IMG/VR virus record: IMGVR_UViG_3300017735_002163
Span: 19,377-83,376 of that record
Strand: one strand, 5' to 3'
Origin: a virus
DNA length: 64,000 bases
Below the pieces are notes generated by a model, which saw only the letters and a program-made list of their open reading frames with translations, searched no databases and had not been told where the DNA came from. Below, piece after piece: positions 1 to 64,000 of this stretch; within the stretch, counting starts at the first letter, position 1, and every line of letters starts with the position of its first letter. The translations under genes and the position numbers were made by a program.

Positions 1-46
1 AGGACCACATTCAAGTTTAAGCATATCTGTATTTATAATTTAATAG

Positions 47-121
47 TGGCGGTCCGACGGGGAATCGAACCCCGAACACCGCCGTGACAGGGCGGAATTA
101 TAACCGTTTAACTACCGGACC
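47..121 (-). tRNA. tRNA-Asp(GTC)
   Basis: Reverse complement is a cloverleaf: acceptor GGTCCGG/TCGGACC, anticodon arm CCGCC-CTGTCAC-GGCGG, T arm GGTTCGATTCC, encoded CCA. Confidence 0.95.
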
Positions 122-134
122 GGTTATGTACAAA

Positions 135-211
135 TGGTGGGTGATGACAGGTTCGAACTGCCGACCCTCTCGGTGTAAACGAGATGCTCTACCAAACTGA
201 GCTAATCACCC
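135..211 (-). tRNA. tRNA-Val(TAC)
   Basis: Cloverleaf GGGTGATTAGCTCAG..., anticodon arm TCTCG-TTTACAC-CGAGA, GTTCGAAC T loop, encoded CCA. Confidence 0.95.
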
Positions 212-336
212 ACATTGCTTTCTACTCTGGCTCTATTTAGTTTATGTAGGTCCAAGAGCTGTTGACCTGCCATTTGTTTTTGTTGTTTAAAGTCTGTACA
301 AAACGAGCGTCAATACGCAAAAATCAGACTATAGTA

Positions 337-411
337 TGGTACTCCGTAGGAGGATCGAACTCCTATTGCTGAGATGAAAACCCAGTGTCCTAACCATTAG
401 ACGAACGGAGC
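337..411 (-). tRNA. tRNA-Glu(TTC)
   Basis: Cloverleaf GCTCCGTTCGTCTAATGG..., anticodon arm CTGGG-TTTTCAT-CTCAG, GTTCGATC T loop, encoded CCA. Confidence 0.95.
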
Positions 412-421
412 AAAGATAAAT

Positions 422-516
422 TGGAGGGATGGATTACTGTCGTTACTCTGTCGTAAACGAATTGTGGACTGGTAATCACTTGTAATCCTGTCCCTTACCC
501 GAGTCTCTCGACCCCT
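422..516 (-). ncRNA. candidate small structured RNA ending in CCA, upstream of the tRNA genes
   Basis: 5' GGGTC-GAGA-GACTC (GNRA hairpin), then closing stem AGGGAcaGGATTAC / GTAATCCaTCCCT followed by CCA; no anticodon or T arm. Confidence 0.5.
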
Positions 517-517
517 A

Positions 518-655
518 TTAAACTCCACTGGTCATGTGTTCGTATGCTTCATTACATTCTGTAATTTGCTCGCCACATGCACAGGTTTGCTCTTCTTCAA
601 GAGTTGGCGCACCAACTAATGATCTTATTTGTTCTTCTGTATAATTTTGTTCCAT
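518..655 (-). CDS. small hypothetical protein, 45 aa (MEQNYTEEQIRSLVGAPTLEEEQTCACGEQITECNEAYEHMTSGV), possible Zn binder
   Basis: Translated by hand (below the ORF-track cutoff); CxC..C..H residues; ATG 6 nt after a TATAAT box. Confidence 0.65.
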   Translation of the reverse strand: MEQNYTEEQIRSLVGAPTLEEEQTCACGEQITECNEAYEHMTSGV

Positions 656-661
656 GCTACT

Positions 662-689
662 ATTATAGCAAATTAGAAAAGTTTGTCAA
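662..689 (-). promoter_or_regulatory. sigma70-type promoter for the small ORF and tRNA cluster
   Basis: TTGACA-16 nt-TATAAT with TGn extension. Confidence 0.75.
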
Positions 690-694
690 CCTGT

Positions 695-1156
695 TTATTG
701 AATTACAATATCTTCCATTCCAGCAGTTCTAAGTTTTGTGATGTGTCCTATTTGCCATTGCTTGACATCTAAGCCTTTCATAATACCTAAGTACCTGTTT
801 CTCAATAGACTGAATTGGTTACATAGATGCGTTAGGTCAATAACACTATCTTCACCGTCAACATACTTTTCAGCATCTCTGCTGGACAGTTGTCTATTGT
901 ATGTTTCCAAATACTTGCGGAATGTTTTAGAACGTTCTTTGCGAAGTTCTATGTTTAAGTGTTCGAGGATTGCTTCAATCTCTTGTAACTGATTAAAGCG
1001 ATGTTCTGTGATGCCGGGTAAGGCAGAACTGGATTTCTCCAGACTGCCTCTTATCCCAACTTCATACTTGGCTTCCTCAAGTTCGTTTTCAAAGTAATTT
1101 ACTGAATCAACGATCTCACCTAAATTACCAACTACTTTATTATACCAAGTACTCAT
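695..1156 (-). CDS. uvsY: UvsY-like recombination mediator
   Basis: 153 aa helical protein with KYVDGE and KQWQIGHITKLRTAG motifs; downstream of uvsX. Confidence 0.75.
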   Translation of the reverse strand: MSTWYNKVVGNLGEIVDSVNYFENELEEAKYEVGIRGSLEKSSSALPGITEHRFNQLQEIEAILEHLNIELRKERSKTFRKYLETYNRQLSSRDAEKYVDGEDSVIDLTHLCNQFSLLRNRYLGIMKGLDVKQWQIGHITKLRTAGMEDIVIQ

Positions 1157-1158
1157 TT

Positions 1159-1395
1159 TTAATACTCGTACTCGTCGTCTTCATCCTCGTCATCAATGCC
1201 TTCGTCAAAATAAGTGACAATGGCAGTTTTCATGACTTTGTCGAATTCGTTCATGTAAACATTAATATCCTGGATATCAATATTTTCTTCAAACAATCTC
1301 AACATGGATTCTGCTACGTGTAAACGATCTTTAGCATTGACATGGGTTTTTACAAGTTCCCATGTCTCACTAAGTAATGCTATCTCAGGACTCAT
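1159..1395 (-). CDS. hypothetical protein, 78 aa, acidic tail
   Basis: Fills the gap between uvsX and uvsY, same strand. Confidence 0.7.
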   Translation of the reverse strand: MSPEIALLSETWELVKTHVNAKDRLHVAESMLRLFEENIDIQDINVYMNEFDKVMKTAIVTYFDEGIDDEDEDDEYEY

Positions 1396-2500
1396 CCATC
1401 AACTCCTCTATGTTATCAAGTTCATCTGGGTCAACATCGCCAAGATCAAGATCTTCTTCAAACCCTGTTGCTTTTGGATTTTGACTCCATTCATCTATAA
1501 TTACCTGAAGTTTATCTCCAGACCAACCTTTTCTGAACTCTTTGATTTCTTCACCTGTTACTGGTGAAACATAAGAGAGTTTGTTACCAACTTTATCAAC
1601 GATGCCACGTGTTTCAAGCATTTCTAATAGGCCACTATAAGGATCCATGCCTGTTTCATATGGAATCTTGATTTGCACACCTTCAAACGGTTTGCTGTAA
1701 CGAGACTTAACTACCTTACATGCCGCTCTAATACCTTGCACTGTAGATACTTTGTTACCATCGAGATCTTCTTTTAATTTAAGTTTTCTCATAGCAACAA
1801 CAATACTACTTGCATATATAAAGCCTTGTCCTCCACTTATTTTATCATCTGGATCAAACATGTCCTGTGATGCATAAGTGTGGTTAGTAGCAATTAAGGC
1901 AATCGGAAAAGGTGCAATCTGGTTAACAGTGTTTCTAACCAAGGCTGTTAATGCCTTAGGCTTTCTACCCATGTCACCTTTCATGTCACCTTTTTCAAAT
2001 TGTGCTACGTCAGTAGGCGTTAATAACATACCCAAACTATCAATAACAAATGCTAACTTAGGCATTTCTTCATAGGGGAGATCGCTGTAGTTTGCTTTGT
2101 AGTCTTTAACAAATTCACTAATTGCTTTCGCAACATCGTCAATCATGCTAACACTGATCTTTAATAGTTTCTCTGGTGATGTATCAACGTCAAGTGCTTG
2201 TAGCCAATCTTCGTCGAGTGCGTTCTCTGAATCAAACAACACTACTTGACAGCCCATTTCTTGAGCGTTCTTTACAATGTTGCCTGAACATATAAACGAT
2301 TTACCAGAACCGGATTCACCTGCAAATACACTAACCTTTCCTAACGGAATTCCTTTGTTAAAGTCACTACTGATTAAGTAGTTTAGTGTGTAGTTGCCTG
2401 TGCTAATCCAATCCTGTGGATCGTGGAATCCTGCACTAATACCACTAATACTTTTAGTGATACCAGTACGGAACTTACTTAGGTCAAAAGGTTTTTGCAT
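1385..2500 (-). CDS. uvsX: UvsX/RecA-like recombinase
   Basis: Walker A GESGSGKS, DSENA, VIDSLG, TNHTY, SGG motifs. Confidence 0.95.
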   Translation of the reverse strand: MQKPFDLSKFRTGITKSISGISAGFHDPQDWISTGNYTLNYLISSDFNKGIPLGKVSVFAGESGSGKSFICSGNIVKNAQEMGCQVVLFDSENALDEDWLQALDVDTSPEKLLKISVSMIDDVAKAISEFVKDYKANYSDLPYEEMPKLAFVIDSLGMLLTPTDVAQFEKGDMKGDMGRKPKALTALVRNTVNQIAPFPIALIATNHTYASQDMFDPDDKISGGQGFIYASSIVVAMRKLKLKEDLDGNKVSTVQGIRAACKVVKSRYSKPFEGVQIKIPYETGMDPYSGLLEMLETRGIVDKVGNKLSYVSPVTGEEIKEFRKGWSGDKLQVIIDEWSQNPKATGFEEDLDLGDVDPDELDNIEELMDES

Positions 2501-2511
2501 GATGTATCTCC

Positions 2512-3528
2512 TTACCCGTTGCTTCTGTTACGAATCATCTGTAAGATGTCATCTGCTGATTGCTTTCCTTTATCTACTTCAGGTGCAGGAGCAGGTGCTA
2601 CTGGAGCCGCTGTTTCTACTGCTGGTGCAGGTGCTACTGGAGCCGCTTCTGCTACTGCTGGTGCAGGTGCAGGTGCCGCCGTTGGTGCTACTGGAGCCGC
2701 CGCTTGTGCTGGAGCACTTGTGGCTGGTGTCGCTGTGCTTGGAACTTCTACGCCATATGGCTTGTAAAAGTTACCCCAACGCTCTGGATCATACAACTCA
2801 CCATCTACTGATGCCGCAAACATTTCTGTAATTGCTTGGTATCCTTCTGCAGTTGGCTTTGCAGGCAAAAAGTCTGCTAAGTTGTGTAAACCATTTGTGT
2901 CTACTGCCGCAAGTTGTACTTCATCTAATGCACTCTCTTTACGAGCCCATTTTGATGTACTGTAGTCTGCGTATTGACCTTTGGTTGTTTTTGTGACTCT
3001 AAAGTCAGTACCTGCAACATAATCAGTTGGAATGTTTTCCATATCTGGATCCATAAGTGCTGATTTAATAATGTTGAAGATTTGTGGTGAAATCACAAAA
3101 CGTCTAATTGGGTTTTCTGGTGATTCCTCGTTGAGAGGATTCTCAGTTACAAATCCTTGGAAAATGTATGAACGTTTTTTCCAATACTTTCTGCCCATAT
3201 CTTCTAAAGATGCGTCTTTGAACCAAGGACGTACTTCAGTTAGTACTGGACACGAATCGCCGTACATTTCACCGCAAGGTACTTGTACTGTAACTGGTTT
3301 GTTTTCTCCACCTTTCACACCTGGGAAAGTCAAACGAATCATTTGACGTTCTACCCAAAAGAATGTGTTATCTGGATCTGAGTCTGGTAAGAATCTCAAT
3401 ACTGCTGAGGTACCTTCGTCAATATTCCAGTGTGGATAAATTGCGTTGTCGCTTTGTGAGTTATTTTTGGAACCGGGTTTGGTTTCCATTGATGAGAGCT
3501 TCGCTCTGATTTCTGCTAATGAGGCCAT
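2512..3528 (-). CDS. gp32: single-stranded DNA-binding protein (gp32-like) with Pro/Ala-rich linker
   Basis: LRFLP, C..CPV Zn motif, YWKKR, YADYSTSKW; next to uvsX. Confidence 0.85.
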   Translation of the reverse strand: MASLAEIRAKLSSMETKPGSKNNSQSDNAIYPHWNIDEGTSAVLRFLPDSDPDNTFFWVERQMIRLTFPGVKGGENKPVTVQVPCGEMYGDSCPVLTEVRPWFKDASLEDMGRKYWKKRSYIFQGFVTENPLNEESPENPIRRFVISPQIFNIIKSALMDPDMENIPTDYVAGTDFRVTKTTKGQYADYSTSKWARKESALDEVQLAAVDTNGLHNLADFLPAKPTAEGYQAITEMFAASVDGELYDPERWGNFYKPYGVEVPSTATPATSAPAQAAAPVAPTAAPAPAPAVAEAAPVAPAPAVETAAPVAPAPAPEVDKGKQSADDILQMIRNRSNG

Positions 3529-3586
3529 GATGTTTCTCCTGTAATTGCCATGTTTGCCATAGTCGTAATCATATGATTACTGGTTT

Positions 3587-3615
3587 ATTATAATTGCCAA
3601 GATAGAATTTGTCAA
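3587..3615 (-). promoter_or_regulatory. sigma70-type promoter for ssb-uvsX-uvsY
   Basis: Perfect TTGACA-17 nt-TATAAT. Confidence 0.85.
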
Positions 3616-3685
3616 CCGTTTTTTTACATTGTTTCAAAAAAAACTTTGTTTGTGGAGTTAACTCCTTCTAACAGTTTTATTTATC

Positions 3686-3710
3686 AAAAAACCCGCATAT
3701 AGCGGGTTTT
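3686..3710. terminator. intrinsic terminator, possibly bidirectional
   Basis: AAAAAACCCGC-ATATA-GCGGGTTTT after the 418-aa gene. Confidence 0.8.
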
Positions 3711-3738
3711 ATTTGGTTAGTTCTTTTAAAACAGTAAC

Positions 3739-4995
3739 TTACAGGATATCTAATGATTCCATGAATGCTTCAAACTTAGCACTGTGATCTTCTGCTACTG
3801 CTTTAATTTGTGGTTGATTAGCACTTAGTAAACAACTCTTAATAGTTGCATACTCATGTTGATTAAGTCCTGCTCCACCACCAATCTTTTTACTGATGCC
3901 GTTCAAGTAAGTACCTAACATTGGATTAGTAGATGATTGACTCATTTGTGATACTTGGTGACTAAGTTTTGCCGCTGGTGAAATAAATTCAACACCGTCA
4001 TCTTCTGACAACAAGTTCTTGAGGTTATCAAACTTTTCATTCTGTACTGCTAATGTAATACTTTCTTCAAACTGTGATCTTCTTGACATAGCACTTTTGA
4101 TACTTGACATAGCATTTGCTACTCTGTCATCAAAATGTGTTTCTGTGAATTTTGCTTCTAAGTCAATATCATCTTCAAGTACTTCTATTTGACTTCTACC
4201 AATAACGCTCTCAGATGTATTTGCATAAGTTTTAGCACCTGCAAGTTTCTGTAATGTGTCATTGATACTGTTAATATTTTCAACAGCAATATTTACATAC
4301 TCTTCGTTGGTTTCATTTACCAACCCGCCCTTCTTAACATAACGAACAAACTCTTTTAATGTTCTATGTTCAGCGGCCATTTCAGTAATGCTCTCACCTA
4401 CTGTGTCATGCATTTCTCCGCCTTTCTGTATATGGCGTGCCATTGCTCTTGCGGCTTTCAAATTGTTTTCAGCCATTTTAAATCTTTCGTCACCACGTTG
4501 TATAAAGATGCTGTGGATATTTCTGCTTCTTGCTCCACGTACTTCTTCGTTAACTGCTTTCTTGTGTCTCACAACGATTTTGACATTATCAAGTCCTTGG
4601 TAACTGGTTTTAGTACTGCCAGTCATTGCACCAAATCCTTCTAATACATCTGCCATGTCTTTCTCCTGCTTTTGTGCGATATCAATCATCTCTGATTTAG
4701 GTTCTAATCTTCTATCAAACACTTTAAAGTCAAAGTTTTGTAAATTGTCAGTTGCTAAATCTTTTAACATAGTACGTAATTGCTCTGATTCTTCTGCTGT
4801 ACTTGTAGCAAACTGAATTGTTTGATTAGGCTTGTCATAACGCACAATCATGTTAGGATCCGCTACTACAAATCGTGTTGCGTCCTGTGGATCAATTGTA
4901 ATCTTGCCTTCGGCACTAAAACTTTTAACCTCAAGACCGAAGCCTTTCATAAGGTTAAAGATTTTTTCTCCTACTGCATCTGCGTTAACTGCCAT
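3739..4995 (-). CDS. hypothetical protein, 418 aa, probably virion-associated
   Basis: Long ORF with AGGAG RBS and an upstream GATAAATA late box; follows terminase. Confidence 0.7.
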   Translation of the reverse strand: MAVNADAVGEKIFNLMKGFGLEVKSFSAEGKITIDPQDATRFVVADPNMIVRYDKPNQTIQFATSTAEESEQLRTMLKDLATDNLQNFDFKVFDRRLEPKSEMIDIAQKQEKDMADVLEGFGAMTGSTKTSYQGLDNVKIVVRHKKAVNEEVRGARSRNIHSIFIQRGDERFKMAENNLKAARAMARHIQKGGEMHDTVGESITEMAAEHRTLKEFVRYVKKGGLVNETNEEYVNIAVENINSINDTLQKLAGAKTYANTSESVIGRSQIEVLEDDIDLEAKFTETHFDDRVANAMSSIKSAMSRRSQFEESITLAVQNEKFDNLKNLLSEDDGVEFISPAAKLSHQVSQMSQSSTNPMLGTYLNGISKKIGGGAGLNQHEYATIKSCLLSANQPQIKAVAEDHSAKFEAFMESLDIL

Positions 4996-5029
4996 TGCTG
5001 TTATCTCCTTTAGTACAACTATTTATCAC

Positions 5030-6622
5030 TTATAGAAGATCTATTGGCATTGGTCCGTCCCATTCATCTTCATCGCTGTACTCTGATAGCACATCATTGG
5101 TGAGATTAGAGTTTACTCGTTCATACACTTCATCTTCAAATGTTGCTATATAATCAATCATACGTACTGCTAATACAAGACTCATTACAAGGTCATCGTG
5201 TTCGCCTACTTTAGCGGCAAAACTGTTACCTTTTGCAACAAAGTTTTTTAACTCTGACATTAGAGGTTTACTTTGAAGTGTAATTTTATCATGTTCAACT
5301 AAACGTTTTAGTGATAAACATGATTCTACTTTAGACTTGTGACTGGTATAAAAACCACGTCTGCCTTTCTTTCCTGATACTTTCTTTGGTTCGTGTAGCA
5401 TTTCACCTGGGAAGTTTTCCTCACCTGTGTCTCTGATAACAACCAGTGCCGCTTCACCAACTGCATTGCTTTCAACACTCCAGTATATTTGTGCTACTTG
5501 TAATTCTTTTAGGTACTGTAGTATATCCATCATAGTACGCATTTGGCCTTCTACAGGTGTTTTATTATGTTGCCATTCTGCTACCTGTGTTAATGTTGGT
5601 AACTCTACAACTTGTATTCCAGCGGCATCGCCGCCTGTGCCTGTGCTTGGATCTAAACTAACTACATAAGTGCAATTAGGATGTGGATGTTTATACCAAC
5701 GTACTTGACCCATTTGTCTTATAGGATCTTGTCCACGCAAATTAACAAGTTTTAACGGAGCAATCAGTGTTTCATCATATATAACAAACTCACATTGGTG
5801 TTCTCGTCTAAAACGTTCTTCACCAATACTTGCCCTTTCTTGTGCCGCCCATGCTTCATCTCTGTCTGGGTGTTGATCCCACACAGCCAAATATGGTTTA
5901 AAACCATTTACACCAAGGTGCGAATCATTACCATATTCATCAAATGTGTTGTTTGCACCAGCCCAAATCATTGCAAACTGATCGTCATCATTGTTTGGTG
6001 TGCTTGTTACAATTGCTTTACCACCTGTTGCAAGTGTAGGAGATAATGAAGTCCAAAACTCTTTAGCAATGGTATTACGCACAAACGCAAACTCATCACA
6101 GTAAACAAGTGTTAAGGACATACCACGTCCAGTTGTTTCAGTGGTTGTACTACTTAAAATACGACTACCATTATCAAAAGTTATACTGCCTTTGTTGTAC
6201 TCGCTTACTCCTGCTCTGATGTGATCTGGTACATTCTCATACGCATATCTGATACGTTGCATAATTTCACTTGCACCTGCCGCCTTGTGAGCCGCAACAA
6301 GTATTGTACTGTCTGGTTGAAACATTGCATACCACAACAAGTAACCTGCGGCTACAGTGGTTTTACCCATCTGTCTGCCCAGCATGTTAATACTATAACG
6401 ATAGTCGTTGTAATTTTTTATTAGTTCTAACTGGTAATCAAATGGTATAAACTTTATACCACCTCTGGTAGGATGCTGTATTTTCATAAACTCTGTCATG
6501 AAAAATAATGCACCAGATGACAAATCGCAACACTTCTGGAATTCTCTTAATTCATCAGGAGTGTAGTCAACTTTAGAATGTGCTGGTTTAACCAGACTGG
6601 AATCTGCTGTACCTCTTGCCAT
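5030..6622 (-). CDS. gp17: terminase large subunit
   Basis: GRQMGKTT Walker A, VYCDEFAF Walker B, STPN coupling motif, SLDPS and HDDLVM nuclease motifs; no intein. Confidence 0.96.
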   Translation of the reverse strand: MARGTADSSLVKPAHSKVDYTPDELREFQKCCDLSSGALFFMTEFMKIQHPTRGGIKFIPFDYQLELIKNYNDYRYSINMLGRQMGKTTVAAGYLLWYAMFQPDSTILVAAHKAAGASEIMQRIRYAYENVPDHIRAGVSEYNKGSITFDNGSRILSSTTTETTGRGMSLTLVYCDEFAFVRNTIAKEFWTSLSPTLATGGKAIVTSTPNNDDDQFAMIWAGANNTFDEYGNDSHLGVNGFKPYLAVWDQHPDRDEAWAAQERASIGEERFRREHQCEFVIYDETLIAPLKLVNLRGQDPIRQMGQVRWYKHPHPNCTYVVSLDPSTGTGGDAAGIQVVELPTLTQVAEWQHNKTPVEGQMRTMMDILQYLKELQVAQIYWSVESNAVGEAALVVIRDTGEENFPGEMLHEPKKVSGKKGRRGFYTSHKSKVESCLSLKRLVEHDKITLQSKPLMSELKNFVAKGNSFAAKVGEHDDLVMSLVLAVRMIDYIATFEDEVYERVNSNLTNDVLSEYSDEDEWDGPMPIDLL

Positions 6623-6628
6623 ATTAGT

Positions 6629-6636
6629 TATTTATA
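6629..6636 (-). promoter_or_regulatory. T4-type late promoter (representative of many NATAAATA boxes in the window)
   Basis: TATAAATA 6 nt upstream of the terL ATG; gp55 is encoded in the window. Confidence 0.8.
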
Positions 6637-6647
6637 GGATTTGAGAC

Positions 6648-7118
6648 TTAGGAAAGAATGTTTTGGAGTTTAGCTCTTAGTGATTTAACAAGTTCTTCTT
6701 TGTCTGTGCTGTAAGAAACATCTTCATATTCCTTTGTACCACCAAAATAGCCGTCATCTTCTTCGCACTCTTCGTCACTGCATTCAGGGTCATCACAACG
6801 TGGACAATCTTCTTCTGCAACTTCGCTGTCTGCAACAACTTCAGGCTCTTCTTCCTTTTCAGGTTGAATTGGGTCTTGATCTGCATTCATACCACTTGGT
6901 AATGTTAATCCTGCAAGTTTTAATACTTTTGCAAGTTCTTGCATATCGTCTGCACTTGCTTCTATGCTTACTGAACCTTTATCAGTGTTCTTGTGCTGTT
7001 TGAATTCTACTGAACCTGTTACTTCTGGTTCTGCTGATACTTGTGGCATGCCAAAACTGTTGAAAGAAACTCCTTCCATAATGTTTAATAATTTTTTGTT
7101 AAGATCTCTTTCGTTCAT
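6648..7118 (-). CDS. hypothetical acidic protein, 156 aa
   Basis: ORF with Glu-rich segment and CPRCDDPECSDEEC. Confidence 0.7.
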   Translation of the reverse strand: MNERDLNKKLLNIMEGVSFNSFGMPQVSAEPEVTGSVEFKQHKNTDKGSVSIEASADDMQELAKVLKLAGLTLPSGMNADQDPIQPEKEEEPEVVADSEVAEEDCPRCDDPECSDEECEEDDGYFGGTKEYEDVSYSTDKEELVKSLRAKLQNILS

Positions 7119-7119
7119 C

Positions 7120-7809
7120 TTAGTTCCTTTTACTGCTCTGAGATATTACATCAACATGCTTTGACTGTTCTGCACCTTGTCCCATATTAGGAGTGTTCAT
7201 TATAGTATCAAACATAGGTCTTAAATTATCGCCCATGATTTCATCTTTTGAAGGGTAACAACGGAAATAGTCTGCACCTTTCTCACTTTTAATTTTCTGT
7301 AACTCGTCTAAGAATTTTTTGTTAAAGTCTTCACCGAAGCCGTAATCTTTGAGATCGTCTTGCTGTGCTTCGTAATGCTCCATGCTCTCATCATTGAGTA
7401 AAGCATCTTCTTCTGATACTTGTCTATCCTCGTCTGCTTCAAGTCTTTCTGATTGCATATCTGCTTCAAGTCTACGTGGTTCGTTAACACCGTAGCATAA
7501 TACACGTTCATGATCTAAGCCTAAGTTAATTGCTAACCATACTTCTAATATACGTGGATTGACAGGATACTTAAGAACTATGTCTGTTGCACAAACTTCT
7601 GTTACAAGTTTAATACCTTTAGCACGGACAAATTCCATTGGGTTTTCTTCGATTGGAGATCTTTTAAAAGGGGCCGCACTAACAAGATTATACTTTGACA
7701 AACACTGTTCAAGTGTAGTCATGTGCTCACTGCCACAGTCTGCCGCAAGTTTTACCCTGTAAGCATATTCTTTGTTAAAACTTTCTGATATAAATTCTTT
7801 AAATTGCAT
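7120..7809 (-). CDS. hypothetical protein, 229 aa (possible internal head protein)
   Basis: N-terminus MQFKEFISES resembles T4-like capsid-targeting/prohead-protease leaders; AGGAG RBS. Confidence 0.65.
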   Translation of the reverse strand: MQFKEFISESFNKEYAYRVKLAADCGSEHMTTLEQCLSKYNLVSAAPFKRSPIEENPMEFVRAKGIKLVTEVCATDIVLKYPVNPRILEVWLAINLGLDHERVLCYGVNEPRRLEADMQSERLEADEDRQVSEEDALLNDESMEHYEAQQDDLKDYGFGEDFNKKFLDELQKIKSEKGADYFRCYPSKDEIMGDNLRPMFDTIMNTPNMGQGAEQSKHVDVISQSSKRN

Positions 7810-7830
7810 TGCAAAAATCTCCTGTTACAA

Positions 7831-8331
7831 CTATTTATCTTTTTTATCAGATTTTCCTTCGCCTAAGATTTTTAATAGTTCGTTACGGTCAAAAACATTA
7901 GCCTGCGTAGGTATACCACCGGGTTCTTCACCTTTTGCCGCGGCTCTTTGATCTAAATTTGCCTTCTTAAGCATGAGATCAACTTGTTTTAACTTACGTG
8001 TTACCTTACTATCTTTGGCTTCAAGTGCAATTTTAAGCATGTTAGCGGCATTATTGAACACAGGGCCTGCGGCCATATCCGTCATATTCATGCCTAAACT
8101 CATTAATTGTTCATAACTTTCGATGGCTTGCTTTGCAATAGTGTCCATTTCGCTATCGTGTGCTTCCATACCTCTAACTTGCTGTAATGCACCATTAATC
8201 TTTTCTGATATGCTTAATGCTTCTTCCACAGATTGTATTGGTAACGAATCCTCAGTAGTTGCAGGAATATTATCGTTATCCATTTCATCCATGTGGGGTA
8301 GGTTAAATTCTTCTTCGAGTTTACGTGTCAT
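7831..8331 (-). CDS. hypothetical protein, possible terminase small subunit
   Basis: 166 aa helical protein with late box, near terL; function inferred from size and context only. Confidence 0.45.
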   Translation of the reverse strand: MTRKLEEEFNLPHMDEMDNDNIPATTEDSLPIQSVEEALSISEKINGALQQVRGMEAHDSEMDTIAKQAIESYEQLMSLGMNMTDMAAGPVFNNAANMLKIALEAKDSKVTRKLKQVDLMLKKANLDQRAAAKGEEPGGIPTQANVFDRNELLKILGEGKSDKKDK

Positions 8332-8392
8332 AATACTATTTATGCATACTTAACTGCTGGTAAATGAATATATGATCTTAAAAGATCCTAAT

Positions 8393-9247
8393 TTATTTTT
8401 GCCAATGTGGGAATAGTTTTAAGAAATAAAGAGCTAATGCTTGATGCTCGTTTTCATAAAAATGAGAATATTGCTGACCCCTTGCTTCATCCCAATCATT
8501 AATTTTCATATTGTTATCAGATAAGCATTGTAACGTATCAAAATAATCAAATGTACCAAATTGTGAAAGCGATGATACATAATCTGATGAAAAATTATTT
8601 ACAAGACATAATTTTATGTTGTTAGTATTACAATAAGCAATAAGGCTAATAAGATAATTTATCCGGTCACTGAAAAAATTGTGATCCATGCTGGAATGCA
8701 AGGCTTGTTTGACACGTTGGTACTTGTCGTTAGATAAACCATACGTGTGTGGTTCTTTAAATATGTGGCTGATCCAATCACTGCCAATATGCACTAAATG
8801 TCTATTGTCCATATCCTGGTTATCTGTCTCCGATACAACATCAACAAGAATATCTAATTCTTTATGGTAGTGTTCTAAATAATTTGTTGGAACTTTTGGA
8901 CCTTCTGTTGTGTATGCATGACTGTTTAATCTATTATACAATGTAGCAACATCATGGTCAGATTTATCAACACCCCACATCAACACTCTATTCCATTCAG
9001 TAACGTGGAACATGCAATGTGTAATATCTTTATGTTGTTGTAACTTTGCTAATGTGGCAAACACTGTGGTTTTTAAATCGTACCCTGGCATGCCAATACA
9101 ATAACTATTTGCATTATGTTTATCTGCAATTAATCTGCTCCAATGAACAAAATCTGGGTCGGGTTTGTTGTAATCGTCCGGTTGTTGAAGAGAATAAAAT
9201 TCAGTACCAACTTGTGCAAAACTGTCGCCTGCTATAAGGAATGTCAT
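8393..9247 (-). CDS. SGNH/GDSL hydrolase-like protein
   Basis: N-terminal IAGDSFA block I motif; C-terminal H-x4-H (HFYENEH). Confidence 0.6.
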   Translation of the reverse strand: MTFLIAGDSFAQVGTEFYSLQQPDDYNKPDPDFVHWSRLIADKHNANSYCIGMPGYDLKTTVFATLAKLQQHKDITHCMFHVTEWNRVLMWGVDKSDHDVATLYNRLNSHAYTTEGPKVPTNYLEHYHKELDILVDVVSETDNQDMDNRHLVHIGSDWISHIFKEPHTYGLSNDKYQRVKQALHSSMDHNFFSDRINYLISLIAYCNTNNIKLCLVNNFSSDYVSSLSQFGTFDYFDTLQCLSDNNMKINDWDEARGQQYSHFYENEHQALALYFLKLFPHWQK

Positions 9248-9258
9248 AGCAGTATTTA

Positions 9259-9726
9259 TTATTTACGTTTTTTAGAAATACGTTTCTTTGAGTTACGTTT
9301 TTTGTTGGTTTGAAATATTTGATCTTCGTTAACTACTTTGAATCTTATACCTTTACGTTGACACCATTCCTGTGCGGCTGTCCATTTAGCGGCATTCTGT
9401 GCTACTGCTAATTGTTGACCTCTGCCTTTGGCGTTTTCCATTGTAGTTTGATTAGAAGGTTTTATTTCTATGAGTTCTACATTAGTACTGCCGTTTCTAT
9501 CGGTGTACTGTATCATAAAATCAGGTACATAATTTGCATACCTGTTTGTTAGTGGGTTCATGTAAGGAATTTTTACGTTTTCGCTGGCCCATTTGTGTAT
9601 GTTAGGATGGCTATCACACATACGCATGAATGCTAACTCCCAACTGCTACGATAATAAGGTTTTTTGTTACCTACGTACTTAGTAGGGTTTTCTACAGTG
9701 TATTCACCTTGTGCGAATCTACTCAT
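9259..9726 (-). CDS. gp4: head completion nuclease (gp4 / TnsA-N-like)
   Basis: YRSSWE, WASE, YVPDF, IEIKP, KW..A motifs. Confidence 0.9.
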   Translation of the reverse strand: MSRFAQGEYTVENPTKYVGNKKPYYRSSWELAFMRMCDSHPNIHKWASENVKIPYMNPLTNRYANYVPDFMIQYTDRNGSTNVELIEIKPSNQTTMENAKGRGQQLAVAQNAAKWTAAQEWCQRKGIRFKVVNEDQIFQTNKKRNSKKRISKKRK

Positions 9727-10154
9727 TTTTGTATTTGTGACTTAAATCTACTTTTGCTGTTAACAACAGGTGAAACTAATCCTATTTTGTTTCCTGCTGG
9801 TCGAAGTGTATTCATGACTTCATATGTATCAACTGTGAGTTTTAGTGCTTCATCACCAGTAGAAAAATAATCATGAGGACTAACACCTTCTGCTTGTGAA
9901 ACTTGTATTAGTATTGATGCCATAGTTTTTGCTTTTGCATCAGCAAAACCTATCTTTTGTAGTCGTGTTGTGATTGTATCAAGTTCTACAGGATTAATGT
10001 GTCTTGTATCAGCAAGATTTTCTAATATATCAACACTTGCCTCAGGCAAAGGAAACTTAATAGTAGCATTTTCTAAATAAGCAACCAACGTGCCTTGGGT
10101 AACTTGATACTTTACTTCGTTACCAAATGTTGTGTATAAACTTGTGCTTGGCAC
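9723..10154 (-). CDS. hypothetical protein, 143 aa
   Basis: Translationally coupled to both neighbours. Confidence 0.7.
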   Translation of the reverse strand: MPSTSLYTTFGNEVKYQVTQGTLVAYLENATIKFPLPEASVDILENLADTRHINPVELDTITTRLQKIGFADAKAKTMASILIQVSQAEGVSPHDYFSTGDEALKLTVDTYEVMNTLRPAGNKIGLVSPVVNSKSRFKSQIQK

Positions 10155-11416
10155 TATTCACCACCTCCGTCGCTGTCGTTGAATCTTGTACCACGTTCTT
10201 GAACTGTTGCGTTTATAACTCTATTTTGTACTACTCTAAGTGTATTTTCTTTTACGTTACCGCCACTTATCAAAGAAGTTAATGCTGTATCAAGTATTTC
10301 TCCAAATATTCCGCCCGGAGAATCATCTTCTGCTAAATCTGCCGCGGATGGCATAAGTGCGGCACTGCCGTATGTAGCCAACAAATTAGGATCATCTCTG
10401 TTTAATGCAGTACTAACTACTTCGGCTGGAGGTGCTTCAGCGGCCTCTTGGCCTGTGCCATCATCAGACTCTGTCTCTGAGCCTTCTTCTTCTACTACTG
10501 GCGTACCAGCGTTTGCTTGTACAAATGCTGACCTCGGTCTACCTGATAATATAGGATCAAGATCTGTATTGCCTAACTGTGCAAATATTGTGTCTTTGGA
10601 TTCTGCTTGTTTTTCAAACAACTCGCCTTTTAGTTGTATTCCTGTTTTGTCAAATCTTTCTAAATCTTGAGGTGACATGTCTTCATTGAATTTACTATAT
10701 GTTGTAAATCGTTCGTAATCAAATGCTAAATCAAATCCCATTGCTTCACTTGATGCATAATCAATTGAGCTTGGTTTAAAACTTGATAACTTAGGATTAT
10801 GTAAACTGTATTGTACTAATTTTTGTCCGTGATATAAAACAATATCTATTCTTTCAAAAAAGTGAGGATCAATTTGTGCATTTATGCCTGCTCTATTACT
10901 GTCCCATAAACTACCAGCACCAAAACCATCGTCATTTACTTCAAATCCTCCACGTCGATCCACACTGCCTTCTATATCTCTGCTTGTACCATCCTGTTTA
11001 TTTCTCGGATCCATGAAATGATATGCAAAGTATTTCATTAGTACAGTGAGCCATTCGTTGCCTATTGTATCAAACACAGTCATGCTAACAGGATTATAAG
11101 TTACACCTGTTTGTATAATTTTTTTCCTGTTGTATGAATTTTTTATTTCTGTTTGAAAGTCAACACTGGGTAGTTCTGCTGTTCTAACAAGACTACTAAT
11201 GGTAGTACCAAACGCTTTATCTCCGCCTGGTCCTCCAGAGGGATCATCGATTAAGTTATTGAAAAGAGAACGGTTAAGAATAAAGTTTACATAGCCGTTG
11301 AATTGCTGACGAGGGGGGTTTACATCAGGCCTAAATCTGTATGCATTTTTAAAGTCTCTTAAAAAATAAGACCCGCCACCGTTATCAAATCCTAATAAGT
11401 CTAATATGCCTGACAT
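10154..11416 (-). CDS. tail-tube-fold protein (tube initiator, gp48/gp54-like)
   Basis: VRTAELPS..YNRK..YNPVSMTVFD tube-like pattern; follows the tail tube gene. Confidence 0.6.
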   Translation of the reverse strand: MSGILDLLGFDNGGGSYFLRDFKNAYRFRPDVNPPRQQFNGYVNFILNRSLFNNLIDDPSGGPGGDKAFGTTISSLVRTAELPSVDFQTEIKNSYNRKKIIQTGVTYNPVSMTVFDTIGNEWLTVLMKYFAYHFMDPRNKQDGTSRDIEGSVDRRGGFEVNDDGFGAGSLWDSNRAGINAQIDPHFFERIDIVLYHGQKLVQYSLHNPKLSSFKPSSIDYASSEAMGFDLAFDYERFTTYSKFNEDMSPQDLERFDKTGIQLKGELFEKQAESKDTIFAQLGNTDLDPILSGRPRSAFVQANAGTPVVEEEGSETESDDGTGQEAAEAPPAEVVSTALNRDDPNLLATYGSAALMPSAADLAEDDSPGGIFGEILDTALTSLISGGNVKENTLRVVQNRVINATVQERGTRFNDSDGGGE

Positions 11417-11430
11417 GTATTGTAAACCTT

Positions 11431-11463
11431 AAAAAAATATTGAGGGCATTGACCCTCAATATT
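11431..11463 (-). terminator. intrinsic terminator after tail tube
   Basis: AATATTGAGGG/CCCTCAATATT stem with a T run on the minus strand. Confidence 0.75.
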
Positions 11464-11477
11464 ATTTATGCGTTATA

Positions 11478-12119
11478 TTATGCGCCGGTACCAGTTGTGA
11501 TTTCTGGAGTAGACTGAGGCATTGGGTTGCCGCCTTCTGTTCTACCGTTGATTGAGTTGTCACCATTATAATGTGTTGCATTATCGTAACGAATCTGCAT
11601 AGTAATAGTAACTGGGTCTGTAGCCGCATAGTCACTTTCACTGTAATCAACGTTTGTTAAGAAACAGCCTTCCAAGAACCAAACTTCAGTTGCGCCGACA
11701 TTCACACCATCAAGTATTTCGATATGCATATCGAACTTATAGTCTCCGCCTGCGGCTGGAGTTGTTTGTTGGTAGTGATTTAATTGTCGTTGTATCTGAG
11801 CACCTACTATGTTTGTTGTTTGGTTAGTGATATCATCACGTACCATCAACGTAACCTGTTCCCAACTGTGCTTACCTTGAATGTAAGAACGTGAGTTGTA
11901 ACTATCAAGTATCACTTCTTCATAAGTAATCTTTGGACGTCCAACGCTCATTACATTTTGGGTCAATACAGTGGATTGTGGTTTACCTGCAAATCCGCCT
12001 AACATAGTTACACGGAATCGATATTTTAATTTAGGCATTAAAATACCGGAACCAGATGCACTGTTTCCTATAGGCACACCAAATTTGCTTTTGGTTTCAA
12101 TTGTTTGTATATTTGCCAT
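11478..12119 (-). CDS. gp19: tail tube protein
   Basis: PKLKYRFRV, GKHSW, LEGCFL, IRYDNA; directly after sheath. Confidence 0.85.
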   Translation of the reverse strand: MANIQTIETKSKFGVPIGNSASGSGILMPKLKYRFRVTMLGGFAGKPQSTVLTQNVMSVGRPKITYEEVILDSYNSRSYIQGKHSWEQVTLMVRDDITNQTTNIVGAQIQRQLNHYQQTTPAAGGDYKFDMHIEILDGVNVGATEVWFLEGCFLTNVDYSESDYAATDPVTITMQIRYDNATHYNGDNSINGRTEGGNPMPQSTPEITTGTGA

Positions 12120-12225
12120 TGTTGTTCTCCTACGAACGTTTTAAAATAATAATACTAATTGTATCTTATGCTTTTATTTATCTGTTTTTGTGAATTTTAA
12201 TTAACAACTATTATAATACAGCCAT

Positions 12226-12252
12226 AAAAAAGGGCGATAAAAACCGCCCTTT
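12226..12252 (-). terminator. intrinsic terminator after tail sheath
   Basis: AAAGGGCG/CGCCCTTT stem plus T run. Confidence 0.75.
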
Positions 12253-12274
12253 AAAGTTATAACTGACTGTTATA

Positions 12275-15088
12275 TTAACCAGTTTGACCCAATGTGTTTT
12301 GTACACGAATCGGAATGTAGATAAATTCAACTGATTTGACAGGCTGTATAGCAATGTCAACGTGCAATTCGTTTCTATCTATTCTTGCTGGTGTATTGTT
12401 TGATGTATCACAAACTGTTAAGAAGTCAAATAGACCTCGTTGTGTTACAAGGTTTCCAAGGAAACGATCAACTAATACTTTAGCATTCTGACGTGTTACT
12501 TCATCATTTGGTTCAAATAAGAATGGCTTAACGATATCGTCAAGTCTTTCTCTAATGTACACAACTAAACGTGCAACATTAACTCTGTCCAACGCACTTG
12601 CTGTTGGGTTAAGAGTCTTTTGACCAAATACTGCAAGGCCTCTTCCTGGGAAGTTGCCAATTGGGTTAATTTTGTTACTGTAAAGACTGTCTCTTTGACC
12701 TTCACTTAAACTAACTGCTGTCCACTTACCTGTTGTTGCATCAATGTAACCAACGCCGGAAGCATTTGAAACAAGACCTCTTTGGAAGCCTGCTGGTGCA
12801 AACCAAGGGAATGATACCTGGTCGTTATATGCAATAGTTCTTAAAGCAATATGTGAACCTGGTACTGCAACACTTGAACCGTCTAAGTTAGAAGCAAGAC
12901 CATGTGGATAGTAAACACCCATGTAAGGTGAACTTGATAAAAGTCCCTCTTCGCCGTTTTCAAGAGCAACATTACTGTTGTTTGCCCACGCCGCTGTGCT
13001 GGATGAATCTGCCGCTAATCTAAATGGTGCGTCTGCAACAATAAATGCTGTTTCTTTACGATCTACATTTAAAGCAATCATTTCGTCTGCTAATTCAGGA
13101 TAACCTGGAGAAGCAATTAGATTGAAACGATTTGTTTCATTTCTGATTTCTGTGTTAGTGCTGATAGCCGATTGTAAACCTTGTACAACTGCTCTTCTCT
13201 GTGCTTTACGCAACATATATGGAGAACCGTCTGCTTTTTGTCCACTGTAGTCTACCCATCTGTCACCAATAAGTGTTCCGCCTACTGTGTAAGCCACGTT
13301 CCACTGCTTAACGTTACCGCCACTTGCTCTCTTATTCCATGCTAAAATATTAGTTGGATATAAGTCGGCGTTTAGTGCGTCTCCGTCAATTGATGATGAT
13401 GCTGATGCTCTAAAGTCACCAAACACAATACCTGCGTCACTTACTTGATCAGTGTTGTCAATTGCTACCCATAAAGCAGATGCTCTTTTGTACATCTTAG
13501 GATAGTTTTCTAAGTCACTGCTGTCAACCCAAATGTCGCCGTCTACTAATGCACTTGCGCCATCTGATTGTACTGTTGGCTCACTTGCCGCAACGTTAAC
13601 ATCATATGCCCAAGTAGCCCATGTGCCACCGTTGTTATATAAAATGTCAATGCTGTCATCTGATACAACACTGTCATACCATAATGTACCGTCAGTTAGT
13701 GTACCTGTGATTGCTGTTGCACTTGCTTCAAAACTTAAGGCTTCCCAGTTACTGTAAGGAGTATCTGCAACAAGATTTAAATCTGTTGGATCAAATCCAC
13801 CTACATCACCTGCTTTAAGTTCAAGATCGTAACCTGCACTACTTGTGATAGTGATTTTACCTGCAACGTTAGCCACTGCAACTTTATCAGAGAATGTATC
13901 TGCCGCTACTGCTGTGCTTAATGCTGAGTTAAATCCTGCAACCATTTCGTCAACACTTAGGAATCCGTCTGTGTCTACGTCAAAGTTATGGAATGTTACT
14001 GCAATTTCACCTGAAGCACCATTAACGTCATCTCTGTCGTTAACAATTAACTTGACTGCTGTAGTACCGTTAGTATGAGCTGTAGCCGATGTTGCTGTAT
14101 CACTTAATGCCGCTGTTGATTGAGCAGTAAGAGTTTGTGCGCCGTTGTGTCTTTTAATTGACACTGTAGCATCTGCACTTGAATAATCTACCCAAATGTC
14201 ACCAGTTGATAATACTGGATAAGCCGCAAATGCTTGGTAAGAATGTTCTTTACCTTCGACTGTTTCTAACACCCACTGTCCTGTTGAACTGTTGTAAACT
14301 TTAACTACAACGTCTGTTCCACTGTTTGGCTTGTTAGTTTGTAAATATAAATCACCACTTGCTAATGCACCACCACCTGATTTAGTAGTAGGTACTGATG
14401 TATGAGGAGCAACTTGGAAATCTTTTGATCCACTTGCTGTGTCCCATGCTGTGGAACCAATGTGGTACCATGTGCCTGATAATTTATTATATAGTTTGAT
14501 ATCTGCAAGTGAGGCGCCTGCCGCATCTTGATAGACAACACAGTAATCGCCGTCAACACCAAATGCCGCTTTAGGCTCTGAGCCTGCTGTTACATCTGCT
14601 GGTGCAGGTTGCTTAACTGTTTGCTTGACCCATGCACTACCGTTGAACTGCTTTAGTCCCCAAACTGTTGATGCTGTGTCTAACCAATACGCTCCATTGT
14701 TAGGACGTGATGTAGGTGCTGAAGATCTTGCTTCTAATTCACCTAAGTCTACGTCTGCTCTTAAAACGTATGCTCTGTTGGCTAAGCCTAAGAAACTATA
14801 AGCGGCCATTAAACCATATTCGTTTAGTTCATGTCCGTGTAATTGAGTTCCACTGCTTGCCTTGAATGTTGGATTACCATAGTTAGTTAATAGTTCTCTC
14901 TGCGAAGTGATAAGTTTTACGTTACCTGCTTCTGCCGATGCCGTGAATGCCGCTGTACTACCTGCTGGAGCACTTTTATCTTGTGCTGTAGCGATAATAA
15001 TAAGTGGAACTGTACCTGTTCCAGCCGCCGCATAAAAGGATTCGTCAGTGACACTAATGCTAACACCTGGTGATGTTAATTCTGCCAT
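12275..15088 (-). CDS. gp18: contractile tail sheath protein, 937 aa, with large inserted domains
   Basis: LTSPGVS N-terminus; WFAPAG..RG, INPI, GQKT, DRVNVARL, FEPND, EFIYI C-terminal motifs. Confidence 0.95.
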   Translation of the reverse strand: MAELTSPGVSISVTDESFYAAAGTGTVPLIIIATAQDKSAPAGSTAAFTASAEAGNVKLITSQRELLTNYGNPTFKASSGTQLHGHELNEYGLMAAYSFLGLANRAYVLRADVDLGELEARSSAPTSRPNNGAYWLDTASTVWGLKQFNGSAWVKQTVKQPAPADVTAGSEPKAAFGVDGDYCVVYQDAAGASLADIKLYNKLSGTWYHIGSTAWDTASGSKDFQVAPHTSVPTTKSGGGALASGDLYLQTNKPNSGTDVVVKVYNSSTGQWVLETVEGKEHSYQAFAAYPVLSTGDIWVDYSSADATVSIKRHNGAQTLTAQSTAALSDTATSATAHTNGTTAVKLIVNDRDDVNGASGEIAVTFHNFDVDTDGFLSVDEMVAGFNSALSTAVAADTFSDKVAVANVAGKITITSSAGYDLELKAGDVGGFDPTDLNLVADTPYSNWEALSFEASATAITGTLTDGTLWYDSVVSDDSIDILYNNGGTWATWAYDVNVAASEPTVQSDGASALVDGDIWVDSSDLENYPKMYKRASALWVAIDNTDQVSDAGIVFGDFRASASSSIDGDALNADLYPTNILAWNKRASGGNVKQWNVAYTVGGTLIGDRWVDYSGQKADGSPYMLRKAQRRAVVQGLQSAISTNTEIRNETNRFNLIASPGYPELADEMIALNVDRKETAFIVADAPFRLAADSSSTAAWANNSNVALENGEEGLLSSSPYMGVYYPHGLASNLDGSSVAVPGSHIALRTIAYNDQVSFPWFAPAGFQRGLVSNASGVGYIDATTGKWTAVSLSEGQRDSLYSNKINPIGNFPGRGLAVFGQKTLNPTASALDRVNVARLVVYIRERLDDIVKPFLFEPNDEVTRQNAKVLVDRFLGNLVTQRGLFDFLTVCDTSNNTPARIDRNELHVDIAIQPVKSVEFIYIPIRVQNTLGQTG

Positions 15089-15250
15089 TTTATTTCTCCC
15101 ATTTTAAATTTAAAATATATGGACAAGTATCTCTACTTGGCTACATGTATTTATGACATTTAGAAGATTTTATGGCGTTTTGAAAGGTATTGACTGATAT
15201 TAGACGGTATTAGGTAGTATTATTTTTAGCAATATAACTAAATACAACGA

Positions 15251-15910
15251 TTAAATAACTTTAAGTTCTCTGAACTCTCCAGTGTCCCAATTCCTTATAT
15301 TATCCACTTGATGCTGTAAGTCTTGTAATGTACCATTGTTGTTTATGACATAATCACAAGGATAACCAGCCCAATTCCATTCACTTTCGTGAACATCTTT
15401 ATAAGTAGTTTCCATTATACGTCTGCTAACAACGTTAGTTGCTGACGTAGATGCTGTTTCAAACCAGTCTGGTAATTCACCTCGTTGCACCCAAATAATT
15501 TTTCCACCCATATTTTTAATAAGATCTAACTCATTTGTAAAACGTGCATCACTTATCACAACACAAGGTGCATCAGCACGTTGTTTCATTATGCGATATT
15601 CGAGACTGCTTAACCATATGTCTTCATTGAAATGATTACGCATTACTTCTGTGCCCATTAACTGTAATGCAAGACGTGGAGTAAAATTAGATATACCTAA
15701 TTTTTTTGTCCAATACATATCTGGCGTTTCTCTGAAGTCTCTGCTTTCAATAGTATCGCCTGTGAGTAACGATCTTTCCCAACCAAATATTGCTGAACAT
15801 ACATCTTTAAGTGGGGCGGCAAAACTGTCTTGCTGACAGCCTTTTTCTACAAACATTTTTGCTACGGTGTCTTTTCCTGATCCTATAAATCCGACTAAGC
15901 CTATTAGCAT
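15251..15910 (-). CDS. gp1: deoxynucleoside monophosphate kinase
   Basis: GFIGSGKDT P-loop, FAAPLK, PRLALQLMGTE, SDARF, HESE. Confidence 0.92.
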   Translation of the reverse strand: MLIGLVGFIGSGKDTVAKMFVEKGCQQDSFAAPLKDVCSAIFGWERSLLTGDTIESRDFRETPDMYWTKKLGISNFTPRLALQLMGTEVMRNHFNEDIWLSSLEYRIMKQRADAPCVVISDARFTNELDLIKNMGGKIIWVQRGELPDWFETASTSATNVVSRRIMETTYKDVHESEWNWAGYPCDYVINNNGTLQDLQHQVDNIRNWDTGEFRELKVI

Positions 15911-15915
15911 AAATT

Positions 15916-16677
15916 TTATCCTATAATAAATCCAAGCGGTAAATTACCTTCTTCCATATTGTGTACTGATTGAATCAGCGACTCTATTTCAGCCTGTGCT
16001 TCACCTTTGAGTGTTTCACCGTTAAGTTGTATTGCGCCGCCGGCTCCTGGTAGTCCTGAAGCATACTTGCTTCTTGCTTCACCTAACATCTGTTTAGCAG
16101 ATGCTAATGTCCAGTCTGCTAACCACTTGCCTGCATACACATCATTTAACAGCATGTGTTCTGGTATGAAATTATACACACCAACTGCTACTTCCTCATC
16201 GACTGCTACGTTGCGTAGAATCTTTAACACCTTAGTGTTCCTGTTCCAGAGGAAATTATATTCGCTACCAAAGATACGACCAATTGTTTCTTTGTATTGT
16301 GAGAATGCATCAAAAGTTGCTAAGCCTCCAATCTGGCCTGCGTTTAGTAGATACATGTTATTGAATGCTACATCAAATGGATCAAAATTACTACCGGATC
16401 CACTGTTAGTTCCAACACCTCGTCGATATAATCTGCGTACTTCCATTACCTCATTAGGTAAGGTATACTCAGTTGTGTTAGGTTGCGTTTGAATAAAGAT
16501 AACACTCTCTTCTACAGCACCTGAACTTAACTGTCTATATTTTTTTAATGCTTGATCAATCGCAACATCGTAATGTTCACGATCTAATTCCACATCAACA
16601 ACGCCATCAGCAAGACGTAATTGCGTCTCTTTGATAAGCTCTTCTCTGTTGTTATATCCTATTTGGTCTTTTGGCAT
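15916..16677 (-). CDS. gp13: neck protein gp13-like (start revised to MPKDQ)
   Basis: LRL...DVEL, LGEARSKY..LPG...LNG motifs; ATG 5 nt after GATAAATA. Confidence 0.85.
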   Translation of the reverse strand: MPKDQIGYNNREELIKETQLRLADGVVDVELDREHYDVAIDQALKKYRQLSSGAVEESVIFIQTQPNTTEYTLPNEVMEVRRLYRRGVGTNSGSGSNFDPFDVAFNNMYLLNAGQIGGLATFDAFSQYKETIGRIFGSEYNFLWNRNTKVLKILRNVAVDEEVAVGVYNFIPEHMLLNDVYAGKWLADWTLASAKQMLGEARSKYASGLPGAGGAIQLNGETLKGEAQAEIESLIQSVHNMEEGNLPLGFIIG

Positions 16678-16700
16678 AACACTATTTATCACTTATTTGA

Positions 16701-17834
16701 CTAAAAGGTCTTAAGAATGATTGTGTTTTCGTTAAATCTGCCATTTAATACAGTATCTGTGGTTTTGATGTCGTCGAATGCTTTTTGATACTTTGTTTTA
16801 GCATTACCCTTAAACAACTTTAGTTGCTCTGCTGGTTTACGTAATGTTTTTTGTCTACTTTTAAGAGCATCAAATTCTTGTAAGGTAGTGCCTTTAACAC
16901 TGATGCCTGTTTTTAATGCTTCAACATAGTAAATACCAATCTTTCTTGTTTTAGTATTATAGACCCAAACTTCAGTAGAATCAATTATTTCTGTTGGATT
17001 AACACTTGCAATACCTAAGTCACTGTCGTTAATTTGGTACTTTAATTTGCTGACTATCTTGTCTCTGCTTACTGCTTTTGGCTTACGAGGCTTACGACTT
17101 GCTTTACCTGTAGCAATAAATGTATCACATGCAGTGTTTATTTTTTCATAGAACTCTAAAAATGCTTTACGTAATTTAGGTGAAAAATTGCTGTATGCTT
17201 CTTTGATTTCTTCGTCTTTCCATTCAGCAACTATCATTGCTTCTGCATATTCATTCTCATACATGTCTTTGATAATCTTTGCATGGTTGGGTTTGATTAC
17301 ACCACCTGCGTATGCTCTCATATCATTGTATGGATCAAATTCTTTTAATGTTTTATTACCGTCAATTAAGTCATCTAATAAACCGTCCCATTCCCCACAT
17401 AAATTTGCAACTTGCTCACGCATACGTTCTTGTATGCTGATAACTACTTTTGGTTTCTCTTTTTCCTTTTCTTCTTTTTCTTCGAGAATTGTTAGACCAC
17501 GTTCATACCATTCAACTTTACGTTTTTCAATATATGCTCTCATAACCTCTGGCATGAATCCTAACTTAGATTCTAAGTAGACTGCCGTTGCTGATGTGCT
17601 CCATGCCCAATCAGGATTTCGCAGGATAACATCAACCTCTGCCTTTTCCCAACCTGACGATTCTTTCATCCACTTGCGGAAGATTGTATTTTTTAATTTG
17701 TCAGAAATTTCAGTACGAGCAAAGTAGTCGCAATCACGGAATACCTTCTCATGCTTTTCTGGTGGGGTGTCTTTAAAATTTTTCCAGACAGGTTCTGGTG
17801 TCAAATAAATATTCTTTGCTTTTCTTTTTGCCAT
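16701..17834 (-). CDS. hypothetical basic protein, 377 aa
   Basis: VWVYNTKTRK, KTLRKP, LNGRFNE C-terminal block; own TTGACA-16-TATACT promoter at 17866-17893. Confidence 0.7.
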   Translation of the reverse strand: MAKRKAKNIYLTPEPVWKNFKDTPPEKHEKVFRDCDYFARTEISDKLKNTIFRKWMKESSGWEKAEVDVILRNPDWAWSTSATAVYLESKLGFMPEVMRAYIEKRKVEWYERGLTILEEKEEKEKEKPKVVISIQERMREQVANLCGEWDGLLDDLIDGNKTLKEFDPYNDMRAYAGGVIKPNHAKIIKDMYENEYAEAMIVAEWKDEEIKEAYSNFSPKLRKAFLEFYEKINTACDTFIATGKASRKPRKPKAVSRDKIVSKLKYQINDSDLGIASVNPTEIIDSTEVWVYNTKTRKIGIYYVEALKTGISVKGTTLQEFDALKSRQKTLRKPAEQLKLFKGNAKTKYQKAFDDIKTTDTVLNGRFNENTIILKTF

Positions 17835-17879
17835 ATCCTTTACTACTCTTACAATAAACTGCGTTAGTATAACACATCA

Positions 17880-19763
17880 TTATGCTTTGTCAATGATGTT
17901 ACTTAAATAACCTCTTCTGCGTCTAAACAAAAGATTGTCCACATGTTCTTTCATGTTTTCCGGGAACATATTTGTTCTGTCACTTACTATATAAGTCGAC
18001 GGGGTCATGTCAAGTTCAATTTTTTGGTCTTGTACGTAATCCCAGAGGTTAGTAAAGGTATTTATAGATTCTGAGTTAAAACGTGTGTTTTTGAATTGTT
18101 TTATACGTTTTATAGTTATATTTCTATAATCTGCAAGGATTTGCTCGGGGGTGTCAGGATATTGTTGTTGTGTGTAATCGCTAACACATTGTATAGCATA
18201 TTCTAATAAGTCTTCGTTTTGCAATGTAGACATCAAACTGATAATAATTTGCCAACTGTCAAATTTGTAGTCTTTGCTTTTGAGTGAAAAGTATCCGGTT
18301 CTGTGCCATTTGTGTATGCCGTCTCTGATTCTATCTTCCAGTTGGATAAACACAGGGTTGCGTTTGAACTCTAAAAACAATCCTTCATAAAATTCTTTGT
18401 AAGTGGTATTACCCTGTTTAACCAATGCTCTCGATATTATATCGGATATACCTTGTGTGTGCAAACCTGTTATGTACCATGCTGTGATAAATGCTTCTAT
18501 GATATCTGATTCAGACATAGTGCTGGTACTTTTTATAATAGGCACGTCTTCGTCAGGCACCTTTGAGTTGAAGTCATTGGTTTCGTAAAACATGTCATGT
18601 GCAATAAATGTTTCCAATTGATACTTTTCAATATCCTGTTGCATTGGTGCATTTTCTAACATGTTTAACAGGAACACGTCGAGCCCACTGTGTAGTCCTG
18701 CATCAAGCACATCATAATAAACATTCTTAATGGTGTCAAGTGTTTCGGTTGGTAATCCAACAATTATTTCTGTGAGAATAGAGATTTGATTTTTTATTCC
18801 TAAGTCTGTGATGTCTCGTATATCATTAATACCCATGTTGGTACGTTTAATTGCTTCTAATACGTTTGGGGTAGTTGTTTGTAAACTTAAAGTAAATCCA
18901 CTTCCTACTCCTGCTTCTTGAAACTTTCTAATGATGCCAAACACATCTGCATTACTGTTTTTAGCATAACTCACACTGAGACCTGTTGGAACTGAATACA
19001 GTTTTTTAGACTCTACTATTTTATCTGCTATGAGATTATCTCTTTCTCTGAACACACCGTAGTTTGCATTTGTGAGATTAATGAAAGGTAGACCGTTTTT
19101 GGCAAACCATTCTATTTCAGCAAACACTCGATCTAATTTAAATTTAATAATTTTACTGTTAGTTGCACTACCCCAATCACAAAATGTACATCTATAAGGA
19201 CAACCTCTGTCTGTCTCTAAAGTAGGCACCCATTCTATATCTGGGTAATCTGTGAGGAAGTGATCGAACACACCATCCAGATAAGGACTGGGTGTTTCTA
19301 ATTTTTTAAGACGTTCAACAGTGTGTGTTCGTGGTAGTTCTTTACCGTCTAAAATCATTAATAGCAATTCTTGTACACATACTTCACCCTCACCAATACA
19401 AATGGTGTCTATGTAAGGGTGTTCTATAAAGTAACTTGGACTTGTATGTGCAACTTCGGGGCCACCAATTAAACTTATAACAGCAGGATTAATTTCTTTG
19501 ACACGTTTTGCTAATTCATAAGTGTAGTTTTTATTCCACACATATAAACTGTACAACACTACATCACACTTGGCTAACTGCTGTGCTGTTTCTTCAACTG
19601 GGTCTCGTCTAAATGCCCAAACGTCTGCTGAAAAATGTTCTCTTATTTCTTCATTTTGTCTTGCATAGGCCCATAGCACACCAGAAGTGTAGGGCAAGTA
19701 GAAAGAATTTAGTATCTTGGGACCAGTTTGAAAATTTATTTGTGCTAACCCAAGAGAGAACAC
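17880..19763 (-). CDS. B12-binding radical SAM enzyme
   Basis: RGCPYRCTFCDW CxxxCxxC motif; N-terminal cobalamin-binding-like domain (YVWN, GGPEV). Confidence 0.9.
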   Translation of the reverse strand: MFSLGLAQINFQTGPKILNSFYLPYTSGVLWAYARQNEEIREHFSADVWAFRRDPVEETAQQLAKCDVVLYSLYVWNKNYTYELAKRVKEINPAVISLIGGPEVAHTSPSYFIEHPYIDTICIGEGEVCVQELLLMILDGKELPRTHTVERLKKLETPSPYLDGVFDHFLTDYPDIEWVPTLETDRGCPYRCTFCDWGSATNSKIIKFKLDRVFAEIEWFAKNGLPFINLTNANYGVFRERDNLIADKIVESKKLYSVPTGLSVSYAKNSNADVFGIIRKFQEAGVGSGFTLSLQTTTPNVLEAIKRTNMGINDIRDITDLGIKNQISILTEIIVGLPTETLDTIKNVYYDVLDAGLHSGLDVFLLNMLENAPMQQDIEKYQLETFIAHDMFYETNDFNSKVPDEDVPIIKSTSTMSESDIIEAFITAWYITGLHTQGISDIISRALVKQGNTTYKEFYEGLFLEFKRNPVFIQLEDRIRDGIHKWHRTGYFSLKSKDYKFDSWQIIISLMSTLQNEDLLEYAIQCVSDYTQQQYPDTPEQILADYRNITIKRIKQFKNTRFNSESINTFTNLWDYVQDQKIELDMTPSTYIVSDRTNMFPENMKEHVDNLLFRRRRGYLSNIIDKA

Positions 19764-20719
19764 TACTTTTGCCTGTTATGTCTTGTATCGTCCTTGAATG
19801 GCAAGTTATTTTCTACAATGTTTTTCCAATCAGCAATAGTCTGATCGAGGCCATCACTAAGGGCAACTTTGGGTTTCCACCCTGTCATCTTGGTTAACTT
19901 ATCATTTGAACTGTTTAACAGATATATTTCGCCTGGACGATCTGGCTTTGTGTGCCAAAACACTTCGCCTGTCCAACCAATCTTATCTGCAATTGTTTGT
20001 ACATAATCTCTGATGCGTACTGCATTGTTAGGACCAAGACAGAAGATTTCGTTAATGCATTTTTCTGGGTTTGCAATTACTGTTTCCCATGCATCAAGTA
20101 AATCATCAATGTAAATAAAGTTTCTGTAAGGTTCGCCGTATCCTAAATTAATCTCATTTGGATTTTTCAACATTTGATAAATGATTTGCTCTGTTACAAA
20201 GAAGTTATTGTCCTTTCTACCATATGCATTTGTTTGCCTAATTATAGTATAAGGCATTTCATAACAACGTCCTGCATACTCGAGATATTTTTCACATCCG
20301 TATTTTGCAACGGCATATGGTGCATTTGGATTTGGTTGTGTTTGTTCATCATACGCAGGAATTGTTCCATCGAAGCCCTGCTTGATAACATCACTGATAG
20401 GTTGCCAACCGTATACTTCCATTGTACTTGCAAACACAAAGTTTTTAAAATCTGGTAAGTCTCTGCAACTCTCAATTAAGTTTACTGTGCCAACATAGTT
20501 AATTTCACTAAAAGTAGTTTGTTCGTAAAAACTTTGCTCTACTTCTGTTCTTGCGGCAAGATGGACAACTATTTCAGGATTTGCTTCCTTTACTTGTCTC
20601 TTAACCTCATCGTGATCTCTGAGATCTGCACGAAGAAAAGTTAGTTCATGATTTGGTGATAGTCTTTCGACCATGTGTTGTCCAATGAAGCCATCGGAGC
20701 CTGTAATAAAGATTCTCAT
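19763..20719 (-). CDS. NAD-dependent nucleotide-sugar epimerase/dehydratase
   Basis: TGSDGFIG, HLAA, STMEVYG, YAVAK (YxxxK). Confidence 0.92.
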   Translation of the reverse strand: MRIFITGSDGFIGQHMVERLSPNHELTFLRADLRDHDEVKRQVKEANPEIVVHLAARTEVEQSFYEQTTFSEINYVGTVNLIESCRDLPDFKNFVFASTMEVYGWQPISDVIKQGFDGTIPAYDEQTQPNPNAPYAVAKYGCEKYLEYAGRCYEMPYTIIRQTNAYGRKDNNFFVTEQIIYQMLKNPNEINLGYGEPYRNFIYIDDLLDAWETVIANPEKCINEIFCLGPNNAVRIRDYVQTIADKIGWTGEVFWHTKPDRPGEIYLLNSSNDKLTKMTGWKPKVALSDGLDQTIADWKNIVENNLPFKDDTRHNRQK

Positions 20720-21258
20720 ATTTTTAACCTATAATCTATTAGTCCTGTTATTTGCATTGTATACCTTGGTATATAACCTAAGTTTGCAACCGTGTGTATT
20801 ACGCCAGGGAAAATAAAAGTATAATCCCCTTTGTTATAGTTATCAAAAGACTCGTCATCTATATTTAACCAATGTCCGAGTTGATGATCTTGCAAGAATA
20901 TATTTATTCTAACAAGTTCTAAATTTTCTAAAGTATCTTGATTATCTTTCAAGTATTGCTTTAGTCTATACATCGAATCCACATGTGGTGGAATAAATGT
21001 TCCTGTTGTTAATTTGTTTAAAGTAATTTGTTTGTGTTGTACCCAATCAAACTTATTACAAACATCCATAGCCCACTGTGGGCAGTCTTCTCCAAAGCAC
21101 TGATATAAATGTGCAGAACCTATTGGATATGTTGGTTCAGGTACATCTAAAGTTTTCCATAAACCGTTTGCTTCATCGGTGTCTGTGCTTTCAGGGAAAA
21201 CAGTATTGTTAAGCATTTCGTCGGTGACAAAATCAATATTAACATTACCTTTAATCAC
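20716..21258 (-). CDS. 2OG-Fe(II) oxygenase-like protein
   Basis: PPHVD (HxD), distal H in HTVAN, RYTMQIT. Confidence 0.75.
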   Translation of the reverse strand: MIKGNVNIDFVTDEMLNNTVFPESTDTDEANGLWKTLDVPEPTYPIGSAHLYQCFGEDCPQWAMDVCNKFDWVQHKQITLNKLTTGTFIPPHVDSMYRLKQYLKDNQDTLENLELVRINIFLQDHQLGHWLNIDDESFDNYNKGDYTFIFPGVIHTVANLGYIPRYTMQITGLIDYRLKI

Positions 21259-22303
21259 AATAACTCTCTAAGCCTCCTCTTCTTCGAAGGTCGAGTGTAG
21301 CACAATGTATGCCTCCACTTAAAGTCATTGCATGTCTAAATTGAACTGGAACACAATCAATATTATGTTTTTCAAGTTCTCTCATTAATGGCTCTTGCCC
21401 TGAATCACATATAACTGTGTTAGGATCAACACTCAATATGTTCATGCCAATATATGGTGAACAAGGATCTGGATAACCTTTAATTGCATTACCTCTGGTA
21501 ACACAATCATCAAAGTATATCTTATCCCATGACTTAAACATTTCAGGACAGTTGTCAGGTGTTACCCTTGCACTGTTTAATAAAACCAAGCCTGGTCTTA
21601 GTGGTATAATAGTGCTGTCAAAATGTGCAAAACTATATAGTTCACTGTAATGTAATTTATATCCCATTGGTTCAAGAAAACGTTTTAACCACTTATAGCC
21701 TTTCATGTTACCTGAATTACTTACTTGGTATAATAAATCTTTGCCTACTCTAACTATGTTAGGTGCATCAAATATGATTTCGTGATCTAATAATGTAGGT
21801 TTGCCAATTATATCTTCAAATTGATACAAGTCATCATGTAACTTAGGTCTCGGTGCTTGTAACCACATGGCACCATCTTCGAATGCTTCATACATGATGT
21901 CTTCGTATAACCTGTTTTCAAAATATCTTGCTCGAACAGGACTTGGTGTTTCAATCAACATGTCACCTAACGGCAATATGCAATCACGTGGACACCAACT
22001 ATACCAGCCTTTGCTTTTCCAACCTTGGCCTATGTCGTATTCTACGTTTTCCCAGTCGATAATTTTAGGTCTATGCACTTTAACACCCATTTTTGTGAGT
22101 GTGTTTGCAAGACCATCTGCGTCTTCATTGGCTTCGTCTATTACCCATTGTGGGTAAGGACCTGCCGGAGGTAATTCTTCGGGAGTTAATGTTGCATATC
22201 CAAAACTATTAGCACTTCTGTCTGTTGCTATTCTGCTGTGATGGGCATGTCCAACAATAATTTCTTCTAACGGGTCCCAGTCATTGTGTGTGTTAACTAT
22301 CAT
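21251..22303 (-). CDS. amidinotransferase (StrB1/AGAT family)
   Basis: NDWDPLEEIIVG, CPRD, FDAPN, HFDST, GGIHCATLD with catalytic Cys. Confidence 0.92.
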   Translation of the reverse strand: MIVNTHNDWDPLEEIIVGHAHHSRIATDRSANSFGYATLTPEELPPAGPYPQWVIDEANEDADGLANTLTKMGVKVHRPKIIDWENVEYDIGQGWKSKGWYSWCPRDCILPLGDMLIETPSPVRARYFENRLYEDIMYEAFEDGAMWLQAPRPKLHDDLYQFEDIIGKPTLLDHEIIFDAPNIVRVGKDLLYQVSNSGNMKGYKWLKRFLEPMGYKLHYSELYSFAHFDSTIIPLRPGLVLLNSARVTPDNCPEMFKSWDKIYFDDCVTRGNAIKGYPDPCSPYIGMNILSVDPNTVICDSGQEPLMRELEKHNIDCVPVQFRHAMTLSGGIHCATLDLRRRGGLESYCD

Positions 22304-22315
22304 GCTACTATTTAT

Positions 22316-23191
22316 TTAACAATCGCTCATAAAGTCTGAAATACAGACTCTAAAATTACCAGGAACGCCTCTGGAATACATGTAATGTCTTTCTTCGTCA
22401 CCTAAACCAAATAACAGGGTATCGGTGTATACTAAATTTTCTGCTTCACACACTCTTTCATATTCTTTGCCGTGTTTATTCCAATTCCAATCAGGATCAA
22501 AGTGTTTCATAAAGTGTACACCTAAGTTCATGCTTGTTTTATTTTGGTAACCAACATCGTTGATCATTGTAACACCGTCATCAGTTGGTTTTCTTGAGAA
22601 TCGAATACCAACTCTGTGTGTTTCAAGAGGGAAAAAAGGCTTGCTAAGACTGAATACAACTTCTTCTATGCATGGATATTTGTCTAAGTCTATGTGTATG
22701 TTCTTACATATACCCCAATATGCTAAGTCTAAGCACACAGGTATATCTAATGTACAACATATACGCATCATGCGTTCAAATTCAGGGTGCATACAACCAA
22801 AGTCACTAAATGGTGCTGATATAATTAATGCATTCAGTCCTCTACCGACAAATCTGTCAGAGTTTACATCATCTATGTAAGCAAAATCTACATGTTTACC
22901 TTGGCATGCATGATATTGGAAGTCGCCAAGTAATGCATTTATTTGTCTTGTTTTACAATGGCGCAAAATAAAATTATCAAAGGCCTGACTTGTGCCTTGT
23001 GTATAATGTGCTGTGGGAAAGTTATCAAGACCTTCTATAGATTTCATGTCAGTGTAATTAATCCACTCTCTCCATGTGTCTTCATATTCAGACATTGTTA
23101 CTTCTGCAGGGGTAGTGTTCTCATAAAAATCTAAAAGTTCTTTACTGCGTACCGGCCTTGCGCCTTTTTGGTATAACTTGTGTTGCATCAT
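22316..23191 (-). CDS. PLP-dependent fold-type I enzyme (aminotransferase-like)
   Basis: DLAY and FSLSK(PLP Lys)..RVG motifs. Confidence 0.7.
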   Translation of the reverse strand: MMQHKLYQKGARPVRSKELLDFYENTTPAEVTMSEYEDTWREWINYTDMKSIEGLDNFPTAHYTQGTSQAFDNFILRHCKTRQINALLGDFQYHACQGKHVDFAYIDDVNSDRFVGRGLNALIISAPFSDFGCMHPEFERMMRICCTLDIPVCLDLAYWGICKNIHIDLDKYPCIEEVVFSLSKPFFPLETHRVGIRFSRKPTDDGVTMINDVGYQNKTSMNLGVHFMKHFDPDWNWNKHGKEYERVCEAENLVYTDTLLFGLGDEERHYMYSRGVPGNFRVCISDFMSDC

Positions 23192-23245
23192 ACCAATATT
23201 TATCAGTACTATTTTTGCATGGCGAAAGTTCTGATAAATAGTGTT

Positions 23246-24304
23246 ATGCCTAAATTAAGTTTATGGAATCCGGTTAAAACACATGACTTCAACTTTATCG
23301 ATAGAATAGTTGGAGAGCATATCTATGCCGGAGGAACAGGTGTCCACATACACAAATATATGGGGATTACCGATAGCGATACAACAAATGACCCGACCAG
23401 ACCAGGTGGAGTAAACACCAATGAATTGTTTATACAAGATTTGTTATTTTTGGAAAACAGAGATAGAAAATACAGTAAAGACATTTTTGAACTGCGTGGG
23501 CAATATAACTTAGGCGATAATGATGCATTTGATCTAACACAGTTTGGTGCCTTTCTTGCAAACGATACACTGTTTATGAATTTTCATACAGAAAGTATGG
23601 TAGATGCAATAGGAAGAAAACTAATGCCGGGTGATGTTTTAGAATTACCACATTTACGTGATGATTTATTACTGGGCAGTGACGAAGCAATAAATAGATT
23701 TTATGTAGTGCAAGAAGGTTCAAGACCTGCAGAAGGATATGATCCACGTTGGTGGTCACACTTGTGGAGAGTAAAACTTGGTCCTATAACAGACAGTCAA
23801 GAATACAGAGATATACTTGGCACTGGCGAAGAAGAAGGCGACTTGCGTAACTTAATGAGTAAGTATGCAGATGAAATTATCATCAATGATGCAATACTTA
23901 CCCAAGCAGAAAGCGATGTGCCAAGCGATCCGCAGGTTAGAGATACTTCTCATTTATATTATGATGAAGCATCAGGTAAACCTCGTATCGATTTACAATT
24001 TGGGGCGGACGGTAATACTCCACCCAATGGAGCCACTCTGGTAGGCAGTGGCGAAACATTCCCAGTTACAAATATTGCTAACGGTTCATACTTTTTACGT
24101 ACAGACTTTACACCTAACAGGTTGTTTAGAAAAGACGGAACAAGATGGATTAAAATTAGTGACGATAATCAACGCTCGTGGGCGGCGGCAAATAGAGCAT
24201 TAACATCATTTATAAATAACGATTCAAGTTTTGTTGAAGATGGCGAAATAAGAAACGAAAAAACAAATTTAAGTAAGGTTATTAAACCACGAACAGACGA
24301 TTAG
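23246..24304 (+). CDS. gp14: neck protein gp14-like (start revised to MPKLSLW)
   Basis: IQDLLFLENRDRKY, DLTQFG, GDVLELPH; ATG 5 nt after GATAAATA; upstream of gp15. Confidence 0.7.
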   Translation: MPKLSLWNPVKTHDFNFIDRIVGEHIYAGGTGVHIHKYMGITDSDTTNDPTRPGGVNTNELFIQDLLFLENRDRKYSKDIFELRGQYNLGDNDAFDLTQFGAFLANDTLFMNFHTESMVDAIGRKLMPGDVLELPHLRDDLLLGSDEAINRFYVVQEGSRPAEGYDPRWWSHLWRVKLGPITDSQEYRDILGTGEEEGDLRNLMSKYADEIIINDAILTQAESDVPSDPQVRDTSHLYYDEASGKPRIDLQFGADGNTPPNGATLVGSGETFPVTNIANGSYFLRTDFTPNRLFRKDGTRWIKISDDNQRSWAAANRALTSFINNDSSFVEDGEIRNEKTNLSKVIKPRTDD

Positions 24305-24312
24305 GAGAAAAA

Positions 24313-24783
24313 ATGTTTTTTGGAAAAGATACAAAATTAGATAGGGAGGCTGTTTTCGAACAGTTAAAAATAGACGAAGGAGTAGTAAATGAAATTTACC
24401 ACGATCATCTCGGATATCCGACTTTTGGTGTGGGTCACTTGGTATTGGAGTCAGATCCTGAGCACGGAGCAGAAATTGGCACTCCGGTTTCAGAAGAAAG
24501 AGTACGAGAGTGCTTTGAAAAAGACCTCGACACCGCAATTAGCGAGTGTGAATTGCTATACGAAGCAGGGGTATTTGGAGATTTACCAGACGAAGTCCAG
24601 CAGATCCTGGTCAATATGATGTTTAATATGGGCAGGACAAGACTAAGTAAGTTTAAGAAAATGCATGCCGGAATACTTGAAGGGGATTGGAAGGAAGCGG
24701 CCAAGGAAGGCAGAGATTCAAGATGGCATAAACAAGTTACTAATCGTGCTGAAAGATTAATGGAAAGATTAGAGAACGTATAA
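24313..24783 (+). CDS. T4-type lysozyme (GH24)
   Basis: LKIDEG....Y.DHLGYPTFGVGHL catalytic E/D/T; MMFNMG, SRW..Q..RA. Confidence 0.93.
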   Translation: MFFGKDTKLDREAVFEQLKIDEGVVNEIYHDHLGYPTFGVGHLVLESDPEHGAEIGTPVSEERVRECFEKDLDTAISECELLYEAGVFGDLPDEVQQILVNMMFNMGRTRLSKFKKMHAGILEGDWKEAAKEGRDSRWHKQVTNRAERLMERLENV

Positions 24784-24966
24784 ATGAGGAGAGGGTCAAA
24801 AGTTCGTGACCCAATCGAATATATCAACGTAAGAATTGATATGCTTGTTAAAGAACGAACTAAAAACGATAACGAAACTGCACACATGGTAATAGATAAA
24901 TGTGTAGGTGAGTTAAGTTATGTGTTAGAACTGTTAGAGAGAAATAAATGTCAGACATCAGAGTAA
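24784..24966 (+). CDS. hypothetical protein, 60 aa
   Basis: ATG directly after the lysozyme stop. Confidence 0.5.
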   Translation: MRRGSKVRDPIEYINVRIDMLVKERTKNDNETAHMVIDKCVGELSYVLELLERNKCQTSE

Positions 24967-25070
24967 AAGAACCTCAATTTCCAGAAGAGGGCGAGTATAC
25001 TTTAGATACGTCTGGCAATCTTGTACAGTATGTTAACGGACAATGGATAAAAGCAGACAATGGCAGGTAA
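24948..25070 (+). CDS. small hypothetical protein, 40 aa (MSDIRVKEPQFPEEGEYTLDTSGNLVQYVNGQWIKADNGR)
   Basis: Translated by hand; bridges the gap to gp15 with overlaps at both ends. Confidence 0.5.
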   Translation: MSDIRVKEPQFPEEGEYTLDTSGNLVQYVNGQWIKADNGR

Positions 25071-26403
25071 AAATTTAGATTACTGGTACGATGAACAGAT
25101 AAAACGTTATCTAATTCAACTTGTCAGAGTATTCTCAAACTTTCAAGTAAAAGAAAATACCGAAAATGGTGTTCACTACAATAGAGTTCCTGCACGTTAT
25201 GGTGACATGAGTAGAATGGTTGCACAAATATTGCGTAACAATTCTGAGAATGCAATTAATAATGCACCTCAAATTACTATAGGAATACAAAGCATACAGC
25301 CAGCAAGAGATAGAACTGCTGAACCGTATCATGTAGACACCACGCAAGTTGCTGAACGTGACTGGAACAAAGAAGACAAACGTTATACAAGTGATCAAGG
25401 TAACTTGTACACTACACAACGTTATATGCCAGTACCGTATAACTTAAATATACAAGTTGATATATGGACCACTAACACTGATACAAAATTACAAATTTTA
25501 GAACAAGTATTTGTATTATTTAACCCAAGTATACAACTGCAATCAAATGATAATCCTCTTGACTGGACCAGTGTGTTTGAAGTTGAGATGACTGACATAC
25601 AGTGGAGCAGTAGAGGTATACCTGCAGGCGTAGATGAGCAATTAGACATAGCAACATTAACATTTGCTGTGCCAATTTGGATATCACCACCTGCAAAAGT
25701 ACAAAGACAAAAAATTATACAACGAATAGTAAATGATATTTACAAAACAACAGACATATCAAACTTAGGGTACAGCGAAGACTATCATGACTTCTTTAGT
25801 CAAGTACCAGATGATGCTGTTGTGGTTGTTGCCCCTGGGGATTACCAAATTCAAATAGCATCTGGTAGTGCAACATTGATAAACTCAGCAGGTGTAGGTC
25901 AAAAATGGGCAGACATCATTGAAATGCAAGGTGAGTTATCTAATACCAGTAGGATAGAATTAAATTTAGAAGACAATATACAGGACAGAACCAAATTAGT
26001 TATAGGTAGCATTTCTAAAAATCCAATAGCAGAAGACACATTGATATTTAATTTAGATGCAGACACGTTGCCCACTGACACTATTGCTAATGTAGATAAA
26101 ATTATAGACCCAAGAGCAAGTAGACCCGGTGATGTACTGTTAGGTTCAGCACTTGGGCAAAGATATTTACTGTCAGAAGATGTCAGTATCGATTATGTTG
26201 AATGGGGCATAGAAGCAAAAGCAAACGACATAGTAGAATACGACGGTGCAAAATGGATTGTTGCATTTGACAGTTCAGCAGTTGACAGCGAAGCATTTGT
26301 TACTAATGCATACACAAATGCACAATTCAAATGGACTGGTACACAATGGATTAGCAGTTGGCAAGGAACATATAATCCAGGGTACTGGAGGTTGATACTT
26401 TGA
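25060..26403 (+). CDS. gp15: tail completion / sheath stabiliser gp15-like with C-terminal extension
   Basis: YWYDEQIKRY, VPARYG, MPVPY, QILEQ..FNP motifs. Confidence 0.85.
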   Translation: MAGKNLDYWYDEQIKRYLIQLVRVFSNFQVKENTENGVHYNRVPARYGDMSRMVAQILRNNSENAINNAPQITIGIQSIQPARDRTAEPYHVDTTQVAERDWNKEDKRYTSDQGNLYTTQRYMPVPYNLNIQVDIWTTNTDTKLQILEQVFVLFNPSIQLQSNDNPLDWTSVFEVEMTDIQWSSRGIPAGVDEQLDIATLTFAVPIWISPPAKVQRQKIIQRIVNDIYKTTDISNLGYSEDYHDFFSQVPDDAVVVVAPGDYQIQIASGSATLINSAGVGQKWADIIEMQGELSNTSRIELNLEDNIQDRTKLVIGSISKNPIAEDTLIFNLDADTLPTDTIANVDKIIDPRASRPGDVLLGSALGQRYLLSEDVSIDYVEWGIEAKANDIVEYDGAKWIVAFDSSAVDSEAFVTNAYTNAQFKWTGTQWISSWQGTYNPGYWRLIL

Positions 26404-26822
26404 CAGTAGCCGCCGGTGTTGTTTTTCTTGCTAAAGATACGGGAAGATGTATGTTGCAATTACGCGAAGGCAACAAACGTTTCAATCACACATGGGGTTT
26501 TTGGGGAGGCATGATTGAAGATAAAGAATCTCCGTACGAATGCATCCAACGAGAACTAACAGAAGAAATAGGCTTTATTCCAGAACTTAAAAAACTAAAT
26601 CCTATCGATGTTTACCAAAGCAAAGACAAGAACTTTTACTATTACAGTTTTGTTTATGTAGTAGAAGAGGAATTTTCGCCAGTATTAAATGGAGAAAGTG
26701 CCGGGTATGCTTGGGTAGATGTTGGGGTATGGCCGAGACCATTACACCAAGGCGCACATATTACACTGAACAAGAACAGAGGCACGGACAAAATACACAC
26801 TATATTGAACATTAATAGGTAA
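26400..26822 (+). CDS. NUDIX hydrolase
   Basis: GGMIEDKESPYECIQRELTEEIG Nudix box. Confidence 0.92.
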   Translation: MTVAAGVVFLAKDTGRCMLQLREGNKRFNHTWGFWGGMIEDKESPYECIQRELTEEIGFIPELKKLNPIDVYQSKDKNFYYYSFVYVVEEEFSPVLNGESAGYAWVDVGVWPRPLHQGAHITLNKNRGTDKIHTILNINR

Positions 26823-26829
26823 GAGTATT

Positions 26830-27456
26830 GTGTCTAAAATAGTTAATTTTACTTGTCTACGTATTCAAGCAGAGTTAGACAAATATAGCAGAACAAAAAC
26901 CATTCCACATGATTTATTAGATGGACTTTGGACCATTGACGATATAGAGTCCTGTTTAGAACATATGCCAAAACGTTATCAGCGTTGGGGTAAAAAATTA
27001 ATAAAAGAATATACAGAATTTTTAGACAGTAATGTTGACGAATTAAAAAAAGCATTACGCAAAGAATACACTGCTGGTATGAAAGCGGCACGAACACGTG
27101 ATAAACATTTTAGTTTCCCAAGAGTTCTTAATAGATATCGCCCAGATATAAATCCTATACGTGCATTATATTACGAAGCACGTAATTTAACAAGAGCATA
27201 CGATTCAGAAGATGAATATCATCAATGGCTTGCAGAATTAGTAACTGATAAATCATTTAATAATGCTATGCTTGATGCAATGTCACATGATATAAAACGT
27301 TTAGAACGTGTGATACAACGTTACTACTGGCCTATGTTAAAATTAGAAGAAGAACAGATACCGCTTGAATTATTTCATGCAAGACAATTGATAAAAGATG
27401 CAAGACATTATTACAACTTCTTTCTTAATTTACAAAACTGGCGACCGGACGAATAA
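26830..27456 (+). CDS. hypothetical protein, 208 aa
   Basis: ORF at the end of the plus-strand operon; no motif recognised. Confidence 0.65.
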   Translation: MSKIVNFTCLRIQAELDKYSRTKTIPHDLLDGLWTIDDIESCLEHMPKRYQRWGKKLIKEYTEFLDSNVDELKKALRKEYTAGMKAARTRDKHFSFPRVLNRYRPDINPIRALYYEARNLTRAYDSEDEYHQWLAELVTDKSFNNAMLDAMSHDIKRLERVIQRYYWPMLKLEEEQIPLELFHARQLIKDARHYYNFFLNLQNWRPDE

Positions 27457-29514
27457 TTATTTACTTGTAGCAATAAATATTCCATCCCAATCTTTTGGAA
27501 GTGTTTGAGTCTTTTGAAATTCGCAACGCTCAATCCACATATCATAATAACCTTTCATCTTGCCATCAAAATGCGTCTCTAATAATTTACACAATTTAAT
27601 TGCTCTATCAAACTCTTGGTTTCTATAATGTGTATGCATTGCATTATGCATCTCTTTAGACTTAGCATGTTTATCTGCTTTATAATCAAGCACAGTGTAT
27701 ATTTCAATGCCTATTGTTTTACCTTTAACTGCCAAGTCATCAACTTTTAAATAAAAGAATTCGTTTTTAGTTTTGTGATATGTACTACCACCGACTAATA
27801 GTAAGCACCCGTATTCCTTACACTTAGACTCAATTCGTGCGGCAGTTGATACAGCATCTCCAAGTACATCATAACTATGTCTGCTTGTAGAGCCCATCTC
27901 ACCGAGATAACCAACGCCAGTGTTAATGCCAGCCCCCATACCAATTGGAGGTCTTCCTTCTGCTGTGATCTTATCATTAAATTTCTCCACTGCTCTCAGC
28001 ATATCCAAACCTGTTTGCACTGCTGAGTGTTCATGCTTTGCATCATCGTTTGGTGCATTGTGTATATGCATACTTGCATCACCTATGTACTTGATAATCA
28101 TACCGTCTGCATCAAGTACAGGTTGTGTGATAGCATCCATATAACCATTCATTAGTTTTGTGAGTCCTTGTACATCATCTCCAAAACTTTCACCTAATGG
28201 TGTGAAGCCACGCAAGTCTGAGAAGCATATTGATATCTCTCGCTTCATGCCTTCTTTGATCAATGCAGGATTTTCTTGTAACATACGCACAACTGTGGGT
28301 GAACAATATCCTGCAAATTGCTTTTCTATTTCTTGTCTTAATTTAAACTGTATCCAGAAGTTGTTAAAACTTGCCTGTGTAAATATTAAAAATGTTGCTA
28401 TTGCAGGATATGTAGCATCAAATAAAACTAAGTTTGCTGTATAAGAATGTATAGTATAATAAGCAATAGACCCTATAATGCTTATTATACTAAACAATCC
28501 TGCCCATACAGGCAACTTGTATATTGCTAAAGCAACTAATACCATGCTCAACAACGCACACACAAGCTCTGTAAGCGACGATAATTCTGATCTGGTAATG
28601 TTACTCCCATCTATAAAATTCTGTAGCATGTGTGCTTGTATATGCTGTGGATATATGTTGCCTATCGGAGTGGGCACCGGATTGGCAACACCTTCTGCAC
28701 TCACACCCACTATGACGAACTTGCCGCCCATATTCGGTAAACTGTCTGCACCAGTGTATTCTATTTCTTCGAATGTATTATTAAAACGTATGTATGCTGT
28801 TCCATCGCCTTGTGTTACTACAGGAACAAATGGTGGTATAGCAAATTCTTGTATTCCTATCTCACTTGTTTTAATCATGTAACTGGGTTGACCAGTTTGC
28901 ACTCTTAACATTTCAATTGCAAACGAAGGATATATTTTATCCGCTACTGTGATTGCAAGTGGGTATGTTCTTGTTTGATTATCTGGTTGTGGTGCTGATG
29001 CATTAATACCAATACCAGATGCTACTGTTTCCAACTCTGCTATATTTGTTACCAGATTTTTCCAAGTCAATAAGTGTTGCTGAGCCGGGCTCGGGCCTAT
29101 TGTACCAGTCCCTATATGCGGGCCGGAACTCCTCACCCCTTTGGAACTTGGGGTCTGGGATAAAACTATTCCGTTTCCTTTTATCCATGATGCAAAGACT
29201 TCGTCTCCTCCAAAACGATCTACTTCAGGGAACATTAATGTAAAACCTACTATCCCTTGATTTTTTTGTCTTATGTCGTATATCATTTGTGCATAAGACT
29301 GCCTGGGAAATGGATACTGGCCTAAAGCATCTAAACTTTTTTCACCGAGATTAATTATAACTACTTCGTTACTTTGTTTTGTTTCGTCAAGTTGTTGGTA
29401 ATAATCAAATGTCTGCGAACGCAAACTTTGTAGTGGTGTAGGATCTGATATTCTCAAACCAAGTAATAAGCATATTGTTACTGCTACTGCCCAGCCGCTG
29501 TATAACCATTTCAT
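27457..29514 (-). CDS. CHASE2-domain class III adenylate/guanylate cyclase
   Basis: N-terminal TM, CHASE2-like region (GQYPFPR), three TMs, FSDLRGFT, KYIGD, YDVLGDAVSTAAR. Confidence 0.92.
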   Translation of the reverse strand: MKWLYSGWAVAVTICLLLGLRISDPTPLQSLRSQTFDYYQQLDETKQSNEVVIINLGEKSLDALGQYPFPRQSYAQMIYDIRQKNQGIVGFTLMFPEVDRFGGDEVFASWIKGNGIVLSQTPSSKGVRSSGPHIGTGTIGPSPAQQHLLTWKNLVTNIAELETVASGIGINASAPQPDNQTRTYPLAITVADKIYPSFAIEMLRVQTGQPSYMIKTSEIGIQEFAIPPFVPVVTQGDGTAYIRFNNTFEEIEYTGADSLPNMGGKFVIVGVSAEGVANPVPTPIGNIYPQHIQAHMLQNFIDGSNITRSELSSLTELVCALLSMVLVALAIYKLPVWAGLFSIISIIGSIAYYTIHSYTANLVLFDATYPAIATFLIFTQASFNNFWIQFKLRQEIEKQFAGYCSPTVVRMLQENPALIKEGMKREISICFSDLRGFTPLGESFGDDVQGLTKLMNGYMDAITQPVLDADGMIIKYIGDASMHIHNAPNDDAKHEHSAVQTGLDMLRAVEKFNDKITAEGRPPIGMGAGINTGVGYLGEMGSTSRHSYDVLGDAVSTAARIESKCKEYGCLLLVGGSTYHKTKNEFFYLKVDDLAVKGKTIGIEIYTVLDYKADKHAKSKEMHNAMHTHYRNQEFDRAIKLCKLLETHFDGKMKGYYDMWIERCEFQKTQTLPKDWDGIFIATSK

Positions 29515-29534
29515 AGTTATATTTATCGTAAATA

Positions 29535-30251
29535 TCAGTCAGCAAATGCTCGTTCGAGCATGAAGTCGCCCATTTCGCCAGTGTTTCCTTCTTCCCAATT
29601 TAAATATGAAAAACGCTCTCTGCATTCTTTATTAAGTGAGGGAGAACCGCAAACCATAACAGCATCAGTTTCTTTGGTTAAAGGTGAACCGAGAACTGGT
29701 TCAATGTGATTCCAAAACCTGCCTTGCCTAAAATAGTTTTCTCTGGTTACAGAAGGAATGTATAAAAATGGCATCATACCTGATATATCTTCCATGCTGT
29801 CCTTGTATGTAAGTTCTGCTACTTCTCTTACAGTGTGGAACAAATAGACGTTGTCGAACCTATCGTATGTTGCAGGGTCTTTAGCAATGCTTACAAACGG
29901 TGCTATGCCTGTTCCTGTTGCTAACATTACTAAATTCTTTTTGGGTAATAAGTAATCACAAACTAAACTACCTGTAGTTTTTGGACCTACTAATATATCG
30001 TCACCTATTTTAATATTTTGCAATTTACTTGTGAGAGGGCCATCTTGAACTTTAATACTGAGGAACTCTAAGTGGTCATCATAATTAGTGCTTACAATAC
30101 TGTATGCTCTCATTATTTTTTTAGGTTCGAGCTCTAATCCTATCATAGCAAACTCTCCGTTTTTAAAACGGAAGGTTTTATCTCTTGTAGTTTTAAAAGA
30201 AAATAAGCGATCGCTGTAGTGTGTGATTTCAGTAACTTGCTCTTTATTCAT
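29535..30251 (-). CDS. fpr: ferredoxin-NADP+ reductase (start revised to MNKEQ)
   Basis: RAYS, GPLTS, ATGTGIAPF, CGSP, C-terminal ERAF. Confidence 0.92.
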   Translation of the reverse strand: MNKEQVTEITHYSDRLFSFKTTRDKTFRFKNGEFAMIGLELEPKKIMRAYSIVSTNYDDHLEFLSIKVQDGPLTSKLQNIKIGDDILVGPKTTGSLVCDYLLPKKNLVMLATGTGIAPFVSIAKDPATYDRFDNVYLFHTVREVAELTYKDSMEDISGMMPFLYIPSVTRENYFRQGRFWNHIEPVLGSPLTKETDAVMVCGSPSLNKECRERFSYLNWEEGNTGEMGDFMLERAFAD

Positions 30252-30265
30252 GTAGATATTTATTA

Positions 30266-30793
30266 CTATCTGTTCTTGGAGCATTCTTTTCTGGCACGAC
30301 TCCAGACATGAAAATTGTTTGCCACAATAGCGGCCATAAAATAATTTGCACCAGCGAAATCCTCGTCTGTTAAAACAGTTCGTTTGGTACCGATAAACAT
30401 AGCCGGTATTATAACTACTGATTTTAAAAATACTATTTCATGTAACTCAGGCTTTTTATCCAGTAGCGGATTTGCTTCCTCAATACAATCATACTTTACT
30501 GCTTCAACTGTGTTGTATATATCTAACAACTGAAATGCTGTAAACATTGCCCAGGATAATGGCGAAGCAGGTTCTTTCAGTGGTGGTAGATCTAAAGTGA
30601 TGGCTGGCGGGTATTCGTATTCGAATGTTGCTTGTCGAACTTCCGCTAAAACTTCTTTGCTATAGCAACACCCATGGCCATTGTTTATAAAAAATATTTG
30701 CTCAGGAGAAAGATTTGCTGGGAGATCTGTTGCGTAACAGTTAAGAGAAAGTAGCGACAACATAATCATTGCCGCTAATTTCATTATTCGCAC
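30266..30793 (-). CDS. hypothetical secreted/membrane protein
   Basis: Signal-peptide-like N-terminus, EANPLL, hydrophobic segments. Confidence 0.6.
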   Translation of the reverse strand: MRIMKLAAMIMLSLLSLNCYATDLPANLSPEQIFFINNGHGCCYSKEVLAEVRQATFEYEYPPAITLDLPPLKEPASPLSWAMFTAFQLLDIYNTVEAVKYDCIEEANPLLDKKPELHEIVFLKSVVIIPAMFIGTKRTVLTDEDFAGANYFMAAIVANNFHVWSRARKECSKNR

Positions 30794-30890
30794 TCCTTAG
30801 GATTACTCGAACAATAGTCTTTAATTTGTTTTATTAACATTTTAATATCATCCTCATTGTCCTGCTTATCTTTGCGATTAGATAACAGGC

Positions 30891-31175
30891 TTAATCCTTT
30901 TTTGGTGCTTCTGGTTCTTTTTGTAGTTCGTCAGTTTGTTTGTCAACTTCGGTTGCGACAGTTTCTACAACACCTTGTGCAGTGTTAATAGTTACGTCTG
31001 CAATTGCTTTTGCATCGTTAGTTACTGCAACTGCCATTGTGGCGGCTCCGCCAACAACGCTGTCCACAGTACCTGTGACAATCTCTGTTCCTGCATTCCA
31101 GGCCCCTCCAACTGAGGCGCACCCTACAGTGCCTAAACAAAGTACCGCTACGAAGAACTTAATATGTGTATTCAT
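30891..31175 (-). CDS. putative lipoprotein (start likely MNTHIK)
   Basis: GGAG RBS; hydrophobic leader ending TVGC; amphipathic Ala/Val/Thr helix. Confidence 0.6.
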   Translation of the reverse strand: MNTHIKFFVAVLCLGTVGCASVGGAWNAGTEIVTGTVDSVVGGAATMAVAVTNDAKAIADVTINTAQGVVETVATEVDKQTDELQKEPEAPKKD

Positions 31176-31235
31176 ATTATCTCCATGGTTAAATAGCATG
31201 CCAACTGCAATGCTACACTATTATTTATCTGAAAG

Positions 31236-31544
31236 TTAGATGCCGTGGCTGTTAAAAGGACGATCTCCTGCTAAACTGTGTTGATCGTGTAGGTGTAATT
31301 CGTAGGCCAAGATATCTTTGGTATTTTGGCAGTCGGTAGTGTGCAGTAGTTTTAATATTTCCATTCTGTTTGCTTCTTCTATTTGATGTACTACGTCACA
31401 CCACATATAAAATACTGCAAATATACTTGGCACAATGATAATATAAAATACTAACCATGGGAAAAAGAAAGTGATAATTAAAACGTGTACGCCTATGACT
31501 GATAGTGAATATATCTTGAGACTATTGAGCCATTTACTTAGCAT
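31236..31544 (-). CDS. hypothetical membrane protein, 102 aa
   Basis: Two adjacent hydrophobic segments. Confidence 0.6.
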   Translation of the reverse strand: MLSKWLNSLKIYSLSVIGVHVLIITFFFPWLVFYIIIVPSIFAVFYMWCDVVHQIEEANRMEILKLLHTTDCQNTKDILAYELHLHDQHSLAGDRPFNSHGI

Positions 31545-31701
31545 CGACCTTCAGGTTTAGTTGTTCTATGTATGCATTGCTGTGCCAATAAGTATCTAAC
31601 ACAATGTCAGCCACAAGAGCAATTAACACCAATGTTAGTATTACAGAAAGGTATAGGTTTATACCCGCAGATATTTTTAACCACTTAATCATATGCTTCA
31701 T
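31534..31701 (-). CDS. small membrane protein (start likely MKHMIK)
   Basis: One TM; ATG 7 nt after perfect TTGACA-17-TATAAT (31709-31737). Confidence 0.55.
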   Translation of the reverse strand: MKHMIKWLKISAGINLYLSVILTLVLIALVADIVLDTYWHSNAYIEQLNLKVDAK

Positions 31702-31743
31702 AGGATATATTATAGTTGATATTGTAGGACTTGTCAACCGGTT

Positions 31744-32631
31744 TTAATTGCTACCGTTTACTGTTACTGAACATCCTGCTGTGTTATAACATACACCTGT
31801 TATACTGTAACTGCCGGCCGATGATGTCATGTTTTGATCTAAGTCAAGTGTGTAAGCACCAGTACCGTATGTTAAATCAATTGCCGCTGTTGCGTTATTG
31901 CCACCACGTTGATTAACATCAACACTATGCCCGTCACCATCTAACACAATGTCTGCCCATTTAACACCACCGTTGCCTCGTTGATATAACACCACATCAT
32001 TGTAATCACCTGTTATCTCTATAAAGCCATCGTGTCCTGATTTGCCTAACTGCCTGTGGTCTACATCATTGTAGTCACCTGTTATAATGTTTGCCAAATG
32101 ATGAGGACCTGCGTTAGTACCGCCTGACGATCTGTTAGTATCTGTTTGGCTACTTGCTAAAGTATTGTTGGAGCCATCTATGGTCCAATATGCTTCGTGG
32201 CCGCCTTCTTCGTCTATGTCAAGATTGCCTGTTAAATGTTTACCTTGCCACACTTTGAGATCATTATTACTACCAGTTGCATCTACTTTTGCAAAGTTAT
32301 CGTTGCCGCCATTGCCTTGAAATAAATCAAACGTGTTGTTACTGCCATTTAAGTTACCTTCAAATAAATGACTGTAGCCTTGCTGATAAAATGTTAAGTT
32401 ATTAGACGCACCAAGTAATTGACTATTGATGTCTATGCCTTGGATTACATTGTCGTATCCATCTTGTGTTACCGTTAGAGTAAGATTGTCACCTGCTTGG
32501 TCAATGAGAATAATGTTGTCTGCATTTGCTGTCATAGGCATTAATAAAAACATGCCCAGTATAATATATCCCAATACTAAAAGAGGGGTATCTTTTGGTT
32601 TCATTTCGTTTAGTTTTTTATCTATGTTCAT
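31744..32631 (-). CDS. curlin-like (CsgA/CsgB-type) repeat protein
   Basis: Signal peptide (ANA-D); repeated Q-x-G-x2-N, Asn/Gly-rich units; in the csgG operon. Confidence 0.7.
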   Translation of the reverse strand: MNIDKKLNEMKPKDTPLLVLGYIILGMFLLMPMTANADNIILIDQAGDNLTLTVTQDGYDNVIQGIDINSQLLGASNNLTFYQQGYSHLFEGNLNGSNNTFDLFQGNGGNDNFAKVDATGSNNDLKVWQGKHLTGNLDIDEEGGHEAYWTIDGSNNTLASSQTDTNRSSGGTNAGPHHLANIITGDYNDVDHRQLGKSGHDGFIEITGDYNDVVLYQRGNGGVKWADIVLDGDGHSVDVNQRGGNNATAAIDLTYGTGAYTLDLDQNMTSSAGSYSITGVCYNTAGCSVTVNGSN

Positions 32632-32632
32632 A

Positions 32633-33820
32633 TTAACCTTGTGTTTGTCTTATGTATATATTTATACCTGAACAATCATTTACACATATAACGTTAGTTC
32701 TATTCTCTATGTCTGTTTCAAGTCTTGCATTACTGCCAACTGGCACTTTAACACTGATAGTACCATTAACTTCTCTGTAGAACCATATAAATCCAGAACG
32801 ATCTATTATGGTATTAAATTGTGTTTTTGGATCAAACCCTGATGCTAATGTACCTGTTATTATATCAACGCCTTGTTGTCCTTCTGTTTTTTCTGACAAC
32901 ACTGCAAGTTTATCTGCTTCGTCTAATATTTCTAATAAATCCTGTAAAAAATCAACACCTAATATGTCAACATCTAATTCACTGAATTCTAAGTCTATGC
33001 TATCTTCATTTTGATCGTCGAGCAAATTTTCTTCTAAGAAATCTATATCGAGATCACTGAATGCTAAGTAGTCAATGCCCTTTCTTGCTTCTATTTGTTG
33101 TTCTTCTGCTTCTGTGATTTCTGCTGGTTCACTTACAATAAACATGTTGTCTATCATATTTAAATTTAAATCTTGTATAACCACTGGCTGAGTTGGCGGT
33201 GTTTCAAACGTGCTTACCATTACTGCTTGATAGGCTTCTTCTAATACAACTGTTCCGCCATCATTAGTAACTGTGATAGCACCGGACGGTCTACACCCTT
33301 CTTCTAATTTTACCTTGTCTGTGCAATTTGCATCTGGCAATAGTATAACTAAACTCCTGCCTAATTCATCTACTGTGGTTGTAAAATCTGTTCCACGCAC
33401 ACCAATTGTTGCTGTGGGAGTTTGTATGGCTATGTTTTCTTTTGGTACAAGTCCTAATCCGCCTGTGGCAAATCTTGCTGTGCCTGACACAAAATTCATT
33501 GCCATTTTACTTTTGCTTGGATCGGGGTCGTAGACATACTCATTGATTACTATCAACGTATTTTCTGTCAGACTGACCTGTGTTTTATCTACGAATTCAA
33601 TTTTAAGTCTACCTGCTGTAGTTTCTACATTGTCCATACTAACAATTGTAGAATCTAAAACTGCAGACAGTTTTTCACCAGATGTTCGTTCTATACTACC
33701 CGGATTTCCAGTCTGCTCAAATACGCCGCCTATCCTTTCAGCGGCGCTTGAGTTAGACAAAAACGAAAACAGTACAACAAAACTAATCTTTCTGAGTAAT
33801 GCTAACTGTTGCGTTTTCAC
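32633..33820 (-). CDS. FecR-domain periplasmic protein
   Basis: Signal peptide; TPTATIGVRGTDF FecR motif; acidic linker. Confidence 0.85.
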   Translation of the reverse strand: MKTQQLALLRKISFVVLFSFLSNSSAAERIGGVFEQTGNPGSIERTSGEKLSAVLDSTIVSMDNVETTAGRLKIEFVDKTQVSLTENTLIVINEYVYDPDPSKSKMAMNFVSGTARFATGGLGLVPKENIAIQTPTATIGVRGTDFTTTVDELGRSLVILLPDANCTDKVKLEEGCRPSGAITVTNDGGTVVLEEAYQAVMVSTFETPPTQPVVIQDLNLNMIDNMFIVSEPAEITEAEEQQIEARKGIDYLAFSDLDIDFLEENLLDDQNEDSIDLEFSELDVDILGVDFLQDLLEILDEADKLAVLSEKTEGQQGVDIITGTLASGFDPKTQFNTIIDRSGFIWFYREVNGTISVKVPVGSNARLETDIENRTNVICVNDCSGINIYIRQTQG

Positions 33821-34505
33821 TGTCTATATCTAAATCCATATGACCGTAGCATGAAGTTGCACCAGTGGCACATGTACCGGAACTTTGAATTAAATCAATG
33901 TCTCCGCCTGAACCGTCGTATACTACTTTCATGTACTGATCTGCACCATCAGTTTGGCTGGTTACAATATCGTTATTATCACCAGTTAGGTCAAAATTCC
34001 AAGTTGCATCATCGACTTCAATGTCAATGTCCCATACGTTGCTGTCACCTAAGATTGCTAAGTCGAAATCTAATCTTTCTGCACTTGCGGCTGATCCTAA
34101 GTCAAAGTCAAACGTATTTGAATCACCTTGAATTGTAGCGAGTATATTGCCTGTATCGGCTGAACCTGTGTCACCAACTTTGATGTCCCAGATATTACTG
34201 CTACCAGTAAAAGTCCAATCGTATGTACTGCTGTCTGCAGTTATACTACCAAAAAACTCATTACTGTTACCTATTTGGTCTAAATCGATATTCAATGATG
34301 AACCAACTATAGTTAGATCACTACTTTGATCTGTATCGCCGGCTATCTTGTTACCAAAACCTTGTTGTAAAATAGTTAAATTCAGTGTGTCACCAACTTG
34401 ATCAATTAAGATTTCATTATCAGTTGCACCTGCTGAATAAACTGCTCCACTAAAGGTCATTAACCCTACTACCAAACTTAATGCTGATAAAGTTTTATTC
34501 AACAT
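33783..34505 (-). CDS. curlin-like repeat protein
   Basis: Signal peptide; repeated (Q/I)-x-G-x-x-N beta-solenoid-like units; directly after csgG. Confidence 0.65.
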   Translation of the reverse strand: MLNKTLSALSLVVGLMTFSGAVYSAGATDNEILIDQVGDTLNLTILQQGFGNKIAGDTDQSSDLTIVGSSLNIDLDQIGNSNEFFGSITADSSTYDWTFTGSSNIWDIKVGDTGSADTGNILATIQGDSNTFDFDLGSAASAERLDFDLAILGDSNVWDIDIEVDDATWNFDLTGDNNDIVTSQTDGADQYMKVVYDGSGGDIDLIQSSGTCATGATSCYGHMDLDIDSENATVSITQKD

Positions 34506-35412
34506 TTGTTTCTCCTATGTTTAAATTTTCTACAGGTGGGAGACTTTCAGCATCATTGCTGGTAATCGTCCAGTAACCTCTATCGTCACCTTGTTCGATG
34601 AGTGCAAGTACTGCCGCTTCCGTGGCGCTCCTTACTGCCCATGTCACACTTTCGTTAGAAGTAATTCCTGTTTCTAATTCTAATAATTTTGTATCCATGT
34701 CAAGAAAACGAAATACATCTCCTCCCATGCCTACACTAAGTATTGTCTTGTATGTCTGTACGTTAAGTATAACTTCGCCTGTTAAAGTACTAACAGCACG
34801 TAGACTAACAATAATGCTGTCTCGTCTGTATTGAGCACTTCCGCCGATACCTAAATATCTGGCTCCGTTACCTCCTGTTTCTATGTTACTATCGTACCCA
34901 ACTATACCGCCTTCAAGTAAAATACCCGCAAACAACATTGGTTGTAGTTTTTGGCTCTCTTTACCTGCTTTGGCATAATCGTCTCTGGTACTGCGGATAA
35001 TTTGTCTTTCTCTGACCAGGTTATCCAGACCTACTCCTCTTTCAACAACACGGAACCAAGTACCGTTTGCAGTCTCACCTGCGCCTGCCGCCTTAAGAGC
35101 ATCAATTAACAATGCTTTTGCACCCTGCGTTACTGCTGTGCTGAACAATGCTATATTGTCTTTTTGTTTTCTTTGACCTGTTAAGTCAGAGAACTGATAT
35201 ACTGCAACCACAGGCATTACTTCTGCAGGTGGTAACTGTCTTAATCTTTCATATGTTGGTAATTCGACTTGTTTTGGTTCTTCGACACACTCCATTACAT
35301 TGTCGTAACACCACTCGCCTGTTAATGCATTATTAGGCAATGACATTGATGCACACCCCGACATTATCGTGCTAAAAAGTAGTGTAGCAATTAGCGAACT
35401 ATAACTTTTCAT
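34495..35412 (-). CDS. csgG: curli secretion channel CsgG
   Basis: Lipobox MSGC; VAVYQFSDLTGQRK, STAVTQG, WFRVVER, ERQIIR, GGNGARYLGIG. Confidence 0.95.
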   Translation of the reverse strand: MKSYSSLIATLLFSTIMSGCASMSLPNNALTGEWCYDNVMECVEEPKQVELPTYERLRQLPPAEVMPVVAVYQFSDLTGQRKQKDNIALFSTAVTQGAKALLIDALKAAGAGETANGTWFRVVERGVGLDNLVRERQIIRSTRDDYAKAGKESQKLQPMLFAGILLEGGIVGYDSNIETGGNGARYLGIGGSAQYRRDSIIVSLRAVSTLTGEVILNVQTYKTILSVGMGGDVFRFLDMDTKLLELETGITSNESVTWAVRSATEAAVLALIEQGDDRGYWTITSNDAESLPPVENLNIGETNVE

Positions 35413-35418
35413 ATTGTC

Positions 35419-35961
35419 TTATCCGCCGCCGATGGCAACTCCTACAGGTATATCTATTGTAGTCATTGTTCCGTCTGAGCTTACAATGGTTAGCCTAATT
35501 ATTTCTATGCCGTCATCTCCAACCATTCTTTCGTATGTGACTGTATTTCCTTCGATAGTGAACACACCATAGTCTGCTCCGTCTTCGTTACCGAACATAC
35601 TGTCTACTAACTGTCTACTAATTTGACTGTAAATTCTACTTTCTAAATTTCTCAAAAATTTATTAAGTGTTGAATTTTCTTCTTCACGCTGAATTCTTAA
35701 TAGCTCAGCGTCTATTTGATCTTTAATTTTGTCTTTACGACTTTTTTGTTGATTCTCAATGGTTAGGTAATGGGCGCCTGTTCCTACACCACTGAAACTT
35801 GGATTTTTAAATTTATGTACTAATTCGTCTGCTAATGCTAACGGACTCATGAATAATAGTCCTAACATTATACCGAATGCAAATGCTTTGAATAAATCAC
35901 TACCAGACCATATACGTGGTCCTACTTGCGATTTAAGTAACTCCCAATCTTTATCTCTCAT
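35419..35961 (-). CDS. csgF: curli assembly protein CsgF (start likely MRDKD)
   Basis: ELVHKFKNPSFSG mature N-terminal motif; upstream of csgG. Confidence 0.85.
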   Translation of the reverse strand: MRDKDWELLKSQVGPRIWSGSDLFKAFAFGIMLGLLFMSPLALADELVHKFKNPSFSGVGTGAHYLTIENQQKSRKDKIKDQIDAELLRIQREEENSTLNKFLRNLESRIYSQISRQLVDSMFGNEDGADYGVFTIEGNTVTYERMVGDDGIEIIRLTIVSSDGTMTTIDIPVGVAIGGG

Positions 35962-36268
35962 CTGTCTGTACCTCTGACTGTAGTGTGGCAAGAGCCTCTT
36001 TTTGCTTGGCTTCTTTTATTACCTTCTGTCTTTCTTTGTATTCTAAAACTACATTTACTTTTTGCTGTAGTCGTATCATATCCTGATCAAGCATTCGTGT
36101 TTGATCAATTACACGTATTAATGCCATATGCATTGTTTCTAATTCGGGGTCTATTTTCTCACCTATAAACCACCAAACATAATATATAAAATATCCTAAT
36201 CCTACACAAAGTACTATTGGAAAGCCAAATGTGTTAATTGCTTCAGCAATTCCATTCACATCTTCCAT
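35951..36268 (-). CDS. small membrane protein, 105 aa
   Basis: N-terminal TM (FGFPI...) then coiled coil; paralog-like to the next gene. Confidence 0.7.
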   Translation of the reverse strand: MEDVNGIAEAINTFGFPIVLCVGLGYFIYYVWWFIGEKIDPELETMHMALIRVIDQTRMLDQDMIRLQQKVNVVLEYKERQKVIKEAKQKEALATLQSEVQTDER

Positions 36269-36564
36269 TAGTCTCTCCTTGCATCAATTTTGTTATCTTC
36301 TACAAAATTTTCTGCTCGTGCTACTCTGTCGATGTCAGGGCTTAGTTCAAGAGCACTACTTACAAGCAAGTCAATTTTCATCATCTCATTGCTCATTGTT
36401 CTGGCTCGATTTTCTAAACTATTACAAAATATAGTTAGAGTTTTTATTTGCCCTACTATGCCTTCAAGTATTTGTTTGATAACAAGGAATATGAAAAAAC
36501 CCATTACCATACTGCCGGCAATTGGTGCTCCAACTTCTGCTATTAATCCAAAAATTTCATTCAT
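36268..36564 (-). CDS. small membrane protein, 98 aa
   Basis: N-terminal TM (VGAPI...) then coiled coil. Confidence 0.7.
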   Translation of the reverse strand: MNEIFGLIAEVGAPIAGSMVMGFFIFLVIKQILEGIVGQIKTLTIFCNSLENRARTMSNEMMKIDLLVSSALELSPDIDRVARAENFVEDNKIDARRD

Positions 36565-36702
36565 ACAATGTGTACCTGTCTTTGTTGTACTCTTTTTTTA
36601 GGTGTTTTGTATGTATGTGTGTTCTATTATACTATCTGTGTTTTAAACTTACCTATCTCTCCTGTACCTATTATTTATCACATTTGTAACCAAAAATTGT
36701 AC

Positions 36703-36733
36703 CAAAAAAAAGCACTCCGAAGAGTGCTTTTAA
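36703..36733 (-). terminator. intrinsic terminator with C(UUCG)G tetraloop
   Basis: GCACTC-TTCG-GAGTGC + T8; identical to 48441-48471. Confidence 0.9.
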
Positions 36734-36757
36734 AGTTTCTATAATTGTTGTTATAGT

Positions 36758-39700
36758 TTATTGTAAGTTGATTAATGCTTCAACAACACCGTTACCATCT
36801 TCGTTTTCGCTAATTGCTTTACCGATGATTGTACCTGACTTAACGTTTTCTGGGTCAGCGCCTTTGGCTCTACCTGGAATACCTGATGTTACAAGTAAGT
36901 CACCTTTGCCAATTGGACCAACAACTTTAACTGGTACCCTTCCGCATAATGCTACTGGAGTTCCACCTGCTAATTCACTGTTCATCAAGTATGCTGGGTC
37001 TGTGGAAACAACACCTGCTACACGGTAATCTTCATCACCTGCACATTCTGTTATTTCTGCATCGCCACCAAACACAACAACTGTACCTGCATCATACACT
37101 GCATCTGCTGAATAGTTCTCAGCCAAATCCGCATATCTTGCCGTTGTTGCTGTTGCACTAACTACGCCAGCACTAAAGTTACCGGAACCGTCTCTGGCAA
37201 CCACTGTACTTGCTGTATTGGCTGATGTTGCGTTAACATTTAATGTAGCACTACCACTTGATGCGCCACCTGTTAAGTATGAACCTGCCACAACTGCTGT
37301 AATATCACCTACGTTGCCTGTTAGTCCACTTATGCGTCCTGTTACGTGATCGTATACGTCATTACCTGTTGGTATTGATGTGCCGCCGTTTGCAACTGCA
37401 CCAGTAGAAACACTTAATGTAACACTACCACTTGAACCGCCGCCACTTAAATGTGTACCTGCTGTAACACCAGTGATGTCACCAACGTTACTTGTCCAAC
37501 CGGAGTCATTGTTAAACTGACTTAGTTTAAATTCACCAATTGCTTTCTTTCTCTCAGCGCCTGAATCAAGTAAAATAAGTTCGTCATTAGCACCGCTAAC
37601 ATCTGCTGTCATATCAGTAAGTTCTGATAAGTCTAAAGTGATGCTTGGTGTACCTGAAGTACCTCCGCCGTCTAAACCTGTACCTACTGTAATACCTGTT
37701 AAGTAACCAGTGTCTGTTAAACTAATAACACCTGTTGAGCTGTTATATGTAACACCAGTTCCACCACTAACTAATCCTCTAACATGTGAATCGCTTAGTG
37801 CTAAACTAACACTACCACTTGATCCACCGCCAGTTAAACCGTTACCAGCACTTACGTTTGTTATATCACCAACTGTTGTTGAGTAACCGTATGCTTCAAT
37901 CTTATCAGCAACTGCTTTTGCTGTCATTAACACTGTGTCTGAATCACTAAATGCTTCTGAACTTAATTGTATTGCCGCTCCAGCAAAGTCACCAACTGTT
38001 AAATCTGGTAGTCTTGCACTTGCAATAGTACCTGATGCTATTTGACTTGCACCAATTGATATTGAAACTTCGCCACTTGCAGTTAAACGTCCTTTTGCAT
38101 CAACTGTAAATGTTGATACTGTGCCAGCGTCACCAAATGATCCAACTGATGCGGCTGTATCTGCTAATGCTAAACTAACACTACCACTTGAACCACCACC
38201 TGTTAAACCTGAGCCTGCACTTACGTTTGTTATATCACCAACTGTTGTTGAGTAACCATAACTTAGAATTTTATCTTGTACTGCCGCCGATGTCATTAAT
38301 GTTGTATCGTTATCTGCAAAACTTTCTGTGCTTAACTGAATTGTTGCTCCTGCAAATTCACTAATTGTTAAACCACTTACGTTTAATGTTGCTGTACCAC
38401 TTGTAGCACCGCCACTTAAACCAGTTCCTGCTACTACACCAGTAATAAAGTTTGGATCTGTTAGACTGATTACACCACTTGATAAAGTAATACCAGCACC
38501 ACCACTAAAGTGATTTCTAACTTGTGCCGCACTTGGACCTGTGTAACTAATAACACCTGTTGTGCTGTTGTATGCTAATGCACCATCACCACCGTTATCT
38601 GTTACAGAGATAGCACCTCTGGCGTCTGCGTCTGCATACATTGTAGGCTCACTATAACTTATAACACCTGTTGTGCTGTTATATGCTAAGTCACCACTTG
38701 CACTAATTGCCGCTCTTGCTCTTGCAGTTGTATGGTATTGATTAGTACCTTCTGATAAATTACTTGTGCTGTGATTAGCAATACTGCTAACTGTACCAGT
38801 TACATCACCAGTTACATCACCAGTTACATCACCAGTTACATTACCAACTACTGCGCCTCTAAATGTTGTAGCAACAAAATCTGTTGATACTGCCCATCTG
38901 TCGTTTGACTCGTCCCATAGTAACTGTACATTTGTAGCATCACCACGTTCAATTTCAATACCTGCATTGGCTGTAGGGGAACCTGATGCATTGTTGTTTA
39001 GAACGATGATGTTGTCATCAACTGTTAAAGTTTCTGTATTAACAGTAGTTTGTGTACCGTTAATTGTTAAGTTACCATTAACTATAATGTTGTCACTAAA
39101 TGTTTTAGCACCTGCTACTGTTTGAGTACCACTTGTTCTAACTACAGTATTATCTACTGAGAATGAACCGGAACTAACATCTAAGCCGTCACCTGCTGAT
39201 ACATGTGCTCTAACTTGCGCCGCACTTGGACCTGTGTAAGTAATTACACCAGTTGAGCTGTTATAAGCAAGACTTCCGTCTCCGCCTGCGTCAGTAACAC
39301 TAATTGCACTTCTGGCATCTGCATCTGCATACATAGTTGGGGTTGTATAAGACATAACACCTGTTGTGCTGTTATATGCTAAGTTGCCACCTGCACTAAT
39401 TGAAGCTCTTGCTAATGCATCAGTATACTGAGTGATAGTTGTTGCAATAGCACCGTCTGTTACAGTAATACCTGTACCAGCACTAATATGAGCTCTTACT
39501 TCTGAAGCACTTGGGCCTGTGTAAGTAATAACACCTGATGTGCTGTTGTATGCCAATGATCCGTCACCACCTGCATCTGTTACACTAATTAATCCTTTTG
39601 CATAGCTCTCATCAAGTGATATTTCGTCTGCATCAACAGTAATACCGTTGCCTTCACCAATGTTTAATGTAACTGCACCTGCTGTGCCGCCACCTGTTAA

Positions 39701-41041
39701 ACCTGATCCTGCGCCTACGCTTTCAATGTCACCTGCGTCATTAGTAAAACTAAATACACCAGTTGAGCTATCGTATGCTAAATCGCCACTTGCACTAAAG
39801 TGTGCTCTTGTCTCTGCCGCACTTGGTCCTGTGTAAGTAATTACACCAGTTGAACTATTGTATGCCGCACTACCATCACCACCTGCATCTGTTACACTAA
39901 TAAGTGCTCTTGCAGTTGAATCTGTAAGCATGTTTTGATAAGTTGTACCATCGTTTGTAAATGCCCATGAACCTTCTGACTCGTCCCATTTTAGGAATAC
40001 GTCTGCACTTGAGGCTCTGTCTACTTGGAAACCTGTGTCTAATGCACTACCAGTTCCAGCATTTAATAAAATAATTTCATCTGCAATTTCTAATGCACTA
40101 CCTGAACTTGTTAGTGTACCAGTAATTTCCATATTACCTGAGAATGTTTTGTTACCTGCTAACGTTTGGTTACCAGTTGTTCTCATTACAGTACTGTCAA
40201 CAGCAATTGTACCAGTACTAATATCAATACCTGATCCACCGTTAAAGTGAGCTCTTACCTCTGCGGCACTTGGACCTGTGTAAGTAATTACACCATTGTC
40301 TAATGCTAATGAGCCATCGCCGCCTGCATCAGTAACACTTAAGAAAGTTAATGCATCTACATAACCTTTGCTTGCCGCATCACCATCTGCTACTGGAGTA
40401 GAGATATTGTTAATATGGTTGCTGTCTAAATTAACATTTGAACCAAACTTAACACCACCTGCTGAAGTAATTGATTTGTTTGCTGTTAAAACAACATCTG
40501 TTTTCAGTTGGATGTCACCACCTGATGTTAATTCAATATCACCTGTTCCTGTTGAAACAATGCTAATATTTTGGTTGGCGTCTGCACTAAACTGAATAGT
40601 ACCTGAGTTATCAGATAATACTTGTTGTCCGTTAACGTATAAAGATCCCGGACCAACGTATATGTCTCGCCATTGTTTTGTTTCAGAACCTAAGTCGTAT
40701 GTAACGTCTGCATTAGGTATAATGTGTCCTGAGAACGCACCTCCACCTAAGAAACTTTGTACACCGCTTGTAAAAGTTGCTGAAGAAGTATCAAGTGCAA
40801 TAGTGGCCGATCCTGCGTCTGCTCCACCACTTAAACCTGAGCCTGCTACAACGGCAGTAATATCACCTGTTGCCGCCGCTACTACTTCTGAATTTTTTGC
40901 AAGTCTGTGACCACCTGCTGTTGTACCATCATGTACTATGACGGTATTGTTAGTTGTATCGATCGTAATCTCACCCGCTAATCCGGTAAAACTACCGTGT
41001 TGCGTCGAGGTACCTCGTCTTCTTTGAATTGCTGTTGCCAT
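36758..41041 (-). CDS. long fibre-like virion protein, 1427 aa
   Basis: Mtd-N-like start (IQRRRGT...GEITIDT...VHDG); many DAGGDGSLAYNSSTGVITYTGPS repeats; C-terminal YADLAE...GRVPVKV chaperone-like domain. Confidence 0.85.
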   Translation of the reverse strand: MATAIQRRRGTSTQHGSFTGLAGEITIDTTNNTVIVHDGTTAGGHRLAKNSEVVAAATGDITAVVAGSGLSGGADAGSATIALDTSSATFTSGVQSFLGGGAFSGHIIPNADVTYDLGSETKQWRDIYVGPGSLYVNGQQVLSDNSGTIQFSADANQNISIVSTGTGDIELTSGGDIQLKTDVVLTANKSITSAGGVKFGSNVNLDSNHINNISTPVADGDAASKGYVDALTFLSVTDAGGDGSLALDNGVITYTGPSAAEVRAHFNGGSGIDISTGTIAVDSTVMRTTGNQTLAGNKTFSGNMEITGTLTSSGSALEIADEIILLNAGTGSALDTGFQVDRASSADVFLKWDESEGSWAFTNDGTTYQNMLTDSTARALISVTDAGGDGSAAYNSSTGVITYTGPSAAETRAHFSASGDLAYDSSTGVFSFTNDAGDIESVGAGSGLTGGGTAGAVTLNIGEGNGITVDADEISLDESYAKGLISVTDAGGDGSLAYNSTSGVITYTGPSASEVRAHISAGTGITVTDGAIATTITQYTDALARASISAGGNLAYNSTTGVMSYTTPTMYADADARSAISVTDAGGDGSLAYNSSTGVITYTGPSAAQVRAHVSAGDGLDVSSGSFSVDNTVVRTSGTQTVAGAKTFSDNIIVNGNLTINGTQTTVNTETLTVDDNIIVLNNNASGSPTANAGIEIERGDATNVQLLWDESNDRWAVSTDFVATTFRGAVVGNVTGDVTGDVTGDVTGTVSSIANHSTSNLSEGTNQYHTTARARAAISASGDLAYNSTTGVISYSEPTMYADADARGAISVTDNGGDGALAYNSTTGVISYTGPSAAQVRNHFSGGAGITLSSGVISLTDPNFITGVVAGTGLSGGATSGTATLNVSGLTISEFAGATIQLSTESFADNDTTLMTSAAVQDKILSYGYSTTVGDITNVSAGSGLTGGGSSGSVSLALADTAASVGSFGDAGTVSTFTVDAKGRLTASGEVSISIGASQIASGTIASARLPDLTVGDFAGAAIQLSSEAFSDSDTVLMTAKAVADKIEAYGYSTTVGDITNVSAGNGLTGGGSSGSVSLALSDSHVRGLVSGGTGVTYNSSTGVISLTDTGYLTGITVGTGLDGGGTSGTPSITLDLSELTDMTADVSGANDELILLDSGAERKKAIGEFKLSQFNNDSGWTSNVGDITGVTAGTHLSGGGSSGSVTLSVSTGAVANGGTSIPTGNDVYDHVTGRISGLTGNVGDITAVVAGSYLTGGASSGSATLNVNATSANTASTVVARDGSGNFSAGVVSATATTARYADLAENYSADAVYDAGTVVVFGGDAEITECAGDEDYRVAGVVSTDPAYLMNSELAGGTPVALCGRVPVKVVGPIGKGDLLVTSGIPGRAKGADPENVKSGTIIGKAISENEDGNGVVEALINLQ
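38795..38841. repeat. 12-bp tandem repeat (ACCAGTTACATC, ~4 copies) encoding G-N/D-V-T repeats
   Basis: Read directly from the sequence. Confidence 0.9.
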
Positions 41042-41099
41042 TACTTTCCCCTAAAAGTATTAGTTTACTATAGATATATTTATCTAAATCTAAAATTTT

Positions 41100-42473
41100 T
41101 CACCTTATTAAAACCAGTTCCATCTCATCTGATAAATCTTTGATCTTTATCCAGTTTTTGTTTAAAACTTGTCCTTTAAAAATAGGTATGGTTCCTAAAA
41201 CACAAACCATTGCCCATCCCTGTCTGTCTTGTCTGCCTTCGTATTCTTGTGCATATTCATATGCAGAATTCACTAAAGGTCTTTTCATCTCGTTACCATC
41301 TTCGTCTGTTTCTATAATACATGCATTCTCTGGTAATGCAAATTTAGGATCAAGTCCGTCTTTATAAAAACTTTTCATTGTAGAAGTTTCTGCTTCCATC
41401 CATTCTACAATTTCATATGCCTGCTCAGCTCGTTTGCCATGCAAGTCTTGAAAATATTTATTTCGCCAATGATTCCATTTTGCATTACTGGCTAATGCTG
41501 ATCTCTCAACTATCACACCAAGTATTGCATCACTGTCATCGTCCGCTACTCTAATTTTTCCTTCCTTTGTAACAGTTACCGTAAATCCGTTCCTGTCTTC
41601 GCCTCTGGCATTTCCATCTTCCCATTCAAAAAATTCTGAATATCCTGATGCATTATTAAATAATGTGCCTCCTGCAAAAACATCACCTTGTCCGTTGACT
41701 TTAAATGTTTCTGTCTTAAGATCGTTTTCACCAACGTTACTATTAACACTGATTGCTTTCCAACCTTTGTTTTCTCCTGGATTAGCATCAATTTTTAATA
41801 CTGATCCTGTGAAATCTTTTGACGGTACTTCTATGTTCATCACATCGCCGTCTGCTTGTTTGTGGTACACACTTAATGTTTCGTTGTTGTTCTTTTTAAA
41901 CTTGTTAATACCAAGAGAACCATCACTAAACACATTAAACCCTTGACGATTCATTCTACTAACTGCTCTTAGAGAAAAACTTTTATCGTCATCACCATCA
42001 CTTTCAATTAATACACCCCTGGTAACGCCATCGCCTACACTGGGCAGTATTGCTTCACTGCTGTAGTTTGCACACTTAAAGTGGGCACTACCTCTACCAA
42101 AACTTCTTGGAGCTCTGGTACCGGAACCTAATTGTCCGTTTTTACCAATCATTAAGATCGGATCTCCTTCTTTAGCAAACATTAATCCATCTAAGTTTGC
42201 TTCTATTGAAAACTGGTGTTCACTGGTAAGTGTAATTTTCTCTCTACGTTGCTCACTTGCAGAATTAATCTTGCCTAATGCAACTTGAAGTTTACCTTCT
42301 ATCTCACCTGAGAACTTATTCATTTCAGTTACCATATCGGCAACTTGTTCTGTTAATTGTGCTTCTACCTGCTTTGTAATTTTTTCTGTTACTTCGGCAG
42401 TGATTTTTTCTATGTCTATTTTATCTACTTTTTGTGCTAACGATAATTCTATATTTTGTTTTGCCTTTGGCAT
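41100..42473 (-). CDS. fibre-associated protein with peptidase G2-like intramolecular chaperone C-terminus
   Basis: N-terminal coiled coil; YSEFFEWEDGN...Y..R..R..W..V..LG pattern. Confidence 0.7.
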   Translation of the reverse strand: MPKAKQNIELSLAQKVDKIDIEKITAEVTEKITKQVEAQLTEQVADMVTEMNKFSGEIEGKLQVALGKINSASEQRREKITLTSEHQFSIEANLDGLMFAKEGDPILMIGKNGQLGSGTRAPRSFGRGSAHFKCANYSSEAILPSVGDGVTRGVLIESDGDDDKSFSLRAVSRMNRQGFNVFSDGSLGINKFKKNNNETLSVYHKQADGDVMNIEVPSKDFTGSVLKIDANPGENKGWKAISVNSNVGENDLKTETFKVNGQGDVFAGGTLFNNASGYSEFFEWEDGNARGEDRNGFTVTVTKEGKIRVADDDSDAILGVIVERSALASNAKWNHWRNKYFQDLHGKRAEQAYEIVEWMEAETSTMKSFYKDGLDPKFALPENACIIETDEDGNEMKRPLVNSAYEYAQEYEGRQDRQGWAMVCVLGTIPIFKGQVLNKNWIKIKDLSDEMELVLIR

Positions 42474-42493
42474 GTGTGTGTCCTATTAAAATA

Positions 42494-43444
42494 TTATGAG
42501 CTAATAACTGCTCTGTCTGTGATTCTTCTCCAATCAGTGCCATCGTAAAAAGCCATTGTAGCACCCCCTGTCTCGTTACTTACAAATATCATATCACCTG
42601 GATTGATATATGTTAATGCATTTGCTTCAGCAACTGTGTAACTATCATGAGATGTTGGTTGTCTATCATCGACTGTGACTACACCATAATCAACTACAAT
42701 GTTTGCCGCTTGTGTAATGCTACCATAGTCTTCTACGTGACTAAATGAGCCCATAACATCTAAGTTTGTAACTTGCAAAGTATTTGTACTGTCATCAAAT
42801 GTAAAATCAGCATCGCCTGATAATACGCCACTCTTATTATATTGTACTTGAGTTGTTGAACCGCCTACGCCGCCTGCATCTGTAAAGGAAAGTGTTCCGC
42901 TACCATCTGTTTTAATAACTTGCCCTGCTGTTCCATCTGCTGTAGGCAAATTGTAAGTATTATTAATAGTGATTGAAGAACCATCTACTTTAAATACCTC
43001 AGAGCTATTACTTGCATTGTATACTTTAAATATTGGATTGTTGCCGGAGTTGTTATCTACTACTCTGATAACACTGGCTGAGCCGTTGCTGTGTTTTAAA
43101 TCTAAATAGGCTCCGCTGTATTGTAAACTTGGGTTGGTACCTAATCTTAAATTACCATTTACAAATAATCTTTCATTTGAACTCGTTGAACCGATGGACA
43201 CGGTGTCATTGGCTGAGTCAACACTTAACGTACCGTTGTCAACTAATAGGGTACTTAAACTTTCTCCTACTGGTTTCCAGCCGCTGTTATATATTTTTAA
43301 AGTGCTGTTATCAGAGTCTATCCAAAGGTCGCCAGCAGATAAATCACTGGATGGTTGTGTGCCTGTAGATATTTTGCTACCACTTGACTTTCCGATCTTA
43401 AATTCAGAAGTAGTGGTACCTTTAAAATTACCAAAAATCGCCAT
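42494..43444 (-). CDS. fibre-like virion protein, 316 aa
   Basis: GDLWIDS, LPTADGTAGQVIKTDGSG, QVQYN, YDGTDW motifs. Confidence 0.75.
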   Translation of the reverse strand: MAIFGNFKGTTTSEFKIGKSSGSKISTGTQPSSDLSAGDLWIDSDNSTLKIYNSGWKPVGESLSTLLVDNGTLSVDSANDTVSIGSTSSNERLFVNGNLRLGTNPSLQYSGAYLDLKHSNGSASVIRVVDNNSGNNPIFKVYNASNSSEVFKVDGSSITINNTYNLPTADGTAGQVIKTDGSGTLSFTDAGGVGGSTTQVQYNKSGVLSGDADFTFDDSTNTLQVTNLDVMGSFSHVEDYGSITQAANIVVDYGVVTVDDRQPTSHDSYTVAEANALTYINPGDMIFVSNETGGATMAFYDGTDWRRITDRAVISS

Positions 43445-43556
43445 ATTGTCCTCGGTTAGTTCAATGTCTTAAACATTGTCAGTATCACGCGATACTGTCT
43501 TCGCCGTTACAAGTATTTATCACTATTAAATGATTGCTGTGGGATAGGGTAGAATT

Positions 43557-46500
43557 TTAAACTAAAACTTCAATAATGCCTGGAGCGGCTTCTGTTTTTG
43601 TTTCTAAAGCAATTCCAATGATTTGTAGAGAACTTAAAGAATGTGCCATTGCGCCTACCATTGCATGTCCTGGTAGATCACTTGTAATTAATACATCACC
43701 TTTGTTTACGTTGCCAACAACTTTACATGGCACTCTACCACGTAATGCTACTGCTACACCTTGTGATTCGGCATTCATTAAATATGCTGGGTCTGTGGAA
43801 ACAACACCGGCAACTCTATAACTGCCTGGATTGTCTGTTACTGTTACTTCTGCTTCGCCACCTACTATAACAACTGTGCCTGGATCATAACTGGCATCTG
43901 CTGTGTACATTTCTGCCAAATCCGCATAACGTGCCGCTGTTGCTGTTGCTGTAATAACACCTGCACTAAAGTTACCGCTTCCATCTCTGGCTACAATTTT
44001 ATTTGCTGTATTGGCTGATGTGGCTTGAACGTCTATATCGTCTGCATTAACAGTTATATAATCACCTGCGCCAACTGTTAAAGTAACTGCACCTGATGTG
44101 CCTCCGCCTGATAAACCGGCACCGGCAGTTACACTTGTGATATCACCAACGTTACTTGTCCAACCACCATAGTTACCAAGGTCGTTATTAAAGTCACTTA
44201 GTGTAATTTCACCAATTAGTTTTCTTCTTTCTGCGCCATTGTCAAGTAGGATAAGTTCATCTTGTGTACCAACAACTGCCGCTGTCATATCAGTAAGTTC
44301 TGATAAATCTAAAGTAATACTTGGAGTTGTAGTTGCATTACTTACATCTAAACCTGTGCCAACACTTACACTTGTTACTGTGCCTACTGTGTCGGAGTCT
44401 GTGAAACTGAATACACCAGTTGAGCTGTTATATGAAATGTCGCCACTTGCACTAAACAATCCTTTAATATAAGTATCGTCTGTTGTTATCTCGTCTGCCG
44501 CTACAGATATACCATTTCCGCCTGCAACATTAAGTGTTCTTGTTGTGGTTATATCACCACCGCCTGTTAAACCGGCGCCTGCTGTAATGCTTACCGAACT
44601 GTGATCAACGTGTTCATTTGCTACAAAGCCACTTAAACTATCATGTACAATTTGACTGTCGTTTGTGCTGATAGCACCTGATAATTGATTAAACGAAATA
44701 CCAGTTCCTGAACTTAGGTCGCCTCTGGTGTCACTTGCACTTGGACCTGTGTAAGTAATTACACCAGTTGAGCTGTTATAAGCAAGGCTTCCATGGCCGC
44801 CTGTATCACTAACACTGATTAAACCTCGCACTTCTGCATCTGTTCTTTCAGTTGGAGTAGTGTAACTTATAACACCTGTTGTGCTGTTATATGCTAAGTC
44901 ACCACTTGCACTAATTGCCGCTCTGGCTCTTGTGTTTGTAAACCATAAATTAATAGGTGAACCGTCTTCGTCTATATCGTCTGTGCTTAAAGTTATTGCA
45001 CCAGTCTCACCATTAACACTGGTTACTGGAGCAGTTGCGGCTGAGAAACTGATAACACCTGTTGAGCTGTTATAAGAGATATCGCCACTTGCACTAAGTA
45101 AGGCACGTACTTCAGCATCTGTTCTTTCTGTTGGGGTAGTGTAACTTATAACACCAGTAGTATTGTTGTATGCTAAGTCGCCACCTGCACTTATTAATGT
45201 TCTAATATGAGCATCATCTGTGCCAATGCTATCAGCCGCTACACTTATACCTGTGCCAGCGCCTATATTTAATGTTACCTGTCCTGAGTTGCCGCCACCT
45301 GTTAAACCTGAGCCTGCCGCAACACCTGTGATGTCAGCAGGGTTATCGTTTGAAATAGTAACTGTGTCGCCGGAGTTAGTAACAGTTATATTTGTGCCAC
45401 CTGTTAATATTAACGAATCTCCGCTTGTGATAGGAGCCGATGCTCCTGGACCTGATTCTGTTTGCACTGACCAACTTGAATAGTTATCTGCTGTGGTTGT
45501 TATTACACCAGTTGAGCTGTTATAACTTACTAATCCACTTGCACTGATTGAACCTCTGATGTAGGACTGGTCTGCATTTAATGTTACTGCACCTGATGTA
45601 CCACCTCCAGTTAAACCTGTTCCTGCTGTGACACTTTCTATGTCACCTGCGTCATTGGTAAAACTGAATGTACCTGTTGTGCTGTTATAACTTAAATCTC
45701 CACTTGCACTAAAGGCGCCTCTGATTGCACTGATGTCTGCATCAATTGAAACTGTGTTAGTGTCAGATGTAATAGTTGTATATGTTCCGTCGTTAATGCC
45801 TTTGATACCGTGGTATAAATTACCACCACTTGATCTTTGACCTGAATACAGTTCGTGTGTGCTTGAACCTGTTATACCAGGATTAGCATAAGTTTGACCT
45901 GAACTGGATTCTTCTACATATCCAACACTGCCTGCTGGAGTAATTTGTTTCTTAGTACCATTGACATATACCCATGCCTCATTGGAGTCTGTGAATATTG
46001 CTCCTGCATCTGTTACGTCAGTGGTTGGTAAAATTAATTTACCTGTGAATGTTTTAGTACCTGCTAAACTTTGATCACCTGTTGTTCTTATAACTGTGCT
46101 GTCAACTTCGATGTCATTTGCATTTGCTGTAATACCATCTCCGCCAATAACATTTAATGTTCTACTTGTGGTTATATCACCGCCACCAGTTAAACCAGTA
46201 CCTGCTGTGATATCTACTGCTGAATGGTCCACGTGTTCATTTGCTACAAAACCATCTAAACTGTCATGTTGTATTTCACTTTCTACAGCCTGGAATGCTC
46301 CTGTTGAACTATTGTAGTCAACGCCATTACTTGCACTAAAATGTGCTCTAACATTACTTGCTGAATCGTCTATCCTTGCTTGTACTTCTGCAAGGCTTGG
46401 TCCTGTATAAGTAAATACACCTGATGTACTGTTGTAAGCAAGACTTCCGTCGCCACCACTATCTGTAACACTAAAGTGTGTTCTTGTTTCTGCGGCACTT

Positions 46501-48374
46501 GGACCGGTGTAACTAATAATACCCGAAGTGCTGTTATAACTAATAGAGCCATCGCCACTTACATTGTTAGAACTGATGTGAGCTCTTACTTCTGCTGGGC
46601 TTGGACCTGTGTAAGTAATTACACCTGTGGGTGCATCATAACTTAAACTGCCGTCTCCGCCTCCATCACTAACACTAACAAGCGATCTTATTTCGCTGTT
46701 GTCTGCTGTGAAGGCACCTGTACTACTATTATAATTAATACCACTACTTGCACTAAAATCTGTTAGCAATAATATATCTTTATCAGATGCACCGTCGTTG
46801 CTAAACTGCCATCTGCTTGAACCTGTGTCCCATTTTAAATATGGATCGCTACCGGTTGCTACAACATAAATGTGTGCATCGCCATTACCTGCGGCGCCTG
46901 ATCGCATTGTGATACTTGTATCTTCTACAAGTAAATCTACTTGGGTTAAACTGTTAAATTCACCAGTAACATTTAAGTCGCCTGTGACTGTGAAGCCTGG
47001 TACTGTTGCACTGCTTAAATCTACACTGCCTGTAAATGTTTTGATGCCAGCAATACTTTGATTGCCTGTTGTTCTTACTACTGAAGTGTCAACATCTATG
47101 ACACCACTTGCTAAGTCAATGCCGTCACCACCGCTAAAGTGGGCTCTAACATTACTTGCTGAATTATCTATTCTTGCTTGTACTTGTGCTAAACTTGGAC
47201 CTGTGTAAGTAATAACACCTGTTCCTGAGTTATATGCTAAACTTCCGTCTCCACCAGCATCAGTAACACTGATATGAGCTCTTGTTTCTGCGGCACTTGT
47301 TCCTACAAATGTTATAACACCTGTTGTACTATTGTATGACAATGAGCCATCGTTTCCTGCTGTATCGTCAACACTGATGTGAGCTCTTACTTCACTTGCA
47401 CTTGGACCGGTATATGTGAATGCACCTGTTGAGCTGTTATATGCTAAACTTCCATCACCGCCTGTGTCATTAACAGCCAATAATGCTCTACTGGCACTGT
47501 CAAAGTCTGTGATATGGTTATGAGGTATATTGATTTCTACTTCTGAAATTGCAGTAACTTGACCACGTGAATTGACTTGCGTTCTGGAAACGTGTGTAGC
47601 ATCTCCGTATGTGCCTGGCGTATCGCCGAGTACATTATCAGTGATACTGATATCACCTGTACTTGAACTATATGTTATTCCTGTGCCACCTGTGAAGTGA
47701 GCTCTTGTTTCACTTGCACTTGGGCCTGTATAAGTAATTACACCCGATGCATATGAAAGAGAACCATCGCCACCTGTGTCATTTGCACTAAAAAATCCTT
47801 CGACTACAGATTCTAAATCATTAACTTGTGATGATGCAATATCTATTGTTGTATTAGATGCTGATGTTAACTGTCCACCTGCATTAACTGTAAAAGTAGG
47901 CACTGCTGATGCAGTACCATAATTGCCTGCTGTTACTCCTGTAGCACTGAATACAGTTGCTATGTTTATTGAGTCGCCGGCATTTTGTAAATCGTATGAT
48001 GTAGAACTAACTGCACCTGATACTTGAACTGAAAAAGGAGAAGATAAGGAATCTGCCGCTGTTGCTGTTCCTGTTAAGTTGGCTTCTACTGTAGGTGCTA
48101 CTATTGTTTTATCTATGACAAGTTTGTTGGTTGCACTTTGGTATGTTAATACACCGTATCCGGCGCCTGATCTTAACTTTAATGTTGCGTCTGTGGCTAC
48201 GTCATCTTTGTCGAAGCCATCACTGTTGATAATGAAGGTTTCACCTTCAAACTTTGTTTCGCTGTATGTTACAGTATTGGTATATTGTCTTTGCTCAATA
48301 TTACCTTCAATGATCAGTCGACCCTGAACTATTAGTTCTTCGTCTGCATTTATATATGTTCTTTTATTTGCCAT
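43557..48374 (-). CDS. long fibre-like virion protein, 1605 aa (paralog of 36758-41041)
   Basis: Same YNSSTGVITYTGPS repeats and C-terminal YADLAE...GRVPCKV domain; directly after major capsid. Confidence 0.85.
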   Translation of the reverse strand: MANKRTYINADEELIVQGRLIIEGNIEQRQYTNTVTYSETKFEGETFIINSDGFDKDDVATDATLKLRSGAGYGVLTYQSATNKLVIDKTIVAPTVEANLTGTATAADSLSSPFSVQVSGAVSSTSYDLQNAGDSINIATVFSATGVTAGNYGTASAVPTFTVNAGGQLTSASNTTIDIASSQVNDLESVVEGFFSANDTGGDGSLSYASGVITYTGPSASETRAHFTGGTGITYSSSTGDISITDNVLGDTPGTYGDATHVSRTQVNSRGQVTAISEVEINIPHNHITDFDSASRALLAVNDTGGDGSLAYNSSTGAFTYTGPSASEVRAHISVDDTAGNDGSLSYNSTTGVITFVGTSAAETRAHISVTDAGGDGSLAYNSGTGVITYTGPSLAQVQARIDNSASNVRAHFSGGDGIDLASGVIDVDTSVVRTTGNQSIAGIKTFTGSVDLSSATVPGFTVTGDLNVTGEFNSLTQVDLLVEDTSITMRSGAAGNGDAHIYVVATGSDPYLKWDTGSSRWQFSNDGASDKDILLLTDFSASSGINYNSSTGAFTADNSEIRSLVSVSDGGGDGSLSYDAPTGVITYTGPSPAEVRAHISSNNVSGDGSISYNSTSGIISYTGPSAAETRTHFSVTDSGGDGSLAYNSTSGVFTYTGPSLAEVQARIDDSASNVRAHFSASNGVDYNSSTGAFQAVESEIQHDSLDGFVANEHVDHSAVDITAGTGLTGGGDITTSRTLNVIGGDGITANANDIEVDSTVIRTTGDQSLAGTKTFTGKLILPTTDVTDAGAIFTDSNEAWVYVNGTKKQITPAGSVGYVEESSSGQTYANPGITGSSTHELYSGQRSSGGNLYHGIKGINDGTYTTITSDTNTVSIDADISAIRGAFSASGDLSYNSTTGTFSFTNDAGDIESVTAGTGLTGGGTSGAVTLNADQSYIRGSISASGLVSYNSSTGVITTTADNYSSWSVQTESGPGASAPITSGDSLILTGGTNITVTNSGDTVTISNDNPADITGVAAGSGLTGGGNSGQVTLNIGAGTGISVAADSIGTDDAHIRTLISAGGDLAYNNTTGVISYTTPTERTDAEVRALLSASGDISYNSSTGVISFSAATAPVTSVNGETGAITLSTDDIDEDGSPINLWFTNTRARAAISASGDLAYNSTTGVISYTTPTERTDAEVRGLISVSDTGGHGSLAYNSSTGVITYTGPSASDTRGDLSSGTGISFNQLSGAISTNDSQIVHDSLSGFVANEHVDHSSVSITAGAGLTGGGDITTTRTLNVAGGNGISVAADEITTDDTYIKGLFSASGDISYNSSTGVFSFTDSDTVGTVTSVSVGTGLDVSNATTTPSITLDLSELTDMTAAVVGTQDELILLDNGAERRKLIGEITLSDFNNDLGNYGGWTSNVGDITSVTAGAGLSGGGTSGAVTLTVGAGDYITVNADDIDVQATSANTANKIVARDGSGNFSAGVITATATAARYADLAEMYTADASYDPGTVVIVGGEAEVTVTDNPGSYRVAGVVSTDPAYLMNAESQGVAVALRGRVPCKVVGNVNKGDVLITSDLPGHAMVGAMAHSLSSLQIIGIALETKTEAAPGIIEVLV

Positions 48375-48440
48375 TTAGTAATCCTACGCCAACAGTTGTC
48401 TTACAACTATTTATCATAATGAAACAAAAGATTTTTCAAT

Positions 48441-48471
48441 CAAAAAAAAGCACTCCGAAGAGTGCTTTTAA
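48441..48471 (-). terminator. intrinsic terminator with C(UUCG)G tetraloop after major capsid
   Basis: GCACTC-TTCG-GAGTGC + T8. Confidence 0.9.
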
Positions 48472-48492
48472 TTTTCTGGTAAGTTTTAAGGC

Positions 48493-49638
48493 TTACTGGA
48501 ATGCTACGTTAGACATGCTAATTGCATCAACGTAATCTGCCGCGTTACCCAATGAACTTGCTGTGTTAGTAAGTTCTTTGTAACCATAACGTGTCATGAA
48601 TGACACTACTGGTTCAAATGTAGCAGGATCCATAACTGGACCTGTGCTCATTAATGGTACGTATGGGCAGTAGAATGCTGGCGCATCAGTTTCGCTTGAA
48701 CCTTTGTAGCCGACAAGTACTTTAGTACCGTCTGCCGCGTAGTTGTCTACGAATACTTTGATTGTTCCATTTAAAGTACCTACAAACTTAGTGTTTGTTG
48801 GAGACTCAAAAGAACCTTCAGTTGTTCTTGCGAACGTTGAAGTTGATGCTGACTGAAGAACAGTTAATGCTTCTGGAGATACTACGATGTAGTTACCAGC
48901 GCCACGTCTTGTTCTTGCCGCTATTCTGTTTGCCGCACGGTTGATTTCGATTGCCAATAATGCATGACGATCACCGACGTATGTAGGAGTATATGCTGAA
49001 CCTAAACCATTAAAGTCTAAAGCCGTACCTGCTCCAGCCAAGTTACGTAAAGAACCGATAATTTCTTGGTCGATTTCTACTACGATTTCTTGTGCTAATG
49101 CCTGCATGATTTCTGCTTCAACGTCTACGCCGTGCATTGCTTCTGCATCTTGAGCCGCCTCAAAAGTCCATCTTGCTGAAAGACGTCTTGTCTTCGCTTC
49201 AACAGTTTCTTTTAAGATTTGAATGCTCATTTTCTTACCTGGTGTTCCCTCAGCCGCCGCTGTGGCGTCTGGGCTACCAGCGTATGAATTAGCAAGTTTG
49301 AAAGGACTTAATGCCTCGTCACCTGCTGTTGCTCCACCACCAGTTTCCGCATAACGGACTCTTAGTGTGTGGATTTGTCCTACTGGACCACTCATTGGTT
49401 GTACACCAACAAGTTCGTTTGCGATCACTGAAGGCATAACCCTTCTGATCAAAGGTAACATTACCTTGTTTAATGTTGCTACTGAACCTGCACCTGTTGC
49501 ACCTGTGGTTGCGGCCTCTGACAATTGACGCTTTGCGTTTTCGAGGACCACGTCCATAGTTTTTTGACGTTGACCACTAAGGCCTTCCATCAATGCATCT
49601 TTGGTTGCGGACCAGTTGCTTTCAAATAAATTTGCCAT
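48493..49638 (-). CDS. gp23: major capsid protein
   Basis: LIRRVMP, GVQPMSGP, AKTRRL..WT.E.AQD, FYCPYVPL, TRYG. Confidence 0.97.
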   Translation of the reverse strand: MANLFESNWSATKDALMEGLSGQRQKTMDVVLENAKRQLSEAATTGATGAGSVATLNKVMLPLIRRVMPSVIANELVGVQPMSGPVGQIHTLRVRYAETGGGATAGDEALSPFKLANSYAGSPDATAAAEGTPGKKMSIQILKETVEAKTRRLSARWTFEAAQDAEAMHGVDVEAEIMQALAQEIVVEIDQEIIGSLRNLAGAGTALDFNGLGSAYTPTYVGDRHALLAIEINRAANRIAARTRRGAGNYIVVSPEALTVLQSASTSTFARTTEGSFESPTNTKFVGTLNGTIKVFVDNYAADGTKVLVGYKGSSETDAPAFYCPYVPLMSTGPVMDPATFEPVVSFMTRYGYKELTNTASSLGNAADYVDAISMSNVAFQ

Positions 49639-49652
49639 TTTTTTGCTCCTGA

Positions 49653-50762
49653 TTATTTTGAAAGTCCGGCTAATTTACGGATCGTTTGTATTTCTACAAC
49701 ATCCGTGCTGTCATTGGCTTCTACTTTCGCAGATGCCTTCTTGTTGCCTGTTTCTTCTGTTCTTACAGACTCTGTTATTGTCTTTTTCACTCTTGGTGTT
49801 TCGCCATCTAAAACTGATGGAAGATACTTATCGAATTGCTTCTGTAAGTTCTCTGTCTTTACACTTTCAAGTAAATCTGACATAATCTCTCTCTTCTCTT
49901 TACCTAACGGTGACATAAGATTTGTTAAAGTCTCTTTACGAGCATAACGATCTTCTGCTATTCTTAGTTTTGATTCAACAAGTTTATTACCTTCTGATTG
50001 CTCTTCAAGTTTTTCACCTGCTTCTCTTAACTTAGTTTCCATTTCGGCTAATGCTTTTTGGACACCTTTAATTTCTTTTGCTTCATTCAAATAACTTACG
50101 TTATATTCTGTTGCAAATGCTTCAAAGATTCTACGTCCAAAGTCATTTTCACGTGCTGAAGTGATGTCATCACGGAAAGATTTTACTTCATTAACAAGAA
50201 CGTTATTAATAACGCCTTCGACTTTATCAGCCGCTTTCTTAATGAAGTCTTTTTTGGCTTCTGCTAATTGCATTTTGCCTTCTCTAACCATTTTAACTTT
50301 TTGTTCAACTAATGCTTTCTTGTCTTCGTGGAATTCTTTCAATTCCTCTGCTAACTGATCAGTAACAAAGTTATCTAACTTTCCTACATGTTCAGCAACA
50401 CGACTACGGTCGGCACGTAATTCTTTAACTTCGTTTGCTACTGCTGTAGTAACAAATTTGTCAAGTAGTTTTGCATGTTCACTAACAGCCTTGCGATATC
50501 TGACCTGTTGTTCGGCCAACGCCTTTCTGTCTTCTGCCAATTCTGCAACTTCGGCTTCAACTTTCGTTGTTATGAAGTTGTCCATTGCTTCAACGATTAA
50601 ACCCTTATCGTGGGCATATCTTTGAGCGAACTCTTCACGTAGTTCTGCCGTTAATGCTTCTTTGGCTTCAGTTAGGCGTGACTCCCAAGTCTCTTGAATA
50701 GAAACACGCACTTCTTCCGAAAGCTCTGTTCCCTCAAGTATTTCATTAAATGTCACTGCCAT
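49653..50762 (-). CDS. gp22: prohead core/scaffolding protein
   Basis: Glu-rich coiled coil between protease and capsid genes. Confidence 0.85.
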   Translation of the reverse strand: MAVTFNEILEGTELSEEVRVSIQETWESRLTEAKEALTAELREEFAQRYAHDKGLIVEAMDNFITTKVEAEVAELAEDRKALAEQQVRYRKAVSEHAKLLDKFVTTAVANEVKELRADRSRVAEHVGKLDNFVTDQLAEELKEFHEDKKALVEQKVKMVREGKMQLAEAKKDFIKKAADKVEGVINNVLVNEVKSFRDDITSARENDFGRRIFEAFATEYNVSYLNEAKEIKGVQKALAEMETKLREAGEKLEEQSEGNKLVESKLRIAEDRYARKETLTNLMSPLGKEKREIMSDLLESVKTENLQKQFDKYLPSVLDGETPRVKKTITESVRTEETGNKKASAKVEANDSTDVVEIQTIRKLAGLSK

Positions 50763-50776
50763 AGTAGTTCTCCTAC

Positions 50777-51403
50777 TTATTTTAAGTTTAATTCTCTAAT
50801 AAAACCAGTGATTTGATTCATTAGATGTTTTTCTGCACTTATATCGTGTGTTACGGCGGCCGCAGTATTAAATATTACTTCGCCCCCTCTCATGTTAAAC
50901 AAACTCTCATAAATTGTCTTTGGGTAGGCATCCGGAGCACTTGGTTGTGCCACTATGTCGACAGTAACAATGTCAAAATCAGATACTTTACCTGACTCAT
51001 TTACATTACCACTACCCCTACTACTTACACCCAGTTTTGCTCCTGCCTTTAAAAGGCTTCTTGCAATGTTACCCATTGGTGTATCTATGATTTTAAGTTT
51101 ACCTAAGCCATCGCTACCATCTACAGACATGTCTGTGATGATATGGCTTACTCTATCTAAATTGATTTGTAGTTCTTCTGGATGGTCTAATTCGCCCAAC
51201 ACAGTTTCGCCAGTTCCCAATCTTGATCTAACACTTTCTACGGCACGTTCAATTTCACTTTTTGGATATACTCTTCCGTTTTGATTTTTAGTATCGCCCT
51301 GAATGAAAAGTCCTGCCATAAACAAGTCTTTTCCGTCTTCGGATTCTAATAACTTCAGTCCTGCCTGAGCAGGAGCCATATATTCATAAAGTTTTCGTGC
51401 CAT
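50777..51403 (-). CDS. gp21: prohead protease
   Basis: NQNGRVYP, GELDHP, GVSSRGSG, DIVAQPSAPDA. Confidence 0.95.
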   Translation of the reverse strand: MARKLYEYMAPAQAGLKLLESEDGKDLFMAGLFIQGDTKNQNGRVYPKSEIERAVESVRSRLGTGETVLGELDHPEELQINLDRVSHIITDMSVDGSDGLGKLKIIDTPMGNIARSLLKAGAKLGVSSRGSGNVNESGKVSDFDIVTVDIVAQPSAPDAYPKTIYESLFNMRGGEVIFNTAAAVTHDISAEKHLMNQITGFIRELNLK

Positions 51404-51433
51404 AATTCCTAATTCCTATCAGTTTAAAAAGAC

Positions 51434-52225
51434 TTATGCCTTTTTAGGTTCAACTTTGATGTTGTCTGTAGGTGTGTGATCCTTTGCTGATTCACCTTTA
51501 TTACCTTCGCCGCCATCTTTGGCTTTGACTGGTGCGCCTGCGCCTGCTACTTTAGTAGACTTAGGTGCTTTTGTAAATGGTGATTCGTTGCTGTCTGCTT
51601 CGCCGCCTTTTGGCTCTGCTACAGTATCACTAAATTTTGTTGCTTCTTCAACAACTTCGTCGTCAACTGACTCTTCGATATCATATTCTACAGATTCGAA
51701 TTCTTCTTCTTCGCCGTCCATATCCATTTCCGGTGCTTCTAAATCATCTATTTCTGCGTCGTCTTCTTTATCGTCGTCTGCTAATAACTTTTCGAATTCA
51801 GCTCTTAGATCTTCAAGTTCTGCTTCTAAATCATCGACTTTGTCTTCAAGGTCTTCTTCACCTTCAACACTGTCCATTTCTTCTTCGTCATCTTCTTCAA
51901 GTCCTGACTCGTCTGCTTCGATTTCGTCGTTGTCTCGCATGATGTCGTCTTCGAAGTCGTTAGTTTGGTCGATTGTTTCTTCAACTTCTAACTCTTCTGC
52001 TGACTCTTCAACAGCCTCTTCTTCAGATTCCTCTGACTCTTCAACTGCTTCTTCTTCTGTTTCTTCAGACTCGTCTACTTCAACTTCCTCTGCTTCGTCA
52101 AGTACTTTTTCATACTGTGAACGAGCTTTGTCTACTACGTACTCATGTAAAAGCTCTTCTGCTTTTTCATTTTCTTCAGCAAGGAGAAGTTCAAGAATCT
52201 GCTCTAATTTATTTGATTCTGACAT
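51434..52225 (-). CDS. highly acidic prohead core protein
   Basis: Very Glu/Asp-rich; between portal and protease, where T4 gp67/68 lie. Confidence 0.7.
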   Translation of the reverse strand: MSESNKLEQILELLLAEENEKAEELLHEYVVDKARSQYEKVLDEAEEVEVDESEETEEEAVEESEESEEEAVEESAEELEVEETIDQTNDFEDDIMRDNDEIEADESGLEEDDEEEMDSVEGEEDLEDKVDDLEAELEDLRAEFEKLLADDDKEDDAEIDDLEAPEMDMDGEEEEFESVEYDIEESVDDEVVEEATKFSDTVAEPKGGEADSNESPFTKAPKSTKVAGAGAPVKAKDGGEGNKGESAKDHTPTDNIKVEPKKA

Positions 52226-52400
52226 TAGTGGCCTCCAATTTAATTAAATTAGTACGAAAGGCACATGAGCGTACCTATCTACATATAATACTTATATAAT
52301 CGTGTGAAATGTGGGGGATTATGGTGTGATTTTGGTCTATTTCTGTCTAAACTATAGAATTATTTAGTATTTGGGTACAAATACTAAAAACTACAGTTTA

Positions 52401-52601
52401 TTATAGTGTATCTGATTGTGTAGGCTGGGCATACATAACACGCACAAATTTATCGTGTTCTACGTCTTCGCCTTTTTTCATATCTCTAACTTTTCTTAAC
52501 TTTTGCAATTCTTCCAGAGTCAACTTTGCCTTTCTTGTATCATCAGGCTTACGTTTTGTAAAGTTATCATCTTCTGGATTGTAAAATTCGTTTAATCTCA
52601 T
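52401..52601 (-). CDS. small hypothetical head-module protein (start likely MRLNEF)
   Basis: ATG 5 nt after GATAAATA; follows portal. Confidence 0.65.
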   Translation of the reverse strand: MRLNEFYNPEDDNFTKRKPDDTRKAKLTLEELQKLRKVRDMKKGEDVEHDKFVRVMYAQPTQSDTL

Positions 52602-52612
52602 ATCTATATTTA

Positions 52613-54334
52613 TCAAATTGTGTCAGTTGGTGCGCCGCCTGTTGCACCTGGATCTGCTACATCGCCTAAATCTGCTGTAGGATCCATTTCAGTATCTAAC
52701 TCGCCTAAGTCTGGTTCAGCATCTATATCGACATCAATATTTGGTTCTGGTCTAACACCGATGTTACTTAATCCTGCCTGTGTTTGATCTTGTGCTTTTT
52801 CATACTTAGCAAATGCATTTTCTTGACGCCACATTTCTTCATTTTCTTTGATTTCGTCTTCAGTAAGACCAAGATACTTCTTAAGTTTAAATTGGTTGCT
52901 CATGTACGGTATTGCTTGTACCTGTGCAAACAGTTGAGCCTTTTGTGCTTCTAACTCAATTTCTCTATAACTGCTGAAGTTCATAGGCTTGTTAAATTGA
53001 ATATAGAAAGATGATGAATCAATTTCTATTCCTCTGTGTTTGAGGAACATTTTAAATTCTCTGTCTAAATCTTCTTGTATTTGTTTTTGTAAACGTTCAA
53101 CATACTTGGCAAATCTGTACTCTTGAATGTATGCTACACCTACTTTTCCATCATTATATGTCGCGGAACCGTCTTCTGGTCCTGTCGGTAAGTAAGAACT
53201 TGGTATACGTAAACCACGTAGAAGTTTATTGTTAAAGTACCTTAAATCATCTATCTGTCCAAGGTTTTCTCCGCCCGGTAATGTGTCAACTTTTGAACCT
53301 CTGCCGTCTGCCGTTTGTGCAAAGAAGTAATCTTCTAACATGCTCATTGGGTTATAAGCACTATCGGCTACACTGCCGCCTTCTTTGTTTTTACCTGGTA
53401 CACGTTTTTGTTGTACTTCGTATTTAACTTGTTCAATATACTGTCTTGCTTTATGAGGAGGCATGTTACCCACGTCAATAAAGAACACACGTCTTTCAGG
53501 TGCTCTATGCACTCTGTATATGATAATACTATCTTCGAGTAATTCTTTTTGCTTGAATATTTTAAAGATTGGTTCTAATATGCTGATACCAAAAGGCCAG
53601 TTATTGTCCATGCCTTCTGTTAAACTGATGTGTACCACGTGTTCTGCTGGTACAGGTATGCCTTGATCAACACCATCCATTGCACCTGTTAAGTAACTAC
53701 CGCCACTGTCAGAATTAGTAGGACTCATAATGCCTGTTATGCCTTGCCCACTACCAAATGGTCTGGCATGCATTGCCGCTACATCTGTTGCAATTTTTTC
53801 TTGGAAAATTGGGTTTAAGTTTTTGATAAAGTAAGTTTCAATTTTCTTACCTTCTGTTTCATTTACAATAACTTTTTCAATGTTTGCTGGGTCAACCCAA
53901 AACAGTTCATATGTTTCCGGGTCTCTTAAAAATACTTGATCTCCGTACTTGATACTGTTACGGAAAATTCTAAATGCTCTTTTATATAAATTATTATGGT
54001 TACACCATTGTGTTAATGTTTTTTGTACAATTTTGTTTTCAGTGTCACTTGGATCTTCTGTCCAATCTACTGCAAATGGTAATCCTGTTGATTCATCTTC
54101 TTGTGTGCCAAACTCTGCAATCGTGTCTAAGGCCGCATTAATCTCTGTGTCGCCATCCATGTTATCGTATTGCATATAACGTATTAAGCGATTAGGTGAT
54201 CCTGCGTACACTTCTGGTAACCAACTGGATAGTTGATTAGCACCGAACCCATGACCATCACCGCCTGGTGTTGATTGGACATTTAATGGCAAGCCACTAT
54301 TGTCAACGGGTGTAAAATGTTTTCTCCAACTCAT
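52613..54334 (-). CDS. gp20: portal protein
   Basis: YRVHRAPERRVFFIDVGNMP, SMLEDYFF, TLPGGENLGQIDD. Confidence 0.97.
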   Translation of the reverse strand: MSWRKHFTPVDNSGLPLNVQSTPGGDGHGFGANQLSSWLPEVYAGSPNRLIRYMQYDNMDGDTEINAALDTIAEFGTQEDESTGLPFAVDWTEDPSDTENKIVQKTLTQWCNHNNLYKRAFRIFRNSIKYGDQVFLRDPETYELFWVDPANIEKVIVNETEGKKIETYFIKNLNPIFQEKIATDVAAMHARPFGSGQGITGIMSPTNSDSGGSYLTGAMDGVDQGIPVPAEHVVHISLTEGMDNNWPFGISILEPIFKIFKQKELLEDSIIIYRVHRAPERRVFFIDVGNMPPHKARQYIEQVKYEVQQKRVPGKNKEGGSVADSAYNPMSMLEDYFFAQTADGRGSKVDTLPGGENLGQIDDLRYFNNKLLRGLRIPSSYLPTGPEDGSATYNDGKVGVAYIQEYRFAKYVERLQKQIQEDLDREFKMFLKHRGIEIDSSSFYIQFNKPMNFSSYREIELEAQKAQLFAQVQAIPYMSNQFKLKKYLGLTEDEIKENEEMWRQENAFAKYEKAQDQTQAGLSNIGVRPEPNIDVDIDAEPDLGELDTEMDPTADLGDVADPGATGGAPTDTI

Positions 54335-54390
54335 ACAAGTTCCATAATTTTATATATTGTAGCAGTATTTATCAGAAAAGTCAAGTATTT

Positions 54391-57300
54391 TTAGATGTTC
54401 TTGATTTGGTCTATTAGTTCACCGCTTTGTCTTGCTGATTGCATTTCTGTTCTTTGCCCTTGATTTACAAGTTGTGTTAGCAATTCTTCAACTTTGCTTT
54501 CTTTACCTGGAGCACCGTCAGTTGCACTTGCCATAGCAGGCTTTTTAGCACTGAGGTCTTGAGATGCTGGTGATGGTTGTACAGTATCAGTACTGCCAAA
54601 GCCCATTTTTTCTGCTGTGGTGTTATCAACTAAAGTAGACTCTTGCGGTGATACTGGTATTAGTTTTGTTAATTTATCTGTGTCAACTTTTGCTAAACGC
54701 TCGTATGCTTCGCTTAGTGAATTTACTTGTGCTATAGTGGTTTTAATTGCTGTATCTGAAATGCCTTCATTCATTGTGCCATTAAAACTGGTCATTGCAT
54801 CACTGAATAACAATAATGCTGATGCATTTTTACTAACACCTTCTGCATTAATATCTTCTTCACCAAACTTTTTAACTTTTTCTAAAGGACTGTCACCGCC
54901 AAATGCCCAATTAACAAAACTGCCAATGCCTTCCATTAATCCACCTGCACCTGCTACAGCCTGGCCTCCGCCATATGCCGCCATTGCCGCACCAAAGGCT
55001 ACCATTGCCTCTGCGTTTGATGTGATTTTTGCAACATCGCCTATGTCTGCGTCAGCAAATTCTTTTAATTTTTCTAAAGGACTCTTGCCTGGTAATAGAT
55101 CTAATAATCCAGCAATGGTTCCGCCCACAGCACCTACTGCCGCTCCTGCGCCAAATGCCGCTAAGCCGCCGCCAAGTGCCGCCATGCCCCCGGCAACTTT
55201 TGCTAAGTTCATGCCGTCGATGCCTTCAAACGATTTTAATCCTTCTGCTAAAACAGGAAGTGATTTTCCTAATATGACTGATGCCGCTCCAATACCAAGT
55301 GATGCCGCCGCAACTGCCGCCGCAAAAAATGCCGCACCTGCAACTGCCGCCGGAGTAAATGCTGTAAAGAAACCAGCAATTATGCCGCCTAATCCTTTGC
55401 CTATGCCTTTGCCAACATTGGCAATACTTTTACCAAGTCCTTTACCGTTGTCACTGCCTATACCTGAAGGACCTTTTGCTGTGGCGCCGCCAAATAGTTT
55501 ATCTTTTAAAACACCTATGCCTTTTTTAACTGCCATACCACCAACAATTAATCCGCCAATCTTTAACCAGTTAATACGTTCAAAGGCTGTTTTTGCGCCA
55601 TCGTTGTGTGCATCTTTAATGGCTGTCTCTAATTGTTCAGTTTTAACCTCGTCTATGCTGATGCCTTTTTCTTTGGCAACGTCTTGTTTAATTTCGTTTT
55701 TGCGTTCTGCAGAATTTCGAAGTAACCTTGAAAGTTCTTCTTGTTCCGGCCCTGCAGGCAGAGTCATAAGTTCTTTCTCAACACTTGCTTGTTGTGTATC
55801 AGTAAGTGCAACTGCTTCTCCATTACGTTCCATCACAATACCCGACTTGCTGGTTTTTTCATCGTTACCAGTGAAGTCATATATAAATGTTGCTAATGAT
55901 TTTAATGCACTGCCTACTGAACTTAAAAAACCGCCTAATACTTTCATTTTTTCTATAAAGGTATTGAATCCATCTTTTACATTGTTAAATGTTGATTTAG
56001 TATCTTCCCAAAATTGTTTAAAATCAAAAGTCCTAATAAAGTTAGCAACTGTTTCACCTGCACTTTTTATCATCGGAGATAACTTATCTCTTAGTACCTG
56101 AGCAAAATCTTTTACTTCACCGTCTGCTTCTGTAACAGGCATTAATAAATCAATGAATGCTTTTCTAATCTCATCCATTGCATCATTGAACACACTCATT
56201 ATCCCTGGAGTTTTAACCATTTGTTTTTGTTGTTCTTTTGTTAAATGTGTTACATCTGTGACTGCTTCGCCTTGTTTTTTTATTACCTTGCCGTTTGCGT
56301 CGACTATATCTTTAGCAAGTAATAATGCTTTCCCATTTTTATCAAGGATGGCATTATTTTTGCCACGTTTTATACCTTCATTAGTAAATGCATCTGCCAA
56401 GTAAGACAATGGTTTTCCAAGTGCGGCATTAATAGAAGTTTCTATGCCTTCGAATGCGCCTGATAGCATGGCTTTGGCGTTGTCAAATGTTGCCGCGGCT
56501 ATTGCCATTTGATTAACTTCGTCTGCCACACCGTCTGCTAATTTTTTTGCGGCCCTCAATAGGTCTGGTTGCATTGATGCAATCATTTCCACCATTGGAT
56601 TTGTTTGCCCTAATGTTGCCAACATGCTCTGGAATCTCTGAGCACCTTTGCCGCCGTCTGCGGCCATTTCTTCACCTAATTTAATAAATTGTTTTGATAA
56701 TTTTGCTTGTTCTTTTGCGGCACCTTCAGTGTCGCCTGCTTTTATCATTTTGTTAATGTTAAGCAAGGAACCTTCGATCTCTCTACCAGCACTTGTGCCT
56801 GTGGCCATTAAGGCTTCCCTCATTGCCTGAGCACCTTCACTCTGGAATGCATTCACATCAAACATTGCCATACCCATTTGGTCTATGACTTCTTGACTAA
56901 CACCAACTGCTTTTAAATTAGACATAGAACTTGCAGTTGCTACCCTGAATGCTTCTGCGGCTTCAGGTCCTAATGTTTGTGTTGCTCTTATAAATGCTAA
57001 TTTTACTGTGGCTTGATCGGCTAAAGTTTTTTCACTTGCGCCACGTATATCATCTATACTTTTACCTAACAGTTGAGTTTGTAAAAATTGTTCTTTGTAC
57101 AGTTTTTTTGTACGTTTAGCAGTTTCGATAGCATCAATCTTTCCTAAAATACCCAATTGCTGTCTGGTCTCTAATTCTTCTGCTAACACTGTAGACGCTT
57201 CATGCATTGTCATACCAAATTCACTACCAAATCCAGTTGCTTTAGCAAATTCACGTTGAGCCTGTACAAATGCAGGCTTACCCACTGTTTGTACAATACC

Positions 57301-57864
57301 GCTGTATTCAGCCATAAGGCCCGCGGCCTGCTTAGTGGTCATGCCTAATTGATTTAACCCTGCTATAGCATTTGCTGATTCATTGAGAGTGGTATCAAAG
57401 CCTACACCAGTTAATGATAAGTCGCTTAATACCTTACCTAACCCATAAGAACCTGATACTACTGACGCAAAACCACCAACTAAGGTGCCTATAACTGTGC
57501 CTGATACGTATGTTAGAGCTTTTGCAAACATGCCTAACGAGTCTGAGGCCTCATCAGCAATGCCGCCTTTACCGCCTTTATTGTTCTTTTTATCCGTATT
57601 TTTCGCTATGTCGTTTAAAGCCTTGCCTGCTTTATCTCTATCTTTATTGGCTTCTTTTGAGTCTTTTTTATCGTTTTTGTTACCATCAACAATGTGTCCA
57701 ACTAATTTTTCTAATGCTTTTTTACTGTCTTCGTTGTAATTTTTATTAGAATCTGCGGCGGCTAATAACTTTAATTGCGTTTCTTCTAACGCCCATGCTG
57801 GCATATCAACGGGAATAGATACACCGTCTGGTCCAGGTAAATTAATTGTTATTTTTTCTGCCAT
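54391..57864 (-). CDS. tape-measure-like protein, 1157 aa
   Basis: Long Ala/Gly-rich helical protein with hydrophobic stretches; divergent from the hub gene. Confidence 0.7.
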   Translation of the reverse strand: MAEKITINLPGPDGVSIPVDMPAWALEETQLKLLAAADSNKNYNEDSKKALEKLVGHIVDGNKNDKKDSKEANKDRDKAGKALNDIAKNTDKKNNKGGKGGIADEASDSLGMFAKALTYVSGTVIGTLVGGFASVVSGSYGLGKVLSDLSLTGVGFDTTLNESANAIAGLNQLGMTTKQAAGLMAEYSGIVQTVGKPAFVQAQREFAKATGFGSEFGMTMHEASTVLAEELETRQQLGILGKIDAIETAKRTKKLYKEQFLQTQLLGKSIDDIRGASEKTLADQATVKLAFIRATQTLGPEAAEAFRVATASSMSNLKAVGVSQEVIDQMGMAMFDVNAFQSEGAQAMREALMATGTSAGREIEGSLLNINKMIKAGDTEGAAKEQAKLSKQFIKLGEEMAADGGKGAQRFQSMLATLGQTNPMVEMIASMQPDLLRAAKKLADGVADEVNQMAIAAATFDNAKAMLSGAFEGIETSINAALGKPLSYLADAFTNEGIKRGKNNAILDKNGKALLLAKDIVDANGKVIKKQGEAVTDVTHLTKEQQKQMVKTPGIMSVFNDAMDEIRKAFIDLLMPVTEADGEVKDFAQVLRDKLSPMIKSAGETVANFIRTFDFKQFWEDTKSTFNNVKDGFNTFIEKMKVLGGFLSSVGSALKSLATFIYDFTGNDEKTSKSGIVMERNGEAVALTDTQQASVEKELMTLPAGPEQEELSRLLRNSAERKNEIKQDVAKEKGISIDEVKTEQLETAIKDAHNDGAKTAFERINWLKIGGLIVGGMAVKKGIGVLKDKLFGGATAKGPSGIGSDNGKGLGKSIANVGKGIGKGLGGIIAGFFTAFTPAAVAGAAFFAAAVAAASLGIGAASVILGKSLPVLAEGLKSFEGIDGMNLAKVAGGMAALGGGLAAFGAGAAVGAVGGTIAGLLDLLPGKSPLEKLKEFADADIGDVAKITSNAEAMVAFGAAMAAYGGGQAVAGAGGLMEGIGSFVNWAFGGDSPLEKVKKFGEEDINAEGVSKNASALLLFSDAMTSFNGTMNEGISDTAIKTTIAQVNSLSEAYERLAKVDTDKLTKLIPVSPQESTLVDNTTAEKMGFGSTDTVQPSPASQDLSAKKPAMASATDGAPGKESKVEELLTQLVNQGQRTEMQSARQSGELIDQIKNI

Positions 57865-57976
57865 AGTTCAAAAACTCATTAAGTACCATTTTTATGGTGA
57901 TAAATAGATATCATAAGCACTGATACATTTATACTTATTGTAGTATTTATCAATGTCTTAAACAGGAGTTTTAATT

Positions 57977-58834
57977 ATGTCAAAAAACCAAAATCCACTT
58001 CAGGGCTATTTTAGAAGTCCTAAGTTATACACCAAGATACCATCGCAAGGTTTATTTTATATTGATGATGACGTCGTTGACATGCCAGAAAATGGAGAGT
58101 TAGCAATATTTCCAATGACTGCCAAAGACGAAATGATCATGAAAAATCCAGATGCGTTGCTTAACGGTGAATCAGTGGCCCAGGTAATACAAAGTTGTGT
58201 ACCAGCAGTCAATAAGCCAAGGAGTCTCATCAGCAACGATGTAGATGCACTGCTTATTGCTATACAAGGTGCTACTTACGGTGACGAAGTTAACATATCC
58301 GGTACATGTCCAGAATGTGAGGAACCAATTGAAAGTGTTGCCAGTATTGAAATGGCATTAGACACAATGAGCATTGTGGAAGAATCATATGTACACAAAA
58401 CAGCAGACGGTTTAGAACTTGAAATAAGACCATTCACATATGAAAGTTCAGTAAAAGCCGGAATTGCAAATTTCCAAACATCAAGAAGTTTACAAAGCAT
58501 TCAAGAAATTGATGACGAAGTAGAACAACTTAGACAGTTTAACACAAACTTTATGCAAGTTGCCGCACTTAACTTTGAACTCATTGTTGACAGTGTAGCA
58601 AGTGTCAGAGGCAAAGATGCTGAAGGTGAAGAGTTCCTTGTAACTGATAGAAACAATATCAGAGAGTTCCTTGAAAATTCTGAAAGCAGTATTGGTAAGG
58701 CAGTTGAGGCCAAAATTGCAGACGTAAACAAAGTTGGTGTTAACAAAGAAGTTCAATTAGAATGCGAAAAATGTGAGGTCCAATTTACAAAAGAAATTGG
58801 CTTTGACCCTGTAAATTTTTTCACGGCTTCCTAA
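57977..58834 (+). CDS. gp26: baseplate hub / tail assembly chaperone (gp26-like)
   Basis: NPL..YFR.P, PMTAKDE, two CxxC pairs, ends DPVNFF. Confidence 0.75.
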   Translation: MSKNQNPLQGYFRSPKLYTKIPSQGLFYIDDDVVDMPENGELAIFPMTAKDEMIMKNPDALLNGESVAQVIQSCVPAVNKPRSLISNDVDALLIAIQGATYGDEVNISGTCPECEEPIESVASIEMALDTMSIVEESYVHKTADGLELEIRPFTYESSVKAGIANFQTSRSLQSIQEIDDEVEQLRQFNTNFMQVAALNFELIVDSVASVRGKDAEGEEFLVTDRNNIREFLENSESSIGKAVEAKIADVNKVGVNKEVQLECEKCEVQFTKEIGFDPVNFFTAS

Positions 58835-59055
58835 GTCGATCTGAACCCCAAGAGATTCTCAACCTCATAAACAAACTTAGAAAAGAAGCCGATCAATTAG
58901 AAAAGAGTATAATTGAGATAGCCGTGTATTCCAATGGAAGTATATCATGGCAAGATGCTTATATGATGAGTGCAAATGAAAGAGTTGTGGCTACAAAAAT
59001 AATAAACAAGTACAACAAAGCAAAAGCAGGAAAACCAGAATCAGAAGAATTATAA
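58813..59055 (+). CDS. start-less -1 frame extension (gp51-like), probably reached by frameshift
   Basis: Frame open 58807-59055: KFFHGFLSRSEPQEILNLINKLRKEADQLEKSIIEIAVYSNGSISWQDAYMMSANERVVATKIINKYNKAKAGKPESEEL; begins at slippery A AAT TTT TTC. Confidence 0.7.
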   Translation, partial: KFFHGFLSRSEPQEILNLINKLRKEADQLEKSIIEIAVYSNGSISWQDAYMMSANERVVATKIINKYNKAKAGKPESEEL

Positions 59056-59234
59056 TTTCTGTTAGAAGATCAAAAAAATTTATTCCCTTCAAGTCAAAAT
59101 ATCCTATAAAGTTTAACCTCAAGTAAATAGGCCTGTTAGGCCTTTCCAAACCTCATTCTCTCGTTTCGTTTCACTCAACTCGATCATTCGTTTGAAACAC
59201 TTTAGAAGAAAGAACATATAAACACAATGACATG

Positions 59235-59660
59235 ATTTTGTTTTGAAGAAACAAAATTGGTATCTCATGTAGATTGTAGAGGTCAGACGGAACCTATTAC
59301 GGTTCCTTAAAAAAATACCTCATGTGAGTTGTACATCAGCCGAGATCGGAAGTAGGTGTTTTACTGCTACACAATGGGCTCTGACCTTTCCCAACCTACG
59401 TCGACATCTAATGTGCAATATATGTAACATTAAGGACGCATACAGCGGTTAATGTGCAATATATGTAACATTATACCTGTACTCTCGTTCCTAAGTGTAC
59501 AGTTTTTATGTGTAATATGCAGTTGTTTGATTGACAGCATTCAATCGGCACCAATACTTAACACCAGTGGGTGTGTCTCAGTGTGTACGTGTCTGATTAC
59601 ATTTTCGTCAGTTTTTCCACAGCAGAATTAATAACCGGCCTGCTAACCTTGTGTGCTGTT
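59235..59660 (-). ncRNA. candidate large structured RNA downstream of the GIY-YIG gene
   Basis: No ORF; at least seven hairpins, an 8-bp long-range pairing (59280-59287 with 59380-59387), and G-U pairs favouring the minus strand. Confidence 0.6.
59409..59473. repeat. exact 24-nt hairpin direct repeat pair separated by 17 nt
   Basis: TAATGTGCAATATATGTAACATTA at 59409-59432 and 59450-59473; spacer AGGACGCATACAGCGGT. Confidence 0.95.
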
Positions 59661-59673
59661 TATGTTTGTGAAA

Positions 59674-59730
59674 GACTTTGTGTCTGGTGAGTTTGACTTG
59701 GTGTCTGTTAGTTTGACTTTGTGTCTGTTT
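59674..59730. repeat. three imperfect ~20-nt tandem repeats (GACTTKGTGTCTG core)
   Basis: Units start at 59674, 59695 and 59715; a degenerate fourth copy lies near 59646-59663. Confidence 0.85.
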
Positions 59731-59750
59731 ATGCCTTGTTCGTTATATAA

Positions 59751-60176
59751 TTATATCTTATCAAGTGCTTCACGCAAGATTTTTGAACCGCCTACTCTAA
59801 CATTAATAATTCCGTTATAGTAATCGTCTGTGAGCAATACATTTCTGTCAAACTGCTCTTTTGCTTCGAGGTAACTTGCAACACCTCTGCTTGGACAAAT
59901 GTGTAAAATTTGTCTGGTAAATTTATCTTCGCCTAATTCTAACACATCTGCTTGTAGATTATCTGAACTACCCCAATAATCACGCCAGTCACTTTCTTTA
60001 GTGCCACGACGTTTGTTCTTTTTACCTTTCAAGGGTGGTTTGGTTGTTTTGAATTTGGCAAGTTTTTTACCTACATACATCCTGCCATTGGTTGTATTAG
60101 TGATCAGATATACAAATGCTTCACAGCCTTCTGGCAATACGTTTAGTACTTTGTTGTTATATGTCCAATCACTCAT
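59751..60176 (-). CDS. stand-alone GIY-YIG (Seg-like) endonuclease-family protein, 141 aa
   Basis: FVYLITN..NGRMYVGKK (GIY-YIG variant), YWGSS, catalytic-position E in YLEAKEQ, YYNG; no extra DNA-binding domain. Confidence 0.8.
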   Translation of the reverse strand: MSDWTYNNKVLNVLPEGCEAFVYLITNTTNGRMYVGKKLAKFKTTKPPLKGKKNKRRGTKESDWRDYWGSSDNLQADVLELGEDKFTRQILHICPSRGVASYLEAKEQFDRNVLLTDDYYNGIINVRVGGSKILREALDKI

Positions 60177-60185
60177 GTGTGATAT

Positions 60186-61952
60186 TTAGTTAACGTATTC
60201 AGTATCAGTATTATAACTGGTAAATCCGCCCTCTTTAATAACTGTTAGTACATTGTTCACACGACCTACAAGTTCTTCTTTGTGTGAAATTAGGAAAATA
60301 TTTTTGCCTTGTTCTCTGTGCATTTTCTTTAACACCGCAAGTGCATTTTCTACACCTGTTGTGTCCATACCTGAATCAATAAGTTCGTCAATGCACAATA
60401 AGTTCATTGGGTGATTGAGACTTTCGTATATGTCTCTGAAACTCCAACTAAGTCCAAGTATAAGTCTATTACGCTCACCTCTACTTAAATTATCAAAGTC
60501 AAGATCTCTGCCGTACTCTGTGATTTCAACACTTAGGTCACTGCTAAATTTAACTTCATGCGGTAAGCCTAACTTATCCAAATAGTATGCAAGTCTATGA
60601 TTGAGATATGCAATGTTTTGATCAATAATTCTTTTGCGAATAAAACTGTCTTTGCTGGTTAGCAATTTGTACAAGAACTCTTGGTGCTCTTTGAGATATG
60701 TTAATTCATTCATTTCTTCAAAGTTAATTTCTTCGAGTCCTGTTTCCTTTAAAGATTCAATCTGATCATCGTAAGGATTTATGTCGTTTATTTTCTCATC
60801 GAGATTTGTTTTTAATGTGTCGAGATTGTGTTTGTGAGATAACGCATCTTCTAATGTGTTATAAAATGTATCAGCCTCATCCGGTAATTCACCAACTGAT
60901 GTAACAGCCTCGCCTACTTCAGATTGTCTTGTTAATAACTCTTGGTTATAAACTGTTTCTTCATCGATGTCTTTGACTAAGCCATTAGTGTATTCTTCGT
61001 GTGTATCCAAGTGTGCTGTGCTTTGCTCACATGCTGGGCATACACCGTCTTTGGCTTTTTGTAAATTGCTTTTTAATGTTTCTAATTTTTTGTTACTGCG
61101 AATCAACGATGTAGAAATACGTTCAAGCTCTGTGTTTAGAGTTGCTTTCATGTCTGTAGATTCTTTGAGGACAGCATTTGCTTTGTGATTGTTTATTTCT
61201 CTTTCAATATCAATCTCTTCGAGAGTGTCAATTGATGTTTGCATGTCTGCAACTTTATCTTCTTTAGTTTTAGTCCATGCTTTGCCACGACTTTCTATTT
61301 CTTTAATGTTGCGTTCAACACGTTCGTTACTGTTCTTAACAGCAGTAATACGTATTTCTTCTTCCTTAATTCTATCCTTTGTAACTTTTAATAGTTCTTT
61401 GAGAACATCTGCTTTTAATGACAGTTCTGTAATACCCAACAACTGCTCAATCATTGCACGTTGATCATTTGCTTTAAGACTGAGGAACGGTTCTGTGTAT
61501 GTGTTTAGTGCAATAAGTTGCTTGAACATTTCATGAGGGAAGCCAATTATTTTTTCAATTTCTTTTTGTGTTTCTCTGCTATCCCCTTGCTGTTCACCGT
61601 CACCTGGCTCAGTGCCGTTTACAAAAAACTTTAGTGTGTTAGGACGTCTACCACGTTCAATACGATAGTCAACACCATCCTTCTCAAACTCAACAGAAAC
61701 AATCATTGCTTTGCCGTTAGTTTTATTGATGAGATTATCTTTACGTATATTGGTTAATGCATCACCGTATAATCCATAACTAAGTGCATTTACAATAGTT
61801 GTCTTACCAGTGCCGTTTCTACTACCATCGCCACCTAAGTCGAGATTGTGTCCGAGTACTAACGTTAATTGGCATTGATCAAAATTAACAGCCTGTGTTT
61901 GTGCTCCGATACTCATAAAGTTCTTAGCACTTACATTCTTAATTTTTAACAT
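60186..61952 (-). CDS. gp46: recombination endonuclease subunit, Rad50/SbcC-like
   Basis: NGTGKTT, CPAC zinc hook, LSRGE signature, IDELIDSG, ISH. Confidence 0.95.
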   Translation of the reverse strand: MLKIKNVSAKNFMSIGAQTQAVNFDQCQLTLVLGHNLDLGGDGSRNGTGKTTIVNALSYGLYGDALTNIRKDNLINKTNGKAMIVSVEFEKDGVDYRIERGRRPNTLKFFVNGTEPGDGEQQGDSRETQKEIEKIIGFPHEMFKQLIALNTYTEPFLSLKANDQRAMIEQLLGITELSLKADVLKELLKVTKDRIKEEEIRITAVKNSNERVERNIKEIESRGKAWTKTKEDKVADMQTSIDTLEEIDIEREINNHKANAVLKESTDMKATLNTELERISTSLIRSNKKLETLKSNLQKAKDGVCPACEQSTAHLDTHEEYTNGLVKDIDEETVYNQELLTRQSEVGEAVTSVGELPDEADTFYNTLEDALSHKHNLDTLKTNLDEKINDINPYDDQIESLKETGLEEINFEEMNELTYLKEHQEFLYKLLTSKDSFIRKRIIDQNIAYLNHRLAYYLDKLGLPHEVKFSSDLSVEITEYGRDLDFDNLSRGERNRLILGLSWSFRDIYESLNHPMNLLCIDELIDSGMDTTGVENALAVLKKMHREQGKNIFLISHKEELVGRVNNVLTVIKEGGFTSYNTDTEYVN

Positions 61953-61953
61953 A

Positions 61954-62970
61954 CTAAATTTCTAATCCGTTATATATTCCGATGAGTTGTTGTTTGTCTA
62001 CTGTGTTGCTTTCTATGGTTTCTAATTGTGTAATAACAATTTGATCCACACTTTCAAATTTAATCTCGCCGCCTTCGAATTCATCCTGTTCTTCTTTGAC
62101 AGCAATTAGTTGTAACTCTCTAACATTATATTGTTCAGCCATCTTCTCTCTGATAAAGTTTGCCTCTTCGTATGAGATGCTGATGTCTAATTTTACCCTT
62201 GAATATGTATACTCGTCGAGTAAGTCTTCGTGGTTGTCTAACAATTGTTTTAGTGTTATAACTGAATACTTAGGACACTGGTCCCAATTAACATACACTG
62301 GCTCTTCGCCCCATGTCAAGAACATTGCACCACGTTCGTTGTCGCTTACGTCTGCATAGTTGTGGGGGAACGCATTGCCAATATAATGAATGTTGTTTTT
62401 GTACTGACGTTTGTGAAAGTGTCCACTAAACACATACTCAGGACCACTTAGCATTTTATCATTGATGCCACCATGGTCTGGCATTTCTACCATTGCATTC
62501 ATTTTAAAGTAAGGTAATTCAAAATGCCCAAACATGTATTTGCATTTCATTTTAGACACTGTTTTATAATCGTCGCCTACAAGCCATGGTATAATAGCAA
62601 CATCATCTTGTTCAAACATGTCATCTACCATAACAAAGTTGGACAAGTCACGAGCATATTCAATGCTGTTCATCTCACGTTTGTCACGATAGTATAAGTC
62701 ATGATTACCTGTAATGAAATATACTTTTTCAAAGTTGTCGTTTAACTTTTTAAGGTCCTTGATTGAAGCATTTAGAGTAGCAACATTTACACTTGCTCTA
62801 TGATGGCTCCAATCGCCCAGAAAAATACATGTCTCAGCATTCCTGGCTTTTGCTTCTGCAATAAACCAGTCTATGTACCTGTGACAATCTTGTAAATGTA
62901 CGCGGCTATTTTGCTTTAGTCCGTAGTGTATATCTGTAAAGCAAGCCGCTGTCTTGAACAGCGAACTCAT
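61954..62970 (-). CDS. gp47: recombination endonuclease subunit, Mre11/SbcD-like
   Basis: DIHYG, LGD, GNHD, GHFE, SGHFH. Confidence 0.95.
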   Translation of the reverse strand: MSSLFKTAACFTDIHYGLKQNSRVHLQDCHRYIDWFIAEAKARNAETCIFLGDWSHHRASVNVATLNASIKDLKKLNDNFEKVYFITGNHDLYYRDKREMNSIEYARDLSNFVMVDDMFEQDDVAIIPWLVGDDYKTVSKMKCKYMFGHFELPYFKMNAMVEMPDHGGINDKMLSGPEYVFSGHFHKRQYKNNIHYIGNAFPHNYADVSDNERGAMFLTWGEEPVYVNWDQCPKYSVITLKQLLDNHEDLLDEYTYSRVKLDISISYEEANFIREKMAEQYNVRELQLIAVKEEQDEFEGGEIKFESVDQIVITQLETIESNTVDKQQLIGIYNGLEI

Positions 62971-63845
62971 TATTGGTCAAATGCCTCGATATCGTTAGTT
63001 TCTGATTCAGTAGATTCTCTTAGTCTACGCATTTCATCTTCGTGTTGTATCTGTCTACTATAACTTGGAAGATGTCCGCTGTCAATCAAAATATCATCTC
63101 TAATGTTTTGATTACGTTTCTCAAGATTAAGAACTCTTGTGAAACTGTTATTAACTGCGGCTGTGTAGTACGCAAATGGGTTGTCTGATTTTGCTTCGTT
63201 GAACTGTAGGCCTACTTGGCTAAGTTGAACAAGTGCTTGTCCTCTCATTTCATCTACGTATGTGTACCCTCTCCAGTTTGCCCTGTGAGAATATCTTTCT
63301 ACTAATTTCAAAAACATTGTACCGAGTGTATTTGTAATACGTCCTTTGTTAGGCTCGAAGTGGCCATTACTTAAACTTCCTTCCCAGTGGCTTCTTACAA
63401 CCTCTTTGATCTCACCATTAACATAAGCATAATGCTTGAATGGTGGGAAGTTTACTTTGGCTTTTGTTTCGGCTTCGTTTTTTGGGTTTCTTTTTCTACC
63501 TGGCTCTAAGGGAATATGCTCGTATGTCATAACTCTAAAAGTCACATCTTCGTCACTGATTGTAGCAGTGTCCACCGCAAAGTCTTTTTGCTTAGGTTTG
63601 TTTCTGTAATCTTTCTTGTCATGACCAAGCATTGCCTGTGCGTAGCCTTCTGATTGAATTCTCGATGCTTGATTGTCTTTTGCAATCTGTAATGCAGTAG
63701 CATCAATTTTGCTGACGTCATCGAGGATAATATCGTTTTGTATATATTTGTCATCCATAACCCAACAAAATGTAATTTTGCTTTTGTGAATTTCTTTTAA
63801 TATATCTTTGTTGTTGAGGTAGTTTGTTTTTTTAGCAACTGCCAT
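62970..63845 (-). CDS. gp55: late transcription sigma factor
   Basis: YLNNK, NWRGYTYVDEM, FNEAKSDNPFAYYT; upstream of gp47 as in many T4-like phages. Confidence 0.85.
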   Translation of the reverse strand: MAVAKKTNYLNNKDILKEIHKSKITFCWVMDDKYIQNDIILDDVSKIDATALQIAKDNQASRIQSEGYAQAMLGHDKKDYRNKPKQKDFAVDTATISDEDVTFRVMTYEHIPLEPGRKRNPKNEAETKAKVNFPPFKHYAYVNGEIKEVVRSHWEGSLSNGHFEPNKGRITNTLGTMFLKLVERYSHRANWRGYTYVDEMRGQALVQLSQVGLQFNEAKSDNPFAYYTAAVNNSFTRVLNLEKRNQNIRDDILIDSGHLPSYSRQIQHEDEMRRLRESTESETNDIEAFDQ

Positions 63846-63869
63846 ATTGACTCCTGTAATAAGTTATAC

Positions 63870-63898
63870 AGTATACAATATAGTTATAGGAAAGTCAA
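63870..63898 (-). promoter_or_regulatory. sigma70-type promoter for gp55-47-46-GIY-YIG
   Basis: TTGACT-17 nt-TATACT. Confidence 0.75.
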
Positions 63899-63981
63899 CC
63901 TAAACCTGCCATTTTCTGGTATTTAACACATGCTTTAATAAAGGTGATAAATATTACACATATAAACAAGGAGATGCTGTA

Positions 63982-64000
63982 ATGGCAGATACAGACGGTA
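63982..64000 (+). CDS. 5' end of a late gene truncated by the window edge
   Basis: GATAAATA box, AAGGAG RBS, then ATG GCA GAT ACA GAC GGT. Confidence 0.5.

Follow-up and report, generated by a model that had tools for sequence, protein, structure and literature searches.

A repeat-spacer-repeat unit as a probable variable stem-loop of a candidate noncoding RNA in marine T4-like phages

In a 64,000-nt stretch of DNA (hereafter the window), which comes from a fragment of an uncultured marine T4-like myovirus, two 24-nt repeats flank a 17-nt spacer. Our results suggest that this unit is probably a variable peripheral stem-loop, or expansion helix, of a large structured noncoding RNA of the phage, the repeats forming its arms and the spacer its tip. 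The RNA would be transcribed from the minus strand just behind a SegE-like GIY-YIG gene of marine T4-like phages. The two repeats would form one long imperfect hairpin with three 6-7-bp helices and two 3x3 internal loops, and the spacer would be the tip of this hairpin, closed by a 3-bp mini-stem. We regard the hairpin as a tolerated, fast-evolving and recombination-prone extension of the RNA, whose size and sequence may vary freely provided that the fold-back is kept, and which would contain no guide and have no sequence-specific role.

The noncoding RNA candidate and its genomic context

The genes near the unit are, in order, the portal gene, a gene for a 1157-aa protein with no confident family match and a gp26-like baseplate hub gene on the plus strand, followed by about 700-900 nt without a convincing ORF, within which the unit lies in a noncoding stretch of some 600-700 nt, and then by minus-strand genes for a 141-aa SegE-like GIY-YIG protein, gp46, gp47 and gp55. 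The SegE-like gene (59751-60176, minus strand; Pfam PF19835, E 8.4e-33) is located directly upstream of the RNA candidate on the same strand, and its product has a GIY-YIG domain only, with no recognisable DNA-binding domain. The RNA candidate spans approximately 59129-59750 on the minus strand, bounded by the stop codon of the GIY-YIG gene and by a terminator-like hairpin (59129-59143, minus strand), both ends being approximate. This stretch is ORF-free, is conserved in relatives and has no Rfam family: at gathering thresholds the whole window gave three tRNAs only, and a search of the region around the unit with E up to 10 gave only two chance-level matches. A literature search of limited scope found no paper describing the RNA candidate or the variable hairpin. 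Pieces of the candidate may be contained in a catalogue of candidate structured RNAs from IMG/VR, which is described as comprising motifs of 29-151 nt (PMC10690425).

For comparison, we collected 41 viral contigs encoding a homologue of the hub protein (53-98% identity). A small overlapping reading frame after the gp26-like gene was kept in all loci extending past the end of this gene (40/40), and the order gp26-like gene, noncoding gap, SegE-like gene, gp46 and gp47 was constant across 40 loci as far as each of them reaches. Among the loci reaching the GIY-YIG gene, its relatives were 73-88% identical. The gap between the small frame and the GIY-YIG gene ranged from 516 to 2156 nt (37 measured, 30 distinct sequences), and in the aligned relatives it holds conserved blocks, including hairpins whose two sides covary. 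The unit is embedded in a conserved and apparently structured noncoding stretch, in agreement with the original prediction, which had envisaged a conserved scaffold.

A nearly invariant core (59380-59408, minus strand), recognised by alignment, adjoins the unit on one side, and a pattern derived from it matched at least 119 viral contigs. By inspection, ACCTAC (59394-59399) pairs with GTAGGT (59352-59357), and TCTGACC (59380-59386) is complementary to GGTCAGA (59281-59287), forming a candidate pseudoknot. On the other side of the unit is a stem-loop (59474-59507, minus strand) with a stem at 59477-59482/59497-59502 and a loop carrying an invariant GGAACGA in the RNA sense; it is preceded by an A-run, also in the RNA sense. 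Double changes were observed at three of the four consensus pairs of this neighbouring stem (in 16, 16 and 15 of 45 aligned sequences). Two copies of the 7-nt word CTCATGT (59264-59270 and 59319-59325, minus strand) also change together among relatives: the inner four letters are ATGT, TGAC, ATAC, ACGT or ATGC and are identical in both copies within each phage, as judged by eye in 15 aligned sequences. An alignment of 106 full elements, made for a consensus fold, was ragged (830 columns) and was left unused.

The minus strand is favoured as the RNA strand by two observations. In the neighbouring stem read in the minus sense, U.G was found in 20 cells versus C.A in 4 (45 sequences). In addition, the GIY-YIG gene is inverted in two loci (L042 and L043); in L043 the gap lies behind the inverted gene, and the sole 21-nt match to the gap of the window is likewise inverted. 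Thus, the nuclease gene and the noncoding stretch seem to turn as one unit. The strand presumed at the outset is accordingly retained, and a plus-strand RNA, in which the T-run after the neighbouring stem would serve as a terminator, was dropped on the wobble counts and the L043 inversion. The folding energy was lower on the minus strand in 53 of 65 variable segments (see below) and in 43 of 60 whole elements (60 of 106 were folded). However, shuffled sequences differed by -2.9 kcal/mol in the same direction and z was about -4 on both strands, so that this preference is mostly base composition and the energy-based strand test was discarded as evidence.

The repeat-spacer-repeat unit and its variable site

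The first repeat occupies 59409-59432, the spacer 59433-59449 and the second repeat, identical to the first, 59450-59473, which confirms exactly the two identical 24-nt repeats around a 17-nt segment that had been described before. Allowing up to three mismatches, neither the window nor the complete record of 83,376 bp holds the 24-mer anywhere else, and two copies appeared in none of 100 shuffles of the window that preserved dinucleotides. The spacer had no second match with up to three mismatches in the window or the whole record, and the earlier statement that it has no full match elsewhere in the window holds. Each repeat is composed of a 6-nt end stem, a 3-nt bulge word, a self-complementary ATATAT centre, another 3-nt bulge word and a 6-nt end stem; the self-complementarity of the repeat ends, noticed previously, involves all six bases at each end. 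Each repeat agrees with its own reverse complement at 18/24 positions (hand count), and repeat 1 and repeat 2 are 76% complementary over 25 nt. Since each repeat comes close to matching its own reverse complement, the direct repeats can equally be read as an imperfect inverted pair, which is why direct repeats can be the arms of the proposed hairpin. It should be noted that the direct repeat is perfect (24/24) and the inverted relation only 18/24, which counts against the main reading.

In the predicted fold in the RNA sense (minus strand), repeat 2 provides the 5' arm and repeat 1, with which it pairs, the 3' arm of the long variable hairpin. The fold runs from an end stem through a 3x3 internal loop to a helix of six AU pairs, then through another 3x3 loop to a 7-bp helix and the tip, in which a 3-bp mini-stem (59437-59439/59445-59447) of the spacer closes a 5-nt loop. 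The energy of this long fold is -14.7 kcal/mol (z -0.65), versus -1.7 kcal/mol for a single repeat alone. The plus strand folds better (-18.1 kcal/mol, z -2.04), which also counts against the main reading. The folding energy of the unit by itself is unremarkable, and thus the argument that the hairpin matters is comparative, not thermodynamic.

The loci matched by the pattern from the invariant block (at least 119 viral contigs) were pooled with those collected before, giving a census of 139 loci with the motif. Between the two conserved flanks we found 85 distinct segments of 10-78 nt (median 53), unrelated in sequence across types, and the segment of the window is among the longest of them. 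Flanked by two nearly invariant blocks, this site showed the greatest variation in length of any part seen. Some of its occupants are mini-hairpins whose helix has 2-4 bp; others are long inverted repeats of simple build, branched stems rich in GC, or AT-rich stems. The insert of the window is absent from most relatives, in which other hairpin sequences occupy the same site. Nearly all variants can form a hairpin: the minimum free energy structure was a single hairpin in 64 of the 65 segments of at least 25 nt, the apical loop of these segments had a median of 3 nt and a maximum of 8, and 56 of the 65 had z < -2 in the RNA sense (mean z about -4, mononucleotide shuffles). Direct repeats of at least 10 nt were present in 30 of the 85 segments and of at least 14 nt in about a dozen (by reading), and several unrelated hairpin types at the site consist of a near-palindrome present twice in direct orientation. 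One of the hairpin types was seen together with more than one type of downstream sequence. On these comparative grounds, the conserved feature of the site is apparently a helix closing on itself, whose length and letters are free.

Environmental data revealed the same break point. In one DNA library and three RNA libraries, contigs of co-occurring relatives leave the window sequence exactly at the base of the hairpin (59407/59408 or 59408/59409) and continue with other hairpin types of the census, which fixes the junction precisely. Of the words sampled along a 1.1-kb stretch, 95-99% were present in each of fourteen DNA runs dated 2017-2025, and no indels in the unit were seen in the four runs examined as contigs. 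RNA-library contigs from three studies also carry the unit without indels, and contigs of X15, X16 and X17 cover it together with parts of the RNA and of the nuclease gene. These RNA-library data are contigs, which give no strand, ends or expression level and may include DNA carry-over, and the fact that they leave 58970-59293 uncovered is not evidence.

Whether each repeat folds alone or pairs with the other and displays the spacer had been left open. As the type of the window shows no informative variation, we turned to a sister type that is built alike, with a short spacer between two 18-nt near-palindromes (eight distinct sequences aligned). The long-hairpin pair 10-52 was AU in five of these sequences and UA in three, and the three UA sequences disrupt both of the equivalent pairs expected for two hairpins. 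The outer half-sites of the two repeats vary in concert, and the inner half-sites stay. There were four double-change cells for the long hairpin versus one for two hairpins, and the observed value was reached by 5/500 versus 62/500 shuffles. Thus, of the two conformations originally offered, mutual pairing is favoured and separate hairpins are broken in the sister type. This evidence is modest, coming from few events in related sequences of a sister type, and points one way, to pairing of repeat 1 with repeat 2 as one long hairpin; we infer the same conformation for the type of the window.

The spacer itself is homologous between lineages. One identical spacer is common to the haplotype of the window, which also includes L003, L202 and L206, and another is common to the L133 haplotype (five viral and three metagenome contigs, some possibly from the same assemblies). 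The two spacers differ by point differences and one indel, and the L133 tip keeps the mini-stem via a compensatory C-G to A-U change (by hand). In hand comparisons, the spacers of L191 and L200 agree with that of the window at 12-13/17 positions. For L191 this likeness is inverted: its first arm and tip read like the reverse complement of those of the window relative to the RNA core, and its tip matches the opposite strand at 12/17 positions and the same strand at 5/17 (by hand). True inverted arms, with words in common with the repeat of the window, are found in L191 and in a larger group comprising the L087, L111 and L203 types. The haplotypes of the window, L133 and L200 instead carry the repeat as two direct copies, so that the 3-nt words lie opposite one another in internal loops. 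In the simplest history, a true inverted repeat came first and one of its arms may then have been overwritten by a copy of the other, through template switching or conversion within the palindrome.

A copy of the hairpin was also found at another locus, in a 1.7-kb low-coverage metagenome contig (L200). Here 84 nt match positions 59407-59490 of the window with 88% identity, the first repeat being identical (24/24), the tip 13/17 and the second repeat 21/24, and beyond those 84 nt nothing in L200 matches the record of the window. The unit follows an aminotransferase-like gene, a DUF454 gene and a small ORF, and is followed by a sigma-70-like promoter and another ORF. Because relatives of the DUF454 gene are common in viral contigs (78 of them), L200 was treated as phage DNA; blastn against deposited phage genomes gave no match. 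No match among the 78 DUF454-relative loci reached beyond L200 position 1242, the last one before the unit (which begins at 1243). In L200 the unit cuts a short reading frame, which appears to run on in the closest relatives (by reading). One of the L200 junctions lies in a short stretch resembling the neighbouring loop of the RNA and the other at the hairpin base. In this one low-coverage contig, the arrangement looks as if illegitimate or microhomology-guided recombination had carried the entire hairpin into a terminator/promoter position.

Alternative explanations

The original prediction considered the 17-nt segment as a variable guide or target-recognition loop on the conserved scaffold, and such a programmable loop might possibly serve the GIY-YIG nuclease. 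The length variability of the site between two nearly invariant blocks and the constant place of the RNA beside a nuclease gene without a recognisable DNA-binding domain would be in its favour. However, the variants are self-complementary hairpins with the small apical loops described above, and many relatives have only a 2-4-bp mini-hairpin at the site. Comparison of this position among related phages, the check proposed at the outset, indeed revealed conserved flanks, but the spacer was invariant within each haplotype and the other occupants were hairpins of unrelated sequence. A guide would lose its meaning in the inverted L191 tip, whereas the tip of a palindrome can be inverted. The spacer had no target beyond chance in its own record, viral contigs or genomes: the exact 17-mer was found in four unrelated viral contigs (GC 0.40-0.63, mostly within ORFs) and in 19 genomes from scattered taxa (soil, gut and other phyla), compared with a chance expectation at uniform composition of about 6 in the 48.6-Gbp viral collection (PMC10690425, which gives this size) and about 69 in 596 Gbp of genomes. 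It should be noted that an exact-match search with 17 nt has little power at such database sizes. The pairing of the loop with the rest of the RNA was no better than that of shuffled loops, 82 of 100 of which did at least as well. An invariant spacer, an insert absent from relatives and the lack of a target had been named from the beginning as findings that would speak against a guide, and since all of these were observed, the guide reading, which we consider very improbable, is rejected: as judged from sequence comparison, the 17-nt spacer is not a guide and the unit is not CRISPR-like. A pair of protein operators, the other alternative mentioned in the original prediction, is unlikely as well. 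The unit would then be two equivalent sites for one protein: either a pair of RNA hairpins, each with a 6-bp stem and a 12-nt loop, or a pair of near-palindromic DNA operators of 24 bp at a spacing of 41 bp (about four helical turns). The exact direct repeat would be expected of such sites, including its non-palindromic triplets: in both main haplotypes, each of the two repeats retains the bulge words GCA and GTA, even though the central hexamer has drifted in the L133 haplotype. Such conservation points to a possible sequence-specific constraint on the individual repeats, which a helix serving only as a spacer would not need, and so keeps this explanation alive. The several unrelated hairpin types built as two direct near-palindrome copies point in the same direction. 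Moreover, other phage contigs (L292, L294/L296 and L298) contain adjacent pairs of the sister 18-mer within stretches of 500-750 nt that lack long ORFs. The RNA core was not found by sequence profile in these stretches (the profile also missed the distant true relatives L025 and L043), and Rfam gave no match on five loci with look-alike palindromes. In L298 the pair lies among CCATAAAA repeats beside promoter-like boxes, in a stretch resembling a DNA control region, and the pairs outside the core would also fit protein-binding sites. On the other hand, the occupants of the site range from a 2-4-bp mini-hairpin to long simple inverted repeats with no common site conserved, the low energy gain of a single repeat makes separate RNA hairpins less attractive, and the concerted change of the outer half-sites in the sister type fits a long hairpin and not two independent palindromes, a compensatory pattern that disfavours operators. 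The motif is also not dispersed in the genomes carrying it: records of 83, 118 and 236 kb contained the pair and no further copies, apart from two weak motif matches versus one control match in the 236-kb record (the search left out the metagenome records L202, L206 and L208).

A further explanation places the whole phenomenon at the level of DNA, with the unit as a palindromic cassette that has no role in RNA, being both a product and a hot spot of recombination or template switching and merely tolerated, much like the stem-loops of the terminator/promoter cassettes that shuffle T4-like genomes. The copy in L200 would be such a cassette, as it lies at an unrelated intergenic site after a gene stump and before a sigma-70-like promoter, and the syntenic relatives have no match to it (0/78 loci). 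The inverted L191 tip, the hairpin type with different downstream types and the contigs branching at the hairpin base are equally in its favour. However, L200 is a single low-coverage contig, and the cassette explains origin and turnover in a manner compatible with a role in the RNA; nearly every member of the family keeps some hairpin, including minimal ones, which suggests that the RNA needs a closed helix. As a full account, a cassette without an RNA role appears quite unlikely to us, and the preferred reading remains a variable stem-loop of the RNA. A more speculative and improbable extension of this reading is that the variable helix is a docking site for small palindromic hairpin cassettes, which would move between genomes and loci through recombination or template switching at the hairpin base, and so a lineage tag on an otherwise invariant RNA; if this were true, the tag could act as an identity or incompatibility determinant via protein or loop-loop contact.

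Relation to known systems and significance

CRISPR arrays contain at least three (or at the least two) direct repeats of about 24-48 nt, with spacers of about 26-72 nt. The unit has two 24-nt repeats and one 17-nt spacer, with no more copies at up to three mismatches in the 83-kb record, and no Cas-family, IscB or TnpB match was found in the seven neighbouring proteins scanned; the earlier view that it is not a canonical CRISPR is thus well founded. Its repeat-spacer-repeat layout in an RNA beside a small nuclease gene does resemble CRISPR mini-arrays and the guides of OMEGA systems (IscB/TnpB). It differs from them in having two repeats and a short, folded spacer that is constant within lineages and has no target found, showing neither spacer turnover nor foreign targets beyond chance-level exact matches. 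An OMEGA-like guide, which would be single-stranded, locus-specific and of constant length at a fixed end of its scaffold, is likewise not indicated by a segment that is internal, folded and 10-78 nt long among relatives, with apical loops of median 3 nt. For paired operators, one palindromic site conserved among relatives or recurring near promoters of the genome would be expected, but the sequences at the site are unrelated among relatives and no dispersed copies were seen in the records searched.

A closer parallel is offered by expansion segments, such as those of rRNA and the variable stems of RNase P RNA and of group I and II introns. As in these, a helix of free length and free sequence is inserted at a fixed point between conserved core elements, and only the fold-back is kept. 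Unlike them, the host RNA here is an uncatalogued phage RNA, and several variants are two direct near-palindrome copies, for which we know of no report as a typical feature of expansion segments.

PeSLs, the composite terminator/promoter cassettes of T4-like phages, are described as a stem-loop with an early promoter located between genes, at indels between related genomes (Comeau, Arbiol and Krisch 2014, PMC4122927), and were the subject of a further study (Arbiol et al. 2010, PMC2839356). By inspection, the L200 copy is like them as far as those descriptions go, being a stem-loop followed by a sigma-70-like promoter between genes, at an indel among related genomes. The unit of the window differs in lying inside an RNA gene, with no promoter after it and no second copy in the record: a promoter scan right after the unit found none, and one overlapping match (59401-59430, 9/12) was at background level. 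PeSLs recur many times per genome. This comparison was made by description.

Quasi-palindrome template-switch mutagenesis (Ripley's model) and the flip/flop isomers of parvovirus terminal hairpins are known forms of palindrome dynamics. Such processes would explain both the arm overwritten by a copy of the other arm and the tip inverted between lineages; unlike in those systems, they are deduced here from end states only, and no intermediate or within-population isomer was seen. Turnover at the site appears to proceed through arm copying, tip inversion and transfer of whole hairpins to another locus, and evidence for palindrome dynamics at a variable hairpin site is mildly new.

In practical terms, our analysis removes a false lead, as the repeat-spacer-repeat unit is neither a phage mini-CRISPR nor a programmable guide beside a nuclease. 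The sharp junction at 59408/59409 provides a natural strain marker in metagenomes, and for modelling or solving the RNA the helix could probably be trimmed to a mini-hairpin, as in natural relatives. What emerges is a widespread uncatalogued RNA of marine T4-like phages with a defined expansion site, whose content turns over fast between almost invariant flanks.

Copies of the variable hairpin and its sister form

We examined the occurrence of the hairpin unit (two 24-nt repeats around a 17-nt tip, window 59409-59473) in other viral and metagenome contigs. An 84-nt copy, with 88% identity to window 59407-59490, was identified in another phage contig (L200:1225-1308). There it lies between genes in an unrelated setting, preceded by a truncated small gene and followed by a sigma-70-like promoter; a search of the syntenic relatives of this contig for the unit copy gave no match. 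A relative of the noncoding RNA was also found on the minus strand of the L191 locus, at ~640-790, with a hairpin homologous to that of the window. Compared with the conserved RNA core, the first arm and the tip of this hairpin have the opposite orientation, as if the palindrome tip had been flipped.

In another subtype of the RNA, the variable hairpin is formed by an 18-nt near-palindrome, pairs of which could also be observed in 500-750-nt stretches free of long ORFs in other phage contigs (L298:4040-4200, L292:3093-3137 and L296:677-760). A profile search for the RNA core in the stretches holding these pairs in the three contigs did not find it. The pair in L298 sits amid CCATAAAA repeats and promoter-like boxes.

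Elements around the RNA and its neighboring genes

Directly behind the stop codon of the SegE-like GIY-YIG gene, a word containing AGAC-N5-GTCT is present in three tandem copies with a spacing of 20-21 nt (window 59674-59727), a position that corresponds to the 5' part of the RNA in the minus sense. Words resembling these copies are also present in relatives; the copies could bind a protein or contribute to the fold of the RNA. A GC-rich hairpin (GGCCT...AGGCC, window 59129-59143) lies between the RNA and the convergent gp26-like hub gene; it covaries across relatives, in which GGCC, GACAC and GGTCC versions occur, and could serve as a transcription terminator for both sides.

The end of the gp26-like gene is overlapped by a -1 frame (window 58807-59055) that has no ATG, GTG or TTG start before 58924 and contains a slip site, T TTT TTC, at 58816-58822. 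Of the related loci, 40 continue beyond the gp26-like gene, and in every one of them the product of this frame could nevertheless be aligned from residue 1. These features would fit a programmed -1 frameshift. The orientation of the GIY-YIG gene is reversed in two relatives, L042 and L043. In the latter, the noncoding stretch (3508-4756) lies behind the inverted gene (3082-3495), between the small frameshift ORF and gp46, and its sole match to the gap of the window, 21 nt long, is also in inverted orientation.

Depth peaks in seawater DNA

In one seawater DNA run, summed contig depth reached 2950 and 1374 over two short conserved stretches at window 59348-59401 and 59780-59833, respectively, compared with ~15 in neighboring bins, that is, ~100-fold above the adjoining bins. 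Very many co-occurring phage genotypes seem to be almost letter-identical in the core of the RNA and in part of the GIY-YIG gene.
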